Part shown: one piece after another, positions 1 to 64,000 of the stretch
Position numbering within the stretch: the stretch's first letter is position 1
Layout: each line of letters starts with the position of its first letter
From: Escherichia phage vB_EcoM_11B_SA_NWU
Length of the DNA: 64,000 nucleotides
Reading direction: 5' to 3' (one strand)
Sequence record: OR062527
The notes under the pieces: generated by a model
Told to the model about the DNA's origin: nothing
Database searches by the model: none
The model's input: only the letters and a program-made list of their open reading frames with translations
Program-made: the position numbers and the translations under genes

Positions 1-2178
1 TTAGGCCGCAAGGGCCTTCATAGTTTTAGCGATTTGGGAAACTTCATCATCACTTAAAGAGTTGCGATAACCGATGAAGTCGGAAACAATACGGAATTTC
101 TTGGTAAACTCAGCAACCATTTTATCACTGTTTTTTGAAGCATTACGTGATAATTCATCAAAAAGATTAGTTACTGTCCAGATGTCATGACCGATGGTAT
201 CTTTTCCACCGTTGAAATATACACCCTGTAATGAACTAACCATATTAGCGAGTCGTGTATATTCTTCAGAAACTTCATCTACACTGAAGTACTTCATCAT
301 AAAATCTAGTTCAGGATACTTAATAATTTTATCAATATATCGTTTAGCTGAACTTGAATAACCTACATACTTATCATAATCTACATCATCAAAAGCATCT
401 ACATATAAATCACGCAGAGTTTCAAAAATACACTGGCATTGACCAAGTTCTTTTACCTTTTTCTGCAAAAGCGGACGAATAACATAAAATTCATTAATGC
501 CAATAAGATTCGCCATACGAGTCAAAATACTCGTAGATGGATGACAAAGCGATGTAGTACCATCCATAGAGAAAATATCAGAACGATGCATGTATGCTAC
601 ATAACCAGTAATTTCATCTGCTTCTGACGTAAGTGTAAACAATTCCTCTTTTTCCCAGCGACCATCTTTAATTTCAAACTTAAACGCAGTAGCAGCTTTA
701 GGACGAGGAGCTTTACTTTTAACTGCCTTCGGAATATAACTTTTAACTAAATCTTCAATTTCTGACAAATAATGAATGTTAACTTCATCACTTTCAAACA
801 TTGCCATAATATCAGGGAGTAAATCAATCTGCGATTCTACTTCCGGATTAATAAACAGAAGACGCTCATTGTGATGAATATTCAAAGTGTTATTAAATTC
901 ACTATCATCTAATGCACGTGCTAATCCACGGACAATATTAACACGATTTTTAATATTATCAATAACAATATTAATTTTTGTCGTATTAATACCAAACAGA
1001 CGATAACTTGATGCAACGGCTGAAGTTTCATGACTTTGCTTAATGCGTTTCAGTCGAGGGTCAAGATTTACTTCATACACAACTCCTGCATTACATAACT
1101 TACTGTCAGGTTCAAACATGCTCTGCATCTTTTTATATGACAGATTTTTAGTCGTGAATTTGACTGAATTACTAATCATATAATCTCGAGCAGAATACCC
1201 CATCTTCATCAATTCACGATATGTGTGACGGGGAGATGTAGATTCTTTAAATCGTTTTACATCTTCATTAAATGCTTTCTCACTAAGCTCTTTAACTCGT
1301 TCAATAATATTTTTACGAGTACGATCATCCAATGAAAGAGCTTCACGTGATGGAGCAATATCAAGTGAACCCATTGGAAACTTAATGTAATTCACTTCAT
1401 TGCGAATGCTTAGCCAGTTACGGTCTCTAATAACACCATCGATAGGATAAACGATACCGCCGTAGATAGCATATAATCCACCACGATCAGGCCAGTATCT
1501 TTCTGGATTTACACCGTAATAATCATCAAAATCCGGAAAATAATCAATTTCACGGTCAAGACCATTAATAATAGCCAAATCTTTGAACGGTCGCATGATA
1601 TAAGAAACTTCATAAGCAAAGTTTCTAAAGTCTTTTTCTTCAACTGGAACTACGATTTCAATACCAGTTTTATCATTTGGACCCATTTCTTTTACGAATG
1701 TAGGTTTAATTTGTGGACCATCACCATCCATGTAAGCTACATAACCACGAATTTCACCTTTATGATATGAAGTAATACTAAATGTATCAGTATAACTAAA
1801 CGGAGATTTAGAACCTAAACCAAATCCGCCAATGAAATCGTTAGATTCAGCCTTAGATGAACTAAAGTATGAATTATACAACCCAGGAGAATTATCATCG
1901 CCTTGAATATCAAAATCACTCATGCCCGGACCAAAATCTCGGCAAACAAATCGCGGATCTAATCGTCCTGGAACTTGAATGATAAATTTTTCAGGATTTC
2001 CATTGAGAGCATGGGCATCAATCATGTTGGTAATCAATTCACGGACTACTGCGCGAATCTTGTTTGTATACAAATCAGATGACAGAATTTTAAATACTTT
2101 AGGAGATGCTGTGATGCTAAATGCTTTTGATTTAGAACCATTACCAAGAATTGTTTCTTTTTCGGTGGTGATAATCAT
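1..2178 (-). CDS. rIIA: rIIA protein (725 aa; stop codon at positions 1-3)
   Basis: 725-aa minus-strand ORF; length and N-terminus [14 protein letters not shown] match T4 rIIA as recalled; first gene of the T4 map. Confidence 0.9.
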
Positions 2179-2188
2179 AATTTCCTCA

Positions 2189-2392
2189 TTAATTCATATT
2201 ACGCTTAATAACTTCAGCAACTTCTAGTAGTTCATCTTTAGTTGCGGTATCGGATTGAATTTTATCTCTAATATCCTTAAAGCGGTTTTTAAATTCTTCT
2301 GCTTCTCCCATATCGAAAAAGCGTTGAATGATTCTATATTCTCGATGAACTGCTTTATCAAAAAGTTCTAAATTTACTCTATATGATTTCAT
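2189..2392 (-). CDS. rIIA.1-like small protein (67 aa)
   Basis: Small ORF immediately upstream of rIIA on the same strand; early promoter just upstream. Confidence 0.6.
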
Positions 2393-2416
2393 TTCAATAT
2401 CCTCATTTGCCCAATT

Positions 2417-2448
2417 AATTGTACCACATCCTTGTGGTAAAGTAAACT
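2417..2448 (-). promoter_or_regulatory. T4-type early promoter (GTTTAC, 17 bp, TGgTACAAT)
   Basis: Minus strand reads GTTTACTTTACCACAAGGATGTGGTACAAT; upstream of rIIA.1. Confidence 0.55.
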
Positions 2449-4267
2449 ACTGGCTCATCCATTCTTTACGAAGGTCAGCATTATCTCCCATGAGCATTTC
2501 AAAAAGTTCTTTCCAATTCTCAGGAAGTTTAACAACATCATATACTGGATTTTGAATCATTTCACGGTATTCAGATTTTTCCAAAGAGCCAAGTCCTTTA
2601 ATATAACGGATGCTATGTTTAGGTAGAGCATCTTTGGCACTCTCATATTCAGCGACTGTATAAAACCATTCTTGTTTTTTACCAACCTGAGCGATGATTA
2701 CAGGAGTTTTGACGAAGCGAATTCTTCCTTGTTCAAACAGTTCTGGCCAATTACTAAAAAATCCGAGCAGAGAAGGATAAATGCTTCCTAGACCATCGTG
2801 GTCAGCATCGGTCATAATAGCAATATTATGATAATTCAAGTTTTCGGCTTTTTCACCAAGAACTAATCCAGTGATTGCGCAAATATCAAACAGTTCTTTA
2901 TTTTTAAGCATATCAGCATATGACATACCCCAACTGTTGAGAACTTTACCACGTAATGGATAACCACCATGAAGTTCTTTATCACGAACATCAATAAGAT
3001 ATCCGATAGCAGAATCACCCTCAGTTAAGAACAATGTAGTATCAGCATCTTTACCGCAAAGATTCGCTTTAATGTGTTTATGAACCTTAGCTTTAGAAGC
3101 TTTTTTAGCTGCTTTAGTTTCTGCTGCTTTTTCTGCCGCCAATTTACGAGCCAAGGCAGCTTCAATAATTGGCATTAAAATTGCTTCATTATTTAAAATA
3201 GCGCGTGAAATCTTTTTAGCATCAAGCTGAATATGACTACGAATTTCACCAAATGGAGAAGTCAAACGCTCTTTAGTTTGAGAATCAAATCGCATGTTTT
3301 TCATATCACGAACAAACATGACGATAGTCAAACATTCTTTAACACGTGCTTTAGTTACATCAATTTTGAACTTACGTTTGATTTGTGGAATAAGGTCTTC
3401 ACAAATATCATCCATAACACAGTCAATGTGATGACCACCATTCTTAGTATGAATGTTATTGACGTATGTTAATTGACGAAAACCATCCGGTGAACGACCA
3501 ACCGCAATAGAACAATTTTCTTGCTCTTGAACGATAGCATGTTCATCATATTGGCGTGCATATTTCTTAAAATTACCCTGAACTTTTTTACCATTAAAGG
3601 TAAATTGAATATCAGGATAAACAACAGCAAGTGTCTGGAGACGATCTAATGTAATGTCAAGATAAACCTGAGATAGCTCATTAGTTTCAAATGACATAAA
3701 ATCGGGAATGAAAGTAACACGAGTTCCTTTCCATTTTCCTGGAATAGTTTCCCATGATTTATTTTCCATGCCATTTGAACAACGAACTACAATATTATTT
3801 TGACCATCGCCAGTTTCACCAACAAACATCACAGAAAAAATGTTTGTCAAACTAGAACCAACACCATTCATACCACCAGTGACGCGTTCTTTATCATCAC
3901 CAAAGTTACCACCAGCTTTTGGAATAGTCCAGGCAGCAACAGGACCAGGAATTTCTTCACCAGTAGGTGTTTTAACCATCGCTTGTGGAATTCCGCGACC
4001 GTTATCTTCAACTGTTACTTGATTGTTTTTAATAGTAACATTAATTTTATTTGCGAATTTAAACTTAGTACGAATACCTTCATCTACTGAGTTATCGATA
4101 ATTTCATCAATAAGCTTAACAAGACCAGGTACATACTGAACACTTTCCCATTTACCAAACAGAAAGCGCTCATGCGTTTCATTAGCTGAAGAGCCAATAT
4201 ACATGCCGCTACGCTTTTTGATATGTTCAATATCGCTCAGAATTTTAATTTCATTCTTAATCATCAC
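2447..4267 (-). CDS. 39: DNA topoisomerase II large subunit, single uninterrupted ORF covering T4 gp39 plus gp60 regions (606 aa)
   Basis: GyrB-like ATPase N-terminus and Toprim-like C-terminus (TDADHDG) in one reading frame; no mobA insertion and no bypass gap. Confidence 0.9.
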   Translation of the reverse strand: MMIKNEIKILSDIEHIKKRSGMYIGSSANETHERFLFGKWESVQYVPGLVKLIDEIIDNSVDEGIRTKFKFANKINVTIKNNQVTVEDNGRGIPQAMVKTPTGEEIPGPVAAWTIPKAGGNFGDDKERVTGGMNGVGSSLTNIFSVMFVGETGDGQNNIVVRCSNGMENKSWETIPGKWKGTRVTFIPDFMSFETNELSQVYLDITLDRLQTLAVVYPDIQFTFNGKKVQGNFKKYARQYDEHAIVQEQENCSIAVGRSPDGFRQLTYVNNIHTKNGGHHIDCVMDDICEDLIPQIKRKFKIDVTKARVKECLTIVMFVRDMKNMRFDSQTKERLTSPFGEIRSHIQLDAKKISRAILNNEAILMPIIEAALARKLAAEKAAETKAAKKASKAKVHKHIKANLCGKDADTTLFLTEGDSAIGYLIDVRDKELHGGYPLRGKVLNSWGMSYADMLKNKELFDICAITGLVLGEKAENLNYHNIAIMTDADHDGLGSIYPSLLGFFSNWPELFEQGRIRFVKTPVIIAQVGKKQEWFYTVAEYESAKDALPKHSIRYIKGLGSLEKSEYREMIQNPVYDVVKLPENWKELFEMLMGDNADLRKEWMSQ

Positions 4268-4319
4268 TTATCCTCGTTTGGTTTCGGGAATATTATACTC
4301 CGGTAATCATAAAGCTAAA

Positions 4320-4339
4320 GGCCCGAAGGCCTTTTATTT
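4320..4339 (-). other. intercistronic UUCG-tetraloop hairpin (GGCC-UUCG-GGCC on the transcript)
   Basis: Directly after the lipoprotein stop and about 50 nt before the gene 39 ATG; T-run on the plus side. Confidence 0.5.
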
Positions 4340-4603
4340 AAAACGGATAGTCGAATCCTTGAAGAATAGACCAGAACATACTGTTCCTTCTACTTTCTGC
4401 CCGGTAGGTCCAATAGCACGAAATCCAGTATGTTGGAAATCATTTTCAGAGCAACCGAACCAATTATATCCAGTGATTTCAATATTCGTAAAACCACTTG
4501 AAGACAAAACTCTAGTTGCGTTATCAACATCAGTACATCCTGCTAAAGACACCACTAATACTAATGCTGCGATAGAACGATTAATATATTTCATAGTTTT
4601 CAC
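4334..4603 (-). CDS. small lipoprotein (89 aa)
   Basis: Signal peptide with lipobox LAGC; start overlaps upstream stop. Confidence 0.6.
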   Translation of the reverse strand: MKTMKYINRSIAALVLVVSLAGCTDVDNATRVLSSSGFTNIEITGYNWFGCSENDFQHTGFRAIGPTGQKVEGTVCSGLFFKDSTIRFK

Positions 4604-4974
4604 TTAAATTTAATGGCTTGAAGAAGACTGATAATTCTCAAGCGACTTCCTTCATCTTTAACTGTAAAAGAAAGAGGGTCACCAGATTTCATAGTGATAG
4701 TGCATTCAAAATCAAAATTTTCGGAAACTTCTTCGAAGAAGTCAAATTCTTCATCATAAATTAGAACTTCACTCCGCAGACTGTGAAGAATTTTTCCAGC
4801 ATTTCTGCTAGTTGCTGTACTAATCATTGTAACGTTATTACCTTTCATATCTTCAACGATAAATTCGCTTGTAGATATTACGGCATTAATAGAACCATTC
4901 CTATTACTAGCAGAAAGTAGATATTTCTTTTCTTCGCCTTCGCGAATACGATATTTCTTACCGATTTTAAACAT
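4600..4974 (-). CDS. hypothetical protein (124 aa)
   Basis: Minus-strand ORF tiling between neighbours; ATG adjacent to upstream stop. Confidence 0.55.
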   Translation of the reverse strand: MFKIGKKYRIREGEEKKYLLSASNRNGSINAVISTSEFIVEDMKGNNVTMISTATSRNAGKILHSLRSEVLIYDEEFDFFEEVSENFDFECTITMKSGDPLSFTVKDEGSRLRIISLLQAIKFK

Positions 4975-4976
4975 AA

Positions 4977-5153
4977 TTACCCTTTAAGTAAGTCGTAAAA
5001 TCCACCATTCACATGCTTAGGAGCAGAAGTCCGACGAGTAGACAAACGATGGCATTTAGGGCAAACATCATTTTCTCGTTCAGAAATCTTTTTAATTTTT
5101 TCATATTCATGCCCGCAATCTTCGGATTGGCATTTATAATCATACATTGGCAT
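4977..5153 (-). CDS. zinc-ribbon protein, FmdB-like (58 aa, below the ORF-track cut-off)
   Basis: Hand-translated MPMYDYKCQSEDCGHEYE...CPKCH with two CxxC pairs; AAGGAA Shine-Dalgarno 6 nt upstream of ATG. Confidence 0.5.
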   Translation of the reverse strand: MPMYDYKCQSEDCGHEYEKIKKISERENDVCPKCHRLSTRRTSAPKHVNGGFYDLLKG

Positions 5154-5155
5154 AA

Positions 5156-5581
5156 TTATTCCTTAAAATGTGCTTTCAGCATCTGATACAAAGACCATGC
5201 CTGTTCATTATTTTCAATAGTAACTTTCATGACCGGGAATTCTGTGAAATCTTCTATTTGTTCTTGCTCTTTCTCTTCCTGCTCTTGCTCTTCGGCTGCC
5301 TGGTATGGATTTTCCACTTCATCAAAGAACGCAGCTTCACTCGTTGAAAGCCAGATAAAATCTTCATCCAAAATATCTTTACCAGAAGATAACGCCAATT
5401 TTCCACTAGATGTCACAATTTTAGTAGGACGACCAAGATAGTCAATATCTGTAACTCTAAAAGGTTCCATACCAAGACGACGTGCATAAATTCCATTTTC
5501 AGTATGGTCCTTGATAAAATTTTCTTGAGCTTGTTTATTTTTAAATTGATACCATTTATTAACTTCAAATTTAGTAGCCAT
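5156..5581 (-). CDS. goF-like protein by position and length (141 aa)
   Basis: Synteny with the T4 39-goF-cef interval; 141 aa; acidic C-terminal tail. Confidence 0.5.
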
Positions 5582-5796
5582 TAATAAGTTTCCTTCCAGT
5601 AAGTTGTGCCATCTTCAGTAATTTCACGGAATACACCATAAATTGGTTGTTTATCACCGACTTTCTCATACACATAAACTGAAGTCAGGTGAGTAAACTT
5701 AACGGTATGTTCCTTTTGAACCACTACCAAATCTGGATCAAATAATACATCTTCAAATTCGTCATTAGTGCAATTCTGAACAATTTTACGTTTCAT
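5581..5796 (-). CDS. cef-like small protein by position (71 aa)
   Basis: 71-aa ORF in the T4 cef position; stop overlaps downstream start. Confidence 0.45.
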
Positions 5797-5809
5797 TACA
5801 ATTTCCTCA

Positions 5810-6091
5810 TTAATTGAACAGTGGAGCGATGCGTTTCAGAAGAGTATCAGCACCTTTAGCGAATTTTACATCATGAAAAACAGTTTCTTCTTCCGTTACA
5901 ACACGAGCTTTAATGTTTTCACAATCCCAATTTTTGCGAACAATCTTCAAAAGCTGCAGTAAATCTTTACATTCAGCAATATCGATAACACATCCACGAG
6001 AATCTTCCATTATCGCACGATAACCGTAAGCCATACCATAATCGTTGAAAGATTGCTCGATGATAATTAAGTTTTCCATTTTATTCTCCAA
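5810..6091 (-). CDS. hypothetical protein (93 aa)
   Basis: Minus-strand ORF; candidate promoter/hairpin region immediately upstream. Confidence 0.55.
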   Translation of the reverse strand: MENKMENLIIIEQSFNDYGMAYGYRAIMEDSRGCVIDIAECKDLLQLLKIVRKNWDCENIKARVVTEEETVFHDVKFAKGADTLLKRIAPLFN

Positions 6092-6103
6092 GTTGTTTTC
6101 TGT

Positions 6104-6146
6104 ATCAGTAGTTGATATTGATATAGTACCATAATCAACTACTGAT
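6104..6146 (-). promoter_or_regulatory. 13-bp perfect inverted repeat flanking a -10-like TGGTACTATAT loop
   Basis: ATCAGTAGTTGAT (17 bp) ATCAACTACTGAT in the intergenic gap. Confidence 0.5.
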
Positions 6147-6186
6147 GTATATAGTTTTATGAAAAAATTTTAAACTTTATGCAAAT

Positions 6187-6606
6187 TTATGCTAAAGCTG
6201 CTTCGCACCATTTTTTAATTTGGAATTCAGGAACTACCATGAACTGGCCTGCAAAAACAATATTGTAGAGCTTGACACCATCTTCTACCCAACGGTCCGA
6301 AATAAAACCAGCGACTTGATTCGTTGTCCATGGAGTTCCATCTGTTGCCGCCGCAATTGTGAATTTATGGTCTTTTACAACTAAAACTGAAGAACAAAGT
6401 TTCCATTTAAATGCGCTTTCTTCTGGCTCAATGAACTGACTTGAGACATAACCAATGTTACCATCAGCGTCACGAACTTTAACCTCGTTACGACCAAAAA
6501 CTGGATCACTTACAGAAAGAACTTCAACCAGCTTTCCTGCAACTTTAGAACGAGAAGCAACGGATACATATACGTAATCACCAGTAGAGAGATTTACAAT
6601 ATTCAT
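6187..6606 (-). CDS. tandem paralog 1 of 3 (139 aa), MotB-region family
   Basis: Shares C-terminal motif GFIxDxW(V/I)EDGxxLYN(I/V)VFxGxF with the next two ORFs. Confidence 0.6.
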   Translation of the reverse strand: MNIVNLSTGDYVYVSVASRSKVAGKLVEVLSVSDPVFGRNEVKVRDADGNIGYVSSQFIEPEESAFKWKLCSSVLVVKDHKFTIAAATDGTPWTTNQVAGFISDRWVEDGVKLYNIVFAGQFMVVPEFQIKKWCEAALA

Positions 6607-6615
6607 AATAATTCC

Positions 6616-7089
6616 TTAAGCTTTACGAGGAGAAGCATAACGAGTGATTTCAGATTCTTCAACAACCCGGAAGTCACCTAAAAATACAATATTGTATAGC
6701 TTTTTACCGTCTTCAATCCATTGGTCTGTGATGAAGCCACACATCCTATCAGTTTTACTTGGACCAGCGAAATCATCAATATAATCGAATTCTTCATCAG
6801 TTACAAATTCAACGCCTTTGCACAACGCCCATTTAAATTGTGCATTAGACTCAGTGGATTCAACATCTTCAACAGAAGCAAAATGAGAGCTAACACGAGT
6901 TTCCAGAAATTTAGGACTTACGTAAGCGTACTGAGTTTCAGTTTTTCCAGAACTAGGAATGATTCGAACTTTAATTTCTTTAACACGACCAGTACCATTA
7001 GTACGAAGTCCTACCACTTCAACTAGACGACCTGCAGCTTTAGAACGAGATGCAGACGATACACGCTTAATTTCACCGATAGTAATCAT
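6616..7089 (-). CDS. tandem paralog 2 of 3 (157 aa)
   Basis: Same conserved C-terminal motif (GFITDQWIEDGKKLYNIVF). Confidence 0.6.
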   Translation of the reverse strand: MITIGEIKRVSSASRSKAAGRLVEVVGLRTNGTGRVKEIKVRIIPSSGKTETQYAYVSPKFLETRVSSHFASVEDVESTESNAQFKWALCKGVEFVTDEEFDYIDDFAGPSKTDRMCGFITDQWIEDGKKLYNIVFLGDFRVVEESEITRYASPRKA

Positions 7090-7128
7090 AATTTTTCTCT
7101 CTTGGTTAATAAGATTTATTCTCCATGA

Positions 7129-7161
7129 GAGCCATTATAACAGGCTCTCTATAAAGTAAAC
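7129..7161 (-). promoter_or_regulatory. T4-type early promoter (GTTTAC, TATAAT)
   Basis: Minus strand GTTTACTTTATAGAGAGCCTGTTATAATGG; -10 lies between GAGAGCC/GGCTCTC inverted repeats. Confidence 0.55.
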
Positions 7162-7671
7162 TTAATTAAGGATATTAATTACTGCACTGCGTGGAACTAC
7201 ACTAAAATCACCTGCATGAACAACGTTCAGAAGTTCAACACCATCTTCAAGCCACTGATCAGTTACCCAACCACTTACTGGACCAGCAAATGGTCGACGA
7301 ATTGAAACAGCTTTACACAACAAGTCAGTAGGCTCGATAGGCTTAACCAGAGTACCGTACATGCAAGCAATGTCCATATCAAAGTGGAGACCAGTGCTAA
7401 CAGGTGCTTCTTCAATCAACAATTCGAAATCTTGTTCTGTAATATAGACCGTAGATATTGTACCATATAAGTTTTTAATTCTTAAGAATGATACAGATGG
7501 AGCTGTGGCAGTTGATGCAAAAATAGGACCAGCATTTACAATAGTGAAACCTTTACCTTGGGTAACACCAATAAGCTCGCAAAACTTACTATAAGAACCA
7601 TTATTTGCTTCAAACCAGTTTACTTGCTTTTCGTCTTTCAGGATGTAAGTAGCTGTAGTACTGATATTCAT
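7162..7671 (-). CDS. tandem paralog 3 of 3 (169 aa)
   Basis: Same C-terminal motif (GWVTDQWLEDGVELLNVVH); early promoter just downstream at 7129-7161. Confidence 0.6.
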   Translation of the reverse strand: MNISTTATYILKDEKQVNWFEANNGSYSKFCELIGVTQGKGFTIVNAGPIFASTATAPSVSFLRIKNLYGTISTVYITEQDFELLIEEAPVSTGLHFDMDIACMYGTLVKPIEPTDLLCKAVSIRRPFAGPVSGWVTDQWLEDGVELLNVVHAGDFSVVPRSAVINILN

Positions 7672-7683
7672 GATGTTTTCCCC

Positions 7684-8187
7684 TTAATCTAAGGTAATAA
7701 AGCCTTTTAATTCGGCATGTGACTTGCGGAACATTACTTGGTGACCGCCAATGATAACTTGGTCATCAGGTACTTCGTATACAGCGAGATAAAATCCTTT
7801 AGAAGCTAATTCTTCACGCTCTTCTCGTGTGAACCATCTCATCATATCATATTCACTAACAAAAGCAAAATGATAAAGAGCTATAAACCATCCTGGAATA
7901 TAGTGATCTACGCCTACATATTCTTCTTTCTCAAATTTAGTGTTAATTGCTATATTAGCATTTTTAACTAATAATTTGTCTTCATGCGGCACAGGAATTC
8001 TTTTATTATCATTACTATGATGCATAAAATTAGGTCTGTCATAACCTACGTGTAATAACCACTCTTCGCTCCATGAATCTATTATACTCCTGTATGGCGT
8101 TATTTGAACACAAAGATCTCGACGTATTGTTATAGCATCTTCATAATTAAGAATACTAAATGATGATTCAACACGATAAATTTTCAT
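7684..8187 (-). CDS. hypothetical protein (167 aa; start moved to internal Met)
   Basis: The first 13 codons of the track ORF run through the early promoter at 8212-8244; internal ATG at 8187 has a GAGGA Shine-Dalgarno. Confidence 0.5.
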   Translation of the reverse strand: MKIYRVESSFSILNYEDAITIRRDLCVQITPYRSIIDSWSEEWLLHVGYDRPNFMHHSNDNKRIPVPHEDKLLVKNANIAINTKFEKEEYVGVDHYIPGWFIALYHFAFVSEYDMMRWFTREEREELASKGFYLAVYEVPDDQVIIGGHQVMFRKSHAELKGFITLD

Positions 8188-8211
8188 TTTATTATCCTCA
8201 GTAGCTATGGT

Positions 8212-8244
8212 GTTATAGTACCACAACTAACCGAGGAAGTAAAC
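8212..8244 (-). promoter_or_regulatory. T4-type early promoter
   Basis: GTTTAC, 17 bp spacer, TGGTACTAT. Confidence 0.55.
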
Positions 8245-8249
8245 AACTT

Positions 8250-8933
8250 TTATCGTTTTGTTGGAAGAGACAGAGGATCGCATTCTTCCTCTGACGGAGC
8301 GTCTTCTAGACCCATAGCATAGCGCAAAGCATACTTCATCATCAGGATGTCTTTCGCACAGTCATGAATAGAATCATGCGCAACGAATCCATCTAAAGTT
8401 CCTTTTGGAAGAGGACACGTGGTCATATCACGAACAAGGAGAAGTGCTTCAATTCTGGTACGAATATCACGCTGATTCCAGAATTTACACGGTTCTAACT
8501 TAAATGTATCAAGCTCATTCTCGGAAACGCCGTTAAGACGTTGAATATCGCGAATGAGATCGACTAAAATTGGAAAATCAAACGACATTCCACGGCACCA
8601 GCCTTGAGATTTCCAAGGATCGATATTATGCGCATTGATGTAATCATTAAATTTTGCAATACCATCGATAGTGCTTACATCTTCATCTGATGGCGCAATA
8701 TTTTTTCGAGCTTCAGAAGATTGATTCTTCCACCATTCGATAGTGCTTTTAGTAAAAAGACGATGTCCTTTTTGGCTTTTTAAATCAAATTTGATTTTAA
8801 TGCCACGTGAAACTAATTCATCAAATGTTTCAACGACTTCTGGATTAGGGTCAAAAGCAATTACAGCCAAATCAATAACAGCTGCTTTTTCACCGCTTCC
8901 CATTGTTTCAAAATCTATAATAAAATCAAACAT
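8250..8933 (-). CDS. dexA: exonuclease A (227 aa), DEDD 3'-5' exonuclease
   Basis: N-terminal IIDFETMG exonuclease motif; length 227 aa as in T4 DexA; synteny. Confidence 0.85.
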   Translation of the reverse strand: MFDFIIDFETMGSGEKAAVIDLAVIAFDPNPEVVETFDELVSRGIKIKFDLKSQKGHRLFTKSTIEWWKNQSSEARKNIAPSDEDVSTIDGIAKFNDYINAHNIDPWKSQGWCRGMSFDFPILVDLIRDIQRLNGVSENELDTFKLEPCKFWNQRDIRTRIEALLLVRDMTTCPLPKGTLDGFVAHDSIHDCAKDILMMKYALRYAMGLEDAPSEEECDPLSLPTKR

Positions 8934-9175
8934 TAAATTTTCCTTGCTAAATCGCGAATTTGACCTACAATATAATCTTGGATATAAACTTTATTAATAG
9001 GCTCATCAATAAATTTTGCCATAGATTCAATATCTTTTTGTATCTCTTCAAGACTGTATACTATCTTTAAAGCCTTTTCGCGAACAGTAACATTATCAGG
9101 TCCTGAATTTTCTTCAATGACAACTTTAACATTTGCCATAAGAGATTTAAACTGATACCAACTTAATTCAATCAT
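8933..9175 (-). CDS. small protein (about 80 aa), dexA.x-like
   Basis: Internal ATG overlaps the upstream stop in an ATGATTGA arrangement. Confidence 0.45.
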   Translation of the reverse strand: MIELSWYQFKSLMANVKVVIEENSGPDNVTVREKALKIVYSLEEIQKDIESMAKFIDEPINKVYIQDYIVGQIRDLARKI

Positions 9176-9428
9176 TAATAACCGCCTTATAAAGATGGTT
9201 AATTTCACCCAAAATATAATCACTGATTGTGACAGTTTTCACTTCGCCGCAAAAGAATTCTAACGCAATCAAATCTCGTTCAATTTCTTCCAATTGAAGC
9301 ATCAACTTGCCCGATTTAATTTTTACATTTGTACGATTTTTACTATAAGCTATTTCATAAATTTCGCTCACTTTATCTTGAAGTAGATAAAACTGATCTT
9401 TAGTTATTTCCACGAATAGCTTCCTCAA
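9168..9428 (-). CDS. small protein (86 aa)
   Basis: Minus-strand ORF tiling between dexA and dda. Confidence 0.5.
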   Translation of the reverse strand: MRKLFVEITKDQFYLLQDKVSEIYEIAYSKNRTNVKIKSGKLMLQLEEIERDLIALEFFCGEVKTVTISDYILGEINHLYKAVIND

Positions 9429-9660
9429 ATTTAATTAGTAATTTACAAACACTTTCATCTAGTGTAATTACCGTATCTGTATTACTATGATATGATTGTT
9501 TTTCAATTCGTTTAATTGCTAGTATAGTATCACTTATAAGATAAAGCTTATTAAGGAGCTCAGCTCCTGTTACCATAACATTAAGATTATCTTGCTTATT
9601 AGTATGCTTCCTTATACCATCTATTAGACGATTTAAATATTTTGAATTGATGTTAATCAT
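9400..9660 (-). CDS. small protein (86 aa)
   Basis: Minus-strand ORF tiling between dexA and dda. Confidence 0.5.
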   Translation of the reverse strand: MININSKYLNRLIDGIRKHTNKQDNLNVMVTGAELLNKLYLISDTILAIKRIEKQSYHSNTDTVITLDESVCKLLIKFEEAIRGNN

Positions 9661-9666
9661 ATAGCC

Positions 9667-10986
9667 TCACACATAAAACACATCATAACGACCACGGGTG
9701 ACACCAACATAAAGAAGTTGTTGAGCTAATTCAGCATCTGCATAATGAATACAAGGCGTATAGATGAAAGCACGGTCTACAGACATACCCTGTGCTTTAT
9801 GGAATGTTGATGCAGGAAGTGCTTTCACTTTACTAAACTGTGATTTAGCATCCCAAAAATCACTCCATGGAGCTTTTCCACCCTTATTCCAATTTTTATA
9901 AGTTTCTGCTGTTTTACCTAAAAATAAGTTAAACTTATACAGCTCTTCATCAGATGAAATTATTTTAATCTTTTCACGATAATATTCATCATCGCCGTAA
10001 GTTTCTACTGTTAAATCCCAATGACGAATTAAGTATTCTCCAGAAACACCACGAGCTTTAACAAAGGTTGATGTATACTCTGCTTCTATAATACGAACTA
10101 ACTGCCCGTTATTAAAAATAATTTCTGACACAGGTTTTCCATCAATTTTATATGTTTTAATTAATGGTTCCTGCATTACAATAATTTCACCGACAATAAA
10201 ATCTTTATCAGTTTCAAAAATCTTTTTACGAATAATATTGTTTAACTTGTCAACGGATTTATTCGTAAATGCCATTACGCGATTTTCAAACAAATCATCT
10301 AATGATTTTACGATTGAAAAATAATTTACCATAAAATCGCGTAAAGCGGTATCACCAGTAAATCCACGTACTCCATGCCCGTCAACAACTTTATCATAAA
10401 TCCACTTACCGTTGCGAACATCAGTAGCTACATCAATAATAGGAGCATTACTGCGTTTAACTTCAGTGAGTTCACACTGATAAAAATCTTTGTGTGTAAA
10501 GAATGGACTGATATAAGCAGTGTTTTCTCCTGGGTCAACAGGTCTAATTTGCTTATTATCGCCTATTCCAATTATAGTACACCAAGGTGGAATGGTTGAA
10601 AGCAGAATTTTAAATAGCTTTCTATCATACATTGACACTTCGTCGCAGATTAATACTCTACATTTAGCTAAATCTGGTACTTCCTTCTGTTCAAAAAGGA
10701 CATTTTCTTCATATGTTACAGGGTTAATTTTAAGAATACTATGAATAGTACTTGCTTCTTTCCCTGATAGTTTTGAAAGAATCTTTTTAGCTGCATGCGT
10801 AGGAGCTGCTAAAATAATGCCAGTTTCGCCTGTAGATATTAGGGCTTCAATGATGAACTTAGTAAGAGTAGTCTTACCAGTACCGGCAGGTCCATTAATA
10901 GTTACATGATGTTTCTTTTCTTTAATAGCCTTCATAACAGTGTCAAAGGCATTTTTCTGGCCTTCGGTCAAATCATCAAATGTCAT
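9667..10986 (-). CDS. dda: Dda DNA helicase (439 aa), SF1
   Basis: Walker A GPAGTGKT; length 439 aa as in T4 Dda; synteny. Confidence 0.9.
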   Translation of the reverse strand: MTFDDLTEGQKNAFDTVMKAIKEKKHHVTINGPAGTGKTTLTKFIIEALISTGETGIILAAPTHAAKKILSKLSGKEASTIHSILKINPVTYEENVLFEQKEVPDLAKCRVLICDEVSMYDRKLFKILLSTIPPWCTIIGIGDNKQIRPVDPGENTAYISPFFTHKDFYQCELTEVKRSNAPIIDVATDVRNGKWIYDKVVDGHGVRGFTGDTALRDFMVNYFSIVKSLDDLFENRVMAFTNKSVDKLNNIIRKKIFETDKDFIVGEIIVMQEPLIKTYKIDGKPVSEIIFNNGQLVRIIEAEYTSTFVKARGVSGEYLIRHWDLTVETYGDDEYYREKIKIISSDEELYKFNLFLGKTAETYKNWNKGGKAPWSDFWDAKSQFSKVKALPASTFHKAQGMSVDRAFIYTPCIHYADAELAQQLLYVGVTRGRYDVFYV

Positions 10987-11294
10987 CGTAAATTCCCTGC
11001 AATTGGTATACTAACAATACGCCCAGTATCTAAAATTCGCTGATATAATCTTTGCGTCTCTACATCAGGCTTAACATGTTTAACTTCTATTTTATTAAAC
11101 CAAAACTTGCGTGGAGTCTCAACTAGTCTTGGAATTCCCATACCTAAAGCTAGTCGATACTGTTCTTTGAGCGTAGTAAATACTCTATCAGCAATCTCCC
11201 TTTCAAAAAATATAGCAGGACGATGTTCATCAAGCGGAACTGGCGCAGTAAATCCGTCTTTGTCCCTATAAACTATTGCATACACATAAAACAT
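10983..11294 (-). CDS. dda.1-like hypothetical protein (103 aa)
   Basis: ORF overlapping the dda start by 4 nt. Confidence 0.55.
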   Translation of the reverse strand: MFYVYAIVYRDKDGFTAPVPLDEHRPAIFFEREIADRVFTTLKEQYRLALGMGIPRLVETPRKFWFNKIEVKHVKPDVETQRLYQRILDTGRIVSIPIAGNLR

Positions 11295-11295
11295 A

Positions 11296-12051
11296 TTATC
11301 CTCGGATAAGTTTAAAAATTGAACAATTTAGCGGATATCCTCTTTTCAATTTAAGTTTATCAATAAAAGACAAGTTTTGATACCGCTCTACACCTTGAAT
11401 AATTTTATCACACATATCATATTGCATTTCTGCTTCTGACAACTTTTTCACAATTTTCCAATCCGAGCCTTTAAGAATAACGTTCAGTTTAGCAACTTCA
11501 GCGCCTTCTGCTATGCGAGAACCATCAATACGTGCTTTAAGTGCTATAATCCTTAGCTTAATGTCAGAGGTCTGTTTTGATTTAGAAAGCTGAGAAATGT
11601 GTTCAATTCGGTTTTCACGTTTTTTCTGTATAGCTTTAATTTGATTATAAGTCTTTTTGATTTTAGCCCATTTCTTTTCATCTAAATTTAGTTTATGAAC
11701 TTTTTTCGCAGATGAACGACCAATTCGCAACGCGAATAAATTACGCTTTTCAATCAACTCCTCTAAAGTATAATCAGAACGAAACGTATTATACTTTTTC
11801 TTTACTGCAATAACATTCCCTTTAATATATCCAACGTTATTATCAAAACGTTCTAACGATAATTTCTCGCCTTCAATACGATTATCAAAAGGTTCTCCCG
11901 AGTAAGCACAAACTTTTTGATCTAAAATGTTCTTAATGTAATTGAAGTCTAAGTTAAAATCTTTAGAACGTCTTTTTGCAGATGCCTGAGTATGCTCTAA
12001 ACGACGTTTAATTTTACGAATTTGGTTATTAGACATATTATGCATTTTCAT
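11296..12051 (-). CDS. Srd-like lysine-rich protein by position (251 aa)
   Basis: 251-aa ORF in the T4 srd position between dda.1 and modA; own early promoter at 12079-12115. Confidence 0.45.
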   Translation of the reverse strand: MKMHNMSNNQIRKIKRRLEHTQASAKRRSKDFNLDFNYIKNILDQKVCAYSGEPFDNRIEGEKLSLERFDNNVGYIKGNVIAVKKKYNTFRSDYTLEELIEKRNLFALRIGRSSAKKVHKLNLDEKKWAKIKKTYNQIKAIQKKRENRIEHISQLSKSKQTSDIKLRIIALKARIDGSRIAEGAEVAKLNVILKGSDWKIVKKLSEAEMQYDMCDKIIQGVERYQNLSFIDKLKLKRGYPLNCSIFKLIRG

Positions 12052-12078
12052 ATTTTCTCACATCTTACGGACGGTTGA

Positions 12079-12115
12079 CTACTATACTATAACATTTTTA
12101 CCTTAGCCTGTAAAC
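12079..12115 (-). promoter_or_regulatory. T4-type early promoter upstream of the srd-like gene
   Basis: GTTTACAGGCTAAGGTAAAAATGTTATAGTAT. Confidence 0.5.
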
Positions 12116-12172
12116 AACTTTATGTAAAAATGCTTTAAAAATTTCATGGTATAATGAATCTAAGTCCTTCCA

Positions 12173-12775
12173 TTATAGATTAAATCCTTCAAAATCAAGA
12201 GTATAGATAGTGTATGTTGAATACTTTTTATACTCATATCTATCTGCAATTCTAAATACACTTCCAGCTGGTATCATTACTTCTTGTTCATCTGAAACTA
12301 ATTACATATTACGATAGCGATGGCTATCCGGAAACTTAAAGCTTGGATTGTATTCTTTACAGCGTAGAGCTTTTATAGCATACTCCTGGAAATTGAATAC
12401 CATAGGAGCTTTGAATTCAAAAATAACTTGTGTGTTATACTCTAAACCGGAAGCAAAATGTAGAGCTATATTTTTATCATATGAAGCTGATACTACTTTA
12501 TCAAATGTAATAATATCAATTCCTTGATTTAACACCTGCTTAGTCTCAGCTGGAACACCTCTCCAAAGAGGTTTATCGTTTGGTTCCAAACGAGATTTGA
12601 TTATTTCATTTAACCAAGTATGGTCATCTGGCTTATTAGTAATACAATGAATTAAAAGTTCAATTTCGGATAAATTAAACCCTTCAGAAAGTAATTCTTC
12701 ACGAATAGAAGCACGCACCGATGCATCCATTGATTTGATTTTAAAATCATTTAATTGCATTACTGAGTATTTCAT
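12173..12775 (-). pseudogene. modA: modA ADP-ribosyltransferase interrupted by an in-frame TAA (157-aa product; catalytic motif lies after the stop)
   Basis: ORF stops at TAA 12302-12304; the same frame continues LVSDEQEVMIPAGSVFRIADRY... for 42 codons, giving 200 codons in total; compare modB HEQEWMVPIG. Confidence 0.6.
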
Positions 12776-13407
12776 TCAACTACCTCAATATCATAAACTT
12801 TAAATGTTCCAAATGAATCATGCAATTTTTCTTTTGAAATAGAAGTTATTTTATACTTTCCAATTGGAACCATCCATTCTTGTTCATGTACAATCATCAT
12901 TAAGTTATCAGTGCGTTCTGAATCTAATCCATCAGTATCTTCATATGTATACTTGAACTCAGTATTTGGAGAAGAAAGTATAATATCGCTGATATGGTCA
13001 GAGTAATTAAAAGCTTTATCAGTTTTTAATCGAAATATTGTTTCAGTGAAATATTCAGCATAAGAAAAAGAGCATGCTGTATGCAAACTAGTAGTAAATG
13101 AATCTACCCTGTTCGTTGAAAACACTTCTCCAACTTGTAAATCTTTAATGAGTTCTTTTGTTGATTTTGATATACCACGATATAACTGATAAGGCGATTT
13201 AGTTAAATGCTTTTTAACGATTTTATTCAACTGCCGATGAAGAGCTTCATTCTTTTTAGCTTCCATACATTGCCAAAGAATTGACTGCTCGAAGTCAGTA
13301 AATTTTTCACAGACCTTTTTATACATATCATATTGAAAATCAACGCTTTCAGCTTTTATAGATAACTGTTCAACATCTGCTGGATTAATAATCATGATAG
13401 CCTCCAT
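12772..13407 (-). CDS. modB: ModB ADP-ribosyltransferase (211 aa)
   Basis: ART motifs: Arg (YRGISK), STS-like (SFTTSL) and E-x-E (HEQEWMVP); early promoter at 13420-13451; synteny. Confidence 0.7.
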   Translation of the reverse strand: MEAIMIINPADVEQLSIKAESVDFQYDMYKKVCEKFTDFEQSILWQCMEAKKNEALHRQLNKIVKKHLTKSPYQLYRGISKSTKELIKDLQVGEVFSTNRVDSFTTSLHTACSFSYAEYFTETIFRLKTDKAFNYSDHISDIILSSPNTEFKYTYEDTDGLDSERTDNLMMIVHEQEWMVPIGKYKITSISKEKLHDSFGTFKVYDIEVVE

Positions 13408-13419
13408 ATACTTCAGAAG

Positions 13420-13451
13420 CTATCATATCATTGTTAAGAAGGAAAGTAAAC
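13420..13451 (-). promoter_or_regulatory. T4-type early promoter upstream of modB
   Basis: GTTTAC, 17 bp spacer, ATATGAT. Confidence 0.5.
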
Positions 13452-13462
13452 AACTTTTTGAA

Positions 13463-13645
13463 TTATTTTGCCCAGGGAGCCCAAGGCGGAGGGTCAAGAT
13501 GGTATGAAGCTAGTTCTTCTAGAAGAGCATCTGGGGCTTCAATTCCATAATTCTGTAATACTATACGGTACTCTTTCTTATAATCACTAGAATCATTCTG
13601 GATATTCGTAGAATGATTATCTTCTAACATCTCAAATAAATCCAT
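13463..13645 (-). CDS. small acidic protein (60 aa)
   Basis: Minus-strand ORF downstream of an early promoter. Confidence 0.45.
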   Translation of the reverse strand: MDLFEMLEDNHSTNIQNDSSDYKKEYRIVLQNYGIEAPDALLEELASYHLDPPPWAPWAK

Positions 13646-13653
13646 ATTAATTC

Positions 13654-14124
13654 CTAGCGATAAAAACCAAAATGACGATTAGCTTCAACAATCTTTCTTT
13701 CTTCTTCGGACATTCTCCAACGTAGTCCAACATCAAAATGAGCCCAGACCATCTTAACAAATGCATTTATGTCTTTAATATCTTCAATAATGAATGTTTT
13801 ACTTTTAGAAGGTTGACTAGCTAATTTAACTTTATCATCTTCAAACAGGTCAAAAAGACCATATTCATGAGCTCTTTTATAGCCTTTAATAGTTAAAGCT
13901 TCAGAAGAAGAAAACGGTGAATCAGTATTATGCAAAATATCTTCAGTATGCTTTATAATTAAAATAACATTTTCTGGATATTTTCTTTCTTTTATATCTT
14001 TAATTAAACTATCCGGATTTTCTGCTAAAGGAATAATTAATGAGCAATTTTTATCAAGTGTATTTACTGATTTACCTTCTTTAGACATAAATCCTATTGA
14101 ATACAGTTTTGCTACTTCAATCAT
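13654..14124 (-). CDS. hypothetical protein (156 aa)
   Basis: Minus-strand ORF; start overlaps the upstream micro-ORF stop. Confidence 0.55.
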
Positions 14125-14281
14125 GTGATTTCCTTTTGCCTACTAATGGACCATCAGGAATTTTGTTTTCCTGGATATATTTCTCATTTTCTTCCATCAT
14201 TTTACTGCCAATTTTAAGAAGCAAATCCAAGGCTTCATTTGCTTTAGCCTTTGCCTCTTCTAACGTCATATCTTTGGTCAT
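14117..14281 (-). CDS. micro-ORF (54 aa), translationally coupled on both sides
   Basis: Hand-translated [21 protein letters not shown]...; ATGA overlap with the upstream stop and 8-nt overlap with the downstream ATG. Confidence 0.4.
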
Positions 14282-14481
14282 GATTTATCCCCATAGATGT
14301 CTCTCATCAATTTAAGCGCTGAGCGTTCTAATTTCTTTTCTTTCTCAGCGCTAATCATTGATTTCATCCATTCTTCTGATTCGTTCTGCATTTCTTTATT
14401 TGCTTGTTCAACCCAACCATCATCAATATACATTGAGTTTGGTCTATTGAACCATTCAAGCATTTTCTTCAGAACTTTCAT
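14278..14481 (-). CDS. small protein (67 aa)
   Basis: Minus-strand ORF. Confidence 0.5.
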
Positions 14482-14953
14482 TTGTTTTACCTAAAACGAT
14501 AGTATGGACACCGTCAAATTCATGAATTTTTAGCAAATTTGGATTTAAACTATTCCATACAGAAGAAATAAAGTATGATAAAGCATCTTCACTCGCAATT
14601 ATAAACTTATTTCCTTTATCTATTTTCCAACTATATACTGAATCATACGAATAGAAAGATAAAGGTTTATCATTATATTGTTCTGCGCTAACATTAATGT
14701 ATTCGGATTTAGTAAATGCTTCAATTGCTCTAAACGGAATATTTGGTACAGTTTCAATAATACCAATCTTTTTAAGTTTTATTTCAGCATCTTCAGGAAC
14801 TGGCATTGAAACGAAATTTTCTACGAGATACATTGGGTCACAATAACCCTTATCAATCATTACTGCTACGGTAATTGGAACGTCTTTAACAAACGACATA
14901 CTATTACTGTTAATATACATTTCAAACAAAATTGCTTCCATAATTTTCCTCAA
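14456..14953 (-). CDS. hypothetical protein (165 aa)
   Basis: Minus-strand ORF. Confidence 0.55.
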
Positions 14954-15288
14954 TCACAAGATGTAGATGAACAACTAGAATCACAAGAACTTCCACATGA
15001 ATCTCCCGTCCACACATGAACAGGAACATTTGTATCATATGAATCAGAACTAGACTGTGTATTCTGTGTGTTAGATGATGCAGTAGGTACTGACCAACGC
15101 CAAGGATTTTTATAATATTCTTGGGCTTCTTCATAAGTCATAGTAACTGCTTCTACTGTTCCATCTCCCATATAAACATATTCAACTACAGTTAAAGGAA
15201 GATAGTCATTTGAAATCGGAACTACACCTTCTCCCGGAGTTGTAGAGAAAAAATCTAACAGACTTTTAAACCAATTAAAAATAAACAT
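14950..15288 (-). CDS. hypothetical protein with Cys/Ser-rich C-terminus (112 aa)
   Basis: Minus-strand ORF; C-terminus [18 protein letters not shown]. Confidence 0.5.
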
Positions 15289-15494
15289 TACAAAAAGCCT
15301 CTCTTAAATTCAACTTGTTTCTCACCATAATCATATCGAATCTCTGCATTAAATTCGACAGAACCATCTGCGTACATCATAAATGAATGCACAACAACTT
15401 CTGTAGACCATGGCTGTAGTTCATATTTCTTCATTACATGTCGTGAAATGATAATATCTAAATCTTCATTTGGTTTAATCCAACGATTTAACAT
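15288..15494 (-). CDS. small protein (68 aa)
   Basis: Minus-strand ORF upstream-adjacent to the previous gene. Confidence 0.5.
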   Translation of the reverse strand: MLNRWIKPNEDLDIIISRHVMKKYELQPWSTEVVVHSFMMYADGSVEFNAEIRYDYGEKQVEFKRGFL

Positions 15495-15560
15495 AGTGCT
15501 CTCCTCTATAAGATAATTCTATTATACCATACTCGTTTTGATATGTAAACCATTTAAATG

Positions 15561-15583
15561 AAAAAGGACTCCCGAAGGAGTCC
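15561..15583 (-). terminator. rho-independent terminator after soc (GGACUCC-UUCG-GGAGUCC then U5)
   Basis: 7-bp GC-rich stem, UUCG loop, UUUUUC on the minus-strand transcript. Confidence 0.65.
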
Positions 15584-15590
15584 TTAAATT

Positions 15591-15827
15591 TTAACCACCT
15601 ATTTCTGTAGGTGTAAACATTGCAGCATTTTTAGTTTTCCAAGTCGCTGCATCGGAAACTACATCAGAATAAGCTGCTTTTTCTGACGGAAAGATTTGAT
15701 AATGAGAATCTGCAATACGATGTTCATTTGAATATACATCAAATGCTACAGAAACTTCCATACCTTTAACTTCTTTGCCTTCACCCGCTGGATGAGTAAA
15801 GGTCTTGATGTTAACGAAACCACCCAT
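15591..15827 (-). CDS. soc: small outer capsid protein Soc (78 aa)
   Basis: Close match to T4 Soc as recalled (VNIKTF...VSVAF...HYQ.FPSEKAAYS); TATAAATA late promoter upstream; terminator downstream. Confidence 0.85.
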   Translation of the reverse strand: MGGFVNIKTFTHPAGEGKEVKGMEVSVAFDVYSNEHRIADSHYQIFPSEKAAYSDVVSDAATWKTKNAAMFTPTEIGG

Positions 15828-15858
15828 AATAAACTCCTTTATTGTTTAATTACAGGTG

Positions 15859-15866
15859 TATTTATA
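15859..15866 (-). promoter_or_regulatory. late promoter -10 element TATAAATA upstream of soc
   Basis: Exact TATAAATA on the minus strand about 31 nt before the soc ATG. Confidence 0.65.
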
Positions 15867-15868
15867 AC

Positions 15869-16009
15869 TTACAATTTAGCTGCTTTCCAGAGTTGTTCAA
15901 TAATCTCTTGGTCTATTTCTTTAGTTATTTCATTACGTAATAAGGCAGTAAGGGCTTTCGCCCTTTTCTTATTCAACTTTTTGAGCTGACGCTTATTTAA
16001 ACGAGCCAT
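15869..16009 (-). CDS. basic micro-ORF (46 aa), soc.x-like
   Basis: Hand-translated MARLNKRQLKKLNKKRAKALTALL...; its ATG overlaps the gene 56 stop (TAATG); GAGGT Shine-Dalgarno. Confidence 0.45.
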   Translation of the reverse strand: MARLNKRQLKKLNKKRAKALTALLRNEITKEIDQEIIEQLWKAAKL

Positions 16010-16527
16010 TAATAACCTCGGTCTTGACGAGCGAAGTTTTCGGCATTTTTCAGATAATAAAGTTTAAAGATTTCTTCAGCTGACATTCCAAGAGCAATAA
16101 ATTTATTCATAAAAAAGTGAAACTGATCAATTAGTTCAAATTTAATTTCAAGCTGATCTTCGGGAGATAAATCTTGAATTTTCTTGGATTGCATTTCGGA
16201 ATAACGTTTCTTCCAAGGTTTCCATACAGCAGAAGCTTCTTTTTCACCATTACTCATACCACCGAGAGAAGTATATAGCTCGCGAGTTTCGTCTGCGATA
16301 TAATCGTCTTGGTTTCGCAGCCAAGCAAGAACTTCTCCTGCAGTTTCAAGTGAATCAGGATGACGATTTGTTTCTGGTTTATCATTAGCCAAACGAATCT
16401 GTAAATGCCGCTGCATATCAAGCATAACCTGCAGTGGGTCAATATTGTGCATAATATTCTCAGCATATGCACGATTTGCTTTATCAACGCCTTCGATCAA
16501 ATGAGCACATTCATTAAAGTGAGCCAT
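16009..16527 (-). CDS. 56: dCTP pyrophosphatase gp56 (about 172 aa; start at internal Met, not the 203-aa track ORF)
   Basis: Sequence from MAHFNECAHL onward matches T4 gp56 as recalled; AAGGAAA Shine-Dalgarno 7 nt before this ATG; MotA-type middle promoter upstream. Confidence 0.85.
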   Translation of the reverse strand: MAHFNECAHLIEGVDKANRAYAENIMHNIDPLQVMLDMQRHLQIRLANDKPETNRHPDSLETAGEVLAWLRNQDDYIADETRELYTSLGGMSNGEKEASAVWKPWKKRYSEMQSKKIQDLSPEDQLEIKFELIDQFHFFMNKFIALGMSAEEIFKLYYLKNAENFARQDRGY

Positions 16528-16561
16528 TATTTTTCCTTTCAATTCATGGGTTAGTAGATTA

Positions 16562-16585
16562 ATTATACAATAAATATATAAAGCA
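16562..16585 (-). promoter_or_regulatory. MotA-dependent middle promoter for gene 56 (TTGCTTTA, 11 bp, TATAAT)
   Basis: MotA box and -10 with canonical spacing about 35 nt upstream of the gene 56 ATG. Confidence 0.6.
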
Positions 16586-16598
16586 ATAAGGAGGACAT

Positions 16599-16799
16599 AT
16601 GGTACAAAAATTAATGGCACTTGTTAATGCCATAAAAGGTAATAAAAAACGTATAGCTTTTACTATTTCTGCTATGGTAGGAATTTTACTCTGGAACTTT
16701 ATTCTATCACCAATTGCAATTGCGCATGGTGTTAATATTCCAGTAGTTACTCTTGATACATTCGTAGATTTAGCATTTGCTTTAGTTGGGTTAATTTAA
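16599..16799 (+). CDS. small hydrophobic membrane protein (66 aa) on the opposite strand, convergent with gene 61
   Basis: Only plus-strand ORF filling an otherwise gene-free gap (16528-16795); AAGGAGG Shine-Dalgarno 4 nt before ATG; two predicted transmembrane segments. Confidence 0.45.
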   Translation: MVQKLMALVNAIKGNKKRIAFTISAMVGILLWNFILSPIAIAHGVNIPVVTLDTFVDLAFALVGLI

Positions 16800-17824
16800 A
16801 TCTTAGCATATTTAGATAGCCGCATTTTAGCCATCAACCCCTGGGCAATATTATTTTTCATATATTCCATAATTTGTTCAGGGGTTGCACCTTCCTTTCT
16901 AATCATATCATTAACATCTTTTGATTTCCAGGGAGATTTATCCCAAAACATAACCCTTTCTCCTGCATCAACTAATTTAGTCATTCGCTTAATAGTGTCA
17001 GGATGACGAGGTTCATTATCTAAGACCCACACACGCCTATCTTTAAATGGAACAACTTCTAGGTCTAATTGACCGCCCGTAATAGCTATACCATTTTCAA
17101 TAAAAAGTGAATCTATAGGTCCTTCTAGAACATATACATCGCCATCTTTAACTCGTTCGACTCCATATATTTTTGTTGCCTCAGGATAAGCTTTAATGGT
17201 GATATATTTTTGAGGAGCATCTTTCTTTAATGCACGTCCTTGAAAAGACTCAGCTTTTCCATTAGCATTATAAATTGGAATAACAAGACGAGGCTCAGAA
17301 ATTTCCTTTTTGTATGTTCCCGGTGCTATGCTATTAACTAATTTAGGCCATTCGGTTGTAAACCAAAGATATTTCCATTTATCCTTTGGAATACAACGAG
17401 CTTTTACATATTTTATAATTGGATGGTCTTCCGCCAGTTTATCTAATCTAACACATGACGGAAGAGATTTAATTATTTTCTTCTCAGGTTGTTTAGGAAG
17501 TTCTTTAGGTTTTTCTACTGGACGACTTTTACCTTTTTCTTTTCTTATTTCAAAGATATACTCACGATATAAATCAGGTTCAAACTCCTTTAAATATATT
17601 CCGATTGGTGCGTGATAGTTACAGTTATAACAATGAATATTTCCTTCATTATTATCACCATAATACCATCCACGAGCTTTATTCTGATCGGTTTTTGAAT
17701 CTCCACAAACGGGGCATCTAAACCGCAATTTAAAAGTTGAACTATTATTTACTTGTGTGAATTTAGGTAAATGAGCCAATGCACGATACGCAAACTCATT
17801 ATCAATCCAAGGTATTGATGACAT
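16796..17824 (-). CDS. 61: DNA primase gp61 (342 aa)
   Basis: Zinc-finger CPVCGD...CYNC; length 342 aa as in T4 gp61; adjacent to the 41 region. Confidence 0.9.
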   Translation of the reverse strand: MSSIPWIDNEFAYRALAHLPKFTQVNNSSTFKLRFRCPVCGDSKTDQNKARGWYYGDNNEGNIHCYNCNYHAPIGIYLKEFEPDLYREYIFEIRKEKGKSRPVEKPKELPKQPEKKIIKSLPSCVRLDKLAEDHPIIKYVKARCIPKDKWKYLWFTTEWPKLVNSIAPGTYKKEISEPRLVIPIYNANGKAESFQGRALKKDAPQKYITIKAYPEATKIYGVERVKDGDVYVLEGPIDSLFIENGIAITGGQLDLEVVPFKDRRVWVLDNEPRHPDTIKRMTKLVDAGERVMFWDKSPWKSKDVNDMIRKEGATPEQIMEYMKNNIAQGLMAKMRLSKYAKI

Positions 17825-17826
17825 TT

Positions 17827-17991
17827 TTACTCTTCTTTTTCTTTAGATTCCTCTTTTTTCTTTTTAGGAATCTGTTCAGGACCTTTATTTACTACAGCCC
17901 CTGACGTTGTTCCAGTAGAGATATTTTCAGGATTACCACCTGAATCTCCAGCGACCATATCTTCTTTAATAAATTCTTTATATGTTTTCAT
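17827..17991 (-). CDS. micro-ORF (54 aa) with capsid-targeting-sequence-like N-terminus MKTYKEFIKE and Lys/Glu-rich tail
   Basis: Hand-translated; AGAGGT Shine-Dalgarno; N-terminus resembles the internal-protein CTS MKTYQEFIAE. Confidence 0.45.
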   Translation of the reverse strand: MKTYKEFIKEDMVAGDSGGNPENISTGTTSGAVVNKGPEQIPKKKKEESKEKEE

Positions 17992-18036
17992 ATTAACCTC
18001 TATTCATAAAAGCATTAAAAATTTGGTCATCAATAG
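17989..18036. repeat. direct repeat copy 1 (about 48 bp, roughly 94% identical to copy 2)
   Basis: catattaacct(c/t)tattcataaaagcattaaaaatttg...caataga spans the 61.1-like C-terminus, stop, ribosome-binding site and next ATG. Confidence 0.7.
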
Positions 18037-18349
18037 ATGGCGCAGTAATATTTTCTGCATCATTTAGCAAATCATTAATTTCATCAGATAGCATAACACA
18101 TGTACCTTTATTTCCTGTAATTGTTACTGCACAATTACGAACGTTTTCTTTATCAAATTTTAGGTTAATATTTTCGTAGTGAAAATCCTTTAATGCCGAA
18201 TATATCTTTAAAATGAAATTGTCTTTTACTACAATAAACCCAACCTCACTATTAAAACGCGGTTCATGGAAACTGTAATAAACCTTTTCATCTATAAAAT
18301 CGTATGAAATTTTTTCCATTTTTAAATATGAAAATTCAGAACTATACAT
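17993..18349 (-). CDS. 61.1-like protein (118 aa)
   Basis: Minus-strand ORF; C-terminal 14 codons and the downstream junction duplicated at the end of the next gene. Confidence 0.55.
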   Translation of the reverse strand: MYSSEFSYLKMEKISYDFIDEKVYYSFHEPRFNSEVGFIVVKDNFILKIYSALKDFHYENINLKFDKENVRNCAVTITGNKGTCVMLSDEINDLLNDAENITAPSIDDQIFNAFMNRG

Positions 18350-18394
18350 ATTAACCTTTATTCATAAAAGCATTAAAAATTTGATCGTCAATAG
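18347..18394. repeat. direct repeat copy 2
   Basis: Same junction module at the 61.2-like C-terminus. Confidence 0.7.
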
Positions 18395-18983
18395 AAACTT
18401 TTACTTTAGGCTGTTCTTCAAACGGTAATTCATATCCACATATTACAATTTTGTGATCGATACCAAAATACACAGAAGCAATATTATTAATATTATTTTC
18501 AGTGAAATCTAAATCAACATCAATATCTTTTTGACTAACGCTCAAAGGATAATTAATACGAATAATTCGATTATCTTTAACAAAGATTCCACCGACATAC
18601 TCTGTGCTGCGTTTAAAGTTTACACGTTTCCTAAATGAAAAATATTCAGGTTCTTTATGGGCTCGACTCATAGGACTTAAAGTGTATTCCGAATATGAAA
18701 TATCAAATCCTACACCTTCAATATGAGCCAAAGTGTCATGATTAAACCAATTATAATCGTATGCCAAATCCATTAAATTGTAATATGTGAAAGGCACCGG
18801 ATTAACATCATATGTTGTACCTTTAAAATCTGCCCAGGCAACGATTTCGTTATCTTTAACAATTACAAAAATTGTGCCAATAAGATATCCACGGTTATTT
18901 TCATCAGGCGTTATATTATAACATTGTGCATCAGGAAATTTACCGTATTTAAACGGTGGATTTTTGTGCATATAATAAATCAT
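18351..18983 (-). CDS. 61.2-like protein (210 aa); position of T4 anti-DarT factor AdfA
   Basis: Synteny between 61 and sp; C-terminus IDDQIFNAFMNKG shared with the 61.1-like ORF. Confidence 0.5.
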   Translation of the reverse strand: MIYYMHKNPPFKYGKFPDAQCYNITPDENNRGYLIGTIFVIVKDNEIVAWADFKGTTYDVNPVPFTYYNLMDLAYDYNWFNHDTLAHIEGVGFDISYSEYTLSPMSRAHKEPEYFSFRKRVNFKRSTEYVGGIFVKDNRIIRINYPLSVSQKDIDVDLDFTENNINNIASVYFGIDHKIVICGYELPFEEQPKVKVSIDDQIFNAFMNKG

Positions 18984-18984
18984 A

Positions 18985-19278
18985 TTATTCGCCTGTGATT
19001 TCGGTTACGATATTTTTGTTATTAAAGTTTTTATCGCAATACAGAACATAATTATACTGCATTACTCCACCAGATTTAAGCTGTTTTTGCACTTCGGCTT
19101 TCATTTCAGGACGATCGCGCTCAACAATATTCATAATATCTGCTTCAATCTGGGTTTCAACCTCAGTCTGATCTGCAGTCATAGACCATTCACACAAATC
19201 TTTATCATAACCTGCCATAGCAGGCTGAGCAGCACAAGAAGCTAAAGCAAAAATTGTAGCAAAGATAAATTTTTTCAT
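18985..19278 (-). CDS. sp: Spackle periplasmic protein (97 aa)
   Basis: Signal peptide MKKFIFATIFALASCAAQPAMA; 97 aa; synteny with T4 61.3/sp; early promoter upstream. Confidence 0.8.
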   Translation of the reverse strand: MKKFIFATIFALASCAAQPAMAGYDKDLCEWSMTADQTEVETQIEADIMNIVERDRPEMKAEVQKQLKSGGVMQYNYVLYCDKNFNNKNIVTEITGE

Positions 19279-19299
19279 GATAATCTCCTCAGTAGTTTA

Positions 19300-19336
19300 T
19301 GTTTATATAGTATCTCAATTTCCAACAAAAGTAAAC
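19300..19336 (-). promoter_or_regulatory. T4-type early promoter upstream of sp
   Basis: GTTTACTTTTGTTGGAAATTGAGATACTAT. Confidence 0.55.
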
Positions 19337-19338
19337 AG

Positions 19339-19596
19339 TTATTTTAAAACTTCTGCGTAATCACATGTTACAAACTGTTTCTCTAGCTTGGCGATTTTAC
19401 GAAAGTATCTTTTACATTGACGAATCTGTCGCTTAGTAGGGCGCACAGCAAACTTAATAAATTCCACTCGACCAAATGGAGGACTTTCTTCTGTTGGAAT
19501 ATCTAACACCAATTCCCACGTATCTGCAATAAGTGCTTTGAATTGAGTATTTTTTCTGACACTATACGGAGTAGGCTTAAATAAAACTATATGCAT
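19339..19596 (-). CDS. 61.4-like small basic protein (85 aa; TifA position)
   Basis: Internal ATG 1 nt after the dmd stop with a GAGGA Shine-Dalgarno; adjacent to dmd as T4 61.4. Confidence 0.5.
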   Translation of the reverse strand: MHIVLFKPTPYSVRKNTQFKALIADTWELVLDIPTEESPPFGRVEFIKFAVRPTKRQIRQCKRYFRKIAKLEKQFVTCDYAEVLK

Positions 19597-19597
19597 A

Positions 19598-19780
19598 TTA
19601 TCCTCGGCAATCTGCTTCACACACTTTCTTGTCATCAATGAAAGCTTTAACTAATGCTTTATTAACTTCAGCATATTGAGTAGTAGCCCATTGAACGTCA
19701 TCTTTCATCATTGTGGTTTCTTTAGTAAACATGCTTTCATTCTTAAACCACCCCATAAAAACTACCTTTACCAATTCCAT
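19598..19780 (-). CDS. dmd: Dmd antitoxin (discriminator of mRNA degradation), 60 aa
   Basis: 60-aa sequence MELVKVVFMGWFKNESMFTKE... matches T4 Dmd (61.5) as recalled; early promoter upstream. Confidence 0.85.
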   Translation of the reverse strand: MELVKVVFMGWFKNESMFTKETTMMKDDVQWATTQYAEVNKALVKAFIDDKKVCEADCRG

Positions 19781-19804
19781 AACAATCTCCTCATTTAACC
19801 AACA

Positions 19805-19839
19805 AGACTACTATACCATAGTCTTGTCAGCTTGTAAAC
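19805..19839 (-). promoter_or_regulatory. T4-type early promoter upstream of dmd
   Basis: GTTTACAAGCTGACAAGACTATGGTATAGT; -10 between CAAGACTA/TAGTCTTG inverted repeats. Confidence 0.55.
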
Positions 19840-21266
19840 TAAAATTTTAATTCATTTGCCAAAGCATCTAACTGAGCTCGAGCTGATTCGTTTCTTTGAT
19901 AGCGATTCTGTTCAGCCTGAATCTGTTGTGAACCTGCTACTTCACTCACTTCAGTTGGAGTAGAATCTTGTTCAATTTCTACCCATTTCTGATTTCCTTT
20001 TTGAACACCCATCAAAAACTTATTCCACTTATTCTTATCACCATATCGTGATTTGATTTGCTTAATGAGTTGTTGTTCAGCAGCTGCTAACTCTTCAGTT
20101 TCAATGACCGCAAGCATAAAATCAGCTGTTGCTGGAAGACCAGCAGATTCTGCGATATCACTCATGTTAACATCAGAAGAGTCCCAAGCTTGTTTACCAA
20201 CCTGTGCTGCAGTCCAAAGAACAGTTTCGGTTTCAACAGCCAGAGCACGTAATTCCTCTGCAATAGCTTTAACAGTTGTGTAACTATTTTCTGAATAAAC
20301 TCTAATGCGGCAAGATTTACAAATACCTAGATAGTCGACAATAATAATTGTTGGAACAAAATTCTTTTTGAGCTTCAATTCATTCAAGAGAGACCTGAAT
20401 GTGTTAGCATCTGCCCCACCAGTGGGATACTGTTTAACGATTAAACGACCGAGGGTAGATTTCTCACGCCATTTTTCCATTTTTCCTTTATACTCAGCGT
20501 AAGAAATATGTCCATCATCAATATCATCAAGAGAAACATCGAGCATATTAGCATCAATACGTTTAGCGCAGACTTCTTCTGCCATTTCCATAGAGATATA
20601 AAGAACGTTATGACCAAGCTGCAAATAATCTGCTGCTAATGAACAAAGTCCTAATGATTTACCAACGTTAACGCCAGCCATTAAAACGTTCAGTGTTCCT
20701 GTCTCAGCTCCGCCTTTAGTAATTTTGTTTAGAATTCTGAGTTTAAATGGAACTTTACGAGCTTTATTCATATAAGATAGCCAGCGTGCTTCATAGTCAT
20801 CCATCCAATCATGACCAACGTAGCTATCAAATGAAATTGATAATGCTTGACGCATGATGTCAGGAATAGCACCAACATCCGGCATTTTCTTATTTCGTTT
20901 TTCTGGAGGAAGCTCAGCATTAGTTTGAATTTCAATTATTTTAGACGTAGCATTAAACATCGCCCTTTGCTGAACATATTTTTCTGTTTCTTTTACTAAC
21001 CAGCTGTGGTCTTCTGGAGAATCAGCCAGTTTTGAAATAAGTGTTTTTACACCAGAATATTCTGTTTCAGTAAATGAACTATTTTCTAATGCAACATTTA
21101 ACGCATTAATAGATGGAACGCTATGATACTCATTAACATGAGATTTAATTAATTTGAATGTATTTTTAGCTGGACCACTTTCAAAATATTCTGAATCCAT
21201 ATATGGCCAAACTTTTGAAAAATAAGCTTGATCAAATATGAGATGAGAAAGAATAATTTCTACCAC
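19839..21266 (-). CDS. 41: replicative DNA helicase gp41 (475 aa)
   Basis: DnaB-family Walker A GVNVGKS; 475 aa; N-terminus MVEIILSHLIFDQAYF matches T4 gp41 as recalled. Confidence 0.9.
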   Translation of the reverse strand: MVEIILSHLIFDQAYFSKVWPYMDSEYFESGPAKNTFKLIKSHVNEYHSVPSINALNVALENSSFTETEYSGVKTLISKLADSPEDHSWLVKETEKYVQQRAMFNATSKIIEIQTNAELPPEKRNKKMPDVGAIPDIMRQALSISFDSYVGHDWMDDYEARWLSYMNKARKVPFKLRILNKITKGGAETGTLNVLMAGVNVGKSLGLCSLAADYLQLGHNVLYISMEMAEEVCAKRIDANMLDVSLDDIDDGHISYAEYKGKMEKWREKSTLGRLIVKQYPTGGADANTFRSLLNELKLKKNFVPTIIIVDYLGICKSCRIRVYSENSYTTVKAIAEELRALAVETETVLWTAAQVGKQAWDSSDVNMSDIAESAGLPATADFMLAVIETEELAAAEQQLIKQIKSRYGDKNKWNKFLMGVQKGNQKWVEIEQDSTPTEVSEVAGSQQIQAEQNRYQRNESARAQLDALANELKF

Positions 21267-21275
21267 ACTTACTCC

Positions 21276-21638
21276 TTAAAAGAATTTAAACTTTTTCTTT
21301 GACCTTTTATTAAATGCATCTTGTAGTTGCATTGTAATACATTTTTCTACATGAGGAGCTAACTCAGCTTTTCTTTCTTGGTCAAGAACAGCAAAGTCCA
21401 TTACGACTTTTCCATCAACCCAATCTAATTTTGTCACATACACAATGTGTGTAGAACCATCTTCTAGTTTAATGACAATCTCCTGGATAACATTTTCCAT
21501 GGCAGATTTAATTATCTTAAGAGATTCATTAAAAAGACGTTCTTTTCTTTCTTCTTCCCCCTCCGAAGAGGGGGATTCATCGATAATTTCTAGATCTAAA
21601 TCTAAATCATCTTTATTCATTAAATTCTTCCATATCAC
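21276..21638 (-). CDS. gene 40-like protein by position (120 aa)
   Basis: ORF between uvsX and 41 as in T4; start overlaps the uvsX 3' end. Confidence 0.45.
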   Translation of the reverse strand: MIWKNLMNKDDLDLDLEIIDESPSSEGEEERKERLFNESLKIIKSAMENVIQEIVIKLEDGSTHIVYVTKLDWVDGKVVMDFAVLDQERKAELAPHVEKCITMQLQDAFNKRSKKKFKFF

Positions 21639-22794
21639 TTAACTGCTCGAGGTCAGTTTCTAAATCAGCGGCTGATTTACTTTTACTTTCTGGAGATTTA
21701 AATTTTTCAACCTTTGAGTTAATCAATTCATCAACTTCAGCTTCAACAATTTCATTACTATCAATAGCACCTAATTGATAAGCACGTTTAATAGCATCTC
21801 GGAATGGTTGATGCTTAAATAAAGGACCCCAGAATGTAGTGCAATTGGTATCTTTTGCACGCCAAGATTTTTCTTCGCGAATCATCTCGCCGGTTTCTTC
21901 GTCAAGAAATTCACGAGCATACCAACCATTCTTAGGTTTTACTACAAATCCTAATTCTAGAGCCATATCTAACAATCCAGAATAAGGATCGATACCACCG
22001 TCAAATTTAACATCAATAAAGAATTTACTTTTTTCTTTAACGGTACGAGATTTTTCTACATTTAGAACAAATTGATACCCCTGAAGATCAGAACCATCTT
22101 TAATCTGACGTTTACCGATAATGAATACAGTATCAGCCGAATACATTACGCCTGTACCGCCTGTCATCACGGTTTTACTAAACATTTCAATTGTTTCAAT
22201 TGTATGGTTAACCGCAACGCATGGAATATTTTTAATGCTAAAGTAAGGAGTAACAATACGGAATAATGACTTCAGTGATTTAGCACGAGTCATATCTGCC
22301 ACAGATTTTTCATTCAAGGCATCTTCAGTTTCTTTCTTAGAAGCCATATTACCGATTGAGTCGATGAATACAATAACTTTTTCACCGCGCTCAATAGCTT
22401 CAAGCTGATTCACCATATCAATTTTCAGCTGTTCAACTGACTGAATTGGCGTATGAATTACTCGTTCCGGGTCAACTCCCATGGATCGCAAATAAGCTGG
22501 AGTAATACCAAATTCGCTATCATAGAATAGACAAACCGCGTCAGGATATTTGTTCAAATACGCCGCAACCATAGTCAAAGACATATTTGATTTAAAGTGC
22601 TTAGAAGGCCCTGCGAAAATAGTTAAACCAGACTGCATTCCACCATCAATCGCACCTGAAATAGCGATATTAAGCATTGGGATTTTTGTACGGATTACAT
22701 CCTTTTCATTAAAGAATTTAGATGTAGTCAGTTCAGCAGTCATTTTAGAAGTGGAAGCTTTAATCAAACGGGATTTTAAATCTGCAATAGACAT
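21613..22794 (-). CDS. uvsX: UvsX recombinase (393 aa), RecA-like
   Basis: RecA fold motifs (GPSKHFKS); near-identity to T4 UvsX as recalled; synteny. Confidence 0.9.
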   Translation of the reverse strand: MSIADLKSRLIKASTSKMTAELTTSKFFNEKDVIRTKIPMLNIAISGAIDGGMQSGLTIFAGPSKHFKSNMSLTMVAAYLNKYPDAVCLFYDSEFGITPAYLRSMGVDPERVIHTPIQSVEQLKIDMVNQLEAIERGEKVIVFIDSIGNMASKKETEDALNEKSVADMTRAKSLKSLFRIVTPYFSIKNIPCVAVNHTIETIEMFSKTVMTGGTGVMYSADTVFIIGKRQIKDGSDLQGYQFVLNVEKSRTVKEKSKFFIDVKFDGGIDPYSGLLDMALELGFVVKPKNGWYAREFLDEETGEMIREEKSWRAKDTNCTTFWGPLFKHQPFRDAIKRAYQLGAIDSNEIVEAEVDELINSKVEKFKSPESKSKSAADLETDLEQLSDMEEFNE

Positions 22795-22871
22795 TCATTT
22801 TTTCCATAGGCATCATTATATTTTCCTCACTGGTTAAAGATAGAGTAATTATAACACAATAAATTTAGGCA

Positions 22872-23720
22872 TTAATCAACTGCTATTGGATGAATAGCAT
22901 TAAACTTATGAAATGCTTCTGATTTTTCTTTACGTGAAACACACATGCGAAGAACCTTTAATGGCTCGTCTTCTTCACCCAACGATTTTCGTTTTTCAAT
23001 ATTAGAAGTTTTCCAACGAGCTTGCTCTGGAAACTCTCTATTGATTTGCTCAAGCGCTCTATTATGTTTAGAATTACTACGAATTGAACTGCACCCTCCA
23101 GGAGCTTGTGCTTTTCCAGATACAACCAGATATTTGAACAAGGCCAAATGCGGATAACCTTGATTAATTAAATTGAGAAATGCATACATATCTTCGCACA
23201 AATCAATTTTTCCATACCCAATTTGTTCTGTCGTAAGTTTTCCGAGGTCATACCATGTATTCGTGAATCCATATGAATTTTCACGATAATTACCCCAAGA
23301 TGAAGTAATTTTAAAAATAGGTAGACGAGCATGACCATGATAATACCCGCAATCCATGGCATCCTCAACATATTGAATCAATTCATAGAACTGTTCACGA
23401 GTTAATTGATTAATTTTATCTACACAACGACGATCATCTCTTTTTCGCATTGAGCTCATACGAATAGTAGTATCATCGTCAATCATCCAGATTCGTTGAC
23501 CTGCATACATATCAGTAATTGCTTTACGAGTACCGGCAATTCCGTTTACATCATCAGGAATAGTTATAATTTTAGCTCTAGACCCATAGGCATCATAATA
23601 AGCTTTTTCTTCATGTTCACGCACTACAATATGGGGTTCATAATCAGTCGGAAACATATCAAGGGCAGAAACTGCCCCGACACGCTGATAACTTGGAATT
23701 ACGAATTGAATCATTTCCAC
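22872..23720 (-). CDS. GT-A-type glycosyltransferase (282 aa) in the T4 beta-gt position; candidate beta-glucosyl-HMC-alpha-glucosyltransferase
   Basis: DxD motif (WMIDDDTTI); does not resemble the 351-aa T4 beta-gt as recalled; located between uvsX and 42. Confidence 0.5.
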   Translation of the reverse strand: MEMIQFVIPSYQRVGAVSALDMFPTDYEPHIVVREHEEKAYYDAYGSRAKIITIPDDVNGIAGTRKAITDMYAGQRIWMIDDDTTIRMSSMRKRDDRRCVDKINQLTREQFYELIQYVEDAMDCGYYHGHARLPIFKITSSWGNYRENSYGFTNTWYDLGKLTTEQIGYGKIDLCEDMYAFLNLINQGYPHLALFKYLVVSGKAQAPGGCSSIRSNSKHNRALEQINREFPEQARWKTSNIEKRKSLGEEDEPLKVLRMCVSRKEKSEAFHKFNAIHPIAVD

Positions 23721-24451
23721 TCACCGTTATAATCTTTTTTCGCAATATGAGTTTCGCCAGTATTCCACCAATGGTCAACCAAATAAAAATGGCGGGAATA
23801 CACATGAAGACTTCCGACATTCCATATAATAGAACCTGCTTTATACTGACGAGTTGAATCACCTGCATTCAAATCAGATACTAATTTATCTAGTACGTAT
23901 TTTTGCCATGCATAATCATTACGGAATCCGAAGACCACGTCATTTGAACGCATGTTTACTACTGCATTGACTTTCTTATCACGAATCAAGTACTGTACTG
24001 TATTCGTACACATGAAATCTGACATACCATCTTTACGATAGTCAAACTGCATGGATGGGCGAGTATAAATCATGATACCACGCCGAGAATCAGGATTTTG
24101 ACCAAGTTCAAATAAACACATATCATACTGGGCATAGTTATCTTCTGACCAGATGGCCCAACCATAATTCGAGTTAATTTCGCCTTTAGAAGATGCTACC
24201 TGCTGCCAAATCTTTGGTGTTTCACCTGGAATATCTTTAACAAACAAGCTCTTAGATTTATACCATTCAAGTTCACGCTGAATGTATTCATCATTAAGAG
24301 CGCCAAAAATAAACGGTTCATCTGCTACAAATGATGCGCCAATAATTTCAATAGTTTTAACGCCAGTTTTATCAACTACGAAATCTTTTTCTTTTAATGC
24401 AAGCCCCAAATGAAGACGGATTTCTTCAACTGTCATAGAGTCACTAATCAT
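23711..24451 (-). CDS. 42: dCMP hydroxymethylase gp42 (246 aa)
   Basis: Thymidylate-synthase-like fold; 246 aa as in T4 gp42; synteny. Confidence 0.9.
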   Translation of the reverse strand: MISDSMTVEEIRLHLGLALKEKDFVVDKTGVKTIEIIGASFVADEPFIFGALNDEYIQRELEWYKSKSLFVKDIPGETPKIWQQVASSKGEINSNYGWAIWSEDNYAQYDMCLFELGQNPDSRRGIMIYTRPSMQFDYRKDGMSDFMCTNTVQYLIRDKKVNAVVNMRSNDVVFGFRNDYAWQKYVLDKLVSDLNAGDSTRQYKAGSIIWNVGSLHVYSRHFYLVDHWWNTGETHIAKKDYNGEWK

Positions 24452-24458
24452 TTAAACC

Positions 24459-24608
24459 TCAATTGATACATTCATATTTAACTTGTAACAGTAATAAACC
24501 CCAACCTAAAATAATAGTTGGAATCATAAGAGGAACCGTTACACTATAGTATATACTTATTATAACCATCAAGATTAAAAGCAACACTGCTATAATTTTG
24601 CTTTTCAT
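24459..24608 (-). CDS. micro membrane protein (49 aa)
   Basis: Hand-translated MKSKIIAVLLLILMVIISIYY...; ATGA overlap with the imm stop. Confidence 0.4.
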   Translation of the reverse strand: MKSKIIAVLLLILMVIISIYYSVTVPLMIPTIILGWGLLLLQVKYECIN

Positions 24609-24856
24609 TCCTTCTCTCTGATGATAATTACCTGATTTGGCTGTGCAGACTTTTTGGTTTCACCTGCAATTGACCAAATAAATGTAATAAACCAACCAAT
24701 GATTGACCAGTTAAACAGTAAAGACGTGAAAAAGATTCCTACTGTTGATTTAGACCCACGCATCAAGGCGATGAAGCACGGAAGCATGTATATAATAATA
24801 GCCAACACGCCTGAAACTAAAACCATAAAAATTGAACCTGCTACTAAAGTTTCCAT
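24605..24856 (-). CDS. imm: Imm superinfection immunity membrane protein (83 aa)
   Basis: 83-aa two-TM protein in the T4 imm position between 42 and 43. Confidence 0.8.
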   Translation of the reverse strand: METLVAGSIFMVLVSGVLAIIIYMLPCFIALMRGSKSTVGIFFTSLLFNWSIIGWFITFIWSIAGETKKSAQPNQVIIIREKE

Positions 24857-24862
24857 GTTTCC

Positions 24863-25243
24863 TCACTTAGTCAAATTTTTTACACATGAATTATAAGAAT
24901 TCACTACATACTCCATCGGAGCATTTTTACCAGTACGCCATTGGTAATTATTAGCCCAATTAGCCCAAAGTTCGGCACAGTAGTTTTCAATTTTTTCTTC
25001 GCGTGTAATTACATCTGAATTACGATATGCTTGAGCAGATTCATCTGGACGAATAGCTTCGTCAAAATTCGCCTGCATTTGTTCTACTGTCTGTTTTGGA
25101 GCTTCTTTATAACACTTGACGTTAGGATTATAAAATTTGCTTGAACAGTTTACAATTTTTCCTACATCAGACTGATTTACTACCGGTCCTTGAGCTACAC
25201 AACCAGTAAGACCCAATGCAATAACCAAAATAGCAATTTTCAT
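24863..25243 (-). CDS. imm.1-like lipoprotein (126 aa; start at internal Met)
   Basis: Lipobox LTGC after MKIAILVIALG; GGAGAA Shine-Dalgarno; the track N-terminal extension reads through promoter DNA. Confidence 0.6.
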   Translation of the reverse strand: MKIAILVIALGLTGCVAQGPVVNQSDVGKIVNCSSKFYNPNVKCYKEAPKQTVEQMQANFDEAIRPDESAQAYRNSDVITREEKIENYCAELWANWANNYQWRTGKNAPMEYVVNSYNSCVKNLTK

Positions 25244-25265
25244 TTCATTCTCCAAATTTGTATTG

Positions 25266-25298
25266 GTTGATAGTTGTATAGTACCACAGAGGAACAGT
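25266..25298. repeat. 33-bp dispersed repeat copy 1 (promoter module gttgatagttgtatagtaccacagaggaacagt)
   Basis: Identical to 50526-50558; shorter relatives at 52447-52468 and 56434-56458. Confidence 0.7.
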
Positions 25299-25305
25299 GG
25301 ACCTA
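25271..25305 (-). promoter_or_regulatory. early promoter module (TGTGGTACTATACAACTATC) upstream of imm.1-like gene
   Basis: Shares a 33-bp identical block with the promoter at 50526-50558. Confidence 0.5.
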
Positions 25306-25349
25306 GAATCATCTATTTTTCCTAAGTATAGATTTATATTACTTGTATG

Positions 25350-25370
25350 AAAAAGGGACCCGGAGGTCCC
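25350..25370 (-). terminator. terminator-like hairpin after gene 43 (GGGACC-UCCG-GGUCCC then U5)
   Basis: Hairpin followed by UUUUUC on the minus strand. Confidence 0.6.
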
Positions 25371-25383
25371 TAGATTTATTCTA

Positions 25384-28080
25384 TCAGCCAAACAGGAAGT
25401 CTAACGAAGCTTTTTCCTCATAGTCCATACCTGCCGATTCACACATGCCCGCAAGCGGTTTAACAAACGATTTTTGAAACAAAGTTGAGTAGTCAATCCA
25501 AGACAGTACGTCAGAACGAATTTCTTTTGGAAGTTCCGTACCCGATGGCCAAGCAATGCACTTATCACCAAATGGATTTCCTTCACGTAATGGAAGAACC
25601 ATTACCTTATTTCCATCCAAAATTGGAGCTACACCTAAACCGTTAACAGCTCGACGATAAGTTAGTACACCACGAATATGGAATGGACATTTAAATCCTG
25701 GCCAACCTTTATCATCATATTTCGCTATATCGTTCGCAGTTTTTACTTCAGCAATAACTTTATAGTCAAGTTGACGATATTCTTTCTCAAAGTTCTTGTA
25801 GTATTCTTGGACAGACTCTTCACCTTCCTGAAGAATACGACGAATACTTTCTTCGAGAGCTTCTTGCACTGCTTTTGGTGTTGAACTCTGTTGAGTTTCC
25901 ATACCCATGATTTTTAGATGCGGTTCAGCAAATCGCTTATCTTCCATATCATAAACGTTCAGAGCATAACGTTTTTTCGCTTTCCAAAATCCACCGACAC
26001 CCTTTGAACCAAGTGGAGGGCAAGAAATAGCTTCACGGTCCATATGCATCAGATGCTCGCGGTTATTCATATAATCACATAACTCACGATATGCAACATC
26101 AATCATAGGTTCCATCTTTTTCTTACCAAACTGATTCATGAATTCAACTAAATCATTTTGTTCTTTAAAGCGATCAAGACCTACTTTTTCAATAACTTTA
26201 TCTACACAAACGTATACCGAATCAGTATCACCTGCTGCGATGAAATCTTCACTATTAGTTCCACACACTTTATTTAGATACTCATTAATTTTACGAGCAA
26301 TCCACTGAATACCGACTTGACCAAAAATTGTAATAGCAGTAGCATTTCGCAAATCATAGTAGCGGAAATGAATATTACCAAGAGCACCGTAAAGGCTGTT
26401 AATAAGAATTTTACGGTTCAGCTGATTTGTATTAGCAAGTGTAGCCGCTTTTTCACATTCTTCAATCAAACTATTAAGAACAGATTCGGTGTAATTCGAT
26501 AGTTCATTTAAGAAATCATCACTGAACTTAACATATCGTTCAACTTCAGGTTTAGTTGAACAAGACCCTGCGCCTTTCATAATAATCTTTTTAATAGCTT
26601 CGGCATTCATTTCTTCAGCGAACATTTTCTTTTTCCAATCTTTACGTTGGAAAAATACTTTAGCGATTTCCTTTGGAATGATACCTTCTTGATGCTTATC
26701 ATACATCCATCCATTCGGAGAACAAGAATATTCATCACTTGGCTTAGGAGCAGTTCCTGCGATATATTCATGAATTGGATGAACTTTAAACTGTCCACGA
26801 ATAGTTTCAGGACTAATGTTAACCTGACGAATAATGCTCGGATACAGAGACGTCAAGTCAAAACTCATAATATATCGACGAGCAATTGGTTTAGGTTCAA
26901 ATACGAATGCACCCGGAAAACTCTGTTTAACGTGCGAACCTTGTTGAGGAATAACCTTATGTTCACCTTTCAATGAGTTAAAAATAATAGCATCCCAGGT
27001 TTTAATAGGACTCATTACACCGGAAAAAGGCATTTTAGCGTAATAAGACATACTTAAAACTAGATCGATAAACCCGCGAATTTTATCAATTGCTTGAACT
27101 GATTCTACGTCAATGATGTTATAACTAATGTATCGTTGATGATTAGTCTCACGAAGTTTATTAATAGGACCGTCGTATGGTAATTTACCTTTTTTGGTTT
27201 CATGTTGAGCAACTGATTCCAAAGAGAATGACGGCAAATTAGTAAATGCGAATTTCTTATACAAATCTAAATAATCAAGAATAGATACGCCATCAATAGA
27301 ATAAATTTCTTTGCTACCGTACATATTTTGAATTAGTTTAGATTTTACTCGACCGATTGGAGAGAAGCGTTTCATACTACGTTCACCGAGAACCATTTTA
27401 ACGCGATTCATGATATACGGAACGTCAAACCCCTCAATATTCCAACCAGTAAAAATAGCAGGCCGTTTCTGTTCCCAGAGATTAATATATTCCATGAGCA
27501 TATCACGCTCATTATCGAATGGCATATAAATTACTCGGTCAAGAATTTCTTGAGGAACTTCATCACCACCTTCACAGTCAAGCTTAGCAGCTAACTTTGC
27601 ATCCCATTTTGATACTGAACCGTACATTGAATTCAAAAGGTCGAAAACATAAAAACGATCATCAATCGAATCGTAATGAGTGATAGCATCAATTTCATAT
27701 TCAGCTTTCATTGGGTCAGGAAATTTATCACCAGTAACCTCAATGTCACAGTTAGCTACACGAACAAATTTTCGGTCATAAACAATTTCTGAACCGTATG
27801 TATCACTGATATAAGCGAGTTTAAAATCGTTCATACCGAGAGCTTCGAGACCGATGTCTTCCATTCGTTTCATCCAATCTCGAGCATCTTTCATTGATGG
27901 AAATTTTTGAGGAGCGCAGTTTTTACCATAGATGTCTTTGTACTTTGACTCTTCCTTACAATGCCTAAACATAGTTGGAAGATATTCTACTTCACGAGTA
28001 CGTTCCTTTCCATTTTCATCAATATAACGCTCAACAATGTTATTTCCGACTGTTTCAATAGAGATATAAAATTCTTTCAT
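25384..28080 (-). CDS. 43: DNA polymerase gp43 (898 aa), family B
   Basis: 898 aa; exonuclease and polymerase motifs (DTDS); translational operator hairpin upstream. Confidence 0.95.
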   Translation of the reverse strand: MKEFYISIETVGNNIVERYIDENGKERTREVEYLPTMFRHCKEESKYKDIYGKNCAPQKFPSMKDARDWMKRMEDIGLEALGMNDFKLAYISDTYGSEIVYDRKFVRVANCDIEVTGDKFPDPMKAEYEIDAITHYDSIDDRFYVFDLLNSMYGSVSKWDAKLAAKLDCEGGDEVPQEILDRVIYMPFDNERDMLMEYINLWEQKRPAIFTGWNIEGFDVPYIMNRVKMVLGERSMKRFSPIGRVKSKLIQNMYGSKEIYSIDGVSILDYLDLYKKFAFTNLPSFSLESVAQHETKKGKLPYDGPINKLRETNHQRYISYNIIDVESVQAIDKIRGFIDLVLSMSYYAKMPFSGVMSPIKTWDAIIFNSLKGEHKVIPQQGSHVKQSFPGAFVFEPKPIARRYIMSFDLTSLYPSIIRQVNISPETIRGQFKVHPIHEYIAGTAPKPSDEYSCSPNGWMYDKHQEGIIPKEIAKVFFQRKDWKKKMFAEEMNAEAIKKIIMKGAGSCSTKPEVERYVKFSDDFLNELSNYTESVLNSLIEECEKAATLANTNQLNRKILINSLYGALGNIHFRYYDLRNATAITIFGQVGIQWIARKINEYLNKVCGTNSEDFIAAGDTDSVYVCVDKVIEKVGLDRFKEQNDLVEFMNQFGKKKMEPMIDVAYRELCDYMNNREHLMHMDREAISCPPLGSKGVGGFWKAKKRYALNVYDMEDKRFAEPHLKIMGMETQQSSTPKAVQEALEESIRRILQEGEESVQEYYKNFEKEYRQLDYKVIAEVKTANDIAKYDDKGWPGFKCPFHIRGVLTYRRAVNGLGVAPILDGNKVMVLPLREGNPFGDKCIAWPSGTELPKEIRSDVLSWIDYSTLFQKSFVKPLAGMCESAGMDYEEKASLDFLFG

Positions 28081-28098
28081 AGATATTCCTTAGTTTAT

Positions 28099-28117
28099 AG
28101 CCCGAGTTATTAGGCTC
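28099..28117 (-). promoter_or_regulatory. gene 43 translational operator hairpin
   Basis: Minus strand GAGCCUAAUAACUCGGGCU followed by AAGGAA and the gene 43 ATG, as recalled for the T4 gp43 autoregulatory operator. Confidence 0.6.
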
Positions 28118-28140
28118 TTGATATATTATACTCCAAATAA

Positions 28141-28154
28141 GGGGCCGAAGCCCC
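28141..28154 (-). other. intercistronic UUCG-tetraloop hairpin upstream of the gene 43 operator
   Basis: GGGGC-UUCG-GCCCC. Confidence 0.5.
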
Positions 28155-28158
28155 TTGC

Positions 28159-28380
28159 TTAAATTAATACCAGTTGTCGGTGAAAAATTGTTAATCCATC
28201 TGCATTAATTGACTTAACCACTGCGGTAAAGTGTTTTTGTTCTGGGTGAACTAATTTTTGAAATTCTACCTGAAATTTTAGTTGGAGGTTTTCTGGTAAA
28301 TCAAAAAGTGTTTCTGTTGCAGAAAGATTATATTTTTCTTTAAGAGACGCCATGTATTCTTGCGGAGTTATAGCAGTCAT
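28159..28380 (-). CDS. small protein (73 aa) between regA and 43, coupled to the regA stop
   Basis: ATG 1 nt after the regA stop (TAAT ATG); sequence MTAITPQEYMASLKEKYNL... Confidence 0.45.
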   Translation of the reverse strand: MTAITPQEYMASLKEKYNLSATETLFDLPENLQLKFQVEFQKLVHPEQKHFTAVVKSINADGLTIFHRQLVLI

Positions 28381-28381
28381 A

Positions 28382-28750
28382 TTAATTACCAATCGTATAT
28401 TTAGGAACGAGTTTCCATTCATGTTTTTGTTTAAAAGAAATAACTCGGAAGTTATTAGTTAAATCTTTCATAAAAGTTCTTTGACCAGGAACGATTTCAA
28501 TCAGTCCCCAATCTTCTAGCAGCCATGCAATCGAATCACGACGAACTTCATCTTCTTCTGTCATTTCAACTTGACGACCATCCATACGAAGCATTTCTTT
28601 AAAATGAACGATATAGTATAGTCCTTTTTTCTGAAGAATATGACAGGACTGATACAGAACTTTATCTTTATTATTAGCAATTCCCATACGAGTCAAAGTT
28701 TCTTTTACTTTCAGAAAATCTTCAGGTTTTTTAAGAGTAATTTCAATCAT
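28382..28750 (-). CDS. regA: RegA translational repressor (122 aa)
   Basis: 122-aa sequence matches T4 RegA as recalled (MIEITLKKPEDFLKVKETLTRMG...). Confidence 0.9.
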   Translation of the reverse strand: MIEITLKKPEDFLKVKETLTRMGIANNKDKVLYQSCHILQKKGLYYIVHFKEMLRMDGRQVEMTEEDEVRRDSIAWLLEDWGLIEIVPGQRTFMKDLTNNFRVISFKQKHEWKLVPKYTIGN

Positions 28751-28751
28751 T

Positions 28752-29315
28752 TTACCATTCCAATGCTAGTTTTTTGAGTTGTTTCTGTTCTTTTACGTTC
28801 TTAGTCACTTCTTTCAAAAAATCATCCGTGACTAAACCTTTTAGTTCTTTTAATACTAAAGGAAGTTTTCCATTTTTAGTAAGAATTGATTTATAGTTAA
28901 TTGCATCATTTGTATTAACTTGATACCGCTTAGCAAGTAACTTAATAATCAATACTTCGGTAGAATCTTCAACTAGTTTTGCCCATTTACCATATCTTTT
29001 ACCACGAGGAACTGCAGCCATTAGATAATTAAAATGAGCTTCATCACTTAAGCCTGATCCAATTAAATTCATAGCATATACAGCTGGCATGCACTCTGGA
29101 AATTGTGATAATGCATTTTCAACCATGAATTTTGAATAATCTTTTTGAGCAATAGAGCATTTAGTTTTATTATTAATAGCTCCAATTATTTCAAAAAATT
29201 CATTTTCAGCTTTTTCTTTAAAAGTATCAGCAGCAGATTGGACAGCTGTCCAATCTTTAGAATACCAAGCAACTTGATGCTCGTTTAATTGAATATCATC
29301 TTCAAATAAGCTCAT
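28752..29315 (-). CDS. 62: clamp loader subunit gp62 (187 aa)
   Basis: 187 aa; synteny regA-62-44-45. Confidence 0.9.
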
Positions 29316-29316
29316 A

Positions 29317-30276
29317 TCACTTCCACTGCATTTCGCATGCTAATTGAATGAAAAGATAAGCTAGATGCAATTCAGTATTAGCTGCAATACCATGATACTG
29401 ATTATTTTCGCCGACAATTTCGTACATACGAATAATACTCTGTGGTGTTACACGTGAATAGATTTCTTCGGCAAGTTTACCCACGAACCACGAATAATCG
29501 GCTGCATATTTTGGTGCTAAAGCTCTGAGTTGTTTAACATCTTTATTTTTGAGAGACTCAAGAACATCATCAATAGCACCACGATCGTTAGTAACCAGTG
29601 ATAAAATACCAGCATCCAAAACACCTTTAGATGAATAACTATCGAGCTCGCCAATAGTTTTACGAAAATCAGGAAAATTCTTTTTAACCAAAGCTGCTAC
29701 AACTTTCATATCAGCTATAGCAATACCTTCATGTTTACAGATTTCAGTCAATCGACGAATCATCTGCTTCATCATTTCAATTTTATCTTCATCGGTCGGT
29801 TGACCGAACGTAATAACTCGGCAGCGTGACTGAAGTGGTTTAATAATACCATCAATATTGTTAGCAGTAATAATAATACTGCAGTTTGAACTATAAGCTT
29901 CCATAAAGGAACGAAGATGTCGCTGAGATTCTGCTAAACCTGAGCGGTCAAATTCATCAATAACGATTACTTTTTGACGACCATCAAATGAAGCTGCACT
30001 CGCAAAATTAGTTAAAGGACCACGAACGAAATCAATTTTACAGTCTGATCCATTTACAAACATCATATCAGCATTTACATCATGACACAATGCTTTTGCT
30101 ACAGTTGTTTTACCTGTTCCTGGAGAAGGAGAATGAAGAATAATATGTGGAATCTTACCTTTACTTGTAATAGATTTAAAGGTTTCTTTATCAAAGGCGG
30201 GAAGAATACATTCATCGATAGTAGATGGACGATATTTCTGTTCAAGAATGTGTTCTTTTTCATTTACGGTAATCAT
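29317..30276 (-). CDS. 44: clamp loader ATPase gp44 (319 aa; start at second in-frame ATG)
   Basis: AAA+ Walker A GTGKTT; GAGGAAA Shine-Dalgarno before the ATG at 30276; 319 aa as in T4. Confidence 0.9.
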
Positions 30277-30310
30277 AATTTCCTCATTCAAGTTTTAGTG
30301 TAAATTATAA

Positions 30311-30324
30311 AGGGCCGAAGCCCT
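30311..30324 (-). other. intercistronic UUCG-tetraloop hairpin between genes 45 and 44
   Basis: AGGGC-UUCG-GCCCU followed by a U-rich stretch. Confidence 0.5.
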
Positions 30325-30327
30325 CTA

Positions 30328-31014
30328 TTAAAAATCGTGGGTAGAATCAGCTTCAAGAGCTACTACATAATTCGCATGTTCACCTTCAAATTTAGCAGCA
30401 CCTTGTTTACCTTTTGCCCAGAGCAGAAGTTTATAATTTCCTGGTTGCATTTTCATATTTGCCATATTGATAATGAAATTAAATGTATTTTCACCATCAT
30501 AATCACCAAGAGTCAAAGAATATTTAACACGGGTCAGAGCAGAATCTTCTACTTTATTAAAACCGTTAATTACGATTTTACCTTCTTTTACCGTGATAGC
30601 AATTGTATCAATTTGCAGACCACGAGATACACGCAACAGTTGTTGAAGGTCTTCAGCTTTAATTTCAGTAACAACAGATGCTACCGGGAATGGAATTGGT
30701 TTATTAGGAGCAACTACTGTACTCGGATCGGCTGCTGGCCAAAAAATTGTTGAACGAGCATCAGCAATTTTAATATTTCCATCTTCTGACTGGGAAATTT
30801 CTGCATCATCATTAACTAGAGACAGAATACCGAGAAAACCGTTCAAATCGTAAATTGCTACATCAAAATCAATAACGTCAGAAATATTTGCTTCCGCATA
30901 AGTTGTACCATTAACTGCGCGAGTCATAATAAATTGACCGGATTTAAGCATAATGCCAGAATTAATAGTAGCGAAATTTTTAAGCAGAGCAGTAGTATCT
31001 TTAGACAGTTTCAT
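30328..31014 (-). CDS. 45: sliding clamp gp45 (228 aa)
   Basis: 228 aa; synteny; MotA-box middle promoter upstream. Confidence 0.9.
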   Translation of the reverse strand: MKLSKDTTALLKNFATINSGIMLKSGQFIMTRAVNGTTYAEANISDVIDFDVAIYDLNGFLGILSLVNDDAEISQSEDGNIKIADARSTIFWPAADPSTVVAPNKPIPFPVASVVTEIKAEDLQQLLRVSRGLQIDTIAITVKEGKIVINGFNKVEDSALTRVKYSLTLGDYDGENTFNFIINMANMKMQPGNYKLLLWAKGKQGAAKFEGEHANYVVALEADSTHDF

Positions 31015-31043
31015 GTAATTTCCTTCAATTCAAATGAGATTTA

Positions 31044-31068
31044 ATTTTATAACTAATTTAATAAAGCA
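31044..31068 (-). promoter_or_regulatory. MotA-dependent middle promoter for gene 45 (TTGCTTTA, 12 bp, TAAAAT)
   Basis: MotA box with -10 at the proper spacing upstream of gene 45. Confidence 0.55.
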
Positions 31069-31069
31069 A

Positions 31070-31459
31070 TTAACGATTAAAATCAGCCGCAATTGTTTCC
31101 GCAACAATTTGAGCAGCAACAATTAGACGTTCATCTGCATTACCACAATAATCATCTTCAAGGCGTTCACCACATGAAGTCATAATAAATTTAGCACCGG
31201 CGTTTAGGGATTCTGTAGTATGTTTGCGCATTAGTTCAATCCATTTATTACTTACTTCACGATCGATAGCTTCATAATACGCATGACGAGCAGGTGCAGA
31301 TTTAATTTTGTTCTGAATAACTTCCATTGCGTTATCAGAAAGAGACAAAACCCATGCTCGACGAATTTTATTTTGGTTTTGTGGATTTGATTCAGAACGC
31401 ACGTGTTTTGGCTGAATATCTTTTACGTCAACAGTATAATTCACAGTAATTTTAGTCAT
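31070..31459 (-). CDS. rpbA: RNA polymerase binding protein RpbA (129 aa)
   Basis: 129-aa ORF immediately upstream of 45 as in T4. Confidence 0.75.
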
Positions 31460-31468
31460 AATACACCT

Positions 31469-31657
31469 TTAGTCATAATAATCAGTAACAGTCCAAGCTT
31501 CATTTCTATTGGACATTATTTTTGTATATTCTGCTTTAAATGCATTCCTGAGCATAGATTCAGTAACTATATGCTCTTCATTAGAAAAATTATTTCTCAG
31601 AATATATCGTTTTATTTCAGGAAAAGTTAATAGATGCTGTCCAGTTGAATATTCCAT
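31469..31657 (-). CDS. 45.2-like small protein (62 aa)
   Basis: Small ORF between 46 and rpbA. Confidence 0.5.
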   Translation of the reverse strand: MEYSTGQHLLTFPEIKRYILRNNFSNEEHIVTESMLRNAFKAEYTKIMSNRNEAWTVTDYYD

Positions 31658-31712
31658 GTTTTTCCTCCATAGAGATTATACTCTAATAAATTAAAGCATA
31701 ATCTCTTATAAA

Positions 31713-33395
31713 TTAAACCATTACAGTAAATCGACCAACTTTCTTCATTTGAAGATGCTGACCGTATGCTTGTGGGTCATGGTCTCTATGCGAAATAACA
31801 AAAACATTAGTATTTTTTAAACTATCTAAAATAGTTGAAATAGCTTTTACACCTTCAACGTCGGTCGCTGAATCAAAAACTTCGTCAAGAATTAACGTGT
31901 TTATTTTAACACCTGAAACTTTTTCAGCAATATCACGCCAAGTAAATAAAAGAGCAATATCAATTCGCGCTTTTTCACCTTGACTGAATGAAGCATAACT
32001 AAAATCTTCACGACCACGGGATTTAATTGTCTCATTAAATTCTTCATCTAATGTAAACACATAATCCGCTTCCATTATTTTAAGATAATGGTTAATCTGC
32101 TTATTAAATAATGGAATGTACTTTTTAATAATAGCACCTTTAATACCAGAATCTTTGAGCATATCAGTCAAAATTCCTCGGTGGTATTTTTCCATTACTA
32201 AATTAGTTTTTGTCTTAACAATTTTATCAAGTTCTTCTTGAAGCAGTGCTATTTCATCAGCATGGTCAATAAACTCAGAAGATGCTTTTTCTATAGCTGC
32301 TTTAACTTTTTTAGCTTTATCTACTGTCGTGATTAGAGATTGCTTTTTATTGCGAATATCATTTGCCAACGACTGCTGGGTTTTAATATTATCTCGGTAT
32401 TCATCAACAAGAACTTTTAAATTATCACGGTGTGTTGAAAGCTGTTCAAACGAATGCGTGCATTCAGAAACTTTATCTTTAATTTTAGAAACAACTTTAT
32501 CACCGGAACTCAATTGTGACAAACAGGTTGGACATAATCCACCTTCGTGATACATATTAATGACTTTATTATACGAGTCAATTTTTGATTTAATTAAAAC
32601 TGCTTCTTGACCGATTTTATTAAATGCATCAGTCGGGTCTTCGTCTAAAACAATATTAACTAATCTTTCATTAGCTTCTTCTATTTCCGATTTTAGCGTT
32701 CTAGCTTCTTTTGCCAAATCATCATACATATTTTGCAGACGAGTAAGATTGTCACCCGTTAATTTTTTCTGGCGTTCAACGTTATCATTATATATTTTAA
32801 TTTGTTGGATAATACTATCTTTTTTAACATCAAGCACTTGGTTTTGTGAATTTAATTCACGTATTAGTGCTTTATTAAGCTTATCCATTTCAGCTAATGT
32901 TCCTACCTCAAGCAGGTCTTCCACAAGCTTTCTTCGCGCAGGGGTCGACAAACCCATGAAAGGGGTATACCCTGCTGTACCAAGGACAACAATCTGCTTG
33001 AAACTGGCATATGACATTCCGATAAGCTGTTCAAATTCTGCTTGGAAATCTTTACTGCTGGCAGATTCATTAAGACGTGTACCGTTAACGGTGATTTCGA
33101 AAACGTTTGGTTTTTGTCCTCTTTTGATATAGTACTTTTTCTCATCATATTCCATCCACAGTTCAACTAAAAGTTCTTTCTTATTTGTGCTGTTTATTAA
33201 TTGACCTTTCTTTACATCACGAAATGGCTTACCAAAAAGCCCAAATGTGATGGCTTCTAACATAGTAGACTTACCACCGCCATTTCGTCCAGTAATAAGA
33301 GTTTTTTGAACCTTATCTAATTGAATGTCAATAGGATTTCCACCTACTGACATTATATTTTGATACCTAACTCGGTTTAGTTTAAAATTTTTCAC
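31713..33395 (-). CDS. 46: recombination nuclease subunit gp46 (560 aa), Rad50/SbcC-like
   Basis: Walker A GRNGGGKST, coiled-coil middle, CPTC zinc hook; 560 aa. Confidence 0.9.
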   Translation of the reverse strand: MKNFKLNRVRYQNIMSVGGNPIDIQLDKVQKTLITGRNGGGKSTMLEAITFGLFGKPFRDVKKGQLINSTNKKELLVELWMEYDEKKYYIKRGQKPNVFEITVNGTRLNESASSKDFQAEFEQLIGMSYASFKQIVVLGTAGYTPFMGLSTPARRKLVEDLLEVGTLAEMDKLNKALIRELNSQNQVLDVKKDSIIQQIKIYNDNVERQKKLTGDNLTRLQNMYDDLAKEARTLKSEIEEANERLVNIVLDEDPTDAFNKIGQEAVLIKSKIDSYNKVINMYHEGGLCPTCLSQLSSGDKVVSKIKDKVSECTHSFEQLSTHRDNLKVLVDEYRDNIKTQQSLANDIRNKKQSLITTVDKAKKVKAAIEKASSEFIDHADEIALLQEELDKIVKTKTNLVMEKYHRGILTDMLKDSGIKGAIIKKYIPLFNKQINHYLKIMEADYVFTLDEEFNETIKSRGREDFSYASFSQGEKARIDIALLFTWRDIAEKVSGVKINTLILDEVFDSATDVEGVKAISTILDSLKNTNVFVISHRDHDPQAYGQHLQMKKVGRFTVMV

Positions 33396-33655
33396 AAAAG
33401 ATTCCTTTTAATGTATCTTTTAGACCATTCTATCATATCATCATAATCTAAAAAGTATTCATCAAATTCAGCCATGCAAACAACGCCTTGTGCTGCTTTT
33501 GATGTGATATAAATTATTCCAACATATCTAGAATCTTCTTCGGTATAATCAATATTTGCTATGAATTCATCATTAATGTCAAATGTCGAAAACTTCACAG
33601 TATGCATCCTTAATACAAGATACAGCCATATCTTGTAATGATTTAGGTGTGTCAT
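33392..33655 (-). CDS. 46.1-like small protein (87 aa; start uncertain)
   Basis: ORF between 47 and 46; overlaps its upstream neighbour. Confidence 0.45.
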   Translation of the reverse strand: MTHLNHYKIWLYLVLRMHTVKFSTFDINDEFIANIDYTEEDSRYVGIIYITSKAAQGVVCMAEFDEYFLDYDDMIEWSKRYIKRNLL

Positions 33656-33842
33656 TATCTAAAATGTTGAAGTTAAAAGATACGGCCCAGTCAGTGCAGA
33701 CCGTTACCTTTTTAATACAATTATCTTCAACCTCTAACGGTTCAAACCAATATTCAATAATTTCTTTATGACCAATATCATCTTTTACTTCGCATTCAAA
33801 ATGCTGACTCATCATAACATTTTTAAATTCATCAAAAGTCAT
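33579..33842 (-). CDS. 46.2-like small protein (87 aa)
   Basis: ORF between 47 and 46. Confidence 0.45.
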   Translation of the reverse strand: MTFDEFKNVMMSQHFECEVKDDIGHKEIIEYWFEPLEVEDNCIKKVTVCTDWAVSFNFNILDNDTPKSLQDMAVSCIKDAYCEVFDI

Positions 33843-34858
33843 TGTGTTGCCTCTACATATAACTGATTTGCATATTGAATAAGTGCTTCGCGATCAGAAT
33901 CAGTGATGTCTGGAATTGCATTAATGTATTCTTCCATCAATGTCTGAAGAGATTGAACTTCAACTTCTTCACTATCATCTGACTCGACAGAGTTATCAAT
34001 CTTTGACACAACTCGTAATGAATGCACAACTTTTTCTAGTTCAGATTCGAACTTCGTTAGATTTTTGTCTACTTCAGTTACTATAACACGTACTGATAGA
34101 TTTGTAAAATCTTTATAGTCAATTTTTCCTTTAAATGGATAATGAATTCTACGATGCCAGGTAGTATTGTTTGGAATAAATTCCATTCGTTCTGTTTCTG
34201 TATCAAACATCCAGAACCCACGAGGGTCATTCTCGTCACCTGCAGTTAGTGTCCATGGTGTCCCAATATATCTGACGTTAGCAGCCTCAGAGATAGTATG
34301 GAAGTGACCAGACCACACTTCTTTATAAGTCTTAAGGAAATCAGGTTCAAGACCATGAGATTTCATTCCTTTATAAAAATAAAATCCGTTCAGTTCCCAG
34401 TGACCAACGCAAAAAGAAGCAGATGAAGTTTTGATGTGTTCAAGAATTTCACCAGTATTTTCTTCACACATCCAAGGAATTAAATCAATTAAACATCCGT
34501 CAAAATCTACTGTAGTAGGCTTATCATACACTTTAACATTAGGATATTTAGCCAAAAGCTCAGTAGAGGCATTTGGAGTTAAAGTATTTTTAAAGTGCAT
34601 ATCATGGTTTCCTACAACAGTATGTAGGGTAATACCAGCATCATCAAGCATTTGAACTATTTCACGAGCAAACTCCATAGTTTTATGCGTGATTGCTTTT
34701 CGCACATCAAAAATATCGCCGTATTGAATCCAGGTAGTAATTCCATTTTTCTTAGAATATTCTATTGCTTGTTTAATTCCATCCAACTGAATGGATTGAA
34801 CCCACTCATCATCGGCTTTAACACCTAAATGCCAATCACCTAAATTTAAAATTTTCAT
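33839..34858 (-). CDS. 47: recombination nuclease subunit gp47 (339 aa), Mre11/SbcD-like
   Basis: Calcineurin-like phosphoesterase motifs (GDWHLG, GNHD); 339 aa. Confidence 0.9.
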   Translation of the reverse strand: MKILNLGDWHLGVKADDEWVQSIQLDGIKQAIEYSKKNGITTWIQYGDIFDVRKAITHKTMEFAREIVQMLDDAGITLHTVVGNHDMHFKNTLTPNASTELLAKYPNVKVYDKPTTVDFDGCLIDLIPWMCEENTGEILEHIKTSSASFCVGHWELNGFYFYKGMKSHGLEPDFLKTYKEVWSGHFHTISEAANVRYIGTPWTLTAGDENDPRGFWMFDTETERMEFIPNNTTWHRRIHYPFKGKIDYKDFTNLSVRVIVTEVDKNLTKFESELEKVVHSLRVVSKIDNSVESDDSEEVEVQSLQTLMEEYINAIPDITDSDREALIQYANQLYVEATQ

Positions 34859-34995
34859 ATATCAAGAACCGTCATTGAAATGCAAAATAAAATTATTGAA
34901 ATAAACCCATCTGATGTGCTAAAGAACCCAATCCAACATGCTCTAGTGAATAGATAAAATGCAAGAAAAAGTATCACATATCCAAGAAATATCAT
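34855..34995 (-). CDS. micro membrane protein (46 aa), 47.1-like
   Basis: Hand-translated MIFLGYVILFLAFYLF...; ATGA overlap with the gene 47 start. Confidence 0.4.
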   Translation of the reverse strand: MIFLGYVILFLAFYLFTRACWIGFFSTSDGFISIILFCISMTVLDI

Positions 34996-35020
34996 TATAT
35001 CAAACTCCGTATAAAGCTAA

Positions 35021-35034
35021 AGGGCCGAAGCCCT
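35021..35034 (-). other. UUCG-tetraloop hairpin overlapping the alpha-gt stop codon
   Basis: AGGGC-UUCG-GCCCU. Confidence 0.5.
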
Positions 35035-36237
35035 TTATTTTGTAATAATGTCAAACTGTTCTTTAAAGCAGAAGCTTGAATCTTGATGCTGATACAAAAA
35101 TTCATAAGCTTTTTCGCGTTCGCGGTCATAAAGAGTTCGGTCAGATGACAGTTCTTTAATACGTTCAAATGTTGATTCCATGTCATTTTCATCAAACCAA
35201 ATGATACCGCTATCATGCGAGGTCAAAGGAGTATTATCAACACGGAATTTTAAATTTTCGCCAGTAGATTTCCAAAATACCGGAATTGTTCCACATGCAC
35301 CAAGCTCGAGATGAGTATATTCTAAAGAACGTTGTAGATATTTTTTATCTAATTTACTCAGCTGATAACCAAATCCGGATTTACTCATACGTTCAAGCAT
35401 TTCGCTATTTACATAACGGTCGAGAATTTGCGTTGGCAAATTAGGAGCAATTTTAATTTGGTCTACTTGATGAAGACGATAATACTCGTATGGAATTCCT
35501 TTTTCTTTAATAGGAATGAACGCTGGAGAACGTTCCAGACCTTCCATAATAGTACTCAATCCTGCAGGTTTAAGATGTTTTTCATGAAAATCAAACATCT
35601 GATAAAAGCCTTTCCATGTAGTCGTACGACCAATCCAACGGTTGACATTCATATTAATTTCAGAAACATCTTTCCAGTAGGTTGATCGAACCTTCGCAAT
35701 ATCCATAGGAGGTTGAAAGTTATATACTGTCGGTGCTTCTTCAATATCATCAAACAGAGAAACTGTTTCTGGATACCATTCTTTCATCAGAACTTTATTA
35801 AAATCACCATTATCAGAATGACTGAAAATAACATCAGCTCGACGAACAGTTTCTTCTAATCCCAAATTTCGGCGCAAAGAAAGAGAAGAATGGTCATGTT
35901 GATAAACTACAACACGAACAGAAGGTTTAATGTTATCAATAATTTTTTTATAGTTATTAATAGTGTCTTCTTCAACCGAAGTAGCAGGAACTGAATTGAT
36001 AATTAGAATATCACAATCATTTACCAGCTTAAGTGTTTTATCGTATTCTTTTGCCAATAAAACCGGAATTGAAAATGATTTATAATCATGCGCACAATTA
36101 CGAGTAAATGATTTATCTTTAGCATAAACCAAAGTTACTTCATGACCATTTTTAATAAACCAATCACGTTGCTCAAGAGAAAATTTAGTTACACCACAAC
36201 CTTCAAGACCTCGAGCCATAAAAATACATACTTTCAT
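35035..36237 (-). CDS. a-gt: DNA alpha-glucosyltransferase (400 aa)
   Basis: 400 aa; near-identity to T4 alpha-gt as recalled (CIFMARGLEGCGVTKFSLEQRDWF); MotA-box promoter upstream. Confidence 0.9.
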   Translation of the reverse strand: MKVCIFMARGLEGCGVTKFSLEQRDWFIKNGHEVTLVYAKDKSFTRNCAHDYKSFSIPVLLAKEYDKTLKLVNDCDILIINSVPATSVEEDTINNYKKIIDNIKPSVRVVVYQHDHSSLSLRRNLGLEETVRRADVIFSHSDNGDFNKVLMKEWYPETVSLFDDIEEAPTVYNFQPPMDIAKVRSTYWKDVSEINMNVNRWIGRTTTWKGFYQMFDFHEKHLKPAGLSTIMEGLERSPAFIPIKEKGIPYEYYRLHQVDQIKIAPNLPTQILDRYVNSEMLERMSKSGFGYQLSKLDKKYLQRSLEYTHLELGACGTIPVFWKSTGENLKFRVDNTPLTSHDSGIIWFDENDMESTFERIKELSSDRTLYDREREKAYEFLYQHQDSSFCFKEQFDIITK

Positions 36238-36261
36238 TTAATATCCTCTTTGTTTTGGTTT

Positions 36262-36285
36262 ATTTTACCAAAAATTTATAAAGCA
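36262..36285 (-). promoter_or_regulatory. MotA-dependent middle promoter for alpha-gt (TGCTTTA, 11 bp, TAAAAT)
   Basis: MotA box with -10 about 25 nt upstream of the alpha-gt ATG. Confidence 0.5.
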
Positions 36286-36290
36286 ATATA

Positions 36291-36304
36291 GGAGCCGAAG
36301 CTCC
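36291..36304 (-). other. UUCG-tetraloop hairpin upstream of the alpha-gt middle promoter
   Basis: GGAGC-UUCG-GCUCC. Confidence 0.5.
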
Positions 36305-36474
36305 TATCCGCATAATACGCCATACAGAGGCTCGTTAGAACTTTTAAATTTTATGCGCTTATATGTTATAGTTCCTTCTGCTTTAGCTTTATCATGAGAC
36401 TCTTTAAAGCGTCTCATCATTTCCTCTTTAGAGGAACGAATTTTATTATCTATTTCAGAAGTCTGGGTGTTCAT
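36304..36474 (-). CDS. micro-ORF (56 aa), weak support
   Basis: Hand-translated MNTQTSEIDNKIRSSKEEMMRRFKE...; weak ribosome-binding site. Confidence 0.3.
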   Translation of the reverse strand: MNTQTSEIDNKIRSSKEEMMRRFKESHDKAKAEGTITYKRIKFKSSNEPLYGVLCG

Positions 36475-36477
36475 CTT

Positions 36478-36684
36478 TCATAACTGCCACCATTTTTTGA
36501 CTTGATAAGAATCAACCCACACTTTCATATTAGGGTCTGCTCTTACAATAGGAGGATTAACTTCTTTAATTGAACTATCATGGTATTCTTTTTCAGAAAT
36601 TTTCACACAAAGATGACCATTCAAAGATTCAGTAAATCCTGCATTAATTTTAAGACGCTTGAATTTTACGTGTGTAAGCATCAA
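36478..36684 (-). CDS. small protein (68 aa)
   Basis: Minus-strand ORF. Confidence 0.5.
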   Translation of the reverse strand: MMLTHVKFKRLKINAGFTESLNGHLCVKISEKEYHDSSIKEVNPPIVRADPNMKVWVDSYQVKKWWQL

Positions 36685-36967
36685 TCATATCCTCAATCTG
36701 CGATCTAGTAGTCTTCCAAAGAATACTGATGAGTTCATCGTTATATGGCTGTTTTAGAATATCCCGACTTTTCTTGATAGCATATTCGTATTGAGCAAAA
36801 TTATTGTTTTCAGCTGCGATCTGGGCGTGCTTATAAAGACGATTCAGTTCGCGTTTGTTTTTAGACAATAACTTATTTGCTTTTCTTTCTGCTTCAAGAC
36901 GGTTCTTTTCTTCAATAGAAGAAATAAGCTTTTCCACTTCATCATTAATTTCGGGTTTATCAGTCAT
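36650..36967 (-). CDS. small coiled-coil protein (105 aa)
   Basis: Minus-strand ORF. Confidence 0.5.
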   Translation of the reverse strand: MTDKPEINDEVEKLISSIEEKNRLEAERKANKLLSKNKRELNRLYKHAQIAAENNNFAQYEYAIKKSRDILKQPYNDELISILWKTTRSQIEDMIDAYTRKIQAS

Positions 36968-36968
36968 A

Positions 36969-37187
36969 TTATTTCTCTAGTATAAAATAAAAATCATCAT
37001 CTGTTAAATGATACCGATAGTTTAATTCTACACCATTAGATTTAAAAGCGGTATCATACGGATTTTCTGGATCAATATCAATGTCAAGAGCTAAAACTTC
37101 CCTAAGATACATTTTAAGTAAATAGGGAATAGCTTCAACTTCAGGTATTTCTTCCAAGAATCCGGAGAGGTTAATCGTTAGCCTCAT
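36969..37187 (-). CDS. small acidic protein (72 aa)
   Basis: Minus-strand ORF; overlaps the 55 stop. Confidence 0.5.
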
Positions 37188-37728
37188 ATAAAAAATCCAA
37201 ACTAGGAGAATCGTCTACAACACTTTTCTTTTCAGCCCCCGGTGTTCTATAGGTTGATTCTTCGTAATGCGTCATTTTATCGTAGATGTCTTGAATAAAA
37301 GTTTCATCTACTAACGCAACCATATCGTCGTCACGGCTGTCATAGACATTGTGAACGAAGTAACTATATTTCTTTGCAACTTCCTTACGTTCTTTTTTAA
37401 TACGTTGGACGAATGCATTAAAACAAGCTTGAGTTATATATGCATGTGGGTTTTTATATTTCGTTTCATCAAAATTATGAAGCCCCTTAATAGAAGCTTC
37501 TATACCATCTGCAATCATTTCTTGTTTCCAAGACTGGGTGTATCCTGAAAAGTTGAAACGTTTAGATAAGCCTTCTGCAATAAGCATAATGGCTAATCCG
37601 ATAGTATCATTCTGACGAACTACTTTATTTGGGTCTTTATTATTTGCTAATTCTGTTTTCCAATCAATAATAGCTTGTAAAAGCTCTTTATTGTTTACGT
37701 AATTATATTTAGGCTTAGTTTCTGACAT
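37171..37728 (-). CDS. 55: late sigma factor gp55 (185 aa; start at second Met)
   Basis: Sequence from [23 protein letters not shown] matches T4 gp55 as recalled. Confidence 0.9.
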
Positions 37729-37806
37729 TTTCACCTCTTAGCTCAATTCATAGATCTATTATATCATAATATTTGAAGACCTATCTTAAAGCACAGAGGA
37801 TATCAG

Positions 37807-38076
37807 TTATCTAAGTAAACAGTATGCTTGGAACACTTTCTCCATCATCTTTTTAAATTCATGAATATCTATATAATGACTAGTTAAATCAGCATGATAT
37901 AAAAAGTCTAAAAACTTTTCATGAGTGCTAACATATTCACTTTCATTTAATTCAGAAACATGACTTTCCCAATATCCAACACCAGTCTTATTTGGGAAAA
38001 ATGAAATTTTCATGTATTGGTCAACATAGAAAATGCCATAATTTTCAATAGTAATAGAAATATTAATAAATTTCAT
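37807..38076 (-). CDS. 55.x-like small protein (89 aa)
   Basis: Minus-strand ORF. Confidence 0.5.
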   Translation of the reverse strand: MKFINISITIENYGIFYVDQYMKISFFPNKTGVGYWESHVSELNESEYVSTHEKFLDFLYHADLTSHYIDIHEFKKMMEKVFQAYCLLR

Positions 38077-38288
38077 GCATTCATCAACTTAGCCGCTCCA
38101 AGAGCTGCATCTAGTGAATCAAATTGGTCAACATATTCAATCAATTCGCCGTAATTGGCATATAACCACCATTGGCTAAATTCATACTCAAGGATGAATC
38201 CGTTTCCTTCAATTTGAGTTAAACCAATGCCATTTGTATTTACTTCATATCCAGCAAGACGCAAATCGTTAATAAGAGCTTCGTTCAT
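38073..38288 (-). CDS. small acidic protein (71 aa)
   Basis: Minus-strand ORF; 4-nt overlap with its neighbour. Confidence 0.5.
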   Translation of the reverse strand: MNEALINDLRLAGYEVNTNGIGLTQIEGNGFILEYEFSQWWLYANYGELIEYVDQFDSLDAALGAAKLMNA

Positions 38289-38290
38289 AA

Positions 38291-38617
38291 TTATACCTTA
38301 GTAATTTTCAGGTCTGCAAATTTTTTCTTGCGTTGATTTTTCATACGACGAATAGTTTTATCGGAAATTTCATGCTTTTGATAAGCTTTAGATTCTACAC
38401 CAAAAGCTTTAACATCAAATTCTGACAAGATATATTGAACCAACAATTCACGGACAGTATTGCGTCCAATCTTCTGATCATTCTGTTTCATCGTCTGATG
38501 AAGCTCTTTTTCCCATTTATCCAAAATTTGAGGAGTTACAATATCGCCTTTTTCTAGCAAAGAAACTACTTTATCATATGCGTAAGAATTAATGACGTTT
38601 TTAATTTGAATAGTCAT
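38291..38617 (-). CDS. small basic protein (108 aa)
   Basis: Minus-strand ORF; UUCG hairpin upstream. Confidence 0.5.
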   Translation of the reverse strand: MTIQIKNVINSYAYDKVVSLLEKGDIVTPQILDKWEKELHQTMKQNDQKIGRNTVRELLVQYILSEFDVKAFGVESKAYQKHEISDKTIRRMKNQRKKKFADLKITKV

Positions 38618-38650
38618 ACATTATCCTCAATTACGTTAAAATTTTATTAT

Positions 38651-38669
38651 CCAAAAAGGGCCGAAGCCC
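38651..38669 (-). terminator. terminator-like UUCG hairpin followed by a U-run
   Basis: AGGGC-UUCG-GCCCU then UUUUUGG on the minus strand. Confidence 0.6.
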
Positions 38670-38870
38670 TTAGCTAAACTTTTTGGCACCCTTCCAGCCT
38701 TCGTACATCATTGCAGCTGATATTAATATTGCTCCTGCGCATTTTGAATATTTGTGATTCCAAAACCAGTTCAGAAAAACTTCGTCATCAATACCTTGGG
38801 CTATCATATTTTCAAAGAACTGACGACGAGCTTCAGCAATTCGTTGTGATAATTTAGATTCAGGATTCAT
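38670..38870 (-). CDS. small protein (66 aa)
   Basis: Minus-strand ORF followed by a terminator-like hairpin. Confidence 0.5.
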   Translation of the reverse strand: MNPESKLSQRIAEARRQFFENMIAQGIDDEVFLNWFWNHKYSKCAGAILISAAMMYEGWKGAKKFS

Positions 38871-39002
38871 TTAAATTTTCCAGTTACCGTTTTCATCAAT
38901 GAATTTAATCCAGTCATTTACTGACCACTTGGTCGTATCGCCTTTTGGAGCAATATTTAAAGTGTATAATCCTTGTTTAAAAAGCATGCGTTTGATATTC
39001 AT
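38871..39002 (-). CDS. micro-ORF (43 aa; start moved to internal Met)
   Basis: GAGGAAA Shine-Dalgarno before the internal ATG; the upstream track extension overlaps its neighbour. Confidence 0.4.
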   Translation of the reverse strand: MNIKRMLFKQGLYTLNIAPKGDTTKWSVNDWIKFIDENGNWKI

Positions 39003-39009
39003 ATTTTCC

Positions 39010-39303
39010 TCAGCTGTAACGATAGCACTCGTTTGATTTACGCTTAGCAACTCGTTGAGAAGTATTGTAATCAAAATCATCGTCAATGTAAACTGATTTT
39101 TTCAACTTTCTTACTTCACCACGTAATTGACGATTTAACTCATCTTTAACTTCTGAATCAATGCCTTTCATTCTACGCCATTTATCAGAGCGAAAAATGT
39201 TTTCAACCATATCTTTATGACTTACACCATCAGGAGCTTTACGCTTTCCGAAATAGTCATAATCACGTACTTTTAAATCTTTACGACGATATGTTTTACC
39301 CAT
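39010..39303 (-). CDS. basic protein (97 aa; start at internal Met)
   Basis: ATGGGTAA overlap with the upstream micro-ORF stop. Confidence 0.45.
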   Translation of the reverse strand: MGKTYRRKDLKVRDYDYFGKRKAPDGVSHKDMVENIFRSDKWRRMKGIDSEVKDELNRQLRGEVRKLKKSVYIDDDFDYNTSQRVAKRKSNECYRYS

Positions 39304-39472
39304 GGAGTTTAATTTCCTTAGCAACTGAACTAAATACAGCACGGTCACAAATCATGTGTTTGTTCCATTTAAGTACAGTATAATGAACATCTAGATCATC
39401 TACTGCTGTAACAATAACAATATGTCCGTTAACACGATAATACTGATCCTTTTTAATCTCTTTATCAACCAT
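39296..39472 (-). CDS. micro-ORF (58 aa)
   Basis: Hand-translated MVDKEIKKDQYYRVNGHIVIV...; TGAGGA Shine-Dalgarno; early promoter at 39500-39532. Confidence 0.45.
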   Translation of the reverse strand: MVDKEIKKDQYYRVNGHIVIVTAVDDLDVHYTVLKWNKHMICDRAVFSSVAKEIKLHG

Positions 39473-39499
39473 ATCAAATCCTCAAAGGCAATTCATATG

Positions 39500-39532
39500 T
39501 TAATAATACCACAGTTTGAACTTCTTGTAAAC
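39500..39532 (-). promoter_or_regulatory. T4-type early promoter
   Basis: GTTTACAAGAAGTTCAAACTGTGGTATTAT. Confidence 0.5.
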
Positions 39533-39600
39533 AACTTTGTGAAAATTATTTTAGGGAACGATAAGAAGGGAACGATAGCTTAGAATGGTAATATACAGAA

Positions 39601-39627
39601 TGCGAGAAAGAAAGGCCCAGAGGGCCC
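39601..39627 (-). terminator. terminator-like hairpin after the NrdH-like gene
   Basis: GGCCC-UCU-GGGCC then UUUCUUUCU on the minus strand. Confidence 0.55.
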
Positions 39628-39630
39628 GTC

Positions 39631-39954
39631 TTAGTCTTCTATGATATCTCTATCATATCCAAGTGAAATGAGAGTTTCTTTGAAGTGTTTAATGTTCTTT
39701 TGTCTAGAATCATTGATGAAAATGACTGGATAACGAATGTTAAGAGATGTGAATCCAGCGCGTTTAGCAAGAGATACAATCAGTGGACGATCATACTCAA
39801 TCTTACCATTATTTGTAAGAACTTTATAGAAAGTAAAAGGAGCATTGAGCTCCTTTAGAAGTTTTGTAACTGATTGACATCCAGGACAACGACCTACTTC
39901 ATCTGGAATTCCATAGACTTCAATCTTATTCTTTAAGTTCGAGTTTTGTTCCAC
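39631..39954 (-). CDS. nrdH: glutaredoxin/NrdH-like redoxin (about 107 aa; start codon uncertain, possibly GTG)
   Basis: CPGC redox motif after KIEVYGIP; located beside nrdG/nrdD; the track N-terminal extension is implausible. Confidence 0.45.
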   Translation of the reverse strand: MEQNSNLKNKIEVYGIPDEVGRCPGCQSVTKLLKELNAPFTFYKVLTNNGKIEYDRPLIVSLAKRAGFTSLNIRYPVIFINDSRQKNIKHFKETLISLGYDRDIIED

Positions 39955-40237
39955 GAGAAATAATTCCTTGGTAAGCCCAATAAGGAGGATTAACAGAATC
40001 CTCACCAGAGTTTTCTTCAGGAAAATAAACCTGGATAACGAAGCCGGATTCATCAAAGGTAAAATAAACCGTAGGCAGTTCACCTAACAAATCGGCACGA
40101 GCGTTGATTTCTTCGAGGTCTTGTTCACGTCCAGCCCAGAAGCTTGGGTTCAGACTACATTCATAGAAATAATAGTCATTACCGAACATATCAAAACCAT
40201 TCCAACTCTCTACTACATACCGCTCAAAACTAATCAT
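39926..40237 (-). CDS. hypothetical acidic protein (103 aa)
   Basis: Minus-strand ORF. Confidence 0.5.
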   Translation of the reverse strand: MISFERYVVESWNGFDMFGNDYYFYECSLNPSFWAGREQDLEEINARADLLGELPTVYFTFDESGFVIQVYFPEENSGEDSVNPPYWAYQGIISRGTKLELKE

Positions 40238-40239
40238 AA

Positions 40240-40455
40240 TTAATCCTTTTTATCAAGAACCGCATTCAGCTTGTTAGTAATTTTATCCAGACGCTCATTG
40301 AACTCACTAGAAGATAAGCCCTTTTCTGGAGAAATTAAACTAATCACGAAAAATACAACAATAAAAGGAATAAGAAAAATAGCTCCAACTGCCATAAACA
40401 GAAAGAACGTTACAGTTGTAAGAAAATCAGCTAAACCTTTACGAAATTTATACAT
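40240..40455 (-). CDS. small membrane protein (71 aa)
   Basis: Two hydrophobic segments. Confidence 0.5.
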   Translation of the reverse strand: MYKFRKGLADFLTTVTFFLFMAVGAIFLIPFIVVFFVISLISPEKGLSSSEFNERLDKITNKLNAVLDKKD

Positions 40456-40570
40456 ATTTTACCCTTAATTGATTAACCAAGCATTAATAAGCACTAAACT
40501 ATATTGCGAATAAAATTCTGGACCAAAATGAAAAATCATATCATTTATAGTGTCCATAATATAATTCAAT

Positions 40571-41041
40571 TTAATCATGTTTCCACACCCCATCGGTATT
40601 TGACCAAAGTCGCTGATTATCTGATCCTCGCCACAGCTTTTTAGTCGGAAGATTTTTCTCATACTTCCCATCAATAATAACATCAACATATTTAAGCATT
40701 TCTAGTTGTTTAATATCTTCAAACTTATATCCTGTCCACAACCAAATGCTTTTATTGGGATAAAGATTTTTTACTGTTTGAACCACAGAGTGAATCACGT
40801 CTCTGTTATCAGGATAAAGAGGGTCACCTCCGGTTATAGTTAATCCTTCTATATAATCATTATTCAAACATTCAATCAATTGTTCTAGTGTTTCACCAGT
40901 AAATGGAATACCATTTCTAGCATTCCATGTTGATTTATTATAACACCCTTCGCATTTATGCAAACAACCTGTAACGAAAAGAACGGCCCTGCATCCAGGG
41001 CCATTCACAAAATCGCAAGGATAAAATCTATCATAATTCAT
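40571..41041 (-). CDS. nrdG: anaerobic ribonucleotide reductase activating protein NrdG (156 aa), radical SAM
   Basis: CxxxCxxC cluster (CLHKCEGC); 156 aa; directly downstream of nrdD. Confidence 0.9.
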   Translation of the reverse strand: MNYDRFYPCDFVNGPGCRAVLFVTGCLHKCEGCYNKSTWNARNGIPFTGETLEQLIECLNNDYIEGLTITGGDPLYPDNRDVIHSVVQTVKNLYPNKSIWLWTGYKFEDIKQLEMLKYVDVIIDGKYEKNLPTKKLWRGSDNQRLWSNTDGVWKHD

Positions 41042-42855
41042 TGGTGTTTAACCCTATGCATGATTTCTTTATTTTTACCGAGATTAAATCCGCGTTCGTT
41101 CGGATTTCCAAGATAACCGCATGTTCTTCTTATTGTATTCATCTTTTTAGGATCAGTTTCTCCACAAATAGAACAAACAAATCCGTTTTCAGTAGGAGTC
41201 ATTTCATGTGTACTTCCGCATGTAAAACATTTATCTACTGGCATGTTAACACCAAAATAATCTAAATGTTGTGCAGCATAATCCCATACAGCCTCAAGAC
41301 CTTTTAAGTTATTTTTCATATCAGGAAGTTCAACATAAGAAATGTGACCACCTGTCGCAATGAAATGATATGGTGCTTCGCGAGAAATCTTTTCAAACGG
41401 GGTGATATTTTCTTCTACTGAAACGTGGAAACTGTTAGTGTACCAGCCTTTATCAGTAACATCCTTTACACTTCCATATTTTTCGGTATCAAGTTTACAG
41501 AAGCGATAACAAAGGTTTTCAGCAGGTGTAGAATACAAGCTAAAAGCAAAACCGGTTCTTTCAGTCCACTGCTTAAGACGAGCATTCATTTTAGTTAAAA
41601 TTTCTTGTCCAATATCACGACCGACAAGAATATTCAATTCGTGAATACCAATGTATCCTAGGGACACTGAACTTCTGCCGTTTTTAAATAACTCAATTAT
41701 ATCGTCATCATGTTTAAGACGAACCCCGAATGCACCTTCTTGATAAAGAATAGGAGCAACAGTAGCTTTAACTCCTTTTAAGGAACTAATTCTACACATC
41801 AAAGCTTCAAAACATAAATCCATTCGTTCATTGAATAATTCAGCAAATTTCTGTTCATTGAACTGTGTTCCAATATAAGAATCTAACGCAATACGAGGAA
41901 GATTCAGTGTTACAACACCAAGATTATTACGTCCATCAAGAATTTCATTACCAGTCGAATCTTTCCATACGCTCAAGAAACTACGACATCCCATTGGAGA
42001 AACAGGAATAGATGAGCCGGTGATAGCTTTATTGTTCTTAGCTGAAATAATATCAGGATACATTCTTTTGCTTGCGCACTCTAGAGCAAGCTGCTTAATA
42101 TCATAGTTCGGATCGTCTTTGTAAAGATTAACACCTTCTTCAACGAACATAACGAGCTTAGGAAAAATAGGAGTTATCCCATCACGACCGAGACCTTTAA
42201 TGCGATTTTTCAGAATTGCTTTCTGAATCATTCGTTCAGTCCAGTCAGTTCCCGTACCAAATGTAATTGTTACAAAAGGCGTTTGTCCGTTTGAACTAAA
42301 GAGAGTATTTACTTCATATTCATAAGCTTGGAATGCATCGTATACGTCTTTTTCTGTTTTAGATTGGGCATAATTCAACGCATCAGCGATTTGCCATTTT
42401 TCTGCATCCTCAATATGTTTTGCATAGGTGCGTTTAACATAAGGAGAAAGTACTTTATCTACATTCGCAAAAGTCGTTCCGCCATATTGATGAGAAGCAA
42501 CTTGTGCAGTAATTTGTGCCATAATTGCAGTAGCAACACCGATTGATTTAGGAGTTTCAATCTGTGCATTGCCGAGCTTAAATCCGTTTTCAAGCATTCC
42601 TTTTAAATCTACTAAACAGCAATTAGTAAATGGAAGAGCAGGGGAATAATCAATATCATGGAAATGAATAATTCCGCTTTCATGCGCTTTCATAATAAAA
42701 GACGGGACCATATTTTTGGCAATGTGCTTAGACACAATACCAGCCATAAGGTCCCGTTGAGTTGGAAAAACACGAGAATCTTTATTAGCATTCTCGTTCA
42801 AAAGGTCTTTATTAGTTTTATGAATCAATCCTTCAATTTCTTTTTCAATTGTCAT
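41038..42855 (-). CDS. nrdD: anaerobic ribonucleotide reductase NrdD (605 aa), uninterrupted
   Basis: Glycyl-radical motif RTCGYLG near the C-terminus; single continuous 605-codon ORF (no intron). Confidence 0.9.
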   Translation of the reverse strand: MTIEKEIEGLIHKTNKDLLNENANKDSRVFPTQRDLMAGIVSKHIAKNMVPSFIMKAHESGIIHFHDIDYSPALPFTNCCLVDLKGMLENGFKLGNAQIETPKSIGVATAIMAQITAQVASHQYGGTTFANVDKVLSPYVKRTYAKHIEDAEKWQIADALNYAQSKTEKDVYDAFQAYEYEVNTLFSSNGQTPFVTITFGTGTDWTERMIQKAILKNRIKGLGRDGITPIFPKLVMFVEEGVNLYKDDPNYDIKQLALECASKRMYPDIISAKNNKAITGSSIPVSPMGCRSFLSVWKDSTGNEILDGRNNLGVVTLNLPRIALDSYIGTQFNEQKFAELFNERMDLCFEALMCRISSLKGVKATVAPILYQEGAFGVRLKHDDDIIELFKNGRSSVSLGYIGIHELNILVGRDIGQEILTKMNARLKQWTERTGFAFSLYSTPAENLCYRFCKLDTEKYGSVKDVTDKGWYTNSFHVSVEENITPFEKISREAPYHFIATGGHISYVELPDMKNNLKGLEAVWDYAAQHLDYFGVNMPVDKCFTCGSTHEMTPTENGFVCSICGETDPKKMNTIRRTCGYLGNPNERGFNLGKNKEIMHRVKHQ

Positions 42856-43325
42856 TTTAAACTCTTTCTAAGCTGCTTCTTAAATGAAGCTATTAATTGT
42901 GTTTTAGTGTCAGATTCATTATATTCAAATCCTCTTTGAAGCATCTCAGCCATCATTTCCTCTTTTCCTAAACGAGAAAATTCCTTTGATTTATCTCCAA
43001 CGAAGTTAGGGTGAATATTATTTTGGGTGTAATCGGATTTTAAATAAGTAAGTAAATTTTCTAACCATTCAAGATAATCAACACCTTGTCCCTTTAAGCC
43101 AGAACGATTAAATTTATGCTTCATTTGACCTTCTGCGGCATTGCAGAGATTACAAAGCAATCCACGCACCTTTCCTGCTTTTGGTCCATTTAATTCATGG
43201 TCATGGTCGAGGTGATTAGCTTGAACGTCAGGATTTAGTTCTCGTTGGCAAATTAAGCATTTACCATTTTGTGCATTATAAAATTTTTGTTTTTCTTCTT
43301 TGTATAATTTGCCAGTCAATAACAT
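42852..43325 (-). CDS. 49: endonuclease VII gp49 (157 aa)
   Basis: Zinc-binding CLICQ...HLDHDH...CNLCN motifs; 157 aa. Confidence 0.9.
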   Translation of the reverse strand: MLLTGKLYKEEKQKFYNAQNGKCLICQRELNPDVQANHLDHDHELNGPKAGKVRGLLCNLCNAAEGQMKHKFNRSGLKGQGVDYLEWLENLLTYLKSDYTQNNIHPNFVGDKSKEFSRLGKEEMMAEMLQRGFEYNESDTKTQLIASFKKQLRKSLK

Positions 43326-43374
43326 AATAAAATCCTTACCTTAAATAGATAAGGGTATTTATTATTTTCAAGTA

Positions 43375-43839
43375 TTAAAATGCTCGGTCAGAAAAAGAAA
43401 TTTGAGTTTCAAGCCATTCAATATATTCTGCCGCAGCTTGCATCAAATTTCCTTCGTAATCATCAATATCTTTTTTCAACGCCGATTTAGCTAATGCGTA
43501 TGAAATACGTTCACCTTGAAAACCGGCTTTAGGCTTCTGAACAACTTGATTAGTTCGCTCTACAACTTCTTCAATTTCGCCATTTTCGACTGATTCAGTA
43601 TTCCACAAACACCAATACGTAATTGGCTTATCGTAGATGTTAATAATCTTTCCATCAGAAAGTTCAATTTCAATAATTCCAGTATCAGGTTCTATATCAT
43701 CTTCACATTCTTTTGCAAGTTCACGAACTTTAAAGACAGTACCTGCACTAAGTTCCGGCCAGTAATTACACAGCCCTGTATCAGCACGATTAATTCTAAA
43801 CCACTTATCTACTGTAATCATGTCCCATCTCCATATCAA
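43375..43839 (-). CDS. pin-region protein (about 150 aa; start at Met1 or Met7)
   Basis: ORF upstream of 49, in the position of T4 pin. Confidence 0.4.
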   Translation of the reverse strand: MIWRWDMITVDKWFRINRADTGLCNYWPELSAGTVFKVRELAKECEDDIEPDTGIIEIELSDGKIINIYDKPITYWCLWNTESVENGEIEEVVERTNQVVQKPKAGFQGERISYALAKSALKKDIDDYEGNLMQAAAEYIEWLETQISFSDRAF

Positions 43840-43960
43840 TTAAGTCATTTATCGTTGGTTCATTATACACCGTTTCTTCATCAGTGTAAACCGGTTCTTC
43901 CGGCTCTGGCTCTACAGTTTCCCATCTAGCCGCCCACCAAGGTTTTATAGCGTAATCCAT
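43805..43960 (-). CDS. acidic micro-ORF (51 aa) in a locally GC-rich stretch, weak support
   Basis: Hand-translated MDYAIKPWWAARWETVEPEPEEP...; overlaps both neighbours. Confidence 0.3.
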   Translation of the reverse strand: MDYAIKPWWAARWETVEPEPEEPVYTDEETVYNEPTINDLIDMEMGHDYSR

Positions 43961-44265
43961 TCTCGTACTATCTGAGTTACTACACGTTCCCGGGGCTCGA
44001 CTAGTTCAACAGTCGGAACTGCATAATACCAGTCAGAATGGTAAGAACCCGAACGGCATTCATTTACGGAAACATGTACGTTATGTTTTGGACTAAAATA
44101 AACACACTGACGATATTGGCATTTACCATCTTGCACCCAGTCTTCTATTTCGACAGGTTTAAGATAATCGGAAAAATCGAAATCATAGTTTTCTGAAAAT
44201 GCATCATGGTCTTCAATGATTTCACTCAGAACTGCATCAACATCTAATTTATTTTCAATAGTCAT
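43945..44265 (-). CDS. hypothetical protein (106 aa)
   Basis: Minus-strand ORF. Confidence 0.5.
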   Translation of the reverse strand: MTIENKLDVDAVLSEIIEDHDAFSENYDFDFSDYLKPVEIEDWVQDGKCQYRQCVYFSPKHNVHVSVNECRSGSYHSDWYYAVPTVELVEPRERVVTQIVREWITL

Positions 44266-44275
44266 TTTTCACCAA

Positions 44276-44485
44276 TTAATTTCGCAATTTATTAAGTTCT
44301 TCATAATCAATCCAGGATTCTAATCCTGATGGCAAATCAGATTCAATTTCCCAAAGAAGTTCTTCAATTTTATGAAGACGATCTAGTTCTTCAGCAGGAA
44401 TAGTAACCATTGACGGAGCTCTTGCTACATTAATATCGTAAATCATATTTACCCCAGTTTGACCATACAATCGCCGTATTTCCAC
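44276..44485 (-). CDS. small protein (69 aa)
   Basis: Minus-strand ORF. Confidence 0.5.
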   Translation of the reverse strand: MEIRRLYGQTGVNMIYDINVARAPSMVTIPAEELDRLHKIEELLWEIESDLPSGLESWIDYEELNKLRN

Positions 44486-44664
44486 TTAGAAATAGACTTT
44501 TCACCGTTAGAATAATAAACTTCAAGTTTAGCACGATTATTTTTAATTTGAATAACCTTTGCTGTCATCAAAGTTCCATACCCATAATAAACTGCAACTT
44601 CATCACCTACATATACCGCGCTTCCGCGGTAATCGTGAATATAGTCAGTTCCTTCGAGCATCAT
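44449..44664 (-). CDS. small protein (71 aa)
   Basis: Minus-strand ORF. Confidence 0.5.
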   Translation of the reverse strand: MMLEGTDYIHDYRGSAVYVGDEVAVYYGYGTLMTAKVIQIKNNRAKLEVYYSNGEKSISKWKYGDCMVKLG

Positions 44665-44924
44665 TTAAAATATTCTCGCAGTTGGTCAAATCCACCAATA
44701 TGACTTCCATCAGGAGCAAATACTTGTGGCATTGTCAAACCAATTTGAGTATCACGGCCTAGTTTAGTCAGAAGCTCAGCGATTTTTTCATCATCAAAAA
44801 CACCTTTTTCCGGCATAATGTTGATAAATTCAAACGGCTGTTTCTTCACGGTCAAAAGACGTTTTGCATTATCACAATACACACATTTATGGATGTTGCT
44901 ATCATAACCATATACTTTAAACAT
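44661..44924 (-). CDS. nrdC: thioredoxin/glutaredoxin NrdC (87 aa)
   Basis: CVYC active site; 87 aa as T4 NrdC. Confidence 0.85.
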   Translation of the reverse strand: MFKVYGYDSNIHKCVYCDNAKRLLTVKKQPFEFINIMPEKGVFDDEKIAELLTKLGRDTQIGLTMPQVFAPDGSHIGGFDQLREYFK

Positions 44925-44925
44925 A

Positions 44926-45204
44926 TTATTCCTTAATTCCTAGTACTTGTTTAAAAGTCTCGTCGTAATCAAGACTTTGGCCCGTTTGTTCTTTATGTTT
45001 GTATATAATATCACTTACTTCTGATAGCATATTTTTATATGAACGAGTTAAAGCAGATTTAAGCACGCTGTATCTATCAGGAAATTTACCATGTTCATTA
45101 TAATAAGCTATTGCTAATTCACGGACTGCCTTTTCAGCAGCCTCCATATATTCTTTACGCTTGGTCATTTTAATCCAAAATATTATTAGGCATTGGTTGA
45201 ACAC
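44926..45204 (-). CDS. nrdC.1-like protein (92 aa)
   Basis: Minus-strand ORF. Confidence 0.5.
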
Positions 45205-45559
45205 TCACAAGTTCTTTAAAGAACTCAGTAGAGTCAGGCAATTTAACCATTTCCGGAGCATGCTTACTGAATTTATGTTTACATTGACGGCATTTATATT
45301 CAAGCTCTGGTTTACGCCAGTTAATCAATTGAACTTGTTCAGTACCGCATTCAGGGCAATTAGGAACGTTTTTAGAAGCTCTTTCACGTCGTTCAACCAT
45401 AGCCATAATAGCATCCCATGCTGGAGGTTTAAAATCTAAATCGTCGCAGCCGTGAATCTTTCCACGCATTTCCAAATCGTCTTCTTCACCAGCCATAATA
45501 ATTTTAATTAGACTAGAATTACTTGAAGCTGCAATGTCTTCTAATAAACGCTTTTTCAT
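45170..45559 (-). CDS. nrdC.2-like zinc-ribbon protein (129 aa)
   Basis: CPECG...CRQCKH motifs. Confidence 0.5.
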
Positions 45560-46485
45560 TTCAATACCTCAATAGCATTACGTAAACCATTTGCTTTTGC
45601 ATTAAGAGCTTTTAACAATTTGGTGTGTTCTGCAATTTGGGCTTCAACTTCAATCAAACGGGCATTGAGATATTCACGTTCTTCACTCAAATTATCAACC
45701 TTTTCTACTTTAGGCTCTTTTACAACTGTCTTATATGTATTAGGGTTCTTCAGTTTAATTAGAATGCGTGAACTGTATAACATTGAACCATTATCTTCGG
45801 TTTCGTCATACATTTCCACTACGTCCATAATTTTTAACATCATGCGGAGTTTATAAGACAACGAACGAATAGTTTTGTTGTGCTTATTAATTTCTTTAGC
45901 TGTCATGGTGCCAAGATTACGTGAGTAATAATAAGGAACCTGGATATTAATTAATACTGATGAACCACCTGGCTTGTGTGTTACTTCATCAGCAATAACC
46001 CAGTCCTTAACATGAACTGTATTTGTACGGTCATCGCCCGCGGTAAATAGTTTGCGAGCATGCTTAAAAAGCATATTCACTTGGTCATTGAATTGACAAG
46101 CAAATTTATCAGCAAATTTAGTTTCAGGAATGGTAGAAAACCAATCAGCCAAATGAGTCTTTTTAACATCATTAACAATAGTAAATTCAACAAAATCGGT
46201 TATAGATGTCTCAGATTTAATGAAGCTCGGCTTCATAAAGTTTTTAATGTTCTCATGAGCTACAGTAGAAGATAACATACGAGAACGTTTAAACCATTCA
46301 AGCAAATTGCCTAACGAATGAGAATAAGCGTTTTGAGTATCTTTACAGATATGATTTTCCTGACCAACATATTGAAGGAAATCACGAAGAATATTATTGA
46401 TTACTGCTCTGTGCCCGATCTGATAATTACGGTGTTTAGTAATAAGACTGTCAAAATAATCAATATAATGTTTACGAGTTTTCAT
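45556..46485 (-). CDS. nrdC-block protein with C-terminal coiled coil (309 aa)
   Basis: First of four consecutive 300-340 aa ORFs with coiled-coil tails. Confidence 0.6.
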   Translation of the reverse strand: MKTRKHYIDYFDSLITKHRNYQIGHRAVINNILRDFLQYVGQENHICKDTQNAYSHSLGNLLEWFKRSRMLSSTVAHENIKNFMKPSFIKSETSITDFVEFTIVNDVKKTHLADWFSTIPETKFADKFACQFNDQVNMLFKHARKLFTAGDDRTNTVHVKDWVIADEVTHKPGGSSVLINIQVPYYYSRNLGTMTAKEINKHNKTIRSLSYKLRMMLKIMDVVEMYDETEDNGSMLYSSRILIKLKNPNTYKTVVKEPKVEKVDNLSEEREYLNARLIEVEAQIAEHTKLLKALNAKANGLRNAIEVLK

Positions 46486-46539
46486 GTTCTTCTCACTTGG
46501 TTAATGATTTATACTCCGAGCCATCCTTGGCTTTAAATT

Positions 46540-47538
46540 TTACTTAATTAACTGTAAAGCCTGTTCTAAACGATCAAGACGATTAACAGATTCTTCCCAA
46601 ATCCTTTTAGCCTGCTCATATTCTTTCTGCGCTTTATTAGAAATTTCTAGAACTTCTTTATAAGCTTTTTCTAATGCAATAACTTCTGGACGAATTTCTA
46701 CCGGTTCAGGTGAATCATCAAGATTATTCATTAGTTCCTCAAGGGTAGTTTCTTCTTTAGGAGTATTCACAATTTCCTCACATTTTTGTTGATAAATTTC
46801 TTTATCAGTAGGTGAATAAGCACATTTCACTTCACGAAGACTAATTACAATTTTATATCCTTCCCATCCGCATATATTCTTAAAAGGATATGTATGAATA
46901 TTTTCTACTGTTTCCATACAAAGTAATGCAGTCTCTAACTGACGAGTTATAGTGCTAGCAATTGAGAAAAATTTATTAATATTCTTTTGGTTAGCGTTTG
47001 GTGTAAAAAATCCATAATTCACAAAAATAGCTACTTTATTTTCATCAAGCTCATATTCTTTTACGATAATCATATCAGAAGCCAAAGGATGAATTTGACG
47101 ATAATCGCCATAACATAATTTAGAAGCTGATTTTAGAATTTGTCCTTTGAAAAGTCTGAAATTACTAATCCAACGGCGAGTAAAAATATTCTCAGGGTCT
47201 TCTTTATTAAGATGATAAGAATTAACATCACCGAACCAATTATATCCTACTACATCTTTGGTTCGTTTAATTTCTTTCCCAAAATTACCAAGAATATCCC
47301 GATTAACCAAATATGAAAGAAGACGAGACTCTTTAAAGGTTTTCTTGATAACATCTTTATCTACACGGCTAGAAATTTTACGAATTTCATGAATAAATTT
47401 AGCAGAAGAAACAATACTTGCATCAACACTATTGAGCCACTGATTGATAATAGAAAGAACGCTATTTTGGCCAAACATCGGTATAGCTTTATCATCAATA
47501 ACTCTATTGAATGATTTAATATATTCGTTGCGAGTCAT
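46540..47538 (-). CDS. nrdC-block protein with C-terminal coiled coil (about 332 aa; start at Met11)
   Basis: GAGGAG Shine-Dalgarno before the ATG at 47538; Met1 lies inside the promoter at 47566-47596. Confidence 0.55.
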   Translation of the reverse strand: MTRNEYIKSFNRVIDDKAIPMFGQNSVLSIINQWLNSVDASIVSSAKFIHEIRKISSRVDKDVIKKTFKESRLLSYLVNRDILGNFGKEIKRTKDVVGYNWFGDVNSYHLNKEDPENIFTRRWISNFRLFKGQILKSASKLCYGDYRQIHPLASDMIIVKEYELDENKVAIFVNYGFFTPNANQKNINKFFSIASTITRQLETALLCMETVENIHTYPFKNICGWEGYKIVISLREVKCAYSPTDKEIYQQKCEEIVNTPKEETTLEELMNNLDDSPEPVEIRPEVIALEKAYKEVLEISNKAQKEYEQAKRIWEESVNRLDRLEQALQLIK

Positions 47539-47565
47539 ATTAATCTCCTCAGTAGAAAGTAAGAA

Positions 47566-47596
47566 CATTATACCACATCCTTGTGGCGAAGTAAAC
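47566..47596 (-). promoter_or_regulatory. T4-type early promoter, near-copy of the one at 2417-2448
   Basis: GTTTACTTCGCCACAAGGATGTGGTATAAT; shares CCACAAGGATGTGGTA with the rIIA.1 promoter. Confidence 0.55.
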
Positions 47597-48615
47597 TAGT
47601 TTAGTGCATTTAGTGCGTTGTTCAATTTAGAACGTTGCTTCGTGAGATTTTTTACTTTTTCTTGAGCTTTTTCTAGCATCTTTTCAGCTTCTAACGCTTC
47701 ATTAGTTGCTTTAACGAGTTCATCATCTACTGCCTTGATAGACTTCTCAATCGCATCCGCGTGCCATTTTTCAACAGGTTTAAGACTAGGATTTTCAACA
47801 GGAAGAAAATTCACTTTATTAAATTTCCATGCATCTTTATTACCTGAACTATACATCCAAAATTTAGGATCGTTTGATGAGCAATTAGATAAATTTAAGT
47901 TATCTTGTACTTCCTGCTTTTTCTCTTGCGTGACTTCGTCTTTTCTCAAAAAATCATATTTAAATGAAACGATCATATCAAGTTCATATGTTGTTGTATG
48001 TTCCCAATTTCGCTCAAAACGAGGTAAAATCTTAGATTGAACAGCAGCAACAACATCCATATACTTAAATGCTTCTGTCAGCTGTGATTTAAGACATTCA
48101 CAAATTGAACGAGAATTTTTAGTATTAGGTTTAAAGCTAATTCGTGCAGTTCTATTATTTTCTTTAGATGGTCTTACTTCCATTTGAAGAGTATAACCAT
48201 CAAATTTCAGATTCTTTAAGTTAATATCAGAACCTTTTAATCGACTAGCAGTAGACAAAATTTGCTTTAATTGTTTACGGAATAGAGCAATAAATCTCCA
48301 TTCAAGACGATAATGATTTGGATTAAAAAATCCTGTTGATAAATCAACCTTACTCTGACCAACGCCTTGAACAAATAGAGGATTTTTATAATCAATAGTT
48401 TTACAGAAATCGGTGAGCTGCTCACGAGCAGTCATTTGTGTAATATATCCCGCTTTACTAAAATGACGTAACCATTCACTGCTATTCATATACTTAAAGT
48501 GAATGGAACTATTAACTCTATCAGGGTCTAAATTATTTTGGCACAAAAATGTCATAACATTACGGGTATAGCTGGCATTACGAACCATATCTTCAATTTG
48601 AGAACGAGTTTTCAT
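47596..48615 (-). CDS. nrdC-block protein with C-terminal coiled coil (339 aa)
   Basis: N-terminus MKTRSQ resembles that of the 309-aa ORF (MKTRKH). Confidence 0.6.
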   Translation of the reverse strand: MKTRSQIEDMVRNASYTRNVMTFLCQNNLDPDRVNSSIHFKYMNSSEWLRHFSKAGYITQMTAREQLTDFCKTIDYKNPLFVQGVGQSKVDLSTGFFNPNHYRLEWRFIALFRKQLKQILSTASRLKGSDINLKNLKFDGYTLQMEVRPSKENNRTARISFKPNTKNSRSICECLKSQLTEAFKYMDVVAAVQSKILPRFERNWEHTTTYELDMIVSFKYDFLRKDEVTQEKKQEVQDNLNLSNCSSNDPKFWMYSSGNKDAWKFNKVNFLPVENPSLKPVEKWHADAIEKSIKAVDDELVKATNEALEAEKMLEKAQEKVKNLTKQRSKLNNALNALN

Positions 48616-48623
48616 GGTGTTCC

Positions 48624-49532
48624 TTAAGATTTAAGTAAATCAACAATTTTAATTAATTTTTCACGCTCAGATTTAGCTTTACTACTCAATCCAGATAGTC
48701 TGAAAATTTCATCGTCATACTGTTGAATAGAAATATTCAGCTCTTCAATTTGCTTATTAAAATAATCAATTTGCTCAGAATGTTTTTCATTACTGCGAAC
48801 TGGTACAGGTTTTGTAGGCAATTTAGTTAAACTGGATTCATCCGGGCGATAAATTAAAATACAACTTGAACCAATCGGGCATTTAGCACCAGACACATAT
48901 TCTAATGTTCCGGCTTCTTTTAAAACTTCAAAAGCTAAACAGAGATGATGCCCCATATTAACATAATCTGTAGAGCGAGCTCTGACGTAATAATCATCTC
49001 CGCGAATACTAAATTTAAAGCATTTAAGGTCTTCTGTATTATTGGTCTTAAAAATCATTTGTTTATCTAGACCTTTAGCTAATCGAGCGCCTAATGCTAA
49101 TAATCGTCGTTGATTTTCCCACAAATCTGCGATCATTTGGTCAAATGATAATTTCGGCATTAGTCGACCGTAAAGATCATAGCCTTTATTATAATTGCGA
49201 AGAATTTCACTCGCGTTAATACGAGACAACGCTCCAATTTTATTAAGGGCTTTCATGATGCGATTAGATAAACCCATTCCAGACCCGTTTGTTCGTTGTA
49301 AATGTTTATCTAATCCAAACCCAATATCAACTTTAAATTTATCTAAAATTTCAGCATGAACATCTCTGTCAATAACATTCAAATCCAAAGTTGGGTTAAA
49401 TCTATGAAAAAATTTATCTGGCTCTCCACGACGAAGTACAGTCCATTCATTCAATTTTTTATTAACTAAAGATTTAATTACTGCATTGACATTATTAATT
49501 ACTACTGACATATTTTCCTCACTCAATTTCAA
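48624..49532 (-). CDS. nrdC-block protein with C-terminal coiled coil (302 aa)
   Basis: Minus-strand ORF. Confidence 0.6.
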   Translation of the reverse strand: MKLSEENMSVVINNVNAVIKSLVNKKLNEWTVLRRGEPDKFFHRFNPTLDLNVIDRDVHAEILDKFKVDIGFGLDKHLQRTNGSGMGLSNRIMKALNKIGALSRINASEILRNYNKGYDLYGRLMPKLSFDQMIADLWENQRRLLALGARLAKGLDKQMIFKTNNTEDLKCFKFSIRGDDYYVRARSTDYVNMGHHLCLAFEVLKEAGTLEYVSGAKCPIGSSCILIYRPDESSLTKLPTKPVPVRSNEKHSEQIDYFNKQIEELNISIQQYDDEIFRLSGLSSKAKSEREKLIKIVDLLKS

Positions 49533-49926
49533 TTTTACTAAATACGCAGAATATGATGGAAAAGACTATATAAGCACCGCATACAGATTGAACTAATACC
49601 ATTCCAAAGAACCAAACAATATTATCAAACAATGTCTGTTTTACGTCGAAAGGACGTAAACTTACAGTAATATTATCACCTTTTTCTATTGAAGAATACA
49701 TCTCTGGTGAAATATATTCGCTAAATCTATAACCGTCTTTGAGTTCATACACAGCAATAAACGATAAACTAGACCCCTTTCCTTGAGTTCCTGTGATAGT
49801 ATTAACTACAGTAACATCATAATCTTTATAATGCATATAATCATTAATTGCGTAATAACCATATGCAATTACTACACATAAACAACATATCAATAAATTC
49901 AATCTTTTAATTATCAACTGTTTCAT
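49519..49926 (-). CDS. membrane protein (135 aa)
   Basis: N- and C-terminal hydrophobic helices. Confidence 0.55.
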   Translation of the reverse strand: MKQLIIKRLNLLICCLCVVIAYGYYAINDYMHYKDYDVTVVNTITGTQGKGSSLSFIAVYELKDGYRFSEYISPEMYSSIEKGDNITVSLRPFDVKQTLFDNIVWFFGMVLVQSVCGAYIVFSIIFCVFSKIEIE

Positions 49927-49981
49927 AATAATCTCAATTAAAAGGGCTTAGAACCATTATACCATCCTTGGTATAAAGCGG

Positions 49982-50509
49982 TTATGCGAGTACCGTCTTT
50001 AACCGTTCTTCAAACTTCCGAAGAGTATTCTGGCGTTCAGCTCTTTGCTTTTTGTAAGTTTCAATACGCTCTGAAATGAGAGTGTATCGTTCATTTACTG
50101 ATTCTTTCATAAAATCAGGAATTTCACGAGAAGCTTTAATCTCGTCAAATTTATCAATAACAGCTTGCTCTTCAGCAATTAAGTTATCATACATTAAAAT
50201 ATCTTTCTTGATGAACTCAATATCTTCTTGAGTTACACGAGATAATTTAGATGCTTTATCCTTTTTGTACTGTTCGTTAGTATCACGAGACCAGTGTAAT
50301 GTACGATTTTTATTCGTATTCTTGTAAATTTCTACAATACCAATCTCATCAATAATAACGATCCAATTCCAGCGAGATTTGTAAATTTGTCCTCCATCAA
50401 CAGTGATTTCACCTCCGATTGAGATGTCATTAAAGAACTTGCTTTGTGCTTCAGATTTAAATTTACCATCATTGTAATTTACCAAGTTGAAAATATCTTT
50501 AGCATTCAT
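49982..50509 (-). CDS. coiled-coil protein (about 175 aa; start at internal Met)
   Basis: GGAGG Shine-Dalgarno before the ATG at 50509; the track N-terminus reads through promoter DNA. Confidence 0.55.
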   Translation of the reverse strand: MNAKDIFNLVNYNDGKFKSEAQSKFFNDISIGGEITVDGGQIYKSRWNWIVIIDEIGIVEIYKNTNKNRTLHWSRDTNEQYKKDKASKLSRVTQEDIEFIKKDILMYDNLIAEEQAVIDKFDEIKASREIPDFMKESVNERYTLISERIETYKKQRAERQNTLRKFEERLKTVLA

Positions 50510-50525
50510 TTTCTGTTCCTCCGTA

Positions 50526-50558
50526 GTTGATAGTTGTATAGTACCACAGAGGAACAGT
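50526..50558. repeat. 33-bp dispersed repeat copy 2
   Basis: Identical to 25266-25298. Confidence 0.7.
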
Positions 50559-50567
50559 CTTGTAAAC
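50531..50567 (-). promoter_or_regulatory. T4-type early promoter
   Basis: GTTTACAAGACTGTTCCTCTGTGGTACTATAC. Confidence 0.55.
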
Positions 50568-50569
50568 AA

Positions 50570-50884
50570 CTAAAAGAAACTTCTTTCACAATTTTTTCCA
50601 CTGAACCAGGCGCTCACTGCTTTCTTAGTCTCAGGAGCAGTGTTATCCATAAACCATTCAAAGGCAGCCTTTTTATGATTCTGGAGGGCTTCTCGGGCTT
50701 TAATCTGCTCACGGTCTATTAACACTAACACATGAGCCTTTCTTGTCACCATGGGCTTCTTATGATTTTTTGAATACTCCCAGTCATTTGTCCATCGCAT
50801 CGTTGTTGCGAACTGGAATACAGCTTCTTTAATTTTAGTTTCGTAAATTTCACGAGCCTTTGAGTATAACATTACTACCTCCAT
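50570..50884 (-). CDS. small basic protein (104 aa)
   Basis: Minus-strand ORF. Confidence 0.5.
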   Translation of the reverse strand: MEVVMLYSKAREIYETKIKEAVFQFATTMRWTNDWEYSKNHKKPMVTRKAHVLVLIDREQIKAREALQNHKKAAFEWFMDNTAPETKKAVSAWFSGKNCERSFF

Positions 50885-50975
50885 TCACCAGTTTAATTCT
50901 AGTCATCTTTTTAATGGCAGTCCATATAATCTATTTTTTGAACTGCCTTTTTGTCTTAGAAGGCCTCTTATGAAT

Positions 50976-51944
50976 TTATTTCAGAAGAGTAACCTCAGCG
51001 ATTTCTTCCCAACCGTTTTTGTCGGTCATAATAAAGTCAGCAAGATAAAGAGCAGTACGCAGTGAAACATTGCGTAAACGATTAACATTGACTTTCATCC
51101 ATGATAATGCTTTATAAGTTTCTTCATCAGAAAGACCGCGCTTTTGCATCATGTCAGTTGAAAGAATAACATCTTCAACCCTGACCATAATTTCTTCATT
51201 AGTGTGAACACCCAAATCCAAATAAACCGAGCGGGACACTAATGCTTGTAAATGTGGAGCAAGTTTAGTACCACGGTCTAATTCGCGGTCAATGTCAACG
51301 TTTGTGATAAAAACAATCGTTCCTTTAAATTCAAACTCACGCTCAATACCTTTTTCTTCTAAGTAAGAAGATGCAGTGCTCCAGCAGACTTTACGGGTCT
51401 CTCCAGTGTCCAGAGCAGCTTTTAGAAGATTAAGAATGTCCATATCAGAGAAAACATCCACATCATCAATCAAAAGGACAGAATTCTCTTCACGATTATT
51501 CCAAAGCTGCTCATAAAGACCAATACCAGAGATTTTACCATTAATGCTTTTATATTCAATGTATCCAATATCATTTGCTTTATTTAAAGCTTTATCTAAA
51601 GAATATGTTTTACCAATACCTGCCGCACCAGAGATAATTAATGAACGAATGTTTCCGTTAATAATACCATTCGTCATCATTCCCATAACATTAAATCTTT
51701 TATTAATGCGGGTTTTCATATCTTCATATGATTCTTTAACTTCTTCAACTTTTACACCATCATATGAAATATCTGACTTGTAAACCCAAACACCGCGACG
51801 TTTACCGTCAATTTCAACAAAAACTTTACCATCTCCTTGTGCATCTACCGGAGCATTATCTGGGAACCATTCGCCTAAGAGCTCAAAAGTTCCAGAGATT
51901 TCTTTACCGAAGTAGATACCCTTATTGATAGTTACAGTTTTCAT
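50976..51944 (-). CDS. P-loop ATPase, AAA-like (about 322 aa; start at Met7)
   Basis: Walker A GAAGIGKT and Walker B LLIDDVD; GGAG Shine-Dalgarno before the ATG at 51944. Confidence 0.6.
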   Translation of the reverse strand: MKTVTINKGIYFGKEISGTFELLGEWFPDNAPVDAQGDGKVFVEIDGKRRGVWVYKSDISYDGVKVEEVKESYEDMKTRINKRFNVMGMMTNGIINGNIRSLIISGAAGIGKTYSLDKALNKANDIGYIEYKSINGKISGIGLYEQLWNNREENSVLLIDDVDVFSDMDILNLLKAALDTGETRKVCWSTASSYLEEKGIEREFEFKGTIVFITNVDIDRELDRGTKLAPHLQALVSRSVYLDLGVHTNEEIMVRVEDVILSTDMMQKRGLSDEETYKALSWMKVNVNRLRNVSLRTALYLADFIMTDKNGWEEIAEVTLLK

Positions 51945-51974
51945 TTTATTCTCCAATTTCACATTTGTTTTGAT

Positions 51975-52010
51975 AGGGTAATAGTATCACACTACTACCC
52001 TACTGTAAAC
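51975..52010 (-). promoter_or_regulatory. T4-type early promoter upstream of the AAA-like ATPase gene
   Basis: GTTTACAGTAGGGTAGTAGTGTGATACTAT; flanked by AGGGTA/TACCCT inverted repeats. Confidence 0.5.
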
Positions 52011-52013
52011 AAT

Positions 52014-52277
52014 TTATTTTATTGTTCGCCAAATTTTTACTGCTTCACGACGAGATACTTCTATAGCTCCAAGTTCTACAGCTTTTTGGCGTCGTCGAGC
52101 ATGTAAGTCATAATGTTTAATGCGTTTATCTTGAAACCAAGAACGTTTCATTCCTATTGCTTCTGCTATTTCATGGAGCTCTTCAATATCTCCATCAGTG
52201 AACATATGACAATTTTTAGTTGGATGACCGCGAAGTTTCCATCCATGATTCATTAAAACATCTACGTAAACTGTCAT
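52014..52277 (-). CDS. DUF4031-like small protein (87 aa)
   Basis: Pattern MTVYVD...HMF...ELH...IG..R.WFQ...HYDL...A...GA recalled as typical of the DUF4031 family. Confidence 0.5.
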   Translation of the reverse strand: MTVYVDVLMNHGWKLRGHPTKNCHMFTDGDIEELHEIAEAIGMKRSWFQDKRIKHYDLHARRRQKAVELGAIEVSRREAVKIWRTIK

Positions 52278-52423
52278 TGATTCTGCTCCAAATATGTTTC
52301 TATAATTTTCTGGGCGAGATAAACTGCGTTATCTTCAGTTGCATCTTCTAAGAAACTTTCAAAACACTCTGAAATTTCTTCTGTGTCAATCAACTTTTTT
52401 ACTTCAATTGGTGTAATTTTCAT
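52274..52423 (-). CDS. acidic micro-ORF (49 aa), weak support
   Basis: Hand-translated MKITPIEVKKLIDTEEISE...; ATGA overlap with the downstream start. Confidence 0.35.
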   Translation of the reverse strand: MKITPIEVKKLIDTEEISECFESFLEDATEDNAVYLAQKIIETYLEQNQ

Positions 52424-52480
52424 TTTGTTTTCCGTTTATGTGTTTGTTTTGATAGTTGTATAGTACCATAAAATTTTGAA

Positions 52481-52506
52481 ATAAAAAAGGGAGCCCGAAG
52501 GCTCCC
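52481..52506 (-). terminator. rho-independent terminator after the nucleotidyltransferase-like gene
   Basis: GGGAGCC-UUCG-GGCUCCC then UUUUUUAU. Confidence 0.7.
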
Positions 52507-52508
52507 TA

Positions 52509-53522
52509 TCATTTATAATAACTTCGATGGTTTTCAAGATAGACCTTCTCAAGGAAGTCATCCCAGAAACCCATGTCTACTTTTTGTTGCATACCGTTCT
52601 TAGAAGCTTCAGTAGATGCTGCTTCTACTTGATCGACCACATCTTCCAAAAACTCTTGAACTGTTTTAAATGGATGTTTACCCAACTTCACGTCGAGAAT
52701 AAATGGAGCATCTTTGAGTGGATAGACCAAGTCGCCAGTTTTGTAAATTTCCAATAGTTGAAGTCCACCACGACAAGCATGACTCAGAGCTTTCCAGTCA
52801 ATGCCTTCATTCGCTTCAGCCTTACGAGCACGTTCGCCGTATTCAGCATCTAATTTGTTCAGTGACTGCTTAAGCTCAATAATAGAAAGCGTTGTCTGAT
52901 ATTTACGACCCAACACAGTGTAGAACGTTTGTGGACCTGTTTTCTCATGATTATGGAATACCCATTCACAGAATTCATTCTCTGGAAGACGATGCTTAAT
53001 ATCTTCAACCTTGGTACGACGCAAGTGGTCTGGAATACCTTCTTGATAGTCAACCCATTGCTCAGGGATTTGATTAACTACTTTCAATACATCGCGTAAT
53101 GCTGCCAAACGAGAACCCTTGACACCGTATTTAGAAGCTTGCTTGCGAACATATCCTAAATAGGATTTCATATTAGTCGTATAGAAACGAGAGCGGTTGT
53201 CTTGAATAAACTTCCACACATCAGGCAAATCAGATTTAACCACTAGTTCAGGTGGAGTGTGAAGCATATCCAATGCTACAGTTTCACCATCTGCTGCTAA
53301 TTTAAAGAAATACTTAAGACTGTATAGTTCATGGTCAATATCATCTTTAGTGTTTTTAGATGATGTGTTGTTGGTGTTTTTACTCATGTGCTCTTTGACA
53401 TTTCCGATAAGAATATCGCGAGCAGGAGGAACAAAGATTTCTTTAAAATCTACATCAGATTCTGGGGTAGAAGTTCCATAAAGATGACTACCAAAATAGC
53501 TTTTCATTACTGTTTTCATCAT
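52509..53522 (-). CDS. Pol-beta-superfamily minimal nucleotidyltransferase-like protein (337 aa)
   Basis: N-terminal GSHLYGTSTPESDVDF (GS-x11-DxD) motif; strong terminator downstream. Confidence 0.55.
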   Translation of the reverse strand: MMKTVMKSYFGSHLYGTSTPESDVDFKEIFVPPARDILIGNVKEHMSKNTNNTSSKNTKDDIDHELYSLKYFFKLAADGETVALDMLHTPPELVVKSDLPDVWKFIQDNRSRFYTTNMKSYLGYVRKQASKYGVKGSRLAALRDVLKVVNQIPEQWVDYQEGIPDHLRRTKVEDIKHRLPENEFCEWVFHNHEKTGPQTFYTVLGRKYQTTLSIIELKQSLNKLDAEYGERARKAEANEGIDWKALSHACRGGLQLLEIYKTGDLVYPLKDAPFILDVKLGKHPFKTVQEFLEDVVDQVEAASTEASKNGMQQKVDMGFWDDFLEKVYLENHRSYYK

Positions 53523-53980
53523 TCAGCCTTATATTCAATAACAGGACATACTTTAGCTTTACGAGCTTTTAAAAATTCAACGATAACCGATTTCTTGGGT
53601 TGAATAGGAGGTAAACCTTTATTTTTCCTATCAATGTTTTCTACGTGTAAAGCATAATCCTTTTTCCATTTATAATCTTTATATTTTTCACGCAAATGTA
53701 CAGGAATAACAAATAAACCAATAATAAGTAAAACAACCAAAAGCGCAAGTATAAATGCCGATGGAAGAAGAGTCCATAAACTACCGAAAATAAGCCAACG
53801 CTGTAGGCTTTCTGTACAAATAATTGTTAGCCCTACGAGTATAGCACATCCAAAAATAGAAACGAAAAATGTAGGAATAGCAATAGACCAAAAATATGCG
53901 CATAGTGTCTTAGGTCGTTGCCATTCATCGTTAAACAATTTGAATAATTTATAGTGCCAAGAGTTTTCATTAATAATCAT
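53519..53980 (-). CDS. membrane protein (153 aa)
   Basis: Multiple hydrophobic helices. Confidence 0.55.
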   Translation of the reverse strand: MIINENSWHYKLFKLFNDEWQRPKTLCAYFWSIAIPTFFVSIFGCAILVGLTIICTESLQRWLIFGSLWTLLPSAFILALLVVLLIIGLFVIPVHLREKYKDYKWKKDYALHVENIDRKNKGLPPIQPKKSVIVEFLKARKAKVCPVIEYKAE

Positions 53981-53982
53981 AA

Positions 53983-54504
53983 TTATCCTTTCATTGAAGG
54001 CGTAACGGTTGTTAAATATTTAATCATAGCTTCAGCTTCTGATTTTGATAATGAAATTTCTTCATTGTTTTGACGAATAGAAATAAAATCCGGATGACGG
54101 TCACCACCAGCTTTTAAAACACACATATAAGTATCAACTTCGCCTTCAATATTTGAAATGATTGAAGCAGTTCCACATGAATGCGGTTTTTGATAAATCA
54201 ATACAGCTTTTCTTCCACCGTTTGATTGTTCATAGGCTTTTAATACATCAAGCAAATCAGTTCTTTTATCAATAGCTAAAATGTTATTTTCATCTTCAAT
54301 GTTAAATCCTTCGGATACTTCATAAAGCGTTACCCATAAATCACCAATGTCAATAACAGCATTTACTTTTCCACGGCTTTCAAGAGTATGACAAATTTTC
54401 TTGATTTCGTCATAACTCATTTTAATAATATCATCTCCTTGACTAAGAAAGATGTCATTTTTAAATTCAACACGAATTAAACCACTTCCACTTGAAATAA
54501 ACAT
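53983..54504 (-). CDS. tandem paralog A (173 aa)
   Basis: C-terminus SEAEAMIKYLTTVTPSMKG resembles that of the next ORF. Confidence 0.55.
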   Translation of the reverse strand: MFISSGSGLIRVEFKNDIFLSQGDDIIKMSYDEIKKICHTLESRGKVNAVIDIGDLWVTLYEVSEGFNIEDENNILAIDKRTDLLDVLKAYEQSNGGRKAVLIYQKPHSCGTASIISNIEGEVDTYMCVLKAGGDRHPDFISIRQNNEEISLSKSEAEAMIKYLTTVTPSMKG

Positions 54505-54510
54505 ATTTCC

Positions 54511-55065
54511 TCACTTTGAAATCATAGTTGGAATGACAGAATCAAGATAAGTCTTTAGCGCAATAGCTTCGTCTTTGGTAAATGTGACAATATGCGATCG
54601 AAAATCATCAATTTGACGAATAGTTAAGACATCACCATCTTCATAGCATTTTGATACGTTTAAAACAGTTTCATCATTCTGATTGCGAGCGTTAATAATA
54701 ATAGCATTGCAATTTTTGAGCCATTTTAAACTATGTTTTCTTTCATTAGAATAATAAAAATATTTAATCTTATCTATAAAACTATCCCAATGGATAACTG
54801 ATAAACACATTGACTCACTTTTAATATTAAATCCTGGGCATGAAGAATAAAAATGAATTTTGTGCTCATCATTGATGCTTACTATTTTATCAGTATAAGG
54901 ATATTCAATTTGGGTTAAATGAATGATTTCACTAGGCGTAAAATATAGCATATCGTCTTCTTGTGTCAAACGATACATATTATTTACTTTTTCTATAGCT
55001 AATTCACCAAAAAGCGGACTAACTTCTAATACTAATCGTTTCATATTAATCCTTTTTATTGGCAT
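54511..55065 (-). CDS. tandem paralog B (184 aa)
   Basis: C-terminus KDEAIALKTYLDSVIPTMISK resembles that of the previous ORF. Confidence 0.55.
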   Translation of the reverse strand: MPIKRINMKRLVLEVSPLFGELAIEKVNNMYRLTQEDDMLYFTPSEIIHLTQIEYPYTDKIVSINDEHKIHFYSSCPGFNIKSESMCLSVIHWDSFIDKIKYFYYSNERKHSLKWLKNCNAIIINARNQNDETVLNVSKCYEDGDVLTIRQIDDFRSHIVTFTKDEAIALKTYLDSVIPTMISK

Positions 55066-55324
55066 GAATTTTTTCTAAAATTTTAGAGTATTCCTTTGTA
55101 TCAGATTTACGTACAATTGATACGCTATAAGGCATACTATCAGTGTCTTTTATAAAGCGTTCCAAATGACACTCTAACAAAATTTCTGGGTTATAAATCG
55201 TGTACATCAAATTACCTGTTGCTCCACGATATTGACAGATTTCTACTGATTGAGCATCATTCCACAATTTTGTTAAGACTAAATCACCTACTTCTAATTT
55301 AGGAAAGCCCATGTTATTCACCAA
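55046..55324 (-). CDS. small protein (92 aa)
   Basis: Minus-strand ORF. Confidence 0.5.
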   Translation of the reverse strand: MVNNMGFPKLEVGDLVLTKLWNDAQSVEICQYRGATGNLMYTIYNPEILLECHLERFIKDTDSMPYSVSIVRKSDTKEYSKILEKIHANKKD

Positions 55325-55499
55325 TTAAAGTTTCAATATAAGAATCAAGATTTACTTTAGCTTCTTCCATAAGAGTTTTGTATTTAATCTTGTTGGCATG
55401 TCCGGAGAAAGCTGATTCATCAATAATTGTTGATGTATGAACAGCTTTACTATAAGTCTCAATTAATTCTCTTAATTTAAAAGCCTGCTCACTTGTCAT
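55314..55499 (-). CDS. small helical acidic protein (61 aa)
   Basis: MTSEQAFKLRELIE...; TAATG overlap with the upstream micro-ORF. Confidence 0.5.
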   Translation of the reverse strand: MTSEQAFKLRELIETYSKAVHTSTIIDESAFSGHANKIKYKTLMEEAKVNLDSYIETLIGE

Positions 55500-55603
55500 T
55501 ACATACTCCTTTGAATAATATCAATAATGTTGTTCACCAGATTATAAGTAAACATTGGGTAATTATATTGAATCATCACATACACAACAAACAAAACTTT
55601 CAT
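55499..55603 (-). CDS. hydrophobic micro-ORF (34 aa) with strong Shine-Dalgarno
   Basis: Hand-translated MKVLFVVYVMIQYNYPMFTYNLVNNIIDIIQRSM; AAGGAG 7 nt upstream; downstream of the early promoter at 55625-55661. Confidence 0.4.
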   Translation of the reverse strand: MKVLFVVYVMIQYNYPMFTYNLVNNIIDIIQRSM

Positions 55604-55624
55604 TCTCTTCTCCTTGGCAGTTGA

Positions 55625-55661
55625 CAAGATTACTATACCATAACCTTGCCAACTTGTAAAC
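55625..55661 (-). promoter_or_regulatory. T4-type early promoter
   Basis: GTTTACAAGTTGGCAAGGTTATGGTATAGT. Confidence 0.5.
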
Positions 55662-55663
55662 CG

Positions 55664-55837
55664 TTAAATGTTGTTTTCAATAAAATTTTGAAGCTTTGTG
55701 TGAGCATCAACCATGATTTTCATTTCTTCTTTGGCGAAAGCTGTACCTCTTTCCCGAGCAGAATACTCATAGTCAGAAACTGCATTAGCATATTCTTCAA
55801 TTAGCTTCATTAAAAACATCTGCTTTTCAGTTTTCAT
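55664..55837 (-). CDS. micro-ORF (57 aa)
   Basis: Hand-translated MKTEKQMFLMKLIEEYANAV...; AGGTGG Shine-Dalgarno. Confidence 0.45.
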   Translation of the reverse strand: MKTEKQMFLMKLIEEYANAVSDYEYSARERGTAFAKEEMKIMVDAHTKLQNFIENNI

Positions 55838-56021
55838 TATTCCACCTAATCATTTCAAGATATTGAACTAACTTAGCTTTAGATTTATCCAAATCCCTTT
55901 TAGCTGTTTCTATACCATCGTATGAATATCCTTCGCAATGCTCAACTGCTAATTGGTATGAATCTATTTCAATATCACGTGCTAATTTAATGATTTTTTC
56001 AAACTGTTCACGTGTCAGCAT
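55827..56021 (-). CDS. small helical acidic protein (64 aa)
   Basis: MLTREQFEKIIKLARDIE... Confidence 0.5.
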   Translation of the reverse strand: MLTREQFEKIIKLARDIEIDSYQLAVEHCEGYSYDGIETAKRDLDKSKAKLVQYLEMIRWNNEN

Positions 56022-56023
56022 AC

Positions 56024-56227
56024 TTAAACTCTCGTATTATGATCGATAATTTCATCAAGAAACATATCTAAAGCTTCTACAGCATTATCAACTTTATCTT
56101 CAAGTTCATCAATACCTTTATTCGCAATACCTGACGAAAACCAAGCAAAGTCGCTAAGTTCCTCATCTGCTTTACGAATTAAAGCTACCAATTCTTTAAT
56201 CTTATCCGCTTGTTCTACACTAATCAT
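56024..56227 (-). CDS. small helical acidic protein (67 aa; start at internal Met)
   Basis: [19 protein letters not shown]...; TAATG overlap with the upstream stop. Confidence 0.45.
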   Translation of the reverse strand: MISVEQADKIKELVALIRKADEELSDFAWFSSGIANKGIDELEDKVDNAVEALDMFLDEIIDHNTRV

Positions 56228-56415
56228 TATTCCACCACATATGAAAGAGAGAATATTGCACACGCCATGTGAGTTGCAGCTTCATCACACATGTTATAAC
56301 GTTTCTTAAGAAATTCTACAAGTTCTTCACTAGTAATTTCATCCATGTCGACGAAAAAATCGCCATTAATGATGACAAAAATATTTCCTTCTTGATTGAG
56401 TGCTTCAATTTTCAT
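56227..56415 (-). CDS. small protein (62 aa; start at internal Met)
   Basis: GAGGAG Shine-Dalgarno; the track extension reads through the promoter at 56438-56473. Confidence 0.5.
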
Positions 56416-56437
56416 GATGTTCTCCTCTTTATCTGAT

Positions 56438-56473
56438 AGTTGTATAGTACCACAGCTCAAACGGAAAGTAAAC
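56438..56473 (-). promoter_or_regulatory. T4-type early promoter
   Basis: GTTTACTTTCCGTTTGAGCTGTGGTACTATAC. Confidence 0.5.
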
Positions 56474-56482
56474 CGGTAAAAT

Positions 56483-56506
56483 GAAAAAAGTCTCCCGAAG
56501 GAGACT
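56483..56506 (-). terminator. rho-independent terminator after rI.-1
   Basis: AGUCUCC-UUCG-GGAGACU then UUUUUUCAUUUU. Confidence 0.7.
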
Positions 56507-56510
56507 AATG

Positions 56511-56897
56511 TTATTCGAGGGAAAGAAGATATTTGCTCTGGTAAAACATCCCAGTAATATCATCTATCGTGCTTTGAATGGCCGGAGGCATTTCTTTATA
56601 AATGCTGTTAGATTGGTCTAGTATGTGATCAATCATTTTAATTGTGTCGGTAGGAAGTTTACTGGCATCTGGAATAGAAGGCGTGTATTTTCTACCAGAA
56701 TACCCCAAATATTGCTCACCAAATTTGTCAATCAAATCTGGCAACTCAGAAAAAATAAAATCGTATGCTTTGTGTCTGGCATAACTTTTAGTTTCAAAAT
56801 GTGCAGAATGAAAATAAGCTTGTGCAGCCATTAATAAACCTAAGTATTCATCTGCCTTCGAAGGTTTTCCACTTTGTGAAAAGTCGCTGAATTTCAT
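56511..56897 (-). CDS. rI.-1-like protein (128 aa)
   Basis: ORF immediately downstream of rI; terminator follows. Confidence 0.55.
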
Positions 56898-57187
56898 TCA
56901 GTCTCCAATTTAATGTTCATAATTCTAGCGTATGATTGTGCCATCTCCGCACCTCGTTCTATACATTCAAAATCAGAAGAGCACGGGTCATTTTTATAGG
57001 TCGTTCTCATAAAACTATAGAATTGTTCAGACGATTCTACGCTTTTATTTTCAAAAAGCATATAAACATGTCTAATACCAGATTCCATAAATTTATCAAA
57101 ATGAGGATCGACATTCGCTTCAATTGGTGGAGATAAAGCAAACGCTAATCCTAGCATGGCAAATAGTGCCGTTGCTTTTAAGGCCAT
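56894..57187 (-). CDS. rI: RI lysis inhibition regulator (97 aa)
   Basis: 97 aa with N-terminal signal-anchor; sequence matches T4 RI as recalled. Confidence 0.85.
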   Translation of the reverse strand: MALKATALFAMLGLAFALSPPIEANVDPHFDKFMESGIRHVYMLFENKSVESSEQFYSFMRTTYKNDPCSSDFECIERGAEMAQSYARIMNIKLETE

Positions 57188-57199
57188 AAAGGCCTCCTA

Positions 57200-57412
57200 T
57201 CATTTTTGTCCTGTATTTACTTTATGCCGATGCACGGCCTTAACTTTATCAAGGTATTTTTCAAAATTTCGCAATCTGGTATAGTCTGCCGGAGATTGGT
57301 TGAGTGATACTTCTCGACGCAAAGCTGAAATGATATTTCCAACTTCTCTACGAATTTCATCTAATTGAAGCACAGTAAGATTGCGAAGTTGCTTTTCAGT
57401 TAATTGTAGCAT
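57200..57412 (-). CDS. rI.1-like small protein (70 aa)
   Basis: Minus-strand ORF between tk and rI. Confidence 0.55.
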
Positions 57413-57454
57413 ATATACCCCTTTAGTTAGATAAACCTATTTATAACTTTTGCA

Positions 57455-58036
57455 CTAACCGAGCTTTTTAGTTAATTCATTCCAATGTTTTCTGCACAAA
57501 GAAACATAAATTTCATCACCAATACAGATTTGATTACCTTCTTTAACTGGTGTTCCATCTTCCATTAATCGAGCTGTCATAATCGCTTTTTTGCCGCAAT
57601 GACAAACTGCCTTTAGTTCAATAAGTTTATCTGCAATCGCTAAAAGTTCTTTAGAACCTTCGAATAATTTTCCAGCGAAATCAGTTCTTAATCCATAAGC
57701 CATAACAGGAACATTATATGTATCAACAATTCGGCTTAATTGGTGCACCTGTTCAGTTTTTAAAAACTGAGCTTCATCCACAAATACGCAATGAATATCT
57801 TTTTGTGCTTCAGCCCATTTATAGAACTCGAAAATATCCATATCATCTGTAATAATATTCGCTTCCTGCTTAATTCCAATGCGAGAAACGACTTCACAGA
57901 CAGAATCGCGAGTATCAATAGCAGGCTTAAGAACTAATACACCCATTCCACGTTCTTTATAATTATGCGCAGCAGTCAAAAGAGAAGCAGATTTTCCAGC
58001 ATTCATTGCTGCATAAGTAAAAATTAAACTCGCCAT
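57455..58036 (-). CDS. tk: thymidine kinase (193 aa)
   Basis: P-loop NAGKSASL; zinc ribbon CHCG...CRKH; 193 aa. Confidence 0.9.
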   Translation of the reverse strand: MASLIFTYAAMNAGKSASLLTAAHNYKERGMGVLVLKPAIDTRDSVCEVVSRIGIKQEANIITDDMDIFEFYKWAEAQKDIHCVFVDEAQFLKTEQVHQLSRIVDTYNVPVMAYGLRTDFAGKLFEGSKELLAIADKLIELKAVCHCGKKAIMTARLMEDGTPVKEGNQICIGDEIYVSLCRKHWNELTKKLG

Positions 58037-58037
58037 C

Positions 58038-58226
58038 TTAGTCCTTAGTTAAATTTTCTAAATATGTTTCTAAATCATTTTCAGCTTTATCGATAGATTT
58101 TACTAATTCGTAATATGTTTCGGCATCTCCATAATCTGAAGCCGCTTCAAAAGATAAATCTCGTTCTAAACTAATAATTTCACCAACTAAAAATAATATT
58201 TCATTCTTTTCTTCGCGAGTAATCAT
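58038..58226 (-). CDS. small helical acidic protein (62 aa)
   Basis: MITREEKNEILFLVGEII... Confidence 0.5.
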   Translation of the reverse strand: MITREEKNEILFLVGEIISLERDLSFEAASDYGDAETYYELVKSIDKAENDLETYLENLTKD

Positions 58227-58408
58227 AAGGAATTTATATAATCAATAAGTTCTTGTTCTTTATTATCGAATTCTTTAGAAAGTTCTTCGTACTCGTTTGC
58301 ACTAAAAGGACCGCATTCATTACAAACTTTTTCCAATTCACTATTTTTATCCATAACTTCGTGGATAAGAGAAAAGAGTTTGTCTTTTTGTTCTTTACTT
58401 AGGCTCAT
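58223..58408 (-). CDS. small helical acidic protein (61 aa)
   Basis: MSLSKEQKDKLFSLIHEV... Confidence 0.5.
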   Translation of the reverse strand: MSLSKEQKDKLFSLIHEVMDKNSELEKVCNECGPFSANEYEELSKEFDNKEQELIDYINSL

Positions 58409-58578
58409 ATATTAATTTCCAGAAGTTTTAAAATAATTCGCTTTTGCTTAAATATTTCCATAGTTAAATGATCAGTATCTTTTTGACCAATTCCAATGGC
58501 AAAACCTTTATTAGCAGCGAGTTCAATTAAATTATCAAGTTCACGTGACACTTCATATTGTAACTCAGAACTATTCAT
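58405..58578 (-). CDS. micro-ORF (57 aa)
   Basis: Hand-translated MNSSELQYEVSRELDNLIELAANKGF...; ATGA overlaps at both ends. Confidence 0.45.
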   Translation of the reverse strand: MNSSELQYEVSRELDNLIELAANKGFAIGIGQKDTDHLTMEIFKQKRIILKLLEINI

Positions 58579-58802
58579 TTCGGTTTTCCTTCTTTAACGA
58601 AATCTGGATAAGGATAAAATCCTGAATAAAATCCTTCACCTTTATGATTGATGCATCCTTTATTAGAACAATAGCACCAATAATCAAAATCACAAGTCAT
58701 TTCATCATTACATAAAGCAAAGACAACTGGCCATTCACACTTTTCACAATGGACATTTTTAAGAATACTAGTTTGGCTCATAACCATGTAACCTTTAAGC
58801 AA
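58575..58802 (-). CDS. cysteine-rich small protein (75 aa)
   Basis: Ten Cys/His residues (CEKCE...CNDEMTCDFDYWCYCSNKGCINH). Confidence 0.5.
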   Translation of the reverse strand: MLKGYMVMSQTSILKNVHCEKCEWPVVFALCNDEMTCDFDYWCYCSNKGCINHKGEGFYSGFYPYPDFVKEGKPK

Positions 58803-58990
58803 TATTCTTCTACGTGCTGTTTACGACCTTTCTTATCAATAAAGGTATATTCAACGAATGTTCCAATGTAGTCTTTATCTACATCATGTGGACTATTAAT
58901 TGGGCATTTAGTACGGCAAATGCGTTCCCATTGACGAATAATTACTGCTTTGTTTTTAGGATCAAACGGATGCGGGTAATGTACTTTCAT
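58778..58990 (-). CDS. small protein (70 aa)
   Basis: Minus-strand ORF. Confidence 0.45.
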   Translation of the reverse strand: MKVHYPHPFDPKNKAVIIRQWERICRTKCPINSPHDVDKDYIGTFVEYTFIDKKGRKQHVEEYCLKVTWL

Positions 58991-59441
58991 AATCCACCAC
59001 TATTAAATCAATATCAGGAGTAAACATGTCAATTAATTTAGAAACCTTATCCCAATCACCGCCAGCAATACCACAACCTATGCGTGGAATGTAAATTACT
59101 GGTTTAAACAAAAGGGTTTCTGCCTGTAGATTTAATTCTATCATACAGTTTACTAAAGCACCATAATCAAGATTAGGACCCGGTTCGTATTGCGTATACA
59201 AATTATAGCACATACTAAATCCTGTAGGATTATGTTTAAAAACAATAGACATATCGCCTAATTTATCACGAGAACCGTATTCGGTTGTGGTCTTATCTAT
59301 TTCTAAAATTTTAGGATAGGCCCTTGCTAATTGACCAGCTACGCCGCTGCCCATCGTATGAAAACAATTACACCCGTGCGCAATAATATTACCTTCAAGA
59401 AAGAGGGCGACAATATCGCCCTTGATATATTTTACAATCAT
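58962..59441 (-). CDS. macro-domain-like protein (159 aa), putative ADP-ribose binding or hydrolysing
   Basis: GDIVA...NIIAHGCNCF..MGSGVAGQL and IPRIGCGIAGG motifs parallel the macro-domain GDIT...AIVNAAN..GGGV / IGTG signatures. Confidence 0.5.
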   Translation of the reverse strand: MIVKYIKGDIVALFLEGNIIAHGCNCFHTMGSGVAGQLARAYPKILEIDKTTTEYGSRDKLGDMSIVFKHNPTGFSMCYNLYTQYEPGPNLDYGALVNCMIELNLQAETLLFKPVIYIPRIGCGIAGGDWDKVSKLIDMFTPDIDLIVVDYESTLPASV

Positions 59442-59785
59442 CTAGTACTCAATCCTCGATTATAAGAATCTACTAAACGGTCAACCATTGAACGGCACGC
59501 GGCTTTGTCTTTTTCCTCCGCAACTGAGCATTCCAAGGTATTCCACTTTTTAGCATATCGTTTTAATAATGTATCGTTTTTGTATCTGCTTGTTTTATCT
59601 CTTTCTCCGTCTTTATATGCATATATTAATTTCTGCGCAAATTCAGCTTGGCATGCTTTATTTTTCCCGCAATAATCCGCTGCAGTACGGTTTACATACT
59701 CTCTAATTTCAGTATATGATGTATCTGCTAACGCAGAAGCAGAAATTGAAATTAATCCTATACATAAAACCAAAATTTTAGTCAT
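59438..59785 (-). CDS. secreted Cys-containing protein (115 aa)
   Basis: N-terminal signal peptide MTKILVLCIGLISISASALA. Confidence 0.55.
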   Translation of the reverse strand: MTKILVLCIGLISISASALADTSYTEIREYVNRTAADYCGKNKACQAEFAQKLIYAYKDGERDKTSRYKNDTLLKRYAKKWNTLECSVAEEKDKAACRSMVDRLVDSYNRGLSTR

Positions 59786-60323
59786 TTACTATTTCCAAAA
59801 GTTTATTATTTTTAAGGTAATTAGCCTTTTCTAGGACTTCAGAAGCATATTTAGAACCTGCTTTAACATTCCATCCCGAATTATAAGAGGATATCGCTTT
59901 TCTTATATCGCCCTTATGTATATTTAACCAATAAGAAAGTTCAATGTACGCCCAGGAAGCTGAATTGGACCGTTTATTCAACATTCTTTTTATTTCAGCA
60001 TCGGTCATATTATAACCAAGTTCCTTAACTCTTGCTCGCATAGTAGGCAAATAATTTTGGAACATTCCGTAAGCGTGATGCTTTGGTTTAGATTTTAAAT
60101 TAACTCCGCCAGAGCTTTCTTGCCATAAAATAGCAGCCATTATATGACCTAATCCACTCTTATGAACATTTTGGTGTGTTTTATATTTTCCATCCTTAGA
60201 AAACTGTTCCCCGAATTGATACGCGTAACGCATGTTATCGAGTTGGACATTACTGAAAGTATGCTCGGAGCTATGTGCCATCATTGAAATGGCCAATAGA
60301 CCAGCGAGTAGTGCTTTTCTCAT
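59778..60323 (-). CDS. secreted SLT-domain lytic transglycosylase-like protein (181 aa)
   Basis: Signal peptide plus SLT motifs (LWQESSGG, YGMFQ, SSYNSGW). Confidence 0.65.
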   Translation of the reverse strand: MRKALLAGLLAISMMAHSSEHTFSNVQLDNMRYAYQFGEQFSKDGKYKTHQNVHKSGLGHIMAAILWQESSGGVNLKSKPKHHAYGMFQNYLPTMRARVKELGYNMTDAEIKRMLNKRSNSASWAYIELSYWLNIHKGDIRKAISSYNSGWNVKAGSKYASEVLEKANYLKNNKLLEIVND

Positions 60324-60330
60324 GCTTACC

Positions 60331-60792
60331 TCATTGAGTTTTAATTACTGCTTTAGAAGCCTTTCCTGGTAAACGACGACTGTTGATAATTGCCATCCTA
60401 CATTGAAGTGACGGGTCTTTAAACTTCTCATTAGGTTTACAAACCGTAAATCCAAGCCAAAGATTTCCATCTGTGATTTCTAAACGTCCAGGACGATATT
60501 CAACCCCATCAATAAAATCCTCGTCAATGTCAGGACGCGGAGGCATACTCAGGAATTCATTAACTTCTAAAACATGGTCTTTTATTTTATGGAATAATTC
60601 AAAAACATATGTCTCATCAATCTCCCGTTGAATTGCACGATCAAGAAGATGTTGAGAATATTTTAGATGAAACGATGAGACTCCTGCTGCTTTTGATGCC
60701 TCACGAATCTCATTGTTAATTTGACGAAACTCCGACTCAAAATGACGACGAAGCTTATTTCGACGGATAAAAACTTCTGTATTGATAGTCAT
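60331..60792 (-). CDS. regB: RegB sequence-specific endoribonuclease (153 aa)
   Basis: 153 aa; sequence matches T4 RegB as recalled; early promoter at 60816-60849. Confidence 0.9.
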   Translation of the reverse strand: MTINTEVFIRRNKLRRHFESEFRQINNEIREASKAAGVSSFHLKYSQHLLDRAIQREIDETYVFELFHKIKDHVLEVNEFLSMPPRPDIDEDFIDGVEYRPGRLEITDGNLWLGFTVCKPNEKFKDPSLQCRMAIINSRRLPGKASKAVIKTQ

Positions 60793-60815
60793 GTTGTTCT
60801 CCTCTTAACTGATAG

Positions 60816-60849
60816 AAAAATTATACCACAGTCAAGAGGAAAAGTAAAC
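60816..60849 (-). promoter_or_regulatory. T4-type early promoter upstream of regB
   Basis: GTTTACTTTTCCTCTTGACTGTGGTATAAT. Confidence 0.55.
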
Positions 60850-60851
60850 AG

Positions 60852-61172
60852 TTATTCTTTAAATCTAATCAATTTATTCATAGACTTTGAAACTTCTGCA
60901 CGAACCTCATGTAAGTTTTTAAGCTGTTCAAGACGCTGCTCATAGTAAGCAATTTCGTCTTCTTCAAGACAGTCCTGCGAATCTTCTTTAAGATAACGTG
61001 CATAGTCCTGGAAAGCTTTACGGACTACTTCCTGGAAGTCATCAAGACTTTGAATTTTCTTAGGAGCGGCAGATACACGACGAGGTGCAGTATAATACTC
61101 ATAACCAAACCCTGCGCTTAATTGAGCCATTAGTATTTTTCCTCTGGTTGGAACACTGCACGACAAGCCCAC
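60852..61172 (-). CDS. vs.x-region protein (106 aa)
   Basis: Minus-strand ORF. Confidence 0.5.
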
Positions 61173-61411
61173 ATACTGGCTTCTTTGAGTTTCGTTTTAG
61201 CAATAGTTAACTGATCGAGGCTTTCAGCATAATTCTTCGCGAAATCACAGTCTTCGCAATTATCTAGTGCTTCCCAGAATTCATCGTATAAAGCGTCAAA
61301 GATAAGTCCTAAACGAACTTCAGCGTCTTTAATAGCATTCACTTTACCGATTTTCTCTTCAGTATGTGGTTTATAACCTTTAATATCTTCAATCATATTT
61401 GACTTCCTCAC
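61130..61411 (-). CDS. vs.x-region small protein (93 aa)
   Basis: Minus-strand ORF in the region where T4 carries vs.4 (Acb2); identity not established. Confidence 0.45.
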
Positions 61412-61610
61412 CAGTACCTAAATCATATTCAACTAAACGAATAGGTTCATGAATGCCATATTCTTGAACAGAAATTTCTGTCGTAGGATAAATTCCATCA
61501 ATATCCCCCATATTCCATGCTTCATTAAATTGTTGCTCACCTGAATTACTAAACCACTCAGTGAAAGCATTTAGTACATCTTCAGAACCTTCAATAATTA
61601 TCTTTGCCAT
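61389..61610 (-). CDS. small acidic protein (73 aa)
   Basis: Minus-strand ORF. Confidence 0.5.
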   Translation of the reverse strand: MAKIIIEGSEDVLNAFTEWFSNSGEQQFNEAWNMGDIDGIYPTTEISVQEYGIHEPIRLVEYDLGTGEEVKYD

Positions 61611-61972
61611 TACAAACTCTCGGTAAAGGTACGAGCGATAACGTCGCGCTGCTGTTCCGGAGTCAGAGAGTTAAAGCGAACTGCATAACCGGATACACGG
61701 ATGGTCAGCTGCGGATATTTTTCCGGATGCTTAACTGCATCTTCCAGAGTTTCACGACGCAGAACGTTAACGTTCAGGTGTTGACCACCTTCAATTTTAA
61801 CTGTAGGCTGTGGCTCAATTTCAATTTCACGGGCATGCAAACCATAGAAAATTTCTGGGTCTACAAAAGAGTCCTCTTTAAAAGTTTTAGAAACGATAAT
61901 TCGTGCTTGAATACCATCTTCAAAATAAATAGTACCTTTGTGTGTGCCTTCAAGAATTTGATATGCTTTCAT
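61610..61972 (-). CDS. GrcA/YfiD-like autonomous glycyl-radical cofactor protein (120 aa), chimeric
   Basis: C-terminal about 66 aa ([18 protein letters not shown]...[31 protein letters not shown]) carries the glycyl-radical motif and is GC-rich; the N-terminal half is AT-rich. Confidence 0.75.
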
Positions 61973-61978
61973 ATAACC

Positions 61979-62308
61979 TCAATTAGAAAATAAATTTATC
62001 CAAGATTGTTCTTTAATTAAAAACGGCTCAGAATCATATGCCATTAAACTTTGAGTAATTAATCCTTTAAATGGTCCATCAATAAATTCCATTGTAAAAT
62101 ATGGAATTTTATTCATTAACCGTGCATTAGGAGCAGTGCATAAAACTCTGCATCCTTTGAATACACCTTTTTGTAATTTGTATTGCTTGGGATAAAATTC
62201 ACTCAAAATATCACTGTTTGCCAAAATTTCAAAATGATTCACCAACTTATTTTTAATAGTTTTTGGCGAAAAATAAAGATATTCAAAAAGCTGCGCATCT
62301 GTCATCAT
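61979..62308 (-). CDS. hypothetical protein (about 109 aa; start at internal Met), coupled to the upstream P-loop gene
   Basis: ATGA overlap with the stop of the 62305-62844 gene. Confidence 0.45.
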   Translation of the reverse strand: MMTDAQLFEYLYFSPKTIKNKLVNHFEILANSDILSEFYPKQYKLQKGVFKGCRVLCTAPNARLMNKIPYFTMEFIDGPFKGLITQSLMAYDSEPFLIKEQSWINLFSN

Positions 62309-62844
62309 TGCATTCCGATTACGAAAAACTGTGGACGAGTAATACCACCAATGCAACATTTACTATTGCAGCAGTAGTGTACAGTGTCCATATGGGCGCT
62401 ATAAATCTTATCCATATCAGGAGATTTAACAGGCTCATCAATTATATACAAAATTCGCGAAAGCGATAAACCTATGAACTTGCTTCCTTTATTACCAATA
62501 AAACTGCGCACAGAATCAGTAAATAAACGAAAACGTATATCATCATTAGAATAACGCGAAAATTCCTTTTTAATGTTATCTGCAGAAATTTTAGCGTAAG
62601 CTGAAGTATTAGAAAGAACAATAACTGTTCCGCCATCATACAGCCAATTAGCAGCAAAGTTAGTCACAGCAACTGATTTTCCGGATTGGCGACCACCGTC
62701 AAGTCGAAGAGTGCAATACTGTTTGAGTAAGTCTTCAAATGGCGGGATATAATCGTTTTTACAAATTTCTTCTACTCTAGCATCAGAATGGTGTGTAAAA
62801 GCATTCATCAGGGATAGATAAGGACCAGTCAAAAATGTTCTCAT
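62305..62844 (-). CDS. P-loop NTPase-like protein (about 179 aa; start at internal Met)
   Basis: Walker A-like GGRQSGKS and Walker B-like YIIDEP; GAGAGA ribosome-binding site; GC-rich structured leader upstream. Confidence 0.5.
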   Translation of the reverse strand: MRTFLTGPYLSLMNAFTHHSDARVEEICKNDYIPPFEDLLKQYCTLRLDGGRQSGKSVAVTNFAANWLYDGGTVIVLSNTSAYAKISADNIKKEFSRYSNDDIRFRLFTDSVRSFIGNKGSKFIGLSLSRILYIIDEPVKSPDMDKIYSAHMDTVHYCCNSKCCIGGITRPQFFVIGMQ

Positions 62845-62979
62845 TTTATTCTCTCTAGATTTGGGCCATTCCATGGCGCATGAATTGTCCATTCCTGCAT
62901 TTACCCATTACCGCACTCAGGCTCGACCTTATCACAGGTTGGCGGGAATACCTCAAATGAGGCTCAGGTTGTTCCCATG

Positions 62980-63453
62980 TTATTTAAATGATTTGACGTA
63001 CTGAACAGAACCTTTACTATTCACAAAGGCAATTTTACCGTTTTTGTTATACATTGTGGCAGTACGTTGATAGCCATAAGTTTGTTTACCAGATTGATAA
63101 CCAACTAATGCAAAATTATCTTCACCCATTTTATTCTGTTTAGCGCGAATGCGTTCATGACCGTGAGCCATAAGAACCTTAGCATCACCAGTTGCAATGG
63201 ATCTACGAGTTTTTTCATCTTCAACTGTATTAACAAAGTCGTCAAATGAATCAAATTTAGCATGAGATTTATTATACAGTTTTCCATCTACTGCATAATT
63301 ATATCCCTGTACATCCATCTCAACTTCTGTACCATCATCCAATACAGCAGTGATTTTCTGTCCTTTTTTAAATTTCAAAAGATCAGTAAAAGATTCAGCA
63401 ATAATTTGAGAATTAATAGCTGCTTCAGTAATAAATTCTTGATATGTTTTCAT
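62980..63453 (-). CDS. capsid internal protein (IPIII-like, 157 aa) with capsid-targeting sequence
   Basis: N-terminus MKTYQEFITE matches the internal-protein CTS; immediately upstream of e as ipIII is in T4. Confidence 0.7.
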   Translation of the reverse strand: MKTYQEFITEAAINSQIIAESFTDLLKFKKGQKITAVLDDGTEVEMDVQGYNYAVDGKLYNKSHAKFDSFDDFVNTVEDEKTRRSIATGDAKVLMAHGHERIRAKQNKMGEDNFALVGYQSGKQTYGYQRTATMYNKNGKIAFVNSKGSVQYVKSFK

Positions 63454-63508
63454 GTGTATCCTTTAAATGTAAATATTTTAATTAATAATTTATCTCTTCA
63501 AATAACTG

Positions 63509-63543
63509 TGAATATACTATCACAATTCTAGGAGAAAGTAAAT
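63509..63543 (-). promoter_or_regulatory. early-type promoter upstream of the internal-protein gene
   Basis: ATTTACTTTCTCCTAGAATTGTGATAGTAT. Confidence 0.45.
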
Positions 63544-63547
63544 AACT

Positions 63548-64000
<453 letters not shown>

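Follow-up and report, generated by a model that had tools for sequence, protein, structure and literature searches.

A premature ochre codon upstream of the catalytic E-x-E motif of modA in a T4-like Escherichia phage, and its probable modA-null phenotype

T4 mutants lacking the mod function, or both alt and mod, are reportedly viable. In phage T4, the ModA protein (NP_049635.1, NAD--protein ADP-ribosyltransferase; Pfam PF26816, Mod_ADP_RT) modifies both RNA polymerase alpha subunits by ADP-ribosylation of Arg265; its expression in E. coli is toxic, and deletion of its gene leaves the shut-off of early transcription unchanged (PMC2988021). ModA and ModB carry an R-S-EXE active-site motif (PMC10468400), and the E165A substitution in ModA fully abolishes ADP-ribosylation in vivo (PMC11404850).

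Escherichia phage vB_EcoM_11B_SA_NWU (OR062527) originates from cattle faeces and was isolated on E. coli O177 (PMC10698182). The stretch of DNA analysed here, referred to as the window, corresponds to the first 64 kb of this T4-like (Tequatrovirus) genome. From rIIA onwards the window is collinear with RB51 and T4, and it displays about 95–97% identity to the nearest GenBank records. The gene order dda, dda.1, srd, modA, modB, modA.2 is that of T4, teqdroes and RB51. The gene under study is the modA orthologue, as indicated by its position between srd and modB and by its DNA sequence, which is 97.0% identical to that of T4 modA and aligns to it without gaps. Its frame runs on the minus strand from 12775 to 12173, where 157 codons ending in ...RYRNM are followed by TAA (TTA on the plus strand, 12302-12304), then by 42 further codons (LVSDEQEVMIPAGSVFRIADRYEYKKYSTYTIYTLDFEGFNL) and by the natural TAA at 12175-12173. 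The in-frame stretch between the premature and the second TAA reads LVSDEQEVMIPAGS...FEGFNL. The frame amounts to 200 sense-equivalent codons, which is precisely the size of T4 modA (603 nt, 200 codons). The earlier note, which had described a modA split by an in-frame ochre codon at 12302-12304 into 157 and 42 codons with a total of 200, was correct in all coordinates and counts, and the size that it gave for T4 ModA is the right one. The features of the locus are the following:

12302..12775, minus strand: modA 5' ORF, 157 codons and the premature TAA, encoding the helical N-terminal part with the NAD-site residues R72 and S96
12302..12304, minus strand: premature ochre TAA at modA codon 158; the variant base is plus-strand 12304, and relatives carry GAA (Glu)
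12173..12301, minus strand: untranslated modA 3' remnant, codons 159-200 and the natural TAA, intact and in frame
12281..12289, minus strand: codons for E163-Q164-E165, the catalytic E-x-E motif, downstream of the premature stop, as read from the sequence and the alignment
12560..12562, minus strand: codon for R72, the invariant Arg of the R-S-ExE signature, kept in the truncated product
12772..13395, minus strand: modB, paralogous ADP-ribosyltransferase, intact, with 207 aa counted from the T4-equivalent start and a stop that overlaps the start of modA
13422..13450, minus strand: putative sigma-70-like promoter upstream of modB-modA, TTTACT-17-TATGAT, a consensus match only
12086..12114, minus strand: putative sigma-70-like promoter between modA and srd, TTTACA-17-TATAGT with TG

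The locus thus resembles that of T4 in position and in its 603-nt frame, and R72, S96, E163 and E165 are all encoded; it differs at codon 158, which is GAA in T4 and TAA here, with a product that ends before E-x-E. If the promoter-like site upstream of srd is real, srd has a start signal of its own, so no polarity would be expected from the modA stop.

We examined codon 158 at base level in 19 other loci (T4, teqdroes, RB51, NiC89, UFV10, four IMG/VR contigs, nine metagenome contigs and one scaffold), and it is GAA in every one of them, so that the sense codon for which the earlier note proposed to look in related phages is indeed present. Aligned at the DNA level to T4 and teqdroes, the window shows no gaps and has its TAA opposite GAA (Glu158); on the plus strand, position 12304 is A in the window and C in the relatives. 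Since all 19 comparators read GAA and the alignment contains no indels, TAA158 is a single G-to-T transversion (GAA to TAA). When the conceptual translation is carried through the stop, as had been proposed, it is 98% identical to a full-length ModA of the protein collection (P0002) over residues 1-200, an agreement along the entire chain that rules out a chance ORF pattern. Contigs carrying the 34-aa tail ORF were uninformative, as three of them are contig ends and the fourth (L020) contains Ns in a scaffold gap.

A 71-mer that spans the stop had no exact match in 485 GenBank phage records, the best agreement being 70/71. A 55-mer that ends at the variant base matched free of mismatches in 444 of 500 GenBank records, and among the matches listed all end at 54/54 and none reaches the variant base; in the other 56 records this allele test is not strictly decisive. 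The allele had no match in the E. coli genome set or in the genome-contig set, and no contig encoding the 157-aa product was found in the contig look-up. As judged from these searches, TAA158 appears to be private to this isolate. The 129 nt that follow the stop show no difference to NiC89 or to a metagenome locus (L010), and a single site differs from T4; the absence of decay in this tail indicates that the event is recent.

In order to delineate what the stop removes, ModA and ModB were aligned with distant relatives collected in an exhaustive profile-free search (20 ModA/ModB sequences in the family alignment, 22–60% identity). Ten columns are invariant among the 20 sequences, namely K48, R72, G73, V94, S96, F107, Y113, E163, E165 and M167, and the last three lie after the stop. 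R72, the Arg of strand beta-1, and S96 of the Ser motif both fall within residues 1-157 and are retained, whereas the catalytic glutamates E163 and E165, encoded at 12289-12281, are absent from the translated product. The suggestion that an E-x-E motif paralleling that of modB lies beyond the stop is borne out: the stop precedes E163-x-E165 by five codons, and the motif is aligned with the E-Q-E of ModB and is invariant in the family. Residue 158 itself is variable across ModA and ModB, which indicates that truncation, and not the loss of Glu158, is what matters.

The AlphaFold model of full-length ModA, obtained with an 18-sequence alignment (mean pLDDT 94.2, pTM 0.87), places the end of a helix (149-163) and three strands (165-168, 172-184 and 186-198) beyond residue 157, and the 157-aa product, which would lose these three predicted strands, lacks a complete ADP-ribosyltransferase fold. 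Foldseek searches with the model identified iota toxin Ia, C3 exoenzyme, Certhrax, HopU1 and CDTa (probability 1.0, E about 1e-5), all of which belong to the R-S-E clade of ADP-ribosyltransferases. These toxins share with ModA the fold and the R / S / E-x-E catalytic signature, but they display only 10–16% sequence identity to it and act on other targets; the iota toxin Ia structures include ones in which E378 or E380 is mutated, in keeping with a catalytic role of these glutamates. A PDB sequence search with ModA returned nothing, and the fold search was used instead; scans of ModA and ModB against Pfam-A and NCBIfam assigned no family, the Pfam copy employed probably being one without PF26816. 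Because the 157-aa product would be devoid of both glutamates and of a third of the beta structure, we infer that it is catalytically dead, and the model suggests that it is probably misfolded. The view that the phage encodes a truncated, probably inactive ModA is thus supported by the loss of E163, E165, M167 and three strands, and by the published inactivity of E165A; while E165A eliminates one side chain, TAA158 removes 43 residues.

Could the stop be an artefact of sequencing or assembly, or else a minority variant in a population whose modA is intact? The allele is unique among all comparators, and an intact, undecayed tail is also what an error would produce. On the other hand, the change is a substitution and not a homopolymer indel, and the genome of 167 kb was assembled with SPAdes from Illumina NextSeq 2x150 bp reads, nominally about 400 Mb per sample (PMC10698182). 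When all ORFs of RB51 were compared with the window, modA proved to be the sole annotated gene interrupted mid-gene by an in-frame stop; frameshift-type splits are absent from the 64 kb. Two NCBI submissions, which may share data, contain the 157-aa product (WIL78840.1 and MCC5412469.1), and it is also present in a Logan assembly. The exact dda, srd, modA, modB and modA.3 products carry consecutive accessions of vB_EcoM_11B_SA_NWU (WIL78837-78843), with the 207-aa modB product recorded exactly as WIL78841.1; all five are present in Logan assemblies and four of them (not srd) in an 'E. coli' WGS record (MCC5412466-72). Given the sequencing depth and the otherwise clean assembly, a consensus substitution error at this position is unlikely, and we regard an intact modA in the population as improbable overall. 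The truncation goes unmentioned in the description of the phage (PMC10698182), and a literature search for premature modA stops in T4-like phages revealed no mention of one.

If the stop is real, full-length ModA might still be made, as the earlier note proposed in its alternative of a protein produced only by ochre read-through or suppression. The 42 downstream codons are intact and in frame, T-even phages carry tRNA genes from which suppressors can arise by mutation, and bypassing occurs in the translation of T4 gene 60. The stop context argues against this alternative, since TAA-T is not a leaky context but the commonest terminator tetranucleotide of the window (TAAT, 29 of 113 ORFs); in E. 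coli, termination is reportedly most efficient at UAAU. TAA ends 68 of the 113 non-overlapping ORFs of the window (60%), so an efficient ochre suppressor would cause read-through of most phage genes. ARAGORN detected no tRNA in the 64 kb, and no suppressor anticodon is listed in the published tRNA tables of the phage set, tables in which no TTA anticodon appears but whose sheet labels are inconsistent, the T-even tRNA cluster being located beyond the 64 kb. The stop is, in addition, conserved in none of the 19 relatives, and the GenBank 71-mer search gave no exact match for it. From the context, the TAA usage and the published tRNA tables, read-through of modA is unlikely.

Other routes to a functional product were considered and rejected. 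The next in-frame ATG (M167, 12277) comes after E165, and re-initiation there would yield a 34-aa peptide (12277..12173) without the motif. Ribosome hopping from AUG157 to the AUG in GAUGAA would land out of frame, with a stop three codons on, and hopping to AUG167 would skip E-x-E; for a bypass of the gene 60 type, we found no matched take-off and landing codons that restore the frame together with E-x-E. Complementation between two ModA fragments can be discarded as E-x-E is in neither fragment, and a compensating third ADP-ribosyltransferase paralogue is absent from the window, which holds only modA and modB. Taken as a whole, active full-length ModA in useful amounts by suppression, read-through, re-initiation or hopping is very improbable.

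A further possibility is that the 157-aa fragment persists as a stable protein and has kept, or acquired, a function other than catalysis, such as binding of the RNA polymerase alpha subunit or of NAD. It would keep the whole helical N-terminal region with the invariant K48, R72, G73, S96, F107 and Y113, and it would still be expressed from the modB-modA early transcription unit, whose promoter is predicted. However, three beta strands, two of them of 13 residues, would be lost from a compact single-domain fold, which makes misfolding likelier according to the model, and the allele is found in one isolate with no sign of maintenance. We consider such a role to be distinctly improbable.

We favor an explanation, which we hold to be likely, in which a recent, private nonsense allele truncates and inactivates ModA and its loss is tolerated. 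A single G-to-T change would have turned codon 158 from GAA into TAA, and ribosomes terminating there would release a 157-residue fragment that keeps R72 and S96 but loses E163, E165, M167 and the last three beta strands. This fragment would be unable to ADP-ribosylate the RNA polymerase alpha subunit, rendering the phage effectively modA-null. The loss would be tolerated because ModA is dispensable under laboratory conditions and ModB is intact (alt maps outside the window), and the mutation would be recent and carried by this isolate only. Considering the sequence and the model together, the phage is very probably modA-null. The proposal of a natural modA-null variant holds in its modA-null part, given the loss of E-x-E and the unlikelihood of read-through, whereas a natural origin is only reasonable, as TAA158 may have arisen in nature or in laboratory propagation.

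The situation is comparable to that of the E165A variant of T4 ModA (PMC11404850) and of the modA deletion (PMC2988021). As in these phages and in the classical mod-minus mutants, ModA catalysis would be lost in a T-even phage that is viable; the difference is that the nonsense allele considered here is spontaneous and that the phage carrying it is an environmental isolate (from cattle faeces, with E. coli O177 as host), whereas E165A is engineered. TAA158 can be described as an ordinary knockout of a known non-essential gene that involves no new mechanism, and its value lies in annotation and in the availability of a natural mutant. The 157-aa 'hypothetical protein' should be labelled as a modA pseudogene, and vB_EcoM_11B_SA_NWU, a therapy candidate, is very probably without one of the three T4-type ADP-ribosyltransferases. 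It could serve as a ready-made natural modA-null phage in a non-T4 background for testing the contribution of ModA, including its hinted role against Mokosh type I.

TAA158 is less surprising in light of other broken modA and modB alleles in public data. A 135-aa product (P0015), reported on five contigs, corresponds to a 5-bp GTATA tandem duplication in a metagenome contig (L013; ULRM01008302.1, 130 kb, T4-like), which shifts the modA frame at about codon 113; a scan of IMG/VR for this duplication allele revealed none, though it is present in the metagenome locus. A 67-aa product (P0014) is that of a broken modA, for which the sequence suggests a +1 A insertion, and phage ELT1 carries a 54-aa modA product (P0013) truncated after KPDD. 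These alleles resemble TAA158 in being independent disruptions of the same dispensable genes, but they consist of indels or duplications elsewhere, none carries TAA158, and some may be assembly errors. The repeated disruptions are consistent with a dispensable gene whose function comes and goes by drift.

They also invite the reading that loss of ModA is selected rather than neutral, and that the public disruptions are adaptive escapes in particular hosts. This reading would cover TAA158, the 5-bp duplication of L013, the frameshifted P0013 and P0014 and the UFV10 duplication described below; if it were true, the pressure could be the toxicity of ModA or a host defence that senses ADP-ribosylation of the alpha subunit, and the phage would pay for the loss with sensitivity to Mokosh type I and similar defences. 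In this respect, the ModA orthologue of phage Bas37 was labelled in a transposon screen with a Mokosh type I host, and Alt contributes to Mokosh evasion (10.1101/2025.11.20.689424). By analogy, a conditional cost of losing ModA is plausible; adaptive loss as such we judge to be unlikely.

Several observations made on related loci are recorded here. The contig with the GTATA duplication also carries a frameshift in srd at about codon 219, and these two defects (L013:~1400-2100 and L013:4248-4984) could reflect either real decay or a lower-quality assembly. In Escherichia phage vB_EcoM-UFV10 (OP555981.1, L019:374-1075), modA is annotated with 233 aa because AIKALRC...ELVSDEQE is present twice, in an in-frame tandem duplication of 99 bp that breaks up the E-x-E region; this duplication may be an assembly artefact. 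In NiC89 (LC620505.1, L018:973-1598), the modB annotation consists of two overlapping CDS, with a frame change at codon ~26-27 in tblastn, so that disrupted forms of the paralogue occur in public genomes as well.

Within the window, a 14-pair inverted repeat (TATGATAGCTTC...GGAGGCTATCATG; 13393..13427, minus strand) covers the -10-like hexamer, a GGAGG ribosome-binding site and the modB ATG at 13395, and could sequester the modB start site in the mRNA. The mechanical modB ORF (12772..13407, minus strand) has four additional codons ahead of the T4-equivalent start (MEAI-MIINPAD); the resulting 211-aa form is not in the protein collection, while the 207-aa form is present. The RB51 scan also flagged a 'stop' in pin (inhibitor of the host Lon protease; 43375..43839, minus strand), which we discarded as a divergent 3' end and not a nonsense mutation: the C-terminus is shorter and divergent relative to RB51, with ...SFSDRAF* in the window versus ...SFSDQKIRQYKRLNQMFYNT* in RB51, the 3' end having been replaced. 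In mrh.1 (15007..15288, minus strand), residues 1-95 of the 113 of RB51 align and the C-terminal part differs.

Supplementary Table S2 of PMC10698182 lists, in the vB_EcoM_11B_SA_NWU sheet, tRNAs at 55.7-57.8 kb, where ARAGORN finds none (55700..57800); a T4-like set of 11 tRNAs at 68.9-70.6 kb stands under the label of another phage, and the sheets appear to be mislabelled. Lastly, clusters P0004, P0007, P0008, P0011, P0012, P0052 and P0092 include fragments of T4-like ModA, Srd and Dda that were submitted under the name of Enterococcus faecalis (MFP9... accessions) and come from very short contigs; they probably represent contamination of those assemblies with T4-like phage DNA.

Follow-up and report, generated by a model that had tools for sequence, protein, structure and literature searches.

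dam.1, a conserved and probably late gene of T-even phages for a predicted membrane protein, lies opposite the early genes in the gene 56–gene 61 gap

The short gap between gene 56 and gene 61 of the phage DNA analysed here holds a 66-codon ORF that runs against every early and middle gene of the window (the whole 64-kb stretch of DNA under study). A sequence-only reading of this DNA had drawn attention to the ORF. It turns out to have been catalogued already, as dam.1 in T4T, as RB32ORF030w and as family PHROG 2024, and it is a real, conserved T-even gene with a predicted membrane product and probably late transcription. We think it likely that the gene is at once genuine, late and membrane-associated, and we rate any specific role for its protein as unlikely. 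What the present analysis adds is comparative evidence of coding, a conserved late-promoter motif and a description of how signals are packed on the two strands. The T4 reference annotation (NC_000866/AF158101) leaves out this gene, which shows purifying selection in seven Tevenvirinae genera and is apparently late; screens and omics built on that annotation miss it. dam.1 is a cheap target for knockout or tagging in the best-studied phage; our understanding of T4 biology is unchanged unless its protein shows a clear phenotype.

Setting and earlier records of the ORF

The window comes from a Tequatrovirus T-even phage, 95–97% identical over the 15 kb compared to REP1, wV7, Ozark and RB14, with the early genes on the minus strand (Table 1). 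Gene 56 has its true start at the ATG of MAHFNE, the automatic ORF call running on to an upstream GTG. The gap between genes 56 and 61, put at about 270 bp by the sequence-only reading, measures 268 bp, and all the elements which that reading described there were found where it had placed them. These include a hydrophobic plus-strand ORF of 66 codons with an AAGGAGG Shine–Dalgarno sequence and a stop overlapping that of gene 61. The palindrome TTAA (16796–16799) is common to the ORF stop TAA (16797–16799) and to the gene 61 stop (complement of 16796–16798). That reading called it the one convincing plus-strand gene in the window; among the 32 plus-strand ATG-ORFs of at least 60 aa found there, it is the sole bearer of a Shine–Dalgarno sequence within 20 nt upstream.

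Table 1. Features of the locus and related sites. Positions are those of the window, except for the slot cargo, which is given by the named locus.
Feature	Position	Strand	Basis and remarks
46-aa ORF in the place of segF	15869–16009	−	very basic, MARLNKRQLKKLNKKRAKAL...; start overlaps gene 56 stop
Gene 56 (dCTPase/dUTPase)	16009–16527	−	ORF; called 56 in relatives; divergent from dam.1-type ORF
56–61 gap	16528–16795		read from sequence
−10 element TATAAT of gene 56 middle promoter	16567→16562	−	sequence; 11 nt from MotA box
Segment in place of T4 16826–17724	16568–16587		alignment
Predicted gp55-type late promoter AATAAATA	16569–16576	+	consensus match and conservation in homologous loci
MotA box TATTGCTTTA of gene 56 middle promoter	16588→16579	−	sequence, consensus fit
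Shine–Dalgarno AAGGAGG	16588–16594	+	sequence; 4 nt 5′ of the dam.1-type ORF ATG
dam.1-type ORF, 66 aa, MVQKLMALVNAIKGNKKRIAFTISAMVGILLWNFILSPIAIAHGVNIPVVTLDTFVDLAFALVGLI	16599–16799	+	ORF, PHROG 2024 match, dN/dS, AF2 model; predicted small inner-membrane protein
Terminator-like hairpin and UAAUUUUUGU tail	16604–16633	−	pattern scan; antisense to ORF codons 2–12
Gene 61 (DNA primase)	16796–17824	−	ORF and annotations of relatives; convergent with dam.1-type ORF
118-aa ORF	17993–18349	−	ends SIDDQIFNAFMN[RK]G
210-aa ORF	18351–18983	−	ends SIDDQIFNAFMN[RK]G
Other ATAAATA copy	15859–15866	−	heptamer scan; TATAAATA (15866→15859) of soc
Other ATAAATA copy	43356–43363	−	heptamer scan
Other ATAAATA copy	57438–57445	−	heptamer scan
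Other ATAAATA copy	61924–61931	+	heptamer scan; AATAAATA
Slot cargo, fPS-65 (Yersinia phage, L029)	535–1095
Slot cargo, L019	4192–4966
Slot cargo, L024	3454–3937
Slot cargo, L030	1172–1477
Slot cargo, L033	1153–1446

The ORF product matched PHROG 2024, a family with no assigned function, over its full length (E = 1.5e-31, residues 2–66 on profile positions 1–65 of 65). The ORF is named dam.1 in the T4T record HM137666 and RB32ORF030w in RB14 and RB51, the RB14 entry carrying the note 'similar to RB69ORF029w'; a recent T4 assembly includes a Pyrodigal call of it, assigned to PHROG 2024. In T4 itself (NC_000866) a copy 97% identical to the window protein lies at 17738–17938, in the dam–61 gap, and no annotation was found under the match in NC_000866, AF158101, the 1984 record X01416 or the T2 RefSeq. 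The T4/T4T gene is thus the same gene, on the same strand, with the same primase neighbour and TTAA stop overlap. It differs in having the dam cassette upstream and G as its −13 base, whereas the window lacks dam and its ORF adjoins the gene 56 promoter. Copies in wV7, RB68, UFV-AREG1 and BYEP02 are 100% identical to the window ORF.

For no member of PHROG 2024/dam.1 is a function recorded, and two labels attached to individual copies were rejected. One is 'putative head morphogenesis protein' in the T6 RefSeq (NC_054907), a record in which several similarity notes point to unrelated proteins: gp56 is noted as 'ferredoxin', soc as 'terminase small subunit' and an 85-aa ORF as 'DNA primase/helicase'. 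The other is 'Holin', given in UniRef to the copy in phage OE5505 (91% identical), a label that comes without supporting evidence.

Coding evidence and the late-promoter motif

A tblastn search, proposed in the sequence-only reading as a check of conservation across T4-like genomes, matched the ORF in 692 phage records, with 90–100% identity in Tequatrovirus and about 44–56% in Mosigvirus and Gaprivervirus. Seven genera carry it (Tequatrovirus, Mosigvirus, Gaprivervirus, Karamvirus, Moonvirus, Jiaodavirus and Kanagawavirus), and it stands tail-to-tail with gene 61 on the opposite strand in T4, T6, RB14, Mosigvirus, Gaprivervirus, Karamvirus, Jiaodavirus, Kanagawavirus and metagenomic T4-like contigs. 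Pairwise dN/dS values, determined by the Nei–Gojobori method for window–T4, window–RB14, window–Mosigvirus, window–Gaprivervirus and Mosigvirus–Gaprivervirus, ranged from 0.14 to 0.37, and second codon positions were the least variable.

A profile search of 1.84 billion representative proteins returned eight matches, T4-like phage proteins only. Four of them are just 22–29% identical to the window protein, each in a T4-like context: three come from contigs bearing Soc, dUTPase_2, T4_Spackle and DnaB_C genes, and the fourth from a 745-bp contig with the same convergent overlap. All four lie on the plus strand and are convergent with primase or, in lineage L024, with a 124-aa ORF followed by primase, and the 4-nt TTAA stop overlap is mostly retained. 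At this level of identity the reading frame survives in-frame changes of length. In the family alignment W32, P38 and G44 are invariant and L8, N33 and P48 nearly so, and an upstream Shine–Dalgarno-like GGAG or GGAGG is present in all 15 homologous loci. By these comparisons the dam.1-type ORF is a protein-coding gene under purifying selection.

Three copies depart from the pattern. In T6 (NC_054907, 2501–2503) the ATG is replaced by ATT, and the RefSeq start is Met6, which has no Shine–Dalgarno sequence; the match in phage Shinka is limited to residues 17–66; and the OE5505 copy has a three-residue deletion within the transmembrane helix. These are possible natural hypomorphs, and the ATT start of T6 together with the partial match in Shinka suggests that dam.1 may be dispensable.

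In T4 all early and middle RNAs run in the same direction, and it is only among late RNAs that both strands are represented (Geiduschek and Kassavetis 2010, PMC2988020). A plus-strand dam.1 should therefore be late. The T4 late consensus is TATAAATA at −13 to −6, with A(−13) as its commonest variant (9 of 50 T4 sites; PMC2988020), and the window carries AATAAATA upstream of the ORF. The heptamer ATAAATA is found 19–40 nt 5′ of the ATG in 13 of the 15 homologous loci, amid flanking sequence that is not conserved. Karamvirus and Moonvirus, the remaining two, have ATTAAATA instead, a weaker match to the late consensus, and the T4 copy likewise has a weaker match, GATAAATA. A pattern scan of the plus strand from 16300 to the ORF start found no sigma-70-like promoter. 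Late timing is inferred from the motif together with the polarity of the T4 early and middle transcripts.

The heptamer is scarce in the 64-kb window, with two copies on the plus and three on the minus strand where 16–24 per strand are expected, a depletion of about five- to tenfold. Each minus-strand copy directly precedes a Shine–Dalgarno sequence and ATG; the genes concerned are soc, an endonuclease VII (gene 49)-like ORF and rI.-1/rI, classical late-transcribed genes in T4. Ahead of soc, record X01416 annotates a promoter P(L) 15.32. On this combined evidence dam.1 is very probably transcribed from a gp55-dependent late promoter, with a predicted start near 16582; our search of the published literature found no transcript, ribosome-footprint or proteomic evidence for it. 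soc offers the nearest comparison for the arrangement, being likewise a short gene within an early/middle block with a late motif just 5′ of its Shine–Dalgarno sequence and ATG, but it shares a strand with the early genes around it and its product is a soluble capsid decoration protein, whereas dam.1 is on the opposite strand and its product is a predicted membrane peptide. Separately, the second plus-strand copy of AATAAATA is antisense within an nrdD-like glycyl-radical C-terminal ORF (61610–61972) and is not followed by a Shine–Dalgarno sequence or an ATG; it may represent an antisense late promoter or have arisen by chance.

The predicted protein and its possible roles

The AF2 model, built from a 21-sequence alignment (pLDDT 77.5), has helices at residues 2–14, 16–42 and 52–63. 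In all family members the best 19-residue hydropathy is 1.8–2.6, with a cluster of Lys/Arg residues just N-terminal to that segment. In the window, Mosigvirus and Gaprivervirus proteins the N-terminal flank has five Lys/Arg and none or one acidic residue, and the C-terminal flank has no basic and two acidic residues, so that by the positive-inside rule the N-terminus should be cytoplasmic. The C-terminal 25 residues, which follow a conserved HG..P turn and contain a conserved Asp/Glu, are themselves hydrophobic (C-flank GRAVY +0.7 to +2.1, 0–2 basic residues), and the protein ends ALVGLI. This segment could rest in the outer leaflet, or it could turn back to make a two-helix hairpin. Mid-helix, the conserved Trp-Asn-Phe/Tyr (W32-N33-F/Y34) and P38 suggest specific helix–helix contacts. 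Searches of Pfam, NCBIfam, PADLOC and PDB sequences, and of BFVD with Foldseek, gave only the family itself or noise. Reading function from the neighbourhood was also tried and given up: dam.1 is a lone plus-strand gene among early genes in every case, and its neighbours are therefore uninformative.

We propose the following sequence of events. After the start of replication, RNA polymerase carrying gp55 would initiate at AATAAATA and produce a transcript with a leader of about 17 nt and a strong Shine–Dalgarno sequence. The 66-residue product is predicted to enter the inner membrane with the lysine-rich N-terminus on the cytoplasmic side, as one transmembrane helix (about residues 19–42), the HG..P turn and a short hydrophobic C-terminal helix with the conserved acidic residue. 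We infer that it may act late by intramembrane helix–helix association, with itself or with a partner. On the opposite strand the same DNA would supply the untranslated 3′ end of the gene 61 mRNA, including a terminator-like hairpin, and beyond it the MotA-dependent gene 56 promoter. The dam-less layout would be one of the states taken by an insertion hot-spot that adjoins the ORF on its upstream side.

Bitopic bacterial regulators such as MgrB and AcrZ, which act by binding a larger membrane protein, resemble this predicted product in having about 50–70 residues, one transmembrane helix, a basic cytoplasmic N-terminal flank and a short extracytoplasmic tail. They share no sequence or profile similarity with dam.1, however, which is phage-encoded and probably late. 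At its boldest, dam.1 might be an overlooked late gene across the seven sampled enterobacterial Tevenvirinae genera, encoding a membrane microprotein with a distinct late role; it might, for example, tune the timing or inhibition of lysis or the integrity of the envelope by binding a phage or host protein within the membrane. Such a role would be gated by the two-strand arrangement, in which the late promoter lies in the MotA promoter and the primase terminator in dam.1's own coding region. Stated in that full form the proposal is quite unlikely to be right.

A holin, antiholin or other lysis-timing protein, forming or modulating membrane lesions, would fit the small size of the product, its predicted membrane location (hydropathy and the AF2 helix) and its predicted late timing, which are also the points of likeness to small phage holins, and the OE5505 copy bears the 'Holin' label. 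The conserved mid-membrane Asn could, by analogy, drive oligomerization, an effect established for model helices. No Pfam or NCBIfam holin profile matched, however, the best being GTA_holin_3TM at E = 0.1 in one distant member only. The C-terminus is hydrophobic and lacks the highly charged tail typical of holins, and the neighbours are gene 56 and primase, with no endolysin, spanin or other lysis-cassette linkage; in these three respects dam.1 differs from small phage holins. In addition, t, e, rI, rIII and the spanins already explain lysis in T4. We give a lysis function of this kind little chance.

The opposite strand and the insertion slot

The locus illustrates how tightly signals are packed on both strands in T-even phages. 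On the minus strand, about 165 nt beyond the gene 61 stop and just ahead of the gene 56 promoter, lies a hairpin of eight pairs with a 4-nt loop (16633→16614), opposite codons 6–12 of the ORF. It is a modest stem, with a fold of −8.9 kcal/mol and z = −2.16, and 9 of 200 shuffled sequences fold as well. The T4 hairpin is identical, and several distant loci have a hairpin with a U-run at the corresponding position; the feature is weak in Mosigvirus and conserved in some lineages only. The fPS-65 record annotates a terminator at this position. The hairpin may mark the end of gene 61 transcripts, its position being that expected for the terminator of the gene 61 unit. On the plus strand a pattern scan found no intrinsic terminator for about 4.5 kb 3′ of the ORF, so that, barring Rho, a late transcript could run on antisense to gene 61. 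Rfam gave no match in 16300–17000.

The main product of the locus might on this basis be an RNA: either a late plus-strand transcript that is antisense to gene 61 and shuts off the primase mRNA, or a type I toxin–antitoxin pair in which the gene 61 3′ UTR silences a toxic peptide. The missing plus-strand terminator would allow the former, and a gene 61 transcript ended at the hairpin would be complementary to nearly the whole ORF. T4 does transcribe both strands at several sites, at different times (PMC2988020). Against such a role, early and late transcripts are separated in time, the protein itself is under selection, as purifying selection on its sequence and the residues conserved at 22–29% identity indicate, the only toxin-like match (Ldr_toxin) was at E = 0.1 in one distant member, and Rho would probably terminate an antisense RNA that is not translated. 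A principal role for RNA is accordingly improbable.

The sequence-only reading had instead suggested antisense or divergent regulation between the ORF and the middle promoter of gene 56, at a locus associated with a replication origin; in T4 this promoter is the oriA primer promoter. The MotA promoter consensus is WWWTGCTTtA at 12 ± 1 bp from the −10 element, and the T4 counterpart, P56/69, is an identified middle promoter (Hinton 2010, PMC2988021). The window promoter fits both consensus and spacing with TATTGCTTTA, 11 nt and TATAAT. Its MotA box overlaps the ORF Shine–Dalgarno sequence by 1 nt, which agrees with the back-to-back placement that the sequence-only reading had noted, and the late motif AATAAATA sits inside the 11-nt spacer of this opposite-strand promoter; the two promoters overlap or abut in Mosigvirus and Gaprivervirus too. 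The juxtaposition is not kept, however, in T4, T2 and several other genera. In T4 the ORF is about 0.9 kb from P56 with its own motif GATAAATA, and regulatory coupling is unlikely because the 0.9-kb dam cassette parts the two promoters there. The distance is larger still in fPS-65, and CkP1, KLB31, L019 and L024 have one to three ORFs in between; in each case the ORF retains its own motif. Middle and late promoters are, besides, active at different times. An origin-linked unit thus appears very improbable. There is next to no chance that the ORF is a fortuitous one in a region conserved merely for the gene 61 3′ end, the terminator and the promoters: with 32 plus-strand ORFs of at least 60 aa in the window its length alone has no significance, and several reference records leave it unannotated, but a dN/dS well below 1, a frame kept through length changes, invariant or near-invariant W, N, P and G and a Shine–Dalgarno sequence in every locus argue for a real gene.

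The absence of dam beside the ORF can be viewed in comparison with T4. The order there is soc–segF–56–dam–gap–61, with only dam and the ORF between 56 and 61. Of the three elements that the sequence-only reading placed in the T4 gap, dam is indeed there; gene 69/segF is found beyond gene 56, on its soc side, and oriA is annotated at 16763, inside the 5′ end of gene 56. That reading was also right that the window has no dam or gene-69-like ORF: searches of the 64-kb window with T4 Dam and SegF (tblastn) gave no match, the best E values being 1.4 (Dam) and 6.8 (SegF). By alignment, about 0.9 kb of T4 (dam and its upstream region) is replaced in the window by 20 bp. The absence is not unusual: T6, RB14, Mosigvirus, Gaprivervirus, Jiaodavirus and others likewise have the order 56–ORF–61 without dam. 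At ≥90% identity the ORF is present in 502 phage records and T4-type Dam in 182, and about 64% of Tequatrovirus records lack a T4-type dam. Among T4's relatives the dam-less layout is a common polymorphism, and most of them have it.

The slot between gene 56 and the ORF varies widely, being empty or holding dam, dam with a 186-aa ORF (fPS-65), a MazG-like ORF or two to three small ORFs; in CkP1, KLB31, L019 and L024 one to three ORFs are inserted. Since the cargo differs among phages while the junction of the ORF with its downstream gene is nearly fixed, the slot just upstream of the ORF appears to be an insertion hot-spot, which the presence or absence of dam marks.

Sequence divergence changes abruptly across the region. 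Gene 56 is 74% identical in nucleotides to T4 gene 56, and the segment with the ORF and gene 61 (16588–18037) is 97.7% identical. A sharp mosaic boundary thus falls at the locus where T4 has the homing endonuclease segF (T4 gene 69*). The place of segF is taken in the window by the 46-aa ORF of Table 1, and this slot too is variable, with a 66-aa ORF in RB14 and two small ORFs in T6. Beyond gene 61, the adjacent 118- and 210-aa ORFs, with their shared C-terminal motif, look like tandem paralogues of T4 61.2, and RB14 annotates one of them as 'similar to gp61.2'.

Follow-up and report, generated by a model that had tools for sequence, protein, structure and literature searches.

The closest described counterpart of the locus analyzed here is the "anti-TA island" of phage T4, in which 61.4 was named tifA and 61.2 was named adfA (Srikant, Guegler & Laub 2022, eLife; PMC9391042). 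The TifA proteins of T2 and T6, which are more than 96% identical to T4 TifA, neutralize ToxN. At residue 41 of TifA, phenylalanine (wild-type T4) makes a weak allele and serine or histidine a strong inhibitor (PMC10853763). A K55A R56A R59A mutant construct is listed in the same source, according to which inhibition of ToxN requires RNA binding. Spackle, the product of sp, is a superinfection-exclusion protein that inhibits the gp5 lysozyme; it acts on the superinfecting phage and is not an anti-defence protein (PMC7677548). The small gene 61.1 is counted among the conserved ORFs that have no known function (PMC1524935).

The specificity of AdfA has been analyzed with an escape allele of RB69, R164H (LeRoux lab, PMC11825919). 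Histidine at this column enables binding to DarT1, and arginine prevents it. Binding to DarT1 and rescue on DarTG1 cells were observed for RB69 AdfA(R164H), and weakly for the T4 allele. Among T-even phages, however, sensitivity to DarTG1 is correlated neither with whether adfA is present nor with which allele is carried. Deletion of adfA from T4 gives no phenotype, and AdfN (gp30.3), which is encoded elsewhere, is the main anti-DarTG1 factor.

The window analyzed in this study is a stretch of 64,000 nucleotides from Escherichia phage vB_EcoM_11B_SA_NWU (record OR062527), a Tequatrovirus. A sequence-only reading of this window had placed a block of six small genes between the primase and helicase genes. 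It had named among their products secreted Spackle and Dmd, and ORFs in the positions of T4 61.4 (TifA), 61.2 (AdfA) and 61.1. The block, of 2,014 nt (17825-19838), is the exact gap between the start of gene 61 (17824) and the stop codon of gene 41 (19839), and six ORFs were read in it, as listed here with the two flanking genes.

16796..17824, minus strand: gene 61, primase, flank; 342 aa, 99.4% aa identity to T4 gp61
17827..17991, minus strand: 61.1, Gly-rich with a charged tail; 54 aa, phrog_1823 at 7e-34
17993..18349, minus strand: orf118, single-domain paralogue of the C-terminal half of AdfA; 118 aa, absent from T4, present in T2
18351..18983, minus strand: adfA (61.2), anti-DarT factor A by homology, mosaic allele; 210 aa
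18985..19278, minus strand: sp (61.3), Spackle, by homology a periplasmic inhibitor of the gp5 tail lysozyme; 97 aa
19339..19596, minus strand: tifA (61.4), ToxN inhibitory factor A by homology; 85 aa from the ATG at 19596
19598..19780, minus strand: dmd (61.5), antitoxin-like, predicted inhibitor of the RnlA/LsoA RNases; 60 aa, first gene downstream of gene 41
19839..21266, minus strand: gene 41, replicative helicase, flank; GTG start, 475 aa, 99.6% aa identity to T4 gp41

Neighbouring ORFs of the block lie 1-2 nt apart except at two intergenic regions of roughly 60 nt, and the gene order agrees with the annotations of T4, T2 and RB69. Five of the six ORFs correspond to T4 61.1, 61.2, sp, 61.4 and dmd, with amino acid identities of 96%, 74%, 95%, 95% and 97%, respectively, and their Pfam or PHROG matches are far over threshold. 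The position, the number of genes and all of the named assignments of the sequence-only reading were thus borne out, including those to TifA and AdfA, where a lack of similarity would have spoken against it. The NCBIfam search gave zero matches for the six block proteins, and no RNA family was found by the Rfam search of 15500-22000. Plus-strand ORFs within the block, of 52 aa or less and without support, were rejected as genes. For 61.4, a TTG start given in the ORF list, which would overlap dmd, was also rejected; the ATG at 19596 is the start equivalent to that of T4.

These facts make it very probable that the block represents the published "anti-TA island" of T4 in its Tequatrovirus version, arranged as two early minus-strand transcription units between genes 41 and 61. 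This interpretation is essentially that of Srikant et al. 2022 and is therefore not new. Each activity named below is a prediction drawn from homology and from published experiments on T4, T2 and RB69. In a megablast search, the block matched 664 phage records, nearly all from T4-like coliphages, and 121 of the 664 contained the whole block; the best nucleotide match was phage JK1, with 98.3% identity.

The two putative units are each preceded by a candidate promoter.

19810..19838, minus strand: promoter of the dmd-tifA unit, TTTACA-17-TGgTATAGT, 10/12 match to the consensus with an extended -10
19307..19336, minus strand: promoter region of the sp-adfA-orf118-61.1(-61) unit, GTTTACT-17-TACTAT, then TATAAACA, read directly from the sequence

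The upstream end of the dmd promoter adjoins the stop codon of gene 41 (19839-19841). The intergenic region 5' of dmd differs from that of T4 by 1 nt, and the 73-nt region 5' of sp is 100% identical to that of T4. At the equivalent site of T4, an early promoter drives dmd-tifA (PMC9391042), and a T4 promoter downstream of tifA has been reported. A generic sigma-70 scan gave 28 matches overall against 22.9 expected from shuffles, that is, no enrichment; it is thus the identity to T4, and not the scan, that supports the promoters. Two early promoters had been proposed for the block from the sequence. The proposal holds well for dmd, and for sp the region agrees with T4 while the consensus match is only 8/12 and its class is putative. 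The class of both promoters, taken from the T4 literature, would be early. The first unit would consist of dmd-tifA and the second of sp-adfA-orf118-61.1, probably reading on into gene 61.

Dmd matches the Pfam family Dmd (PF17587) over residues 1-60 with 151 bits (cut-off 27) and the PDB chain 5hy3_B, "Antitoxin Dmd", with E 3.3e-36. It is identical to T4 Dmd at 58 of 60 residues, the substitutions being I22T and V56A. The gene lies behind an early-type promoter and in one operon with 61.4, as in the T4 operon. From the 97% identity it is predicted that this Dmd is active against RnlA/LsoA, and it would bind and block these RNase toxins.

TifA is identical to T4 TifA at 81 of 85 residues and matches Pfam DUF7279 with 71.9 bits (cut-off 24.5); a PDB sequence search with TifA gave nothing meaningful. 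K55, R56 and R59, the residues altered in the published mutant construct, are all present (...RPTKRQIRQ...), and the protein may bind ToxN and RNA, trapping the toxin. Residue 41 is phenylalanine, as in wild-type T4, and not the serine or histidine of the strong inhibitor. This bears on the potency of TifA and not on its family membership. Since F41 is the weak allele, the phage with a single copy of tifA is predicted to behave like wild-type T4, restricted by E. coli toxIN.

Spackle matches Pfam T4_Spackle (PF25676) with 153 bits and PDB 6x6o with E 2e-60, and is identical to the T4 protein at 92 of 97 residues (substitutions K53E, I91V, A92T, V94I and V95T). A signal peptide was assigned to residues 1-22 (19213-19278; MKKFIFATIFALASCAAQPAMA) on the basis of its identity to T4 and of the alignment of the crystallized mature chain, 7cn6_A, to residues 23-97. 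By analogy with T4, Spackle would be exported and would inhibit the gp5 lysozyme of superinfecting phage. The second unit would also deliver 61.1, a conserved small protein, which is 72% identical to its counterpart in a Gaprivervirus; the primases of the two phages are only 61% identical.

AdfA matches Pfam AdfA (PF23813) with 461.7 bits over its full length, residues 1-210 on profile positions 1-211. It is 83% identical to the RB69 protein and 74% identical to T4 gp61.2. At the nucleotide level, the 5' part of the gene (nt 31-240) is 80-100% identical to RB69 and 46-73% identical to T4; in the 3' part, T4 is the nearer of the two. The gene is thus an inter-genus mosaic, RB69-like at its 5' end and T4-like at its 3' end. 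A PDB sequence search with AdfA gave nothing meaningful. A tandem duplication within AdfA was considered and set aside as a weak idea; BLASTP of the N-terminal half against the C-terminal half gave no match, and only the order of secondary structures in the AF2 model is similar.

AdfA would bind a DarT-type ADP-ribosyltransferase. Its residue at the specificity position is encoded at the following site.

18483..18485, minus strand: AdfA codon 167 (AAT, Asn), in the alignment column of RB69 R164 and T4 H165

The residue is therefore not the histidine with which DarT1 is neutralized. This weakens the claim that the protein neutralizes DarT1, but not its membership in the AdfA family. It would be possible that AdfA-N167 resembles RB69 AdfA with R164 in failing to bind the E. 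coli DarT1 that was studied and is directed at a different DarT homologue or target, and we regard this as an almost evenly balanced possibility that falls a little short of being the likelier one. In the published assays, DarT1 was bound only with His at this column and not with Arg, and the authors of those assays proposed that inactive AdfA variants target other DarT homologues. The allele is not a private defect, since it occurs in several phages: the AdfA proteins of JK1 and JK38 are 100% identical to the present one, and N167 is also found in Lutter (with one other substitution) and in 7 of the 15 listed members of the P0001 cluster. On the other hand, no assay of Asn at this column was found in the literature searched, Asn is absent from the alleles described there, and it could be permissive. 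Furthermore, the rest of the protein is nearest to RB69 AdfA (83%), which is an efficient DarT1 binder once His is present. Whichever holds, AdfA-N167 is probably not decisive for resistance to DarTG1, which in T-even phages rests on AdfN; given a T4-like layout, the gene for AdfN (30.3) would be located beyond the 64-kb window.

The sequence-only reading had given no identity to the sixth ORF, orf118. This protein matches Pfam AdfA with 31.9 bits (cut-off 27), at profile positions 113-211 only, and belongs to phrog_4122. BLASTP aligns it to AdfA residues 111-210 with 37% identity (E 6e-11), and a profile search recovers orf118-type proteins at 4.5e-36. The AF2 model (pLDDT 80.7) shows one beta-meander-plus-helix domain together with the shared tail. 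With 118 aa and one domain, orf118 does not have the two-domain architecture of about 210 aa that is found in AdfA. It is therefore best named an AdfA-like paralogue and not AdfA; it would be a stand-alone copy of the C-terminal domain of AdfA. A PDB sequence search with orf118 gave nothing meaningful. The profile search of 1.84 billion representatives returned only 10 proteins, all of the AdfA or orf118 type or fragments of them, and a bacterial origin thus cannot be proposed. T2, which has orf118 and no adfA, turns sensitive to DarTG1 upon deletion of adfN, from which it follows that orf118 does not neutralize that DarT1 at native levels.

The orf118 gene is bracketed by two copies of a direct repeat.

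18347..18395, strand not assigned: 49-nt direct repeat, copy 2, with the adfA 3' end (SIDDQIFNAFMNKG), the stop codon and the orf118 ATG
17989..18037, strand not assigned: 49-nt direct repeat, copy 1, with the orf118 3' end (SIDDQIFNAFMNRG), the stop codon and the 61.1 ATG

The two copies (repeat family D1) are 94% identical and lie 358 nt apart, which is the length of the orf118 unit. A DDQIFNAFM tail is common to all AdfA-like proteins, and the sequence of the repeat is near-invariant across genes and genera, at synonymous sites as well. Such conservation could mean that what is kept in the tail is the DNA itself, serving as an embedded promoter or a recombination junction, and not a protein function. 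We consider this explanation tentatively, leaning somewhat against it. Synonymous sites of the tail are kept across genera and across genes whose proteins are only 37% identical. In the Tequatrovirus loci that were read, the tail DNA of the gene preceding 61.1 is identical whether that gene is a T4-type adfA or orf118. The tail sequence AATGCTTTTA, followed by 12 nt and TAATAT, resembles a putative MotA-box middle promoter, and the record of Lutter carries a "promoter" annotation at the places homologous to both copies. However, RB69 reads TGCATTT and not TGCTTTT in the tail, the AF2 models of AdfA and orf118 suggest an amphipathic helix at the tail with lower confidence, and a transcript starting there would begin inside the downstream ORF. 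The MotA-box reading stays a hypothesis, because published evidence for a middle promoter before 61.1 and 61 was not found in the literature searched.

A wider proposal can be built on these observations. The column homologous to RB69 R164 holds H, R or N in AdfA and N, H or D in the single-domain paralogues. AdfA, orf118 and the DDQIFNAFM proteins of 145-167 aa might be members of a single family, restricted to phages, of interchangeable toxin-binding cassettes that are swapped by recombination at the 49-nt tail junction. Here, orf118 and/or AdfA-N167 would neutralize a toxin other than DarT1, for example DarT2, and the R164 column would be a shared specificity switch. We regard this proposal as speculative and improbable as a whole.

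The sequence-only reading had called the block an anti-defence island with conserved flanks and fast-evolving cargo, whose alleles likely set which host defences can be evaded. The first part of this description is apt for dmd, tifA and adfA, which belong to families with shown anti-toxin activity. It is not apt for Spackle, which serves superinfection exclusion, or for 61.1, which is conserved across genera; the word "island" therefore overstates the functional unity of the block. The contrast in evolutionary rate holds in relative terms only: measured against T4, genes 61 and 41 have a dN of 0.002-0.003, the small genes have values of 0.014-0.028 and adfA reaches 0.07. All dN/dS values are 0.21 or less. 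The chief variability lies in gene content and in the mosaicism of adfA. Allelic effects have been published for TifA residue 41 and RB69 AdfA residue 164, but the lack of correlation between adfA allele and DarTG1 sensitivity in T-even phages limits the claim.

These facts raise the possibility that the block is an ordinary plastic region of mixed-function early accessory genes, the clustering of which reflects tolerance of insertions between essential replication genes. The gene content of the gap differs among T4, T2, RB69, EAWsc9 and the source phage, and in RB69 the gap also holds imm and imm.1, which are superinfection-immunity genes, along with five more ORFs that have no counterpart in T4. 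Spackle is directed against superinfecting phage and not against host defence, and 61.1 is, as described above, more conserved than the primase toward a Gaprivervirus. Nevertheless, we judge this explanation unlikely, since three of the six genes (dmd, tifA and adfA) belong to families with experimental anti-toxin activity, a fourth is a paralogue of adfA, and both the pairing of dmd with tifA and the vicinity of sp to adfA persist across genera. It is very improbable that orf118 is what remains of a duplicated adfA, in decay and without a function of its own. T4 does not have it, it corresponds to no more than the C-terminal half of AdfA, and it could be deleted precisely through the 49-nt repeat. 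However, it is intact at 117-122 aa in about 300 phage records besides T2, other genera included, shows a dN/dS of 0.09 against T2, is modelled with confidence as a compact domain and is retained by T2-type phages that have no adfA.

We therefore keep the reading of the block as the Tequatrovirus version of the T4 island. Taken by itself, the block re-identifies a published locus and adds nothing new to the field. Its practical value lies in annotation, as the genes of relatives are mostly labelled hypothetical: at least four of these genes still carry that label in most of the relatives' GenBank records, and the record of one close relative already carries "anti-DarT factor A", "protein spackle" and "antitoxin Dmd". 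Testable predictions of host range follow from TifA F41, AdfA-N167 and the additional AdfA-like gene. A modest further import may lie in the presence of an AdfA paralogue in T2-type phages that lack adfA, the variable specificity column, the mosaic adfA and the bracketing tail that is invariant in DNA. These side observations suggest candidates for a T-even anti-DarTG2 activity and a simple mechanism of cassette exchange.

Among known systems, all 2,014 nt of the block, with its six genes, recur at 97-98% identity in JK1, JK38, Lutter, teqdroes and roughly 120 further Tequatroviruses in GenBank, which differ from the present block by point changes only. The T2 locus reads dmd-tifA-sp-orf118-61.1-61, with identities of 97.5% for orf118, 100% for 61.1 and 95-98% for dmd, tifA and sp; T2 lacks adfA, whereas the source phage has both adfA and orf118. 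RB69 AdfA shares with the present protein the same architecture and tail and a 5' part up to 100% identical in nucleotides, but has R at residue 164 (H in the escape mutant) in place of N. The T4 island occupies the same slot in the same order and on the same strand, with promoter regions that are identical or differ by 1 nt and with small proteins that are 95-97% identical except for AdfA. It differs in lacking the extra orf118 between adfA and 61.1, and its AdfA has neither the RB69-like N-terminal half nor Asn, but His, at the specificity position. The extra AdfA-like gene and the AdfA-N167 allele stand out; the rest of the block is ordinary.

The source of the window is a Tequatrovirus (T4-like coliphage). 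The sequence-only reading had proposed a 2-kb block of six small genes between primase gene 61 and helicase gene 41, and this observation was confirmed. The limits of the block, 17825-19838, are exact, with the start of gene 61 at 17824 and the stop of gene 41 at 19839. Six minus-strand ORFs were found in it:

17827-17991, minus strand: 61.1, 54 aa
17993-18349, minus strand: orf118, 118 aa
18351-18983, minus strand: adfA/61.2, 210 aa
18985-19278, minus strand: sp, 97 aa
19339-19596, minus strand: tifA/61.4, 85 aa
19598-19780, minus strand: dmd, 60 aa

An upstream TTG start of tifA, overlapping dmd, in the mechanical ORF list was rejected; the ATG at 19596 reproduced the T4 protein. Plus-strand ORFs within the block (52 aa or less) had no support as genes, and no Rfam families were found in the searched block. 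The mechanical ORF call starts gene 41 (19839-21266) from a GTG at 21266, an alternate start that is also explicit in the annotation of the relative KRT47. A megablast search with 17825-19838 matched 664 phage records, 121 of which carry the whole block (JK1 is the closest, 98.3%). The exact six-gene arrangement is found in more than 100 deposited genomes.

The gene assignments proposed from position were borne out. Pfam gave 151 bits for Dmd, 153 bits for T4_Spackle, 461.7 bits for AdfA over the full length of the adfA product and 71.9 bits for DUF7279 with the ORF in the 61.4 position, and PHROGs agreed. Amino-acid identities to the T4 reference were 96% (61.1), 74% (AdfA), 95% (Sp), 95% (TifA) and 97% (Dmd); those of the flanking gp61 and gp41 were 99.4% and 99.6%. 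Dmd and Spackle matched the solved structures 5hy3_B (E 3e-36) and 6x6o (E 2e-60). Residues 23-97 of Spackle correspond to the mature crystallised chain 7cn6_A, and a predicted 22-residue signal peptide cut after AMA fits this span. The labels 'anti-DarT factor A', 'protein spackle' and 'antitoxin Dmd' already stand at these positions in one close relative.

Intergenic spacing is 1-2 nt throughout, with two exceptions: dmd and sp are each preceded by a gap of about 60 nt. These gaps divide the block into two transcription units. Upstream of dmd, GTTTACA-17-TGgTATAGT is followed by GAGGAG and ATG, and this promoter region differs from that of T4 by 1 nt. Upstream of sp, GTTTACT-17-TACTAT (8/12 only) is followed by TATAAACA and GAGGAG, in a 73-nt region without any difference from T4. 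In T4, dmd-tifA is under an early promoter, and another promoter lies downstream of tifA (Srikant et al., PMC9391042). A generic promoter scan showed no enrichment over shuffles. The proposed two early promoters are thus supported by conservation and the literature, the scan excluded, while the early class of the second is putative.

The interpretation of the block as an anti-defence island is supported and correct, but it has been published, and the locus is therefore already known. TifA binds to ToxN and to RNA (PMC10853763); Spackle, which mediates superinfection exclusion, inhibits gp5 lysozyme (PMC7677548); and DarT1 is bound by AdfA if residue 164 is His (PMC11825919). The further proposal that alleles here decide which defences are evaded needs qualifying for AdfA: in published work its loss had no phenotype in T4, and the main anti-DarTG1 factor is AdfN, gp30.3, encoded outside the island (PMC11825919).

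TifA of the window retains K55/R56/R59, the triple mutated in an RNA-binding-deficient construct (PMC10853763), and carries F41. F41 is the weak allele of wild-type T4, and S or H at this position gives stronger ToxN inhibition; toxIN restricts wild-type T4 unless tifA is amplified (PMC9391042).

The supposed contrast between conserved flanks and fast-evolving cargo was only partly upheld. With T4 as reference, dN was 0.002-0.003 in genes 61 and 41, 0.014-0.028 in the four genes 61.1, sp, tifA and dmd, and 0.07 in adfA (alignable part only); all dN/dS values were 0.21 or less. Against RB69, the island proteins showed 56-68% identity and the flanks 74-86%; against a Gaprivervirus the island proteins were about as conserved as the flanks. 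The 61.1 protein, previously listed as a conserved ORF without known function (PMC1524935), has a cross-genus conserved core, EDMVAGDSGGNP..GTTSGAVVNKGPEQIP, in its 54 residues. This core is better conserved across genera than the adjacent primase (72% for 61.1 and 61% for primase against a Gaprivervirus). Rapid evolution as an anti-defence gene is unlikely for 61.1.

The true plasticity of the gap is in gene content. T4 has five genes in the gap, T2 five in a different set, the window phage six, EAWsc9 (Gaprivervirus) eight and RB69 eleven, imm and imm.1 among them. In the genus of EAWsc9 (L006), the place that tifA takes after dmd in T4 is filled by a 113-aa protein (2367-2708). It has a weak Dmd-like segment (Pfam Dmd, E 0.0017; ...NYNALVEAFVDDK...) and may be a Dmd paralogue in place of TifA.

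The orf118 gene has no counterpart in the T4 reference. It is present in T2 (97.5% identity) and in roughly 300 phage records. Its product matches only the C-terminal half of the Pfam AdfA profile (31.9 bits, cut-off 27) and is 37% identical to AdfA residues 111-210 (E 6e-11), with N72 aligned to the AdfA N167 column. The confident AF2 model of orf118 (pLDDT 80.7) combines a five-stranded meander with two helices, one at 67-78 and a short one at the C-terminus; that of AdfA (pLDDT 72.5) has two such units, the specificity residue being inside helix 162-173. At the homologous column most orf118-type proteins have N, P0064 has H and the Gaprivervirus-like forms have D (proteins P0064, P0067, P0070). 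The family is confined to T4-like phages, since only 10 members, all AdfA, orf118-type or fragments, came up when 1.84 billion representative proteins were searched with a profile. With dN/dS at 0.09 against T2, orf118 evolves under purifying selection, which rules out a pseudogene. T2 delta-adfN is DarTG1-sensitive despite orf118, which counts against a role of orf118 versus the studied DarT1.

Two direct copies of a 49-nt repeat, at 17989-18037 and 18347-18395 (94% identity, spacing 358 nt), exactly bracket orf118. The repeat takes in the codons of the last 14 residues (SIDDQIFNAFMN[RK]G), the stop and the ATG that follows. This tail is shared by AdfA (208-216 aa), by proteins of the orf118 type (117-122 aa) and by a class of 145-167 aa occurring singly or in tandem in other T4-like genera. 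Its consensus in the sp-61.1 slot, in at least three size classes, is [SD][IV]DDQIFNAFM[NK][RK][GD] (window, L006 and the further loci L008-L023). In IMG/VR the motif was found in only 16 stretches, most on T4-like-sized contigs of about 116-172 kb. The tail DNA is almost invariant, synonymous sites included, between genes 37% identical in protein. The T4 adfA tail is identical in DNA to that of orf118 and differs from the window's adfA tail; such a state would be expected if recombination between the repeats had deleted orf118. Also present in the tail is a MotA-box-like AATGCTTTTA followed after 12 nt by TAATAT. Promoters are annotated at both tail places in the Lutter record, and no experimental evidence for one was found in the literature searched. 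The tail may serve as a recombination junction, as an embedded MotA-type promoter or as both.

Within AdfA, codon 18483-18485 is AAT, giving Asn in the column of RB69 R164 and T4 H165. Among 90%-identity cluster representatives this column is mostly H, with R in the RB69 type; Asn is also the residue in Lutter and, within the window's own cluster, in 7 of the 15 members listed, and the AdfA of JK1 and JK38 is identical to the window's. No mention of this Asn was found in the AdfA literature searched. Nucleotides 31-240 of adfA are 80-100% identical to RB69 (Mosigvirus) against 46-73% to T4, and the 3' part is nearer T4. This RB69-like DNA, despite flanking proteins only 74-86% identical, points to inter-genus recombination within adfA and a mosaic allele. 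The AdfA-N167 mosaic allele, the single-domain AdfA paralogue and the invariant tail junction are the only mildly new points, and they are leads rather than results.

Outside the block, T4 has a dam methyltransferase gene between genes 56 and 61, whereas the window phage has only 268 nt (16528-16795), a short gap resembling those of RB69, KRT47 and Ec_O157kw. A plus-strand hydrophobic ORF of 66 aa (16599-16799) lies there with a 4-nt overlap with the primase 3' end; its labels in relatives vary (hypothetical, predicted membrane, holin-family protein). Within the block, T2 has orf118 without adfA and T4 has adfA without orf118, whereas the window phage has both, and its AdfA carries Asn where RB69 has R164 and T4 has H165.

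Follow-up and report, generated by a model that had tools for sequence, protein, structure and literature searches.

Gene 61.1 of T4-like phages encodes a small conserved protein that resembles an internal-protein capsid-targeting sequence and the gp23 maturation junction

The internal proteins IPI, IPII and IPIII of phage T4 are processed by the prohead protease gp21 and injected, and they have a variable, folded anti-restriction domain as their mature part and are encoded in plastic IP loci. Likewise, gp21 makes small peptides from the core-associated precursors gp67, gp68 and gp22, whose genes are located in the late head-gene cluster. Some of the core fragments made by gp21 persist in T4 heads as the acid-soluble 'internal peptides II and VII'. 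The capsid-targeting sequence (CTS) of the internal proteins, which reads MKTYQEFIAE in IPII and IPIII, has found wide use as a means of loading foreign proteins into T4 heads. Targeting is determined mainly by residues 4 and 7 of this decapeptide (Tyr/Phe4 and Phe7), and processing is determined by Ile8 and Glu10 (PMC9026906).

The capsid protein gp23 is also matured by gp21, which removes a 65-residue propeptide after Glu65 (PMC9546572). In the unexpanded head, residues 66-105 of the processed form gp23* are disordered and point inward, where they probably touch the scaffolding core (PMC9546572). In the expanded capsid, the gp23 N-fist of 25 residues contacts four subunits and helps to form the Soc site (PMC9958956). 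Much longer removable segments are found in the giant Salmonella phage SPN3US, in which head proteins carry propeptides of more than 100 residues that are cut at x-x-E by a gp21-related prohead protease (PMC5694885). The manner in which proteins are sorted into the T4 scaffolding core was called 'mysterious' in a 2023 review (PMC9958956).

The window analysed here, a stretch of 64,000 nucleotides from Escherichia phage vB_EcoM_11B_SA_NWU (sequence record OR062527), covers the left part of the genome of a T4-type phage (Tequatrovirus). It includes a short ORF with the translation MKTYKEFIKEDMVAGDSGGNPENISTGTTSGAVVNKGPEQIPKKKKEESKEKEE (Table 1). Judged by its sequence, this ORF is the ortholog of T4 gene 61.1, which is already known (UniProt P39228) and carries the annotation 'hypothetical protein'. 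The initial annotation had presented the ORF as one that had been missed, which is incorrect, but it rightly took the ORF to be real, and the start, stop and translation are confirmed from the sequence. Residues 1-54 align with positions 1-54 of phrog_1823, the profile of the short-form gp61.1 family, with E = 7e-34. Identity to gp61.1 of T4, T2 and RB14 is 95-100%, and two residues differ between the window ortholog and the protein of T4 GT7. The 400 nucleotides surrounding the gene are 99.3% identical to those of phages such as vB_EcoM_JB75 and PYps55T, and at least 90% identity is found in 509 phage records.

The gene is tightly packed between its neighbours, although the spacing differs from the 3-nucleotide gap that had been described. 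The stop codon of an upstream ORF of 118 amino acids (positions 17993-17995) lies one nucleotide before the 61.1 start codon, and two nucleotides separate the 61.1 stop codon from the ATG of the 342-residue primase at 17824. The good Shine-Dalgarno sequence that had been proposed is present five nucleotides before the ATG, and T4 has the same ...AGAGGTTAAT ATG junction at its own 61.1 start. The 118-residue ORF is a paralog of the C-terminal half of gp61.2 (phrog_3781). Both products end in ...DDQIFNAFMN(K/R)G, and the last codons and RBS of the two genes (AATGCTTTTATGAATA[A/G]AGGTTAATATG) are duplicated, with repeats at about 18001-18030 and 18359-18388. There is no annotated ORF between 61.2 and 61.1 in the T4 records that were compared.

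Table 1. Features of the 61.1 locus in the window, listed in the direction of transcription
Feature	Position	Strand	Description
Helicase gene 41	19839-21266	(-)	
Genes dmd, 61.4 and sp		(-)	Between genes 41 and 61.2, in this order
Gene 61.2	18351-18983	(-)	
118-aa 61.2 paralog	17993-18349	(-)	phrog_4122
Shine-Dalgarno GAGG	17997..18000	(-)	5 nt upstream of the 61.1 ATG, inside the last codons of the 118-aa ORF
Gene 61.1 ortholog	17827..17991	(-)	54 codons plus TAA stop, 5.9 kDa; ATG at 17991, TAA at 17827-17829
CTS-like propeptide MKTYKEFIKE	17962..17991	(-)	Codons 1-10; gp21-type I-x-E end; cut predicted after Glu10
gp23*-like module DMVAGDSGGNPENISTGTTSGAVVNKGP	17878..17961	(-)	Codons 11-38; homologous to the first 28 residues of gp23* (66-93, N-fist region)
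Charged tail EQIPKKKKEESKEKEE	17830..17877	(-)	Codons 39-54; Lys/Glu-mixed in Tequatrovirus
Primase gene 61	16796-17824	(-)	

There are 1,396 phage records that are matched by the 54-residue protein in a tblastn search, and they span phages of Escherichia, Shigella, Yersinia, Klebsiella, Enterobacter, Acinetobacter and Aeromonas. Comparisons between genera yield dN/dS values of about 0.07-0.25 with synonymous sites that are saturated, and 18 residues are invariant in an alignment of 14 short forms (defined below). The initial annotation had left room for an ORF that is not conserved; 61.1 is a real gene under purifying selection. Its position is also conserved. Among 21 loci from IMG/VR, 19 have 61.1 directly upstream of the primase gene, and the other two have a homing endonuclease between them. 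The same arrangement is found in T4, CC31, RB69 and the KVP40-like Vibrio phage phi-pp2.

The N-terminal decapeptide of 61.1 is identical to the CTS of IPII and IPIII at eight of ten positions. The sequences differ at positions 5 and 9 only, and Tyr4, Phe7, Ile8 and Glu10 are all identical to IPIII. Both the targeting residues (Tyr4 and Phe7) and an (L/I)-x-E motif (I8-K9-E10) are present, and the resemblance to a CTS that had been pointed out initially is stronger than was claimed, given that it includes all four determinant positions. Nor is this a match expected from chance, which had been named as one way in which the proposal could fail. We scored every Met-initiated frame of 30 or more codons on both strands of the window, 849 in total, by its identities to MKTYQEFIAE: 61.1 scored 8/10, an internal-protein gene at 62980..63453 scored 9/10 and every other frame scored 4/10 or less. 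This latter gene, on the (-) strand just downstream of the lysozyme gene e and thus in the ipIII position, encodes an internal virion protein of 157 amino acids (phrog_3155, E = 1e-101) with the CTS MKTYQEFITE, and it serves as a positive control for the comparison within the window.

The similarity extends to the DNA. The first 24 nucleotides of the window gene match those of T4 ipII and ipIII at 23 positions, and T4 61.1 (which begins MKTFKEFIKE) and T4 IPI are identical over their first seven residues (MKTFKEF) and first 21 nucleotides. There is also a weak N-terminal match to phrog_5341, a PHROG family named 'internal virion protein'. Short forms from other genera begin with MKTYKEFVNE, MKTFKDFINE, MKTYKEFVTE, MKTYKEFVKLNE or MKSFKEVMNE, and many metagenomic short forms begin with MK[TSI][FY]x[ED]F[VIL]xE. 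Because the determinants are matched and recur in the short forms of several genera, prohead targeting and gp21 cleavage are the best available reading of this N-terminus. A different ORF of 103 amino acids at 39926..40237 on the (-) strand (phrog_2749, function unknown) begins with MISFERYVVE, which has the CTS pattern at the key positions (aromatic residues at 4 and 7, Val8 and Glu10) and an overall identity to the CTS of just 2/10. This pattern is probably due to chance.

Residues 2-38 of 61.1 align without gaps to residues 57-93 of T4 gp23, with identity at 16 of 37 positions and E = 1e-8 in a pairwise BLASTP comparison, and hhalign reports a probability of about 94.6% for the relationship between the two proteins. 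When the profile of the long forms of the family was compared with every PDB sequence, the sole match was T4 gp23 (residues 51-103, E = 1.5e-6). The tblastn search with the 54-residue protein also retrieves gene 23 of Acinetobacter phage 133. In the alignment, Glu10 of 61.1 is paired with Glu65 of gp23, which is the residue preceding the maturation cut (L-T-E65/A66, wherein the slash marks the cut). The gp23 segment A-F59-G-S-F62-L63-T-E65 exhibits the same spacing of two aromatic residues, an aliphatic residue and Glu as is found at CTS positions 4, 7, 8 and 10. The gp23*-like module holds most of the invariant residues of the family, and of the 18 positions that never vary in the short-form alignment, nine have the same residue in gp23.

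The likeness of 61.1 to gp23 thus runs across the cleavage junction and covers 28 residues of the gp23* N-terminus, and the long forms extend it to residue 103, whereas the A and P domains of the HK97 fold are absent from 61.1. The name 'major capsid (domain-containing) protein' is consequently wrong for a protein of 54 residues that has no HK97 fold and whose family is homologous to gp23 only at residues 51-103; the label 'major capsid protein' arises in some pipelines because of the similarity to the junction and N-fist. The corresponding segment of gp23 has hardly changed between T4, CC31 and Acinetobacter phage 133, and 61.1 is therefore an old paralog that has evolved separately. A test for co-evolution between 61.1 and its cognate gp23 was abandoned for the same reason. 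The Gol peptide of gp23 presumably starts about where the 61.1 homology ends. The idea that 61.1 is a decoy in the Lit/Gol system was set aside. Lit is encoded by prophage e14 of E. coli K-12, and the family extends far beyond the hosts that carry this prophage.

When 1.8 billion representative proteins were searched exhaustively with an HMM, 50 clusters were recovered. About half of these are short forms of 50-70 amino acids and the rest are long forms of about 125-165 amino acids (phrog_2086), and neither type has a match in Pfam or NCBIfam. Most other T4-like phages encode a long form of about 155 amino acids, in which a helical domain of about 105 amino acids replaces the 10-residue CTS. 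Long forms are annotated as 61.1 in CC31, Aeromonas phages 65 and Aeh1, phiR1-RT, Acinetobacter phage Ac42 and many phages of Klebsiella and Enterobacter. The homolog in KVP40 is annotated only as 'hypothetical', and its counterpart in Vibrio phage phi-pp2 is labelled gp61.1. The likeness of the long forms lies in their location upstream of gene 61 and in an [L/I]xE motif that is followed by MVAGDSGG..NIASG.TSG..NKGP and a basic tail. Their N-domain is absent from the window protein, which is matched by phrog_2086 at profile positions 109-154 only. The upstream ORF of 118 amino acids does not encode this domain either; it is the 61.2 paralog described above. The N-domain is characterized by an invariant W27 and the motif W..A.K.GIID..G..L.RP, and is predicted to be helical, with a pLDDT of about 80 across residues 10-70. 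A fold comparison gave no match for it, and a word-indexed homolog search with its profile returned only four proteins.

Of the 66 members scanned, 65 have a Glu zero to two residues ahead of the MVAGD core, and so do all 27 of the aligned long forms. If this Glu is taken as P1, the residue before the cut, then P3, located two residues before P1, is L, I, M, V or F in at least 50 of 65 members under naive registration. Aromatic residues at P4 and P7 are found in the short forms only, which would follow if the CTS takes the place of the N-domain. In these alignments, the family is composed of either the long domain or the 10-residue CTS, followed by [L/I]xE, 28 residues that resemble the N-fist, and a charged tail. 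The N-fist-like module and the charged tail are the only elements that are universal in the family.

Several relatives depart from these two architectures. In RB69 (AY303349, 1168..1634), a single frameshift splits the long-form 61.1 into RB69ORF032c and '61.1', and close relatives have an intact counterpart of 155 amino acids. The split stems either from an error in sequencing or from genuine pseudogenisation. In Pelagibacter phage HTVC008M (3486..5541), gp141 (201 amino acids, phrog_18642) has the long-form N-domain without the N-fist module, and the two ORFs that follow it start with the CTS-like sequences MRTYRAFKK... and MKTFTDF.... In this distant T4-like phage, several head-targeted proteins may be encoded side by side. 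One product of the region, gp143 (MKTFTDF, ..NVAGDG..), was examined as a distant bearer of the module, and hhalign provides no support beyond the first seven residues.

Among the proteins in BFVD, the long-form model matches four large ones with E of 2e-4 or less: A0A411BBR2 (672 amino acids), A0A7S5R3P1 (387), A0A6J7WVK5 (396) and A0A1B1IT15 (913). These may be domain fusions that could reveal function. Three metagenomic proteins of about 150-250 amino acids (P0040, P0054 and P0058), whose nearest phage relatives are KVP40-like Vibrio phages, carry in the same ORF a basic tail, then a second CTS-like stretch (..NFKQFVEGLE/ADK..) and an additional domain of about 100 amino acids. From this arrangement they look like polyproteins of two prohead-protease substrates.

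The tail of the window protein is rich in Lys and Glu, as had been described. Its counterpart is net basic (KKRK...) in most other lineages, and in the long forms it aligns with residues 94-103 of gp23 (AVMGMVRRAI). The predicted mature peptide of 44 residues and 4.6 kDa has a pI of 5.0 in Tequatrovirus, where it is net acidic, compared with 8.3-10.3 in other lineages. Both the module and the whole short form are predicted to be disordered. Alleles of the T6 type (62 amino acids; P0002 and P0004) have a tail that is frameshifted after an A-run in the Lys codons (...PKKKKRNLKKKKSKNVINTLD), which corresponds to an A-rich run at about 17830-17870 of the window. The ORF then overlaps the primase start. 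Since the frameshifted tail is still Lys-rich in the other frame, this allele suggests that the tail is constrained in its composition and not in its sequence.

There is no exact late promoter motif (TATAAATA) upstream of 61.1, where only sites with one mismatch are found. The nearest of these (18001-18008) coincides in part with the RBS and probably does not function. Only two exact copies exist in the entire 64 kb, at 15859..15866 and 57438..57445 on the (-) strand, while about 11 are expected by chance, and thus the motif appears to be avoided in the early region. The copy at 15859..15866 is located just upstream of soc (15591..15827). The 61.1 transcript is classed as 'early', as are the transcripts of ipII and ipIII, whose protein products accumulate late (PMC9697503). 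Early transcription, which matches the location of 61.1 in a cluster of early genes for replication, therefore need not preclude a role in the head. Gene 40, which is annotated as a head vertex assembly chaperone and has an early transcript, is found in the same region.

The T4 protein itself was undetected in one time-resolved infection proteome in which its neighbours 61.2, sp, 61.4 and dmd were detected (PMC9697503 Table S2). In addition, gp61.1 is absent from published inventories of T4 core and head components (including PMC9546572), and no virion proteomics study naming 61.1 was found in the literature searched. In that literature, from which the main T4 genome review was outside our search, gp61.1 or P39228 is mentioned in genome tables and one proteomics table only, and we found nothing on its function, a CTS or homology to gp23.

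These features lead us to consider the possibility that 61.1 is delivered to the prohead core by its propeptide, either the CTS or the long domain, and that cleavage by gp21 after Glu10 releases a peptide of about 44 residues. We advance this model tentatively and place it somewhat short of an even chance. Residues 1-10 would hold gp61.1 on the scaffolding core while the prohead assembles, as in IPII and IPIII. Once the prohead is complete, gp21 would cut after Glu10 (I-K-E/D), at the position that aligns with L-T-E65/A66 of gp23. The predicted product begins with DMVAGDSGGNPENISIGTTSGAVVNK, has a non-tryptic N-terminus at Asp11, and would be a disordered peptide that combines the 28-residue N-fist paralog with the charged C-terminus. 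Because this is the sole part conserved across the whole family, the released peptide would be the functional entity. Perhaps it stays with the DNA as an internal peptide, binds to N-fist sites of gp23, or exits through the capsomer pores. The P1' residue of 61.1 is Asp, as opposed to the Ala or Ser found at the gp21 sites of gp23, gp24 and the internal proteins. The start of Alt (MELITELFDE/D) was considered as a precedent for Asp at P1' and was set aside, as its reported processing is at ITE-6 and not at Glu10. Further points that weigh against the model are the setting of the gene among early replication genes, its constant linkage to the primase gene, the lack of a late promoter, and the absence of gp61.1 from the time-course proteome and the published inventories.

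In most other T4-like phages, the domain of about 105 residues together with [L/I/M/V]-x-E would act as a long targeting propeptide that is replaced by the CTS in T4. Given that the two are swapped in several genera, the simplest view is that both may be removable targeting propeptides. SPN3US provides a precedent for this reading of the N-domain by analogy only, as there is no sequence relationship. Targeting by the long forms is pure conjecture, because they have neither a CTS-like N-terminus nor aromatic residues at P4 and P7.

The proposed peptide would differ from its closest described counterparts in several respects. With the internal proteins, 61.1 shares the type of decapeptide, the determinants at positions 4, 7, 8 and 10, and the I-x-E motif, all of which are known here from sequence. 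Unlike theirs, its mature part consists of 44 disordered residues that are strongly conserved across the Straboviridae, its gene adjoins that of the primase, and it has orthologs in other genera that carry a 105-residue domain instead of a CTS. In contrast to gp67, gp68 and gp22, it is transcribed early, and it has never been reported among these peptides. Regarding the earlier proposal of a protein that is packaged and injected with the DNA, the CTS-like N-terminus holds up and head targeting is its best reading, but the protein was not seen in the one T4 time course noted above.

Alternatively, 61.1 might function outside of the head, where it would be present early as a mimic of the gp23 junction and serve as a decoy or competitor for gp21, the gp22 core or gp23 subunits. 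Such a mimic would damp premature cleavage or assembly and would not be packaged cargo. This idea accommodates the early transcript class, the lack of a late promoter, a region of homology that spans exactly the cleavage junction and the N-fist, and the disordered, peptide-like character of the protein; moreover, T4 is already annotated as having a separate gp21 inhibitor, inh. We nevertheless judge it unlikely, because a working CTS would pull the protein into the core anyway, the four CTS determinants are conserved in the short forms, and an early transcript does not distinguish 61.1 from ipII and ipIII. Similarly improbable is a role in replication, wherein DNA or the primosome is the binding partner of the module and its basic tail, the gene is kept beside 61 because the two products cooperate or are translationally coupled, and the likeness to the CTS and gp23 is a historical residue. 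The constant position immediately upstream of the primase gene from T4 to KVP40-type phages, the two-nucleotide spacing between stop and start codons in the window, early expression and the Lys/Arg-rich tails of most lineages are all compatible with such an accessory factor. A function in replication leaves unexplained the selection that maintains the CTS determinants and the P3/P1 motif, and it does not fit well with a module whose only detectable homolog is a capsid protein junction or with the net acidic tail in Tequatrovirus. In addition, we know of no report that the reconstituted T4 replisome needs a factor like 61.1.

Another possibility keeps the targeting and cleavage proposed above and changes only what becomes of the peptide, which would fill empty N-fist sites near the gp24 pentamers or the portal and thereby stabilise these special vertices. 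The identity to gp23 of half of the 18 residues invariant among short forms suits this role, as does the fact that the gp23 N-fist touches four subunits and contributes to the Soc site (PMC9958956). There is also an unassigned density under gp24*, for which one option offered is 'another digested core protein' (PMC9546572). However, this density is helical and lies inside the capsid, whereas the N-fist comes to rest on the outer surface (PMC9546572, PMC9958956), no extra chain resembling an N-fist has been reported in maps at 3.3-3.4 angstrom, and the module is predicted to be disordered. Thus, we regard a lattice-filling role as quite improbable. Finally, the ORF could be a decaying remnant of a partial duplication of gene 23, or a chance ORF without function. 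Other partial duplications are annotated in T4 (alt.-1 and alt.-2), and the protein went undetected in one proteome, but this explanation is scarcely tenable and is effectively refuted by conservation across genera with saturated dS and dN/dS of 0.07-0.25, by the occurrence of the gene in about 1,400 genome records, and by its 18 invariant residues and good Shine-Dalgarno sequence.

To return to the head-targeted peptide, a more specific form of the model can be proposed, in which 61.1 is a stand-alone copy of the gp23 junction and N-fist that is delivered to the core by interchangeable propeptides and released by gp21 as an unrecognised head peptide. Because 61.1 is continuous with an internal-protein CTS at residues 1-10 and with gp23 at residues 2-38, the CTS would be the same element as F59-x-x-F62-L63-x-E65 of gp23. 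This fuller version is possible, though we hold it to be rather doubtful as a whole.

Gene 61.1 was known previously, and what is new here is the alignment of residues 2-38 to gp23 and the proposed reading of the CTS and N-domain. The protein links the CTS of the internal proteins with the gp23 propeptide junction and N-fist, which had been treated separately. Whichever explanation is correct, many database entries have been given the name 'major capsid protein' automatically and in error. Even if 61.1 stays outside the head, it is a conserved early mimic of a capsid maturation site, and its role would call for an explanation. If it is packaged and processed, then it would be an additional conserved component of one of the best-studied virions, it would suggest that the CTS mimics residues 56-65 of gp23, and its natural propeptide swaps (10 versus 105 amino acids) would be of use for dissecting targeting. 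Should the CTS and the gp23 segment indeed be one element, 61.1 would provide a concrete handle on the unsolved localisation of proteins to the T4 scaffolding core.
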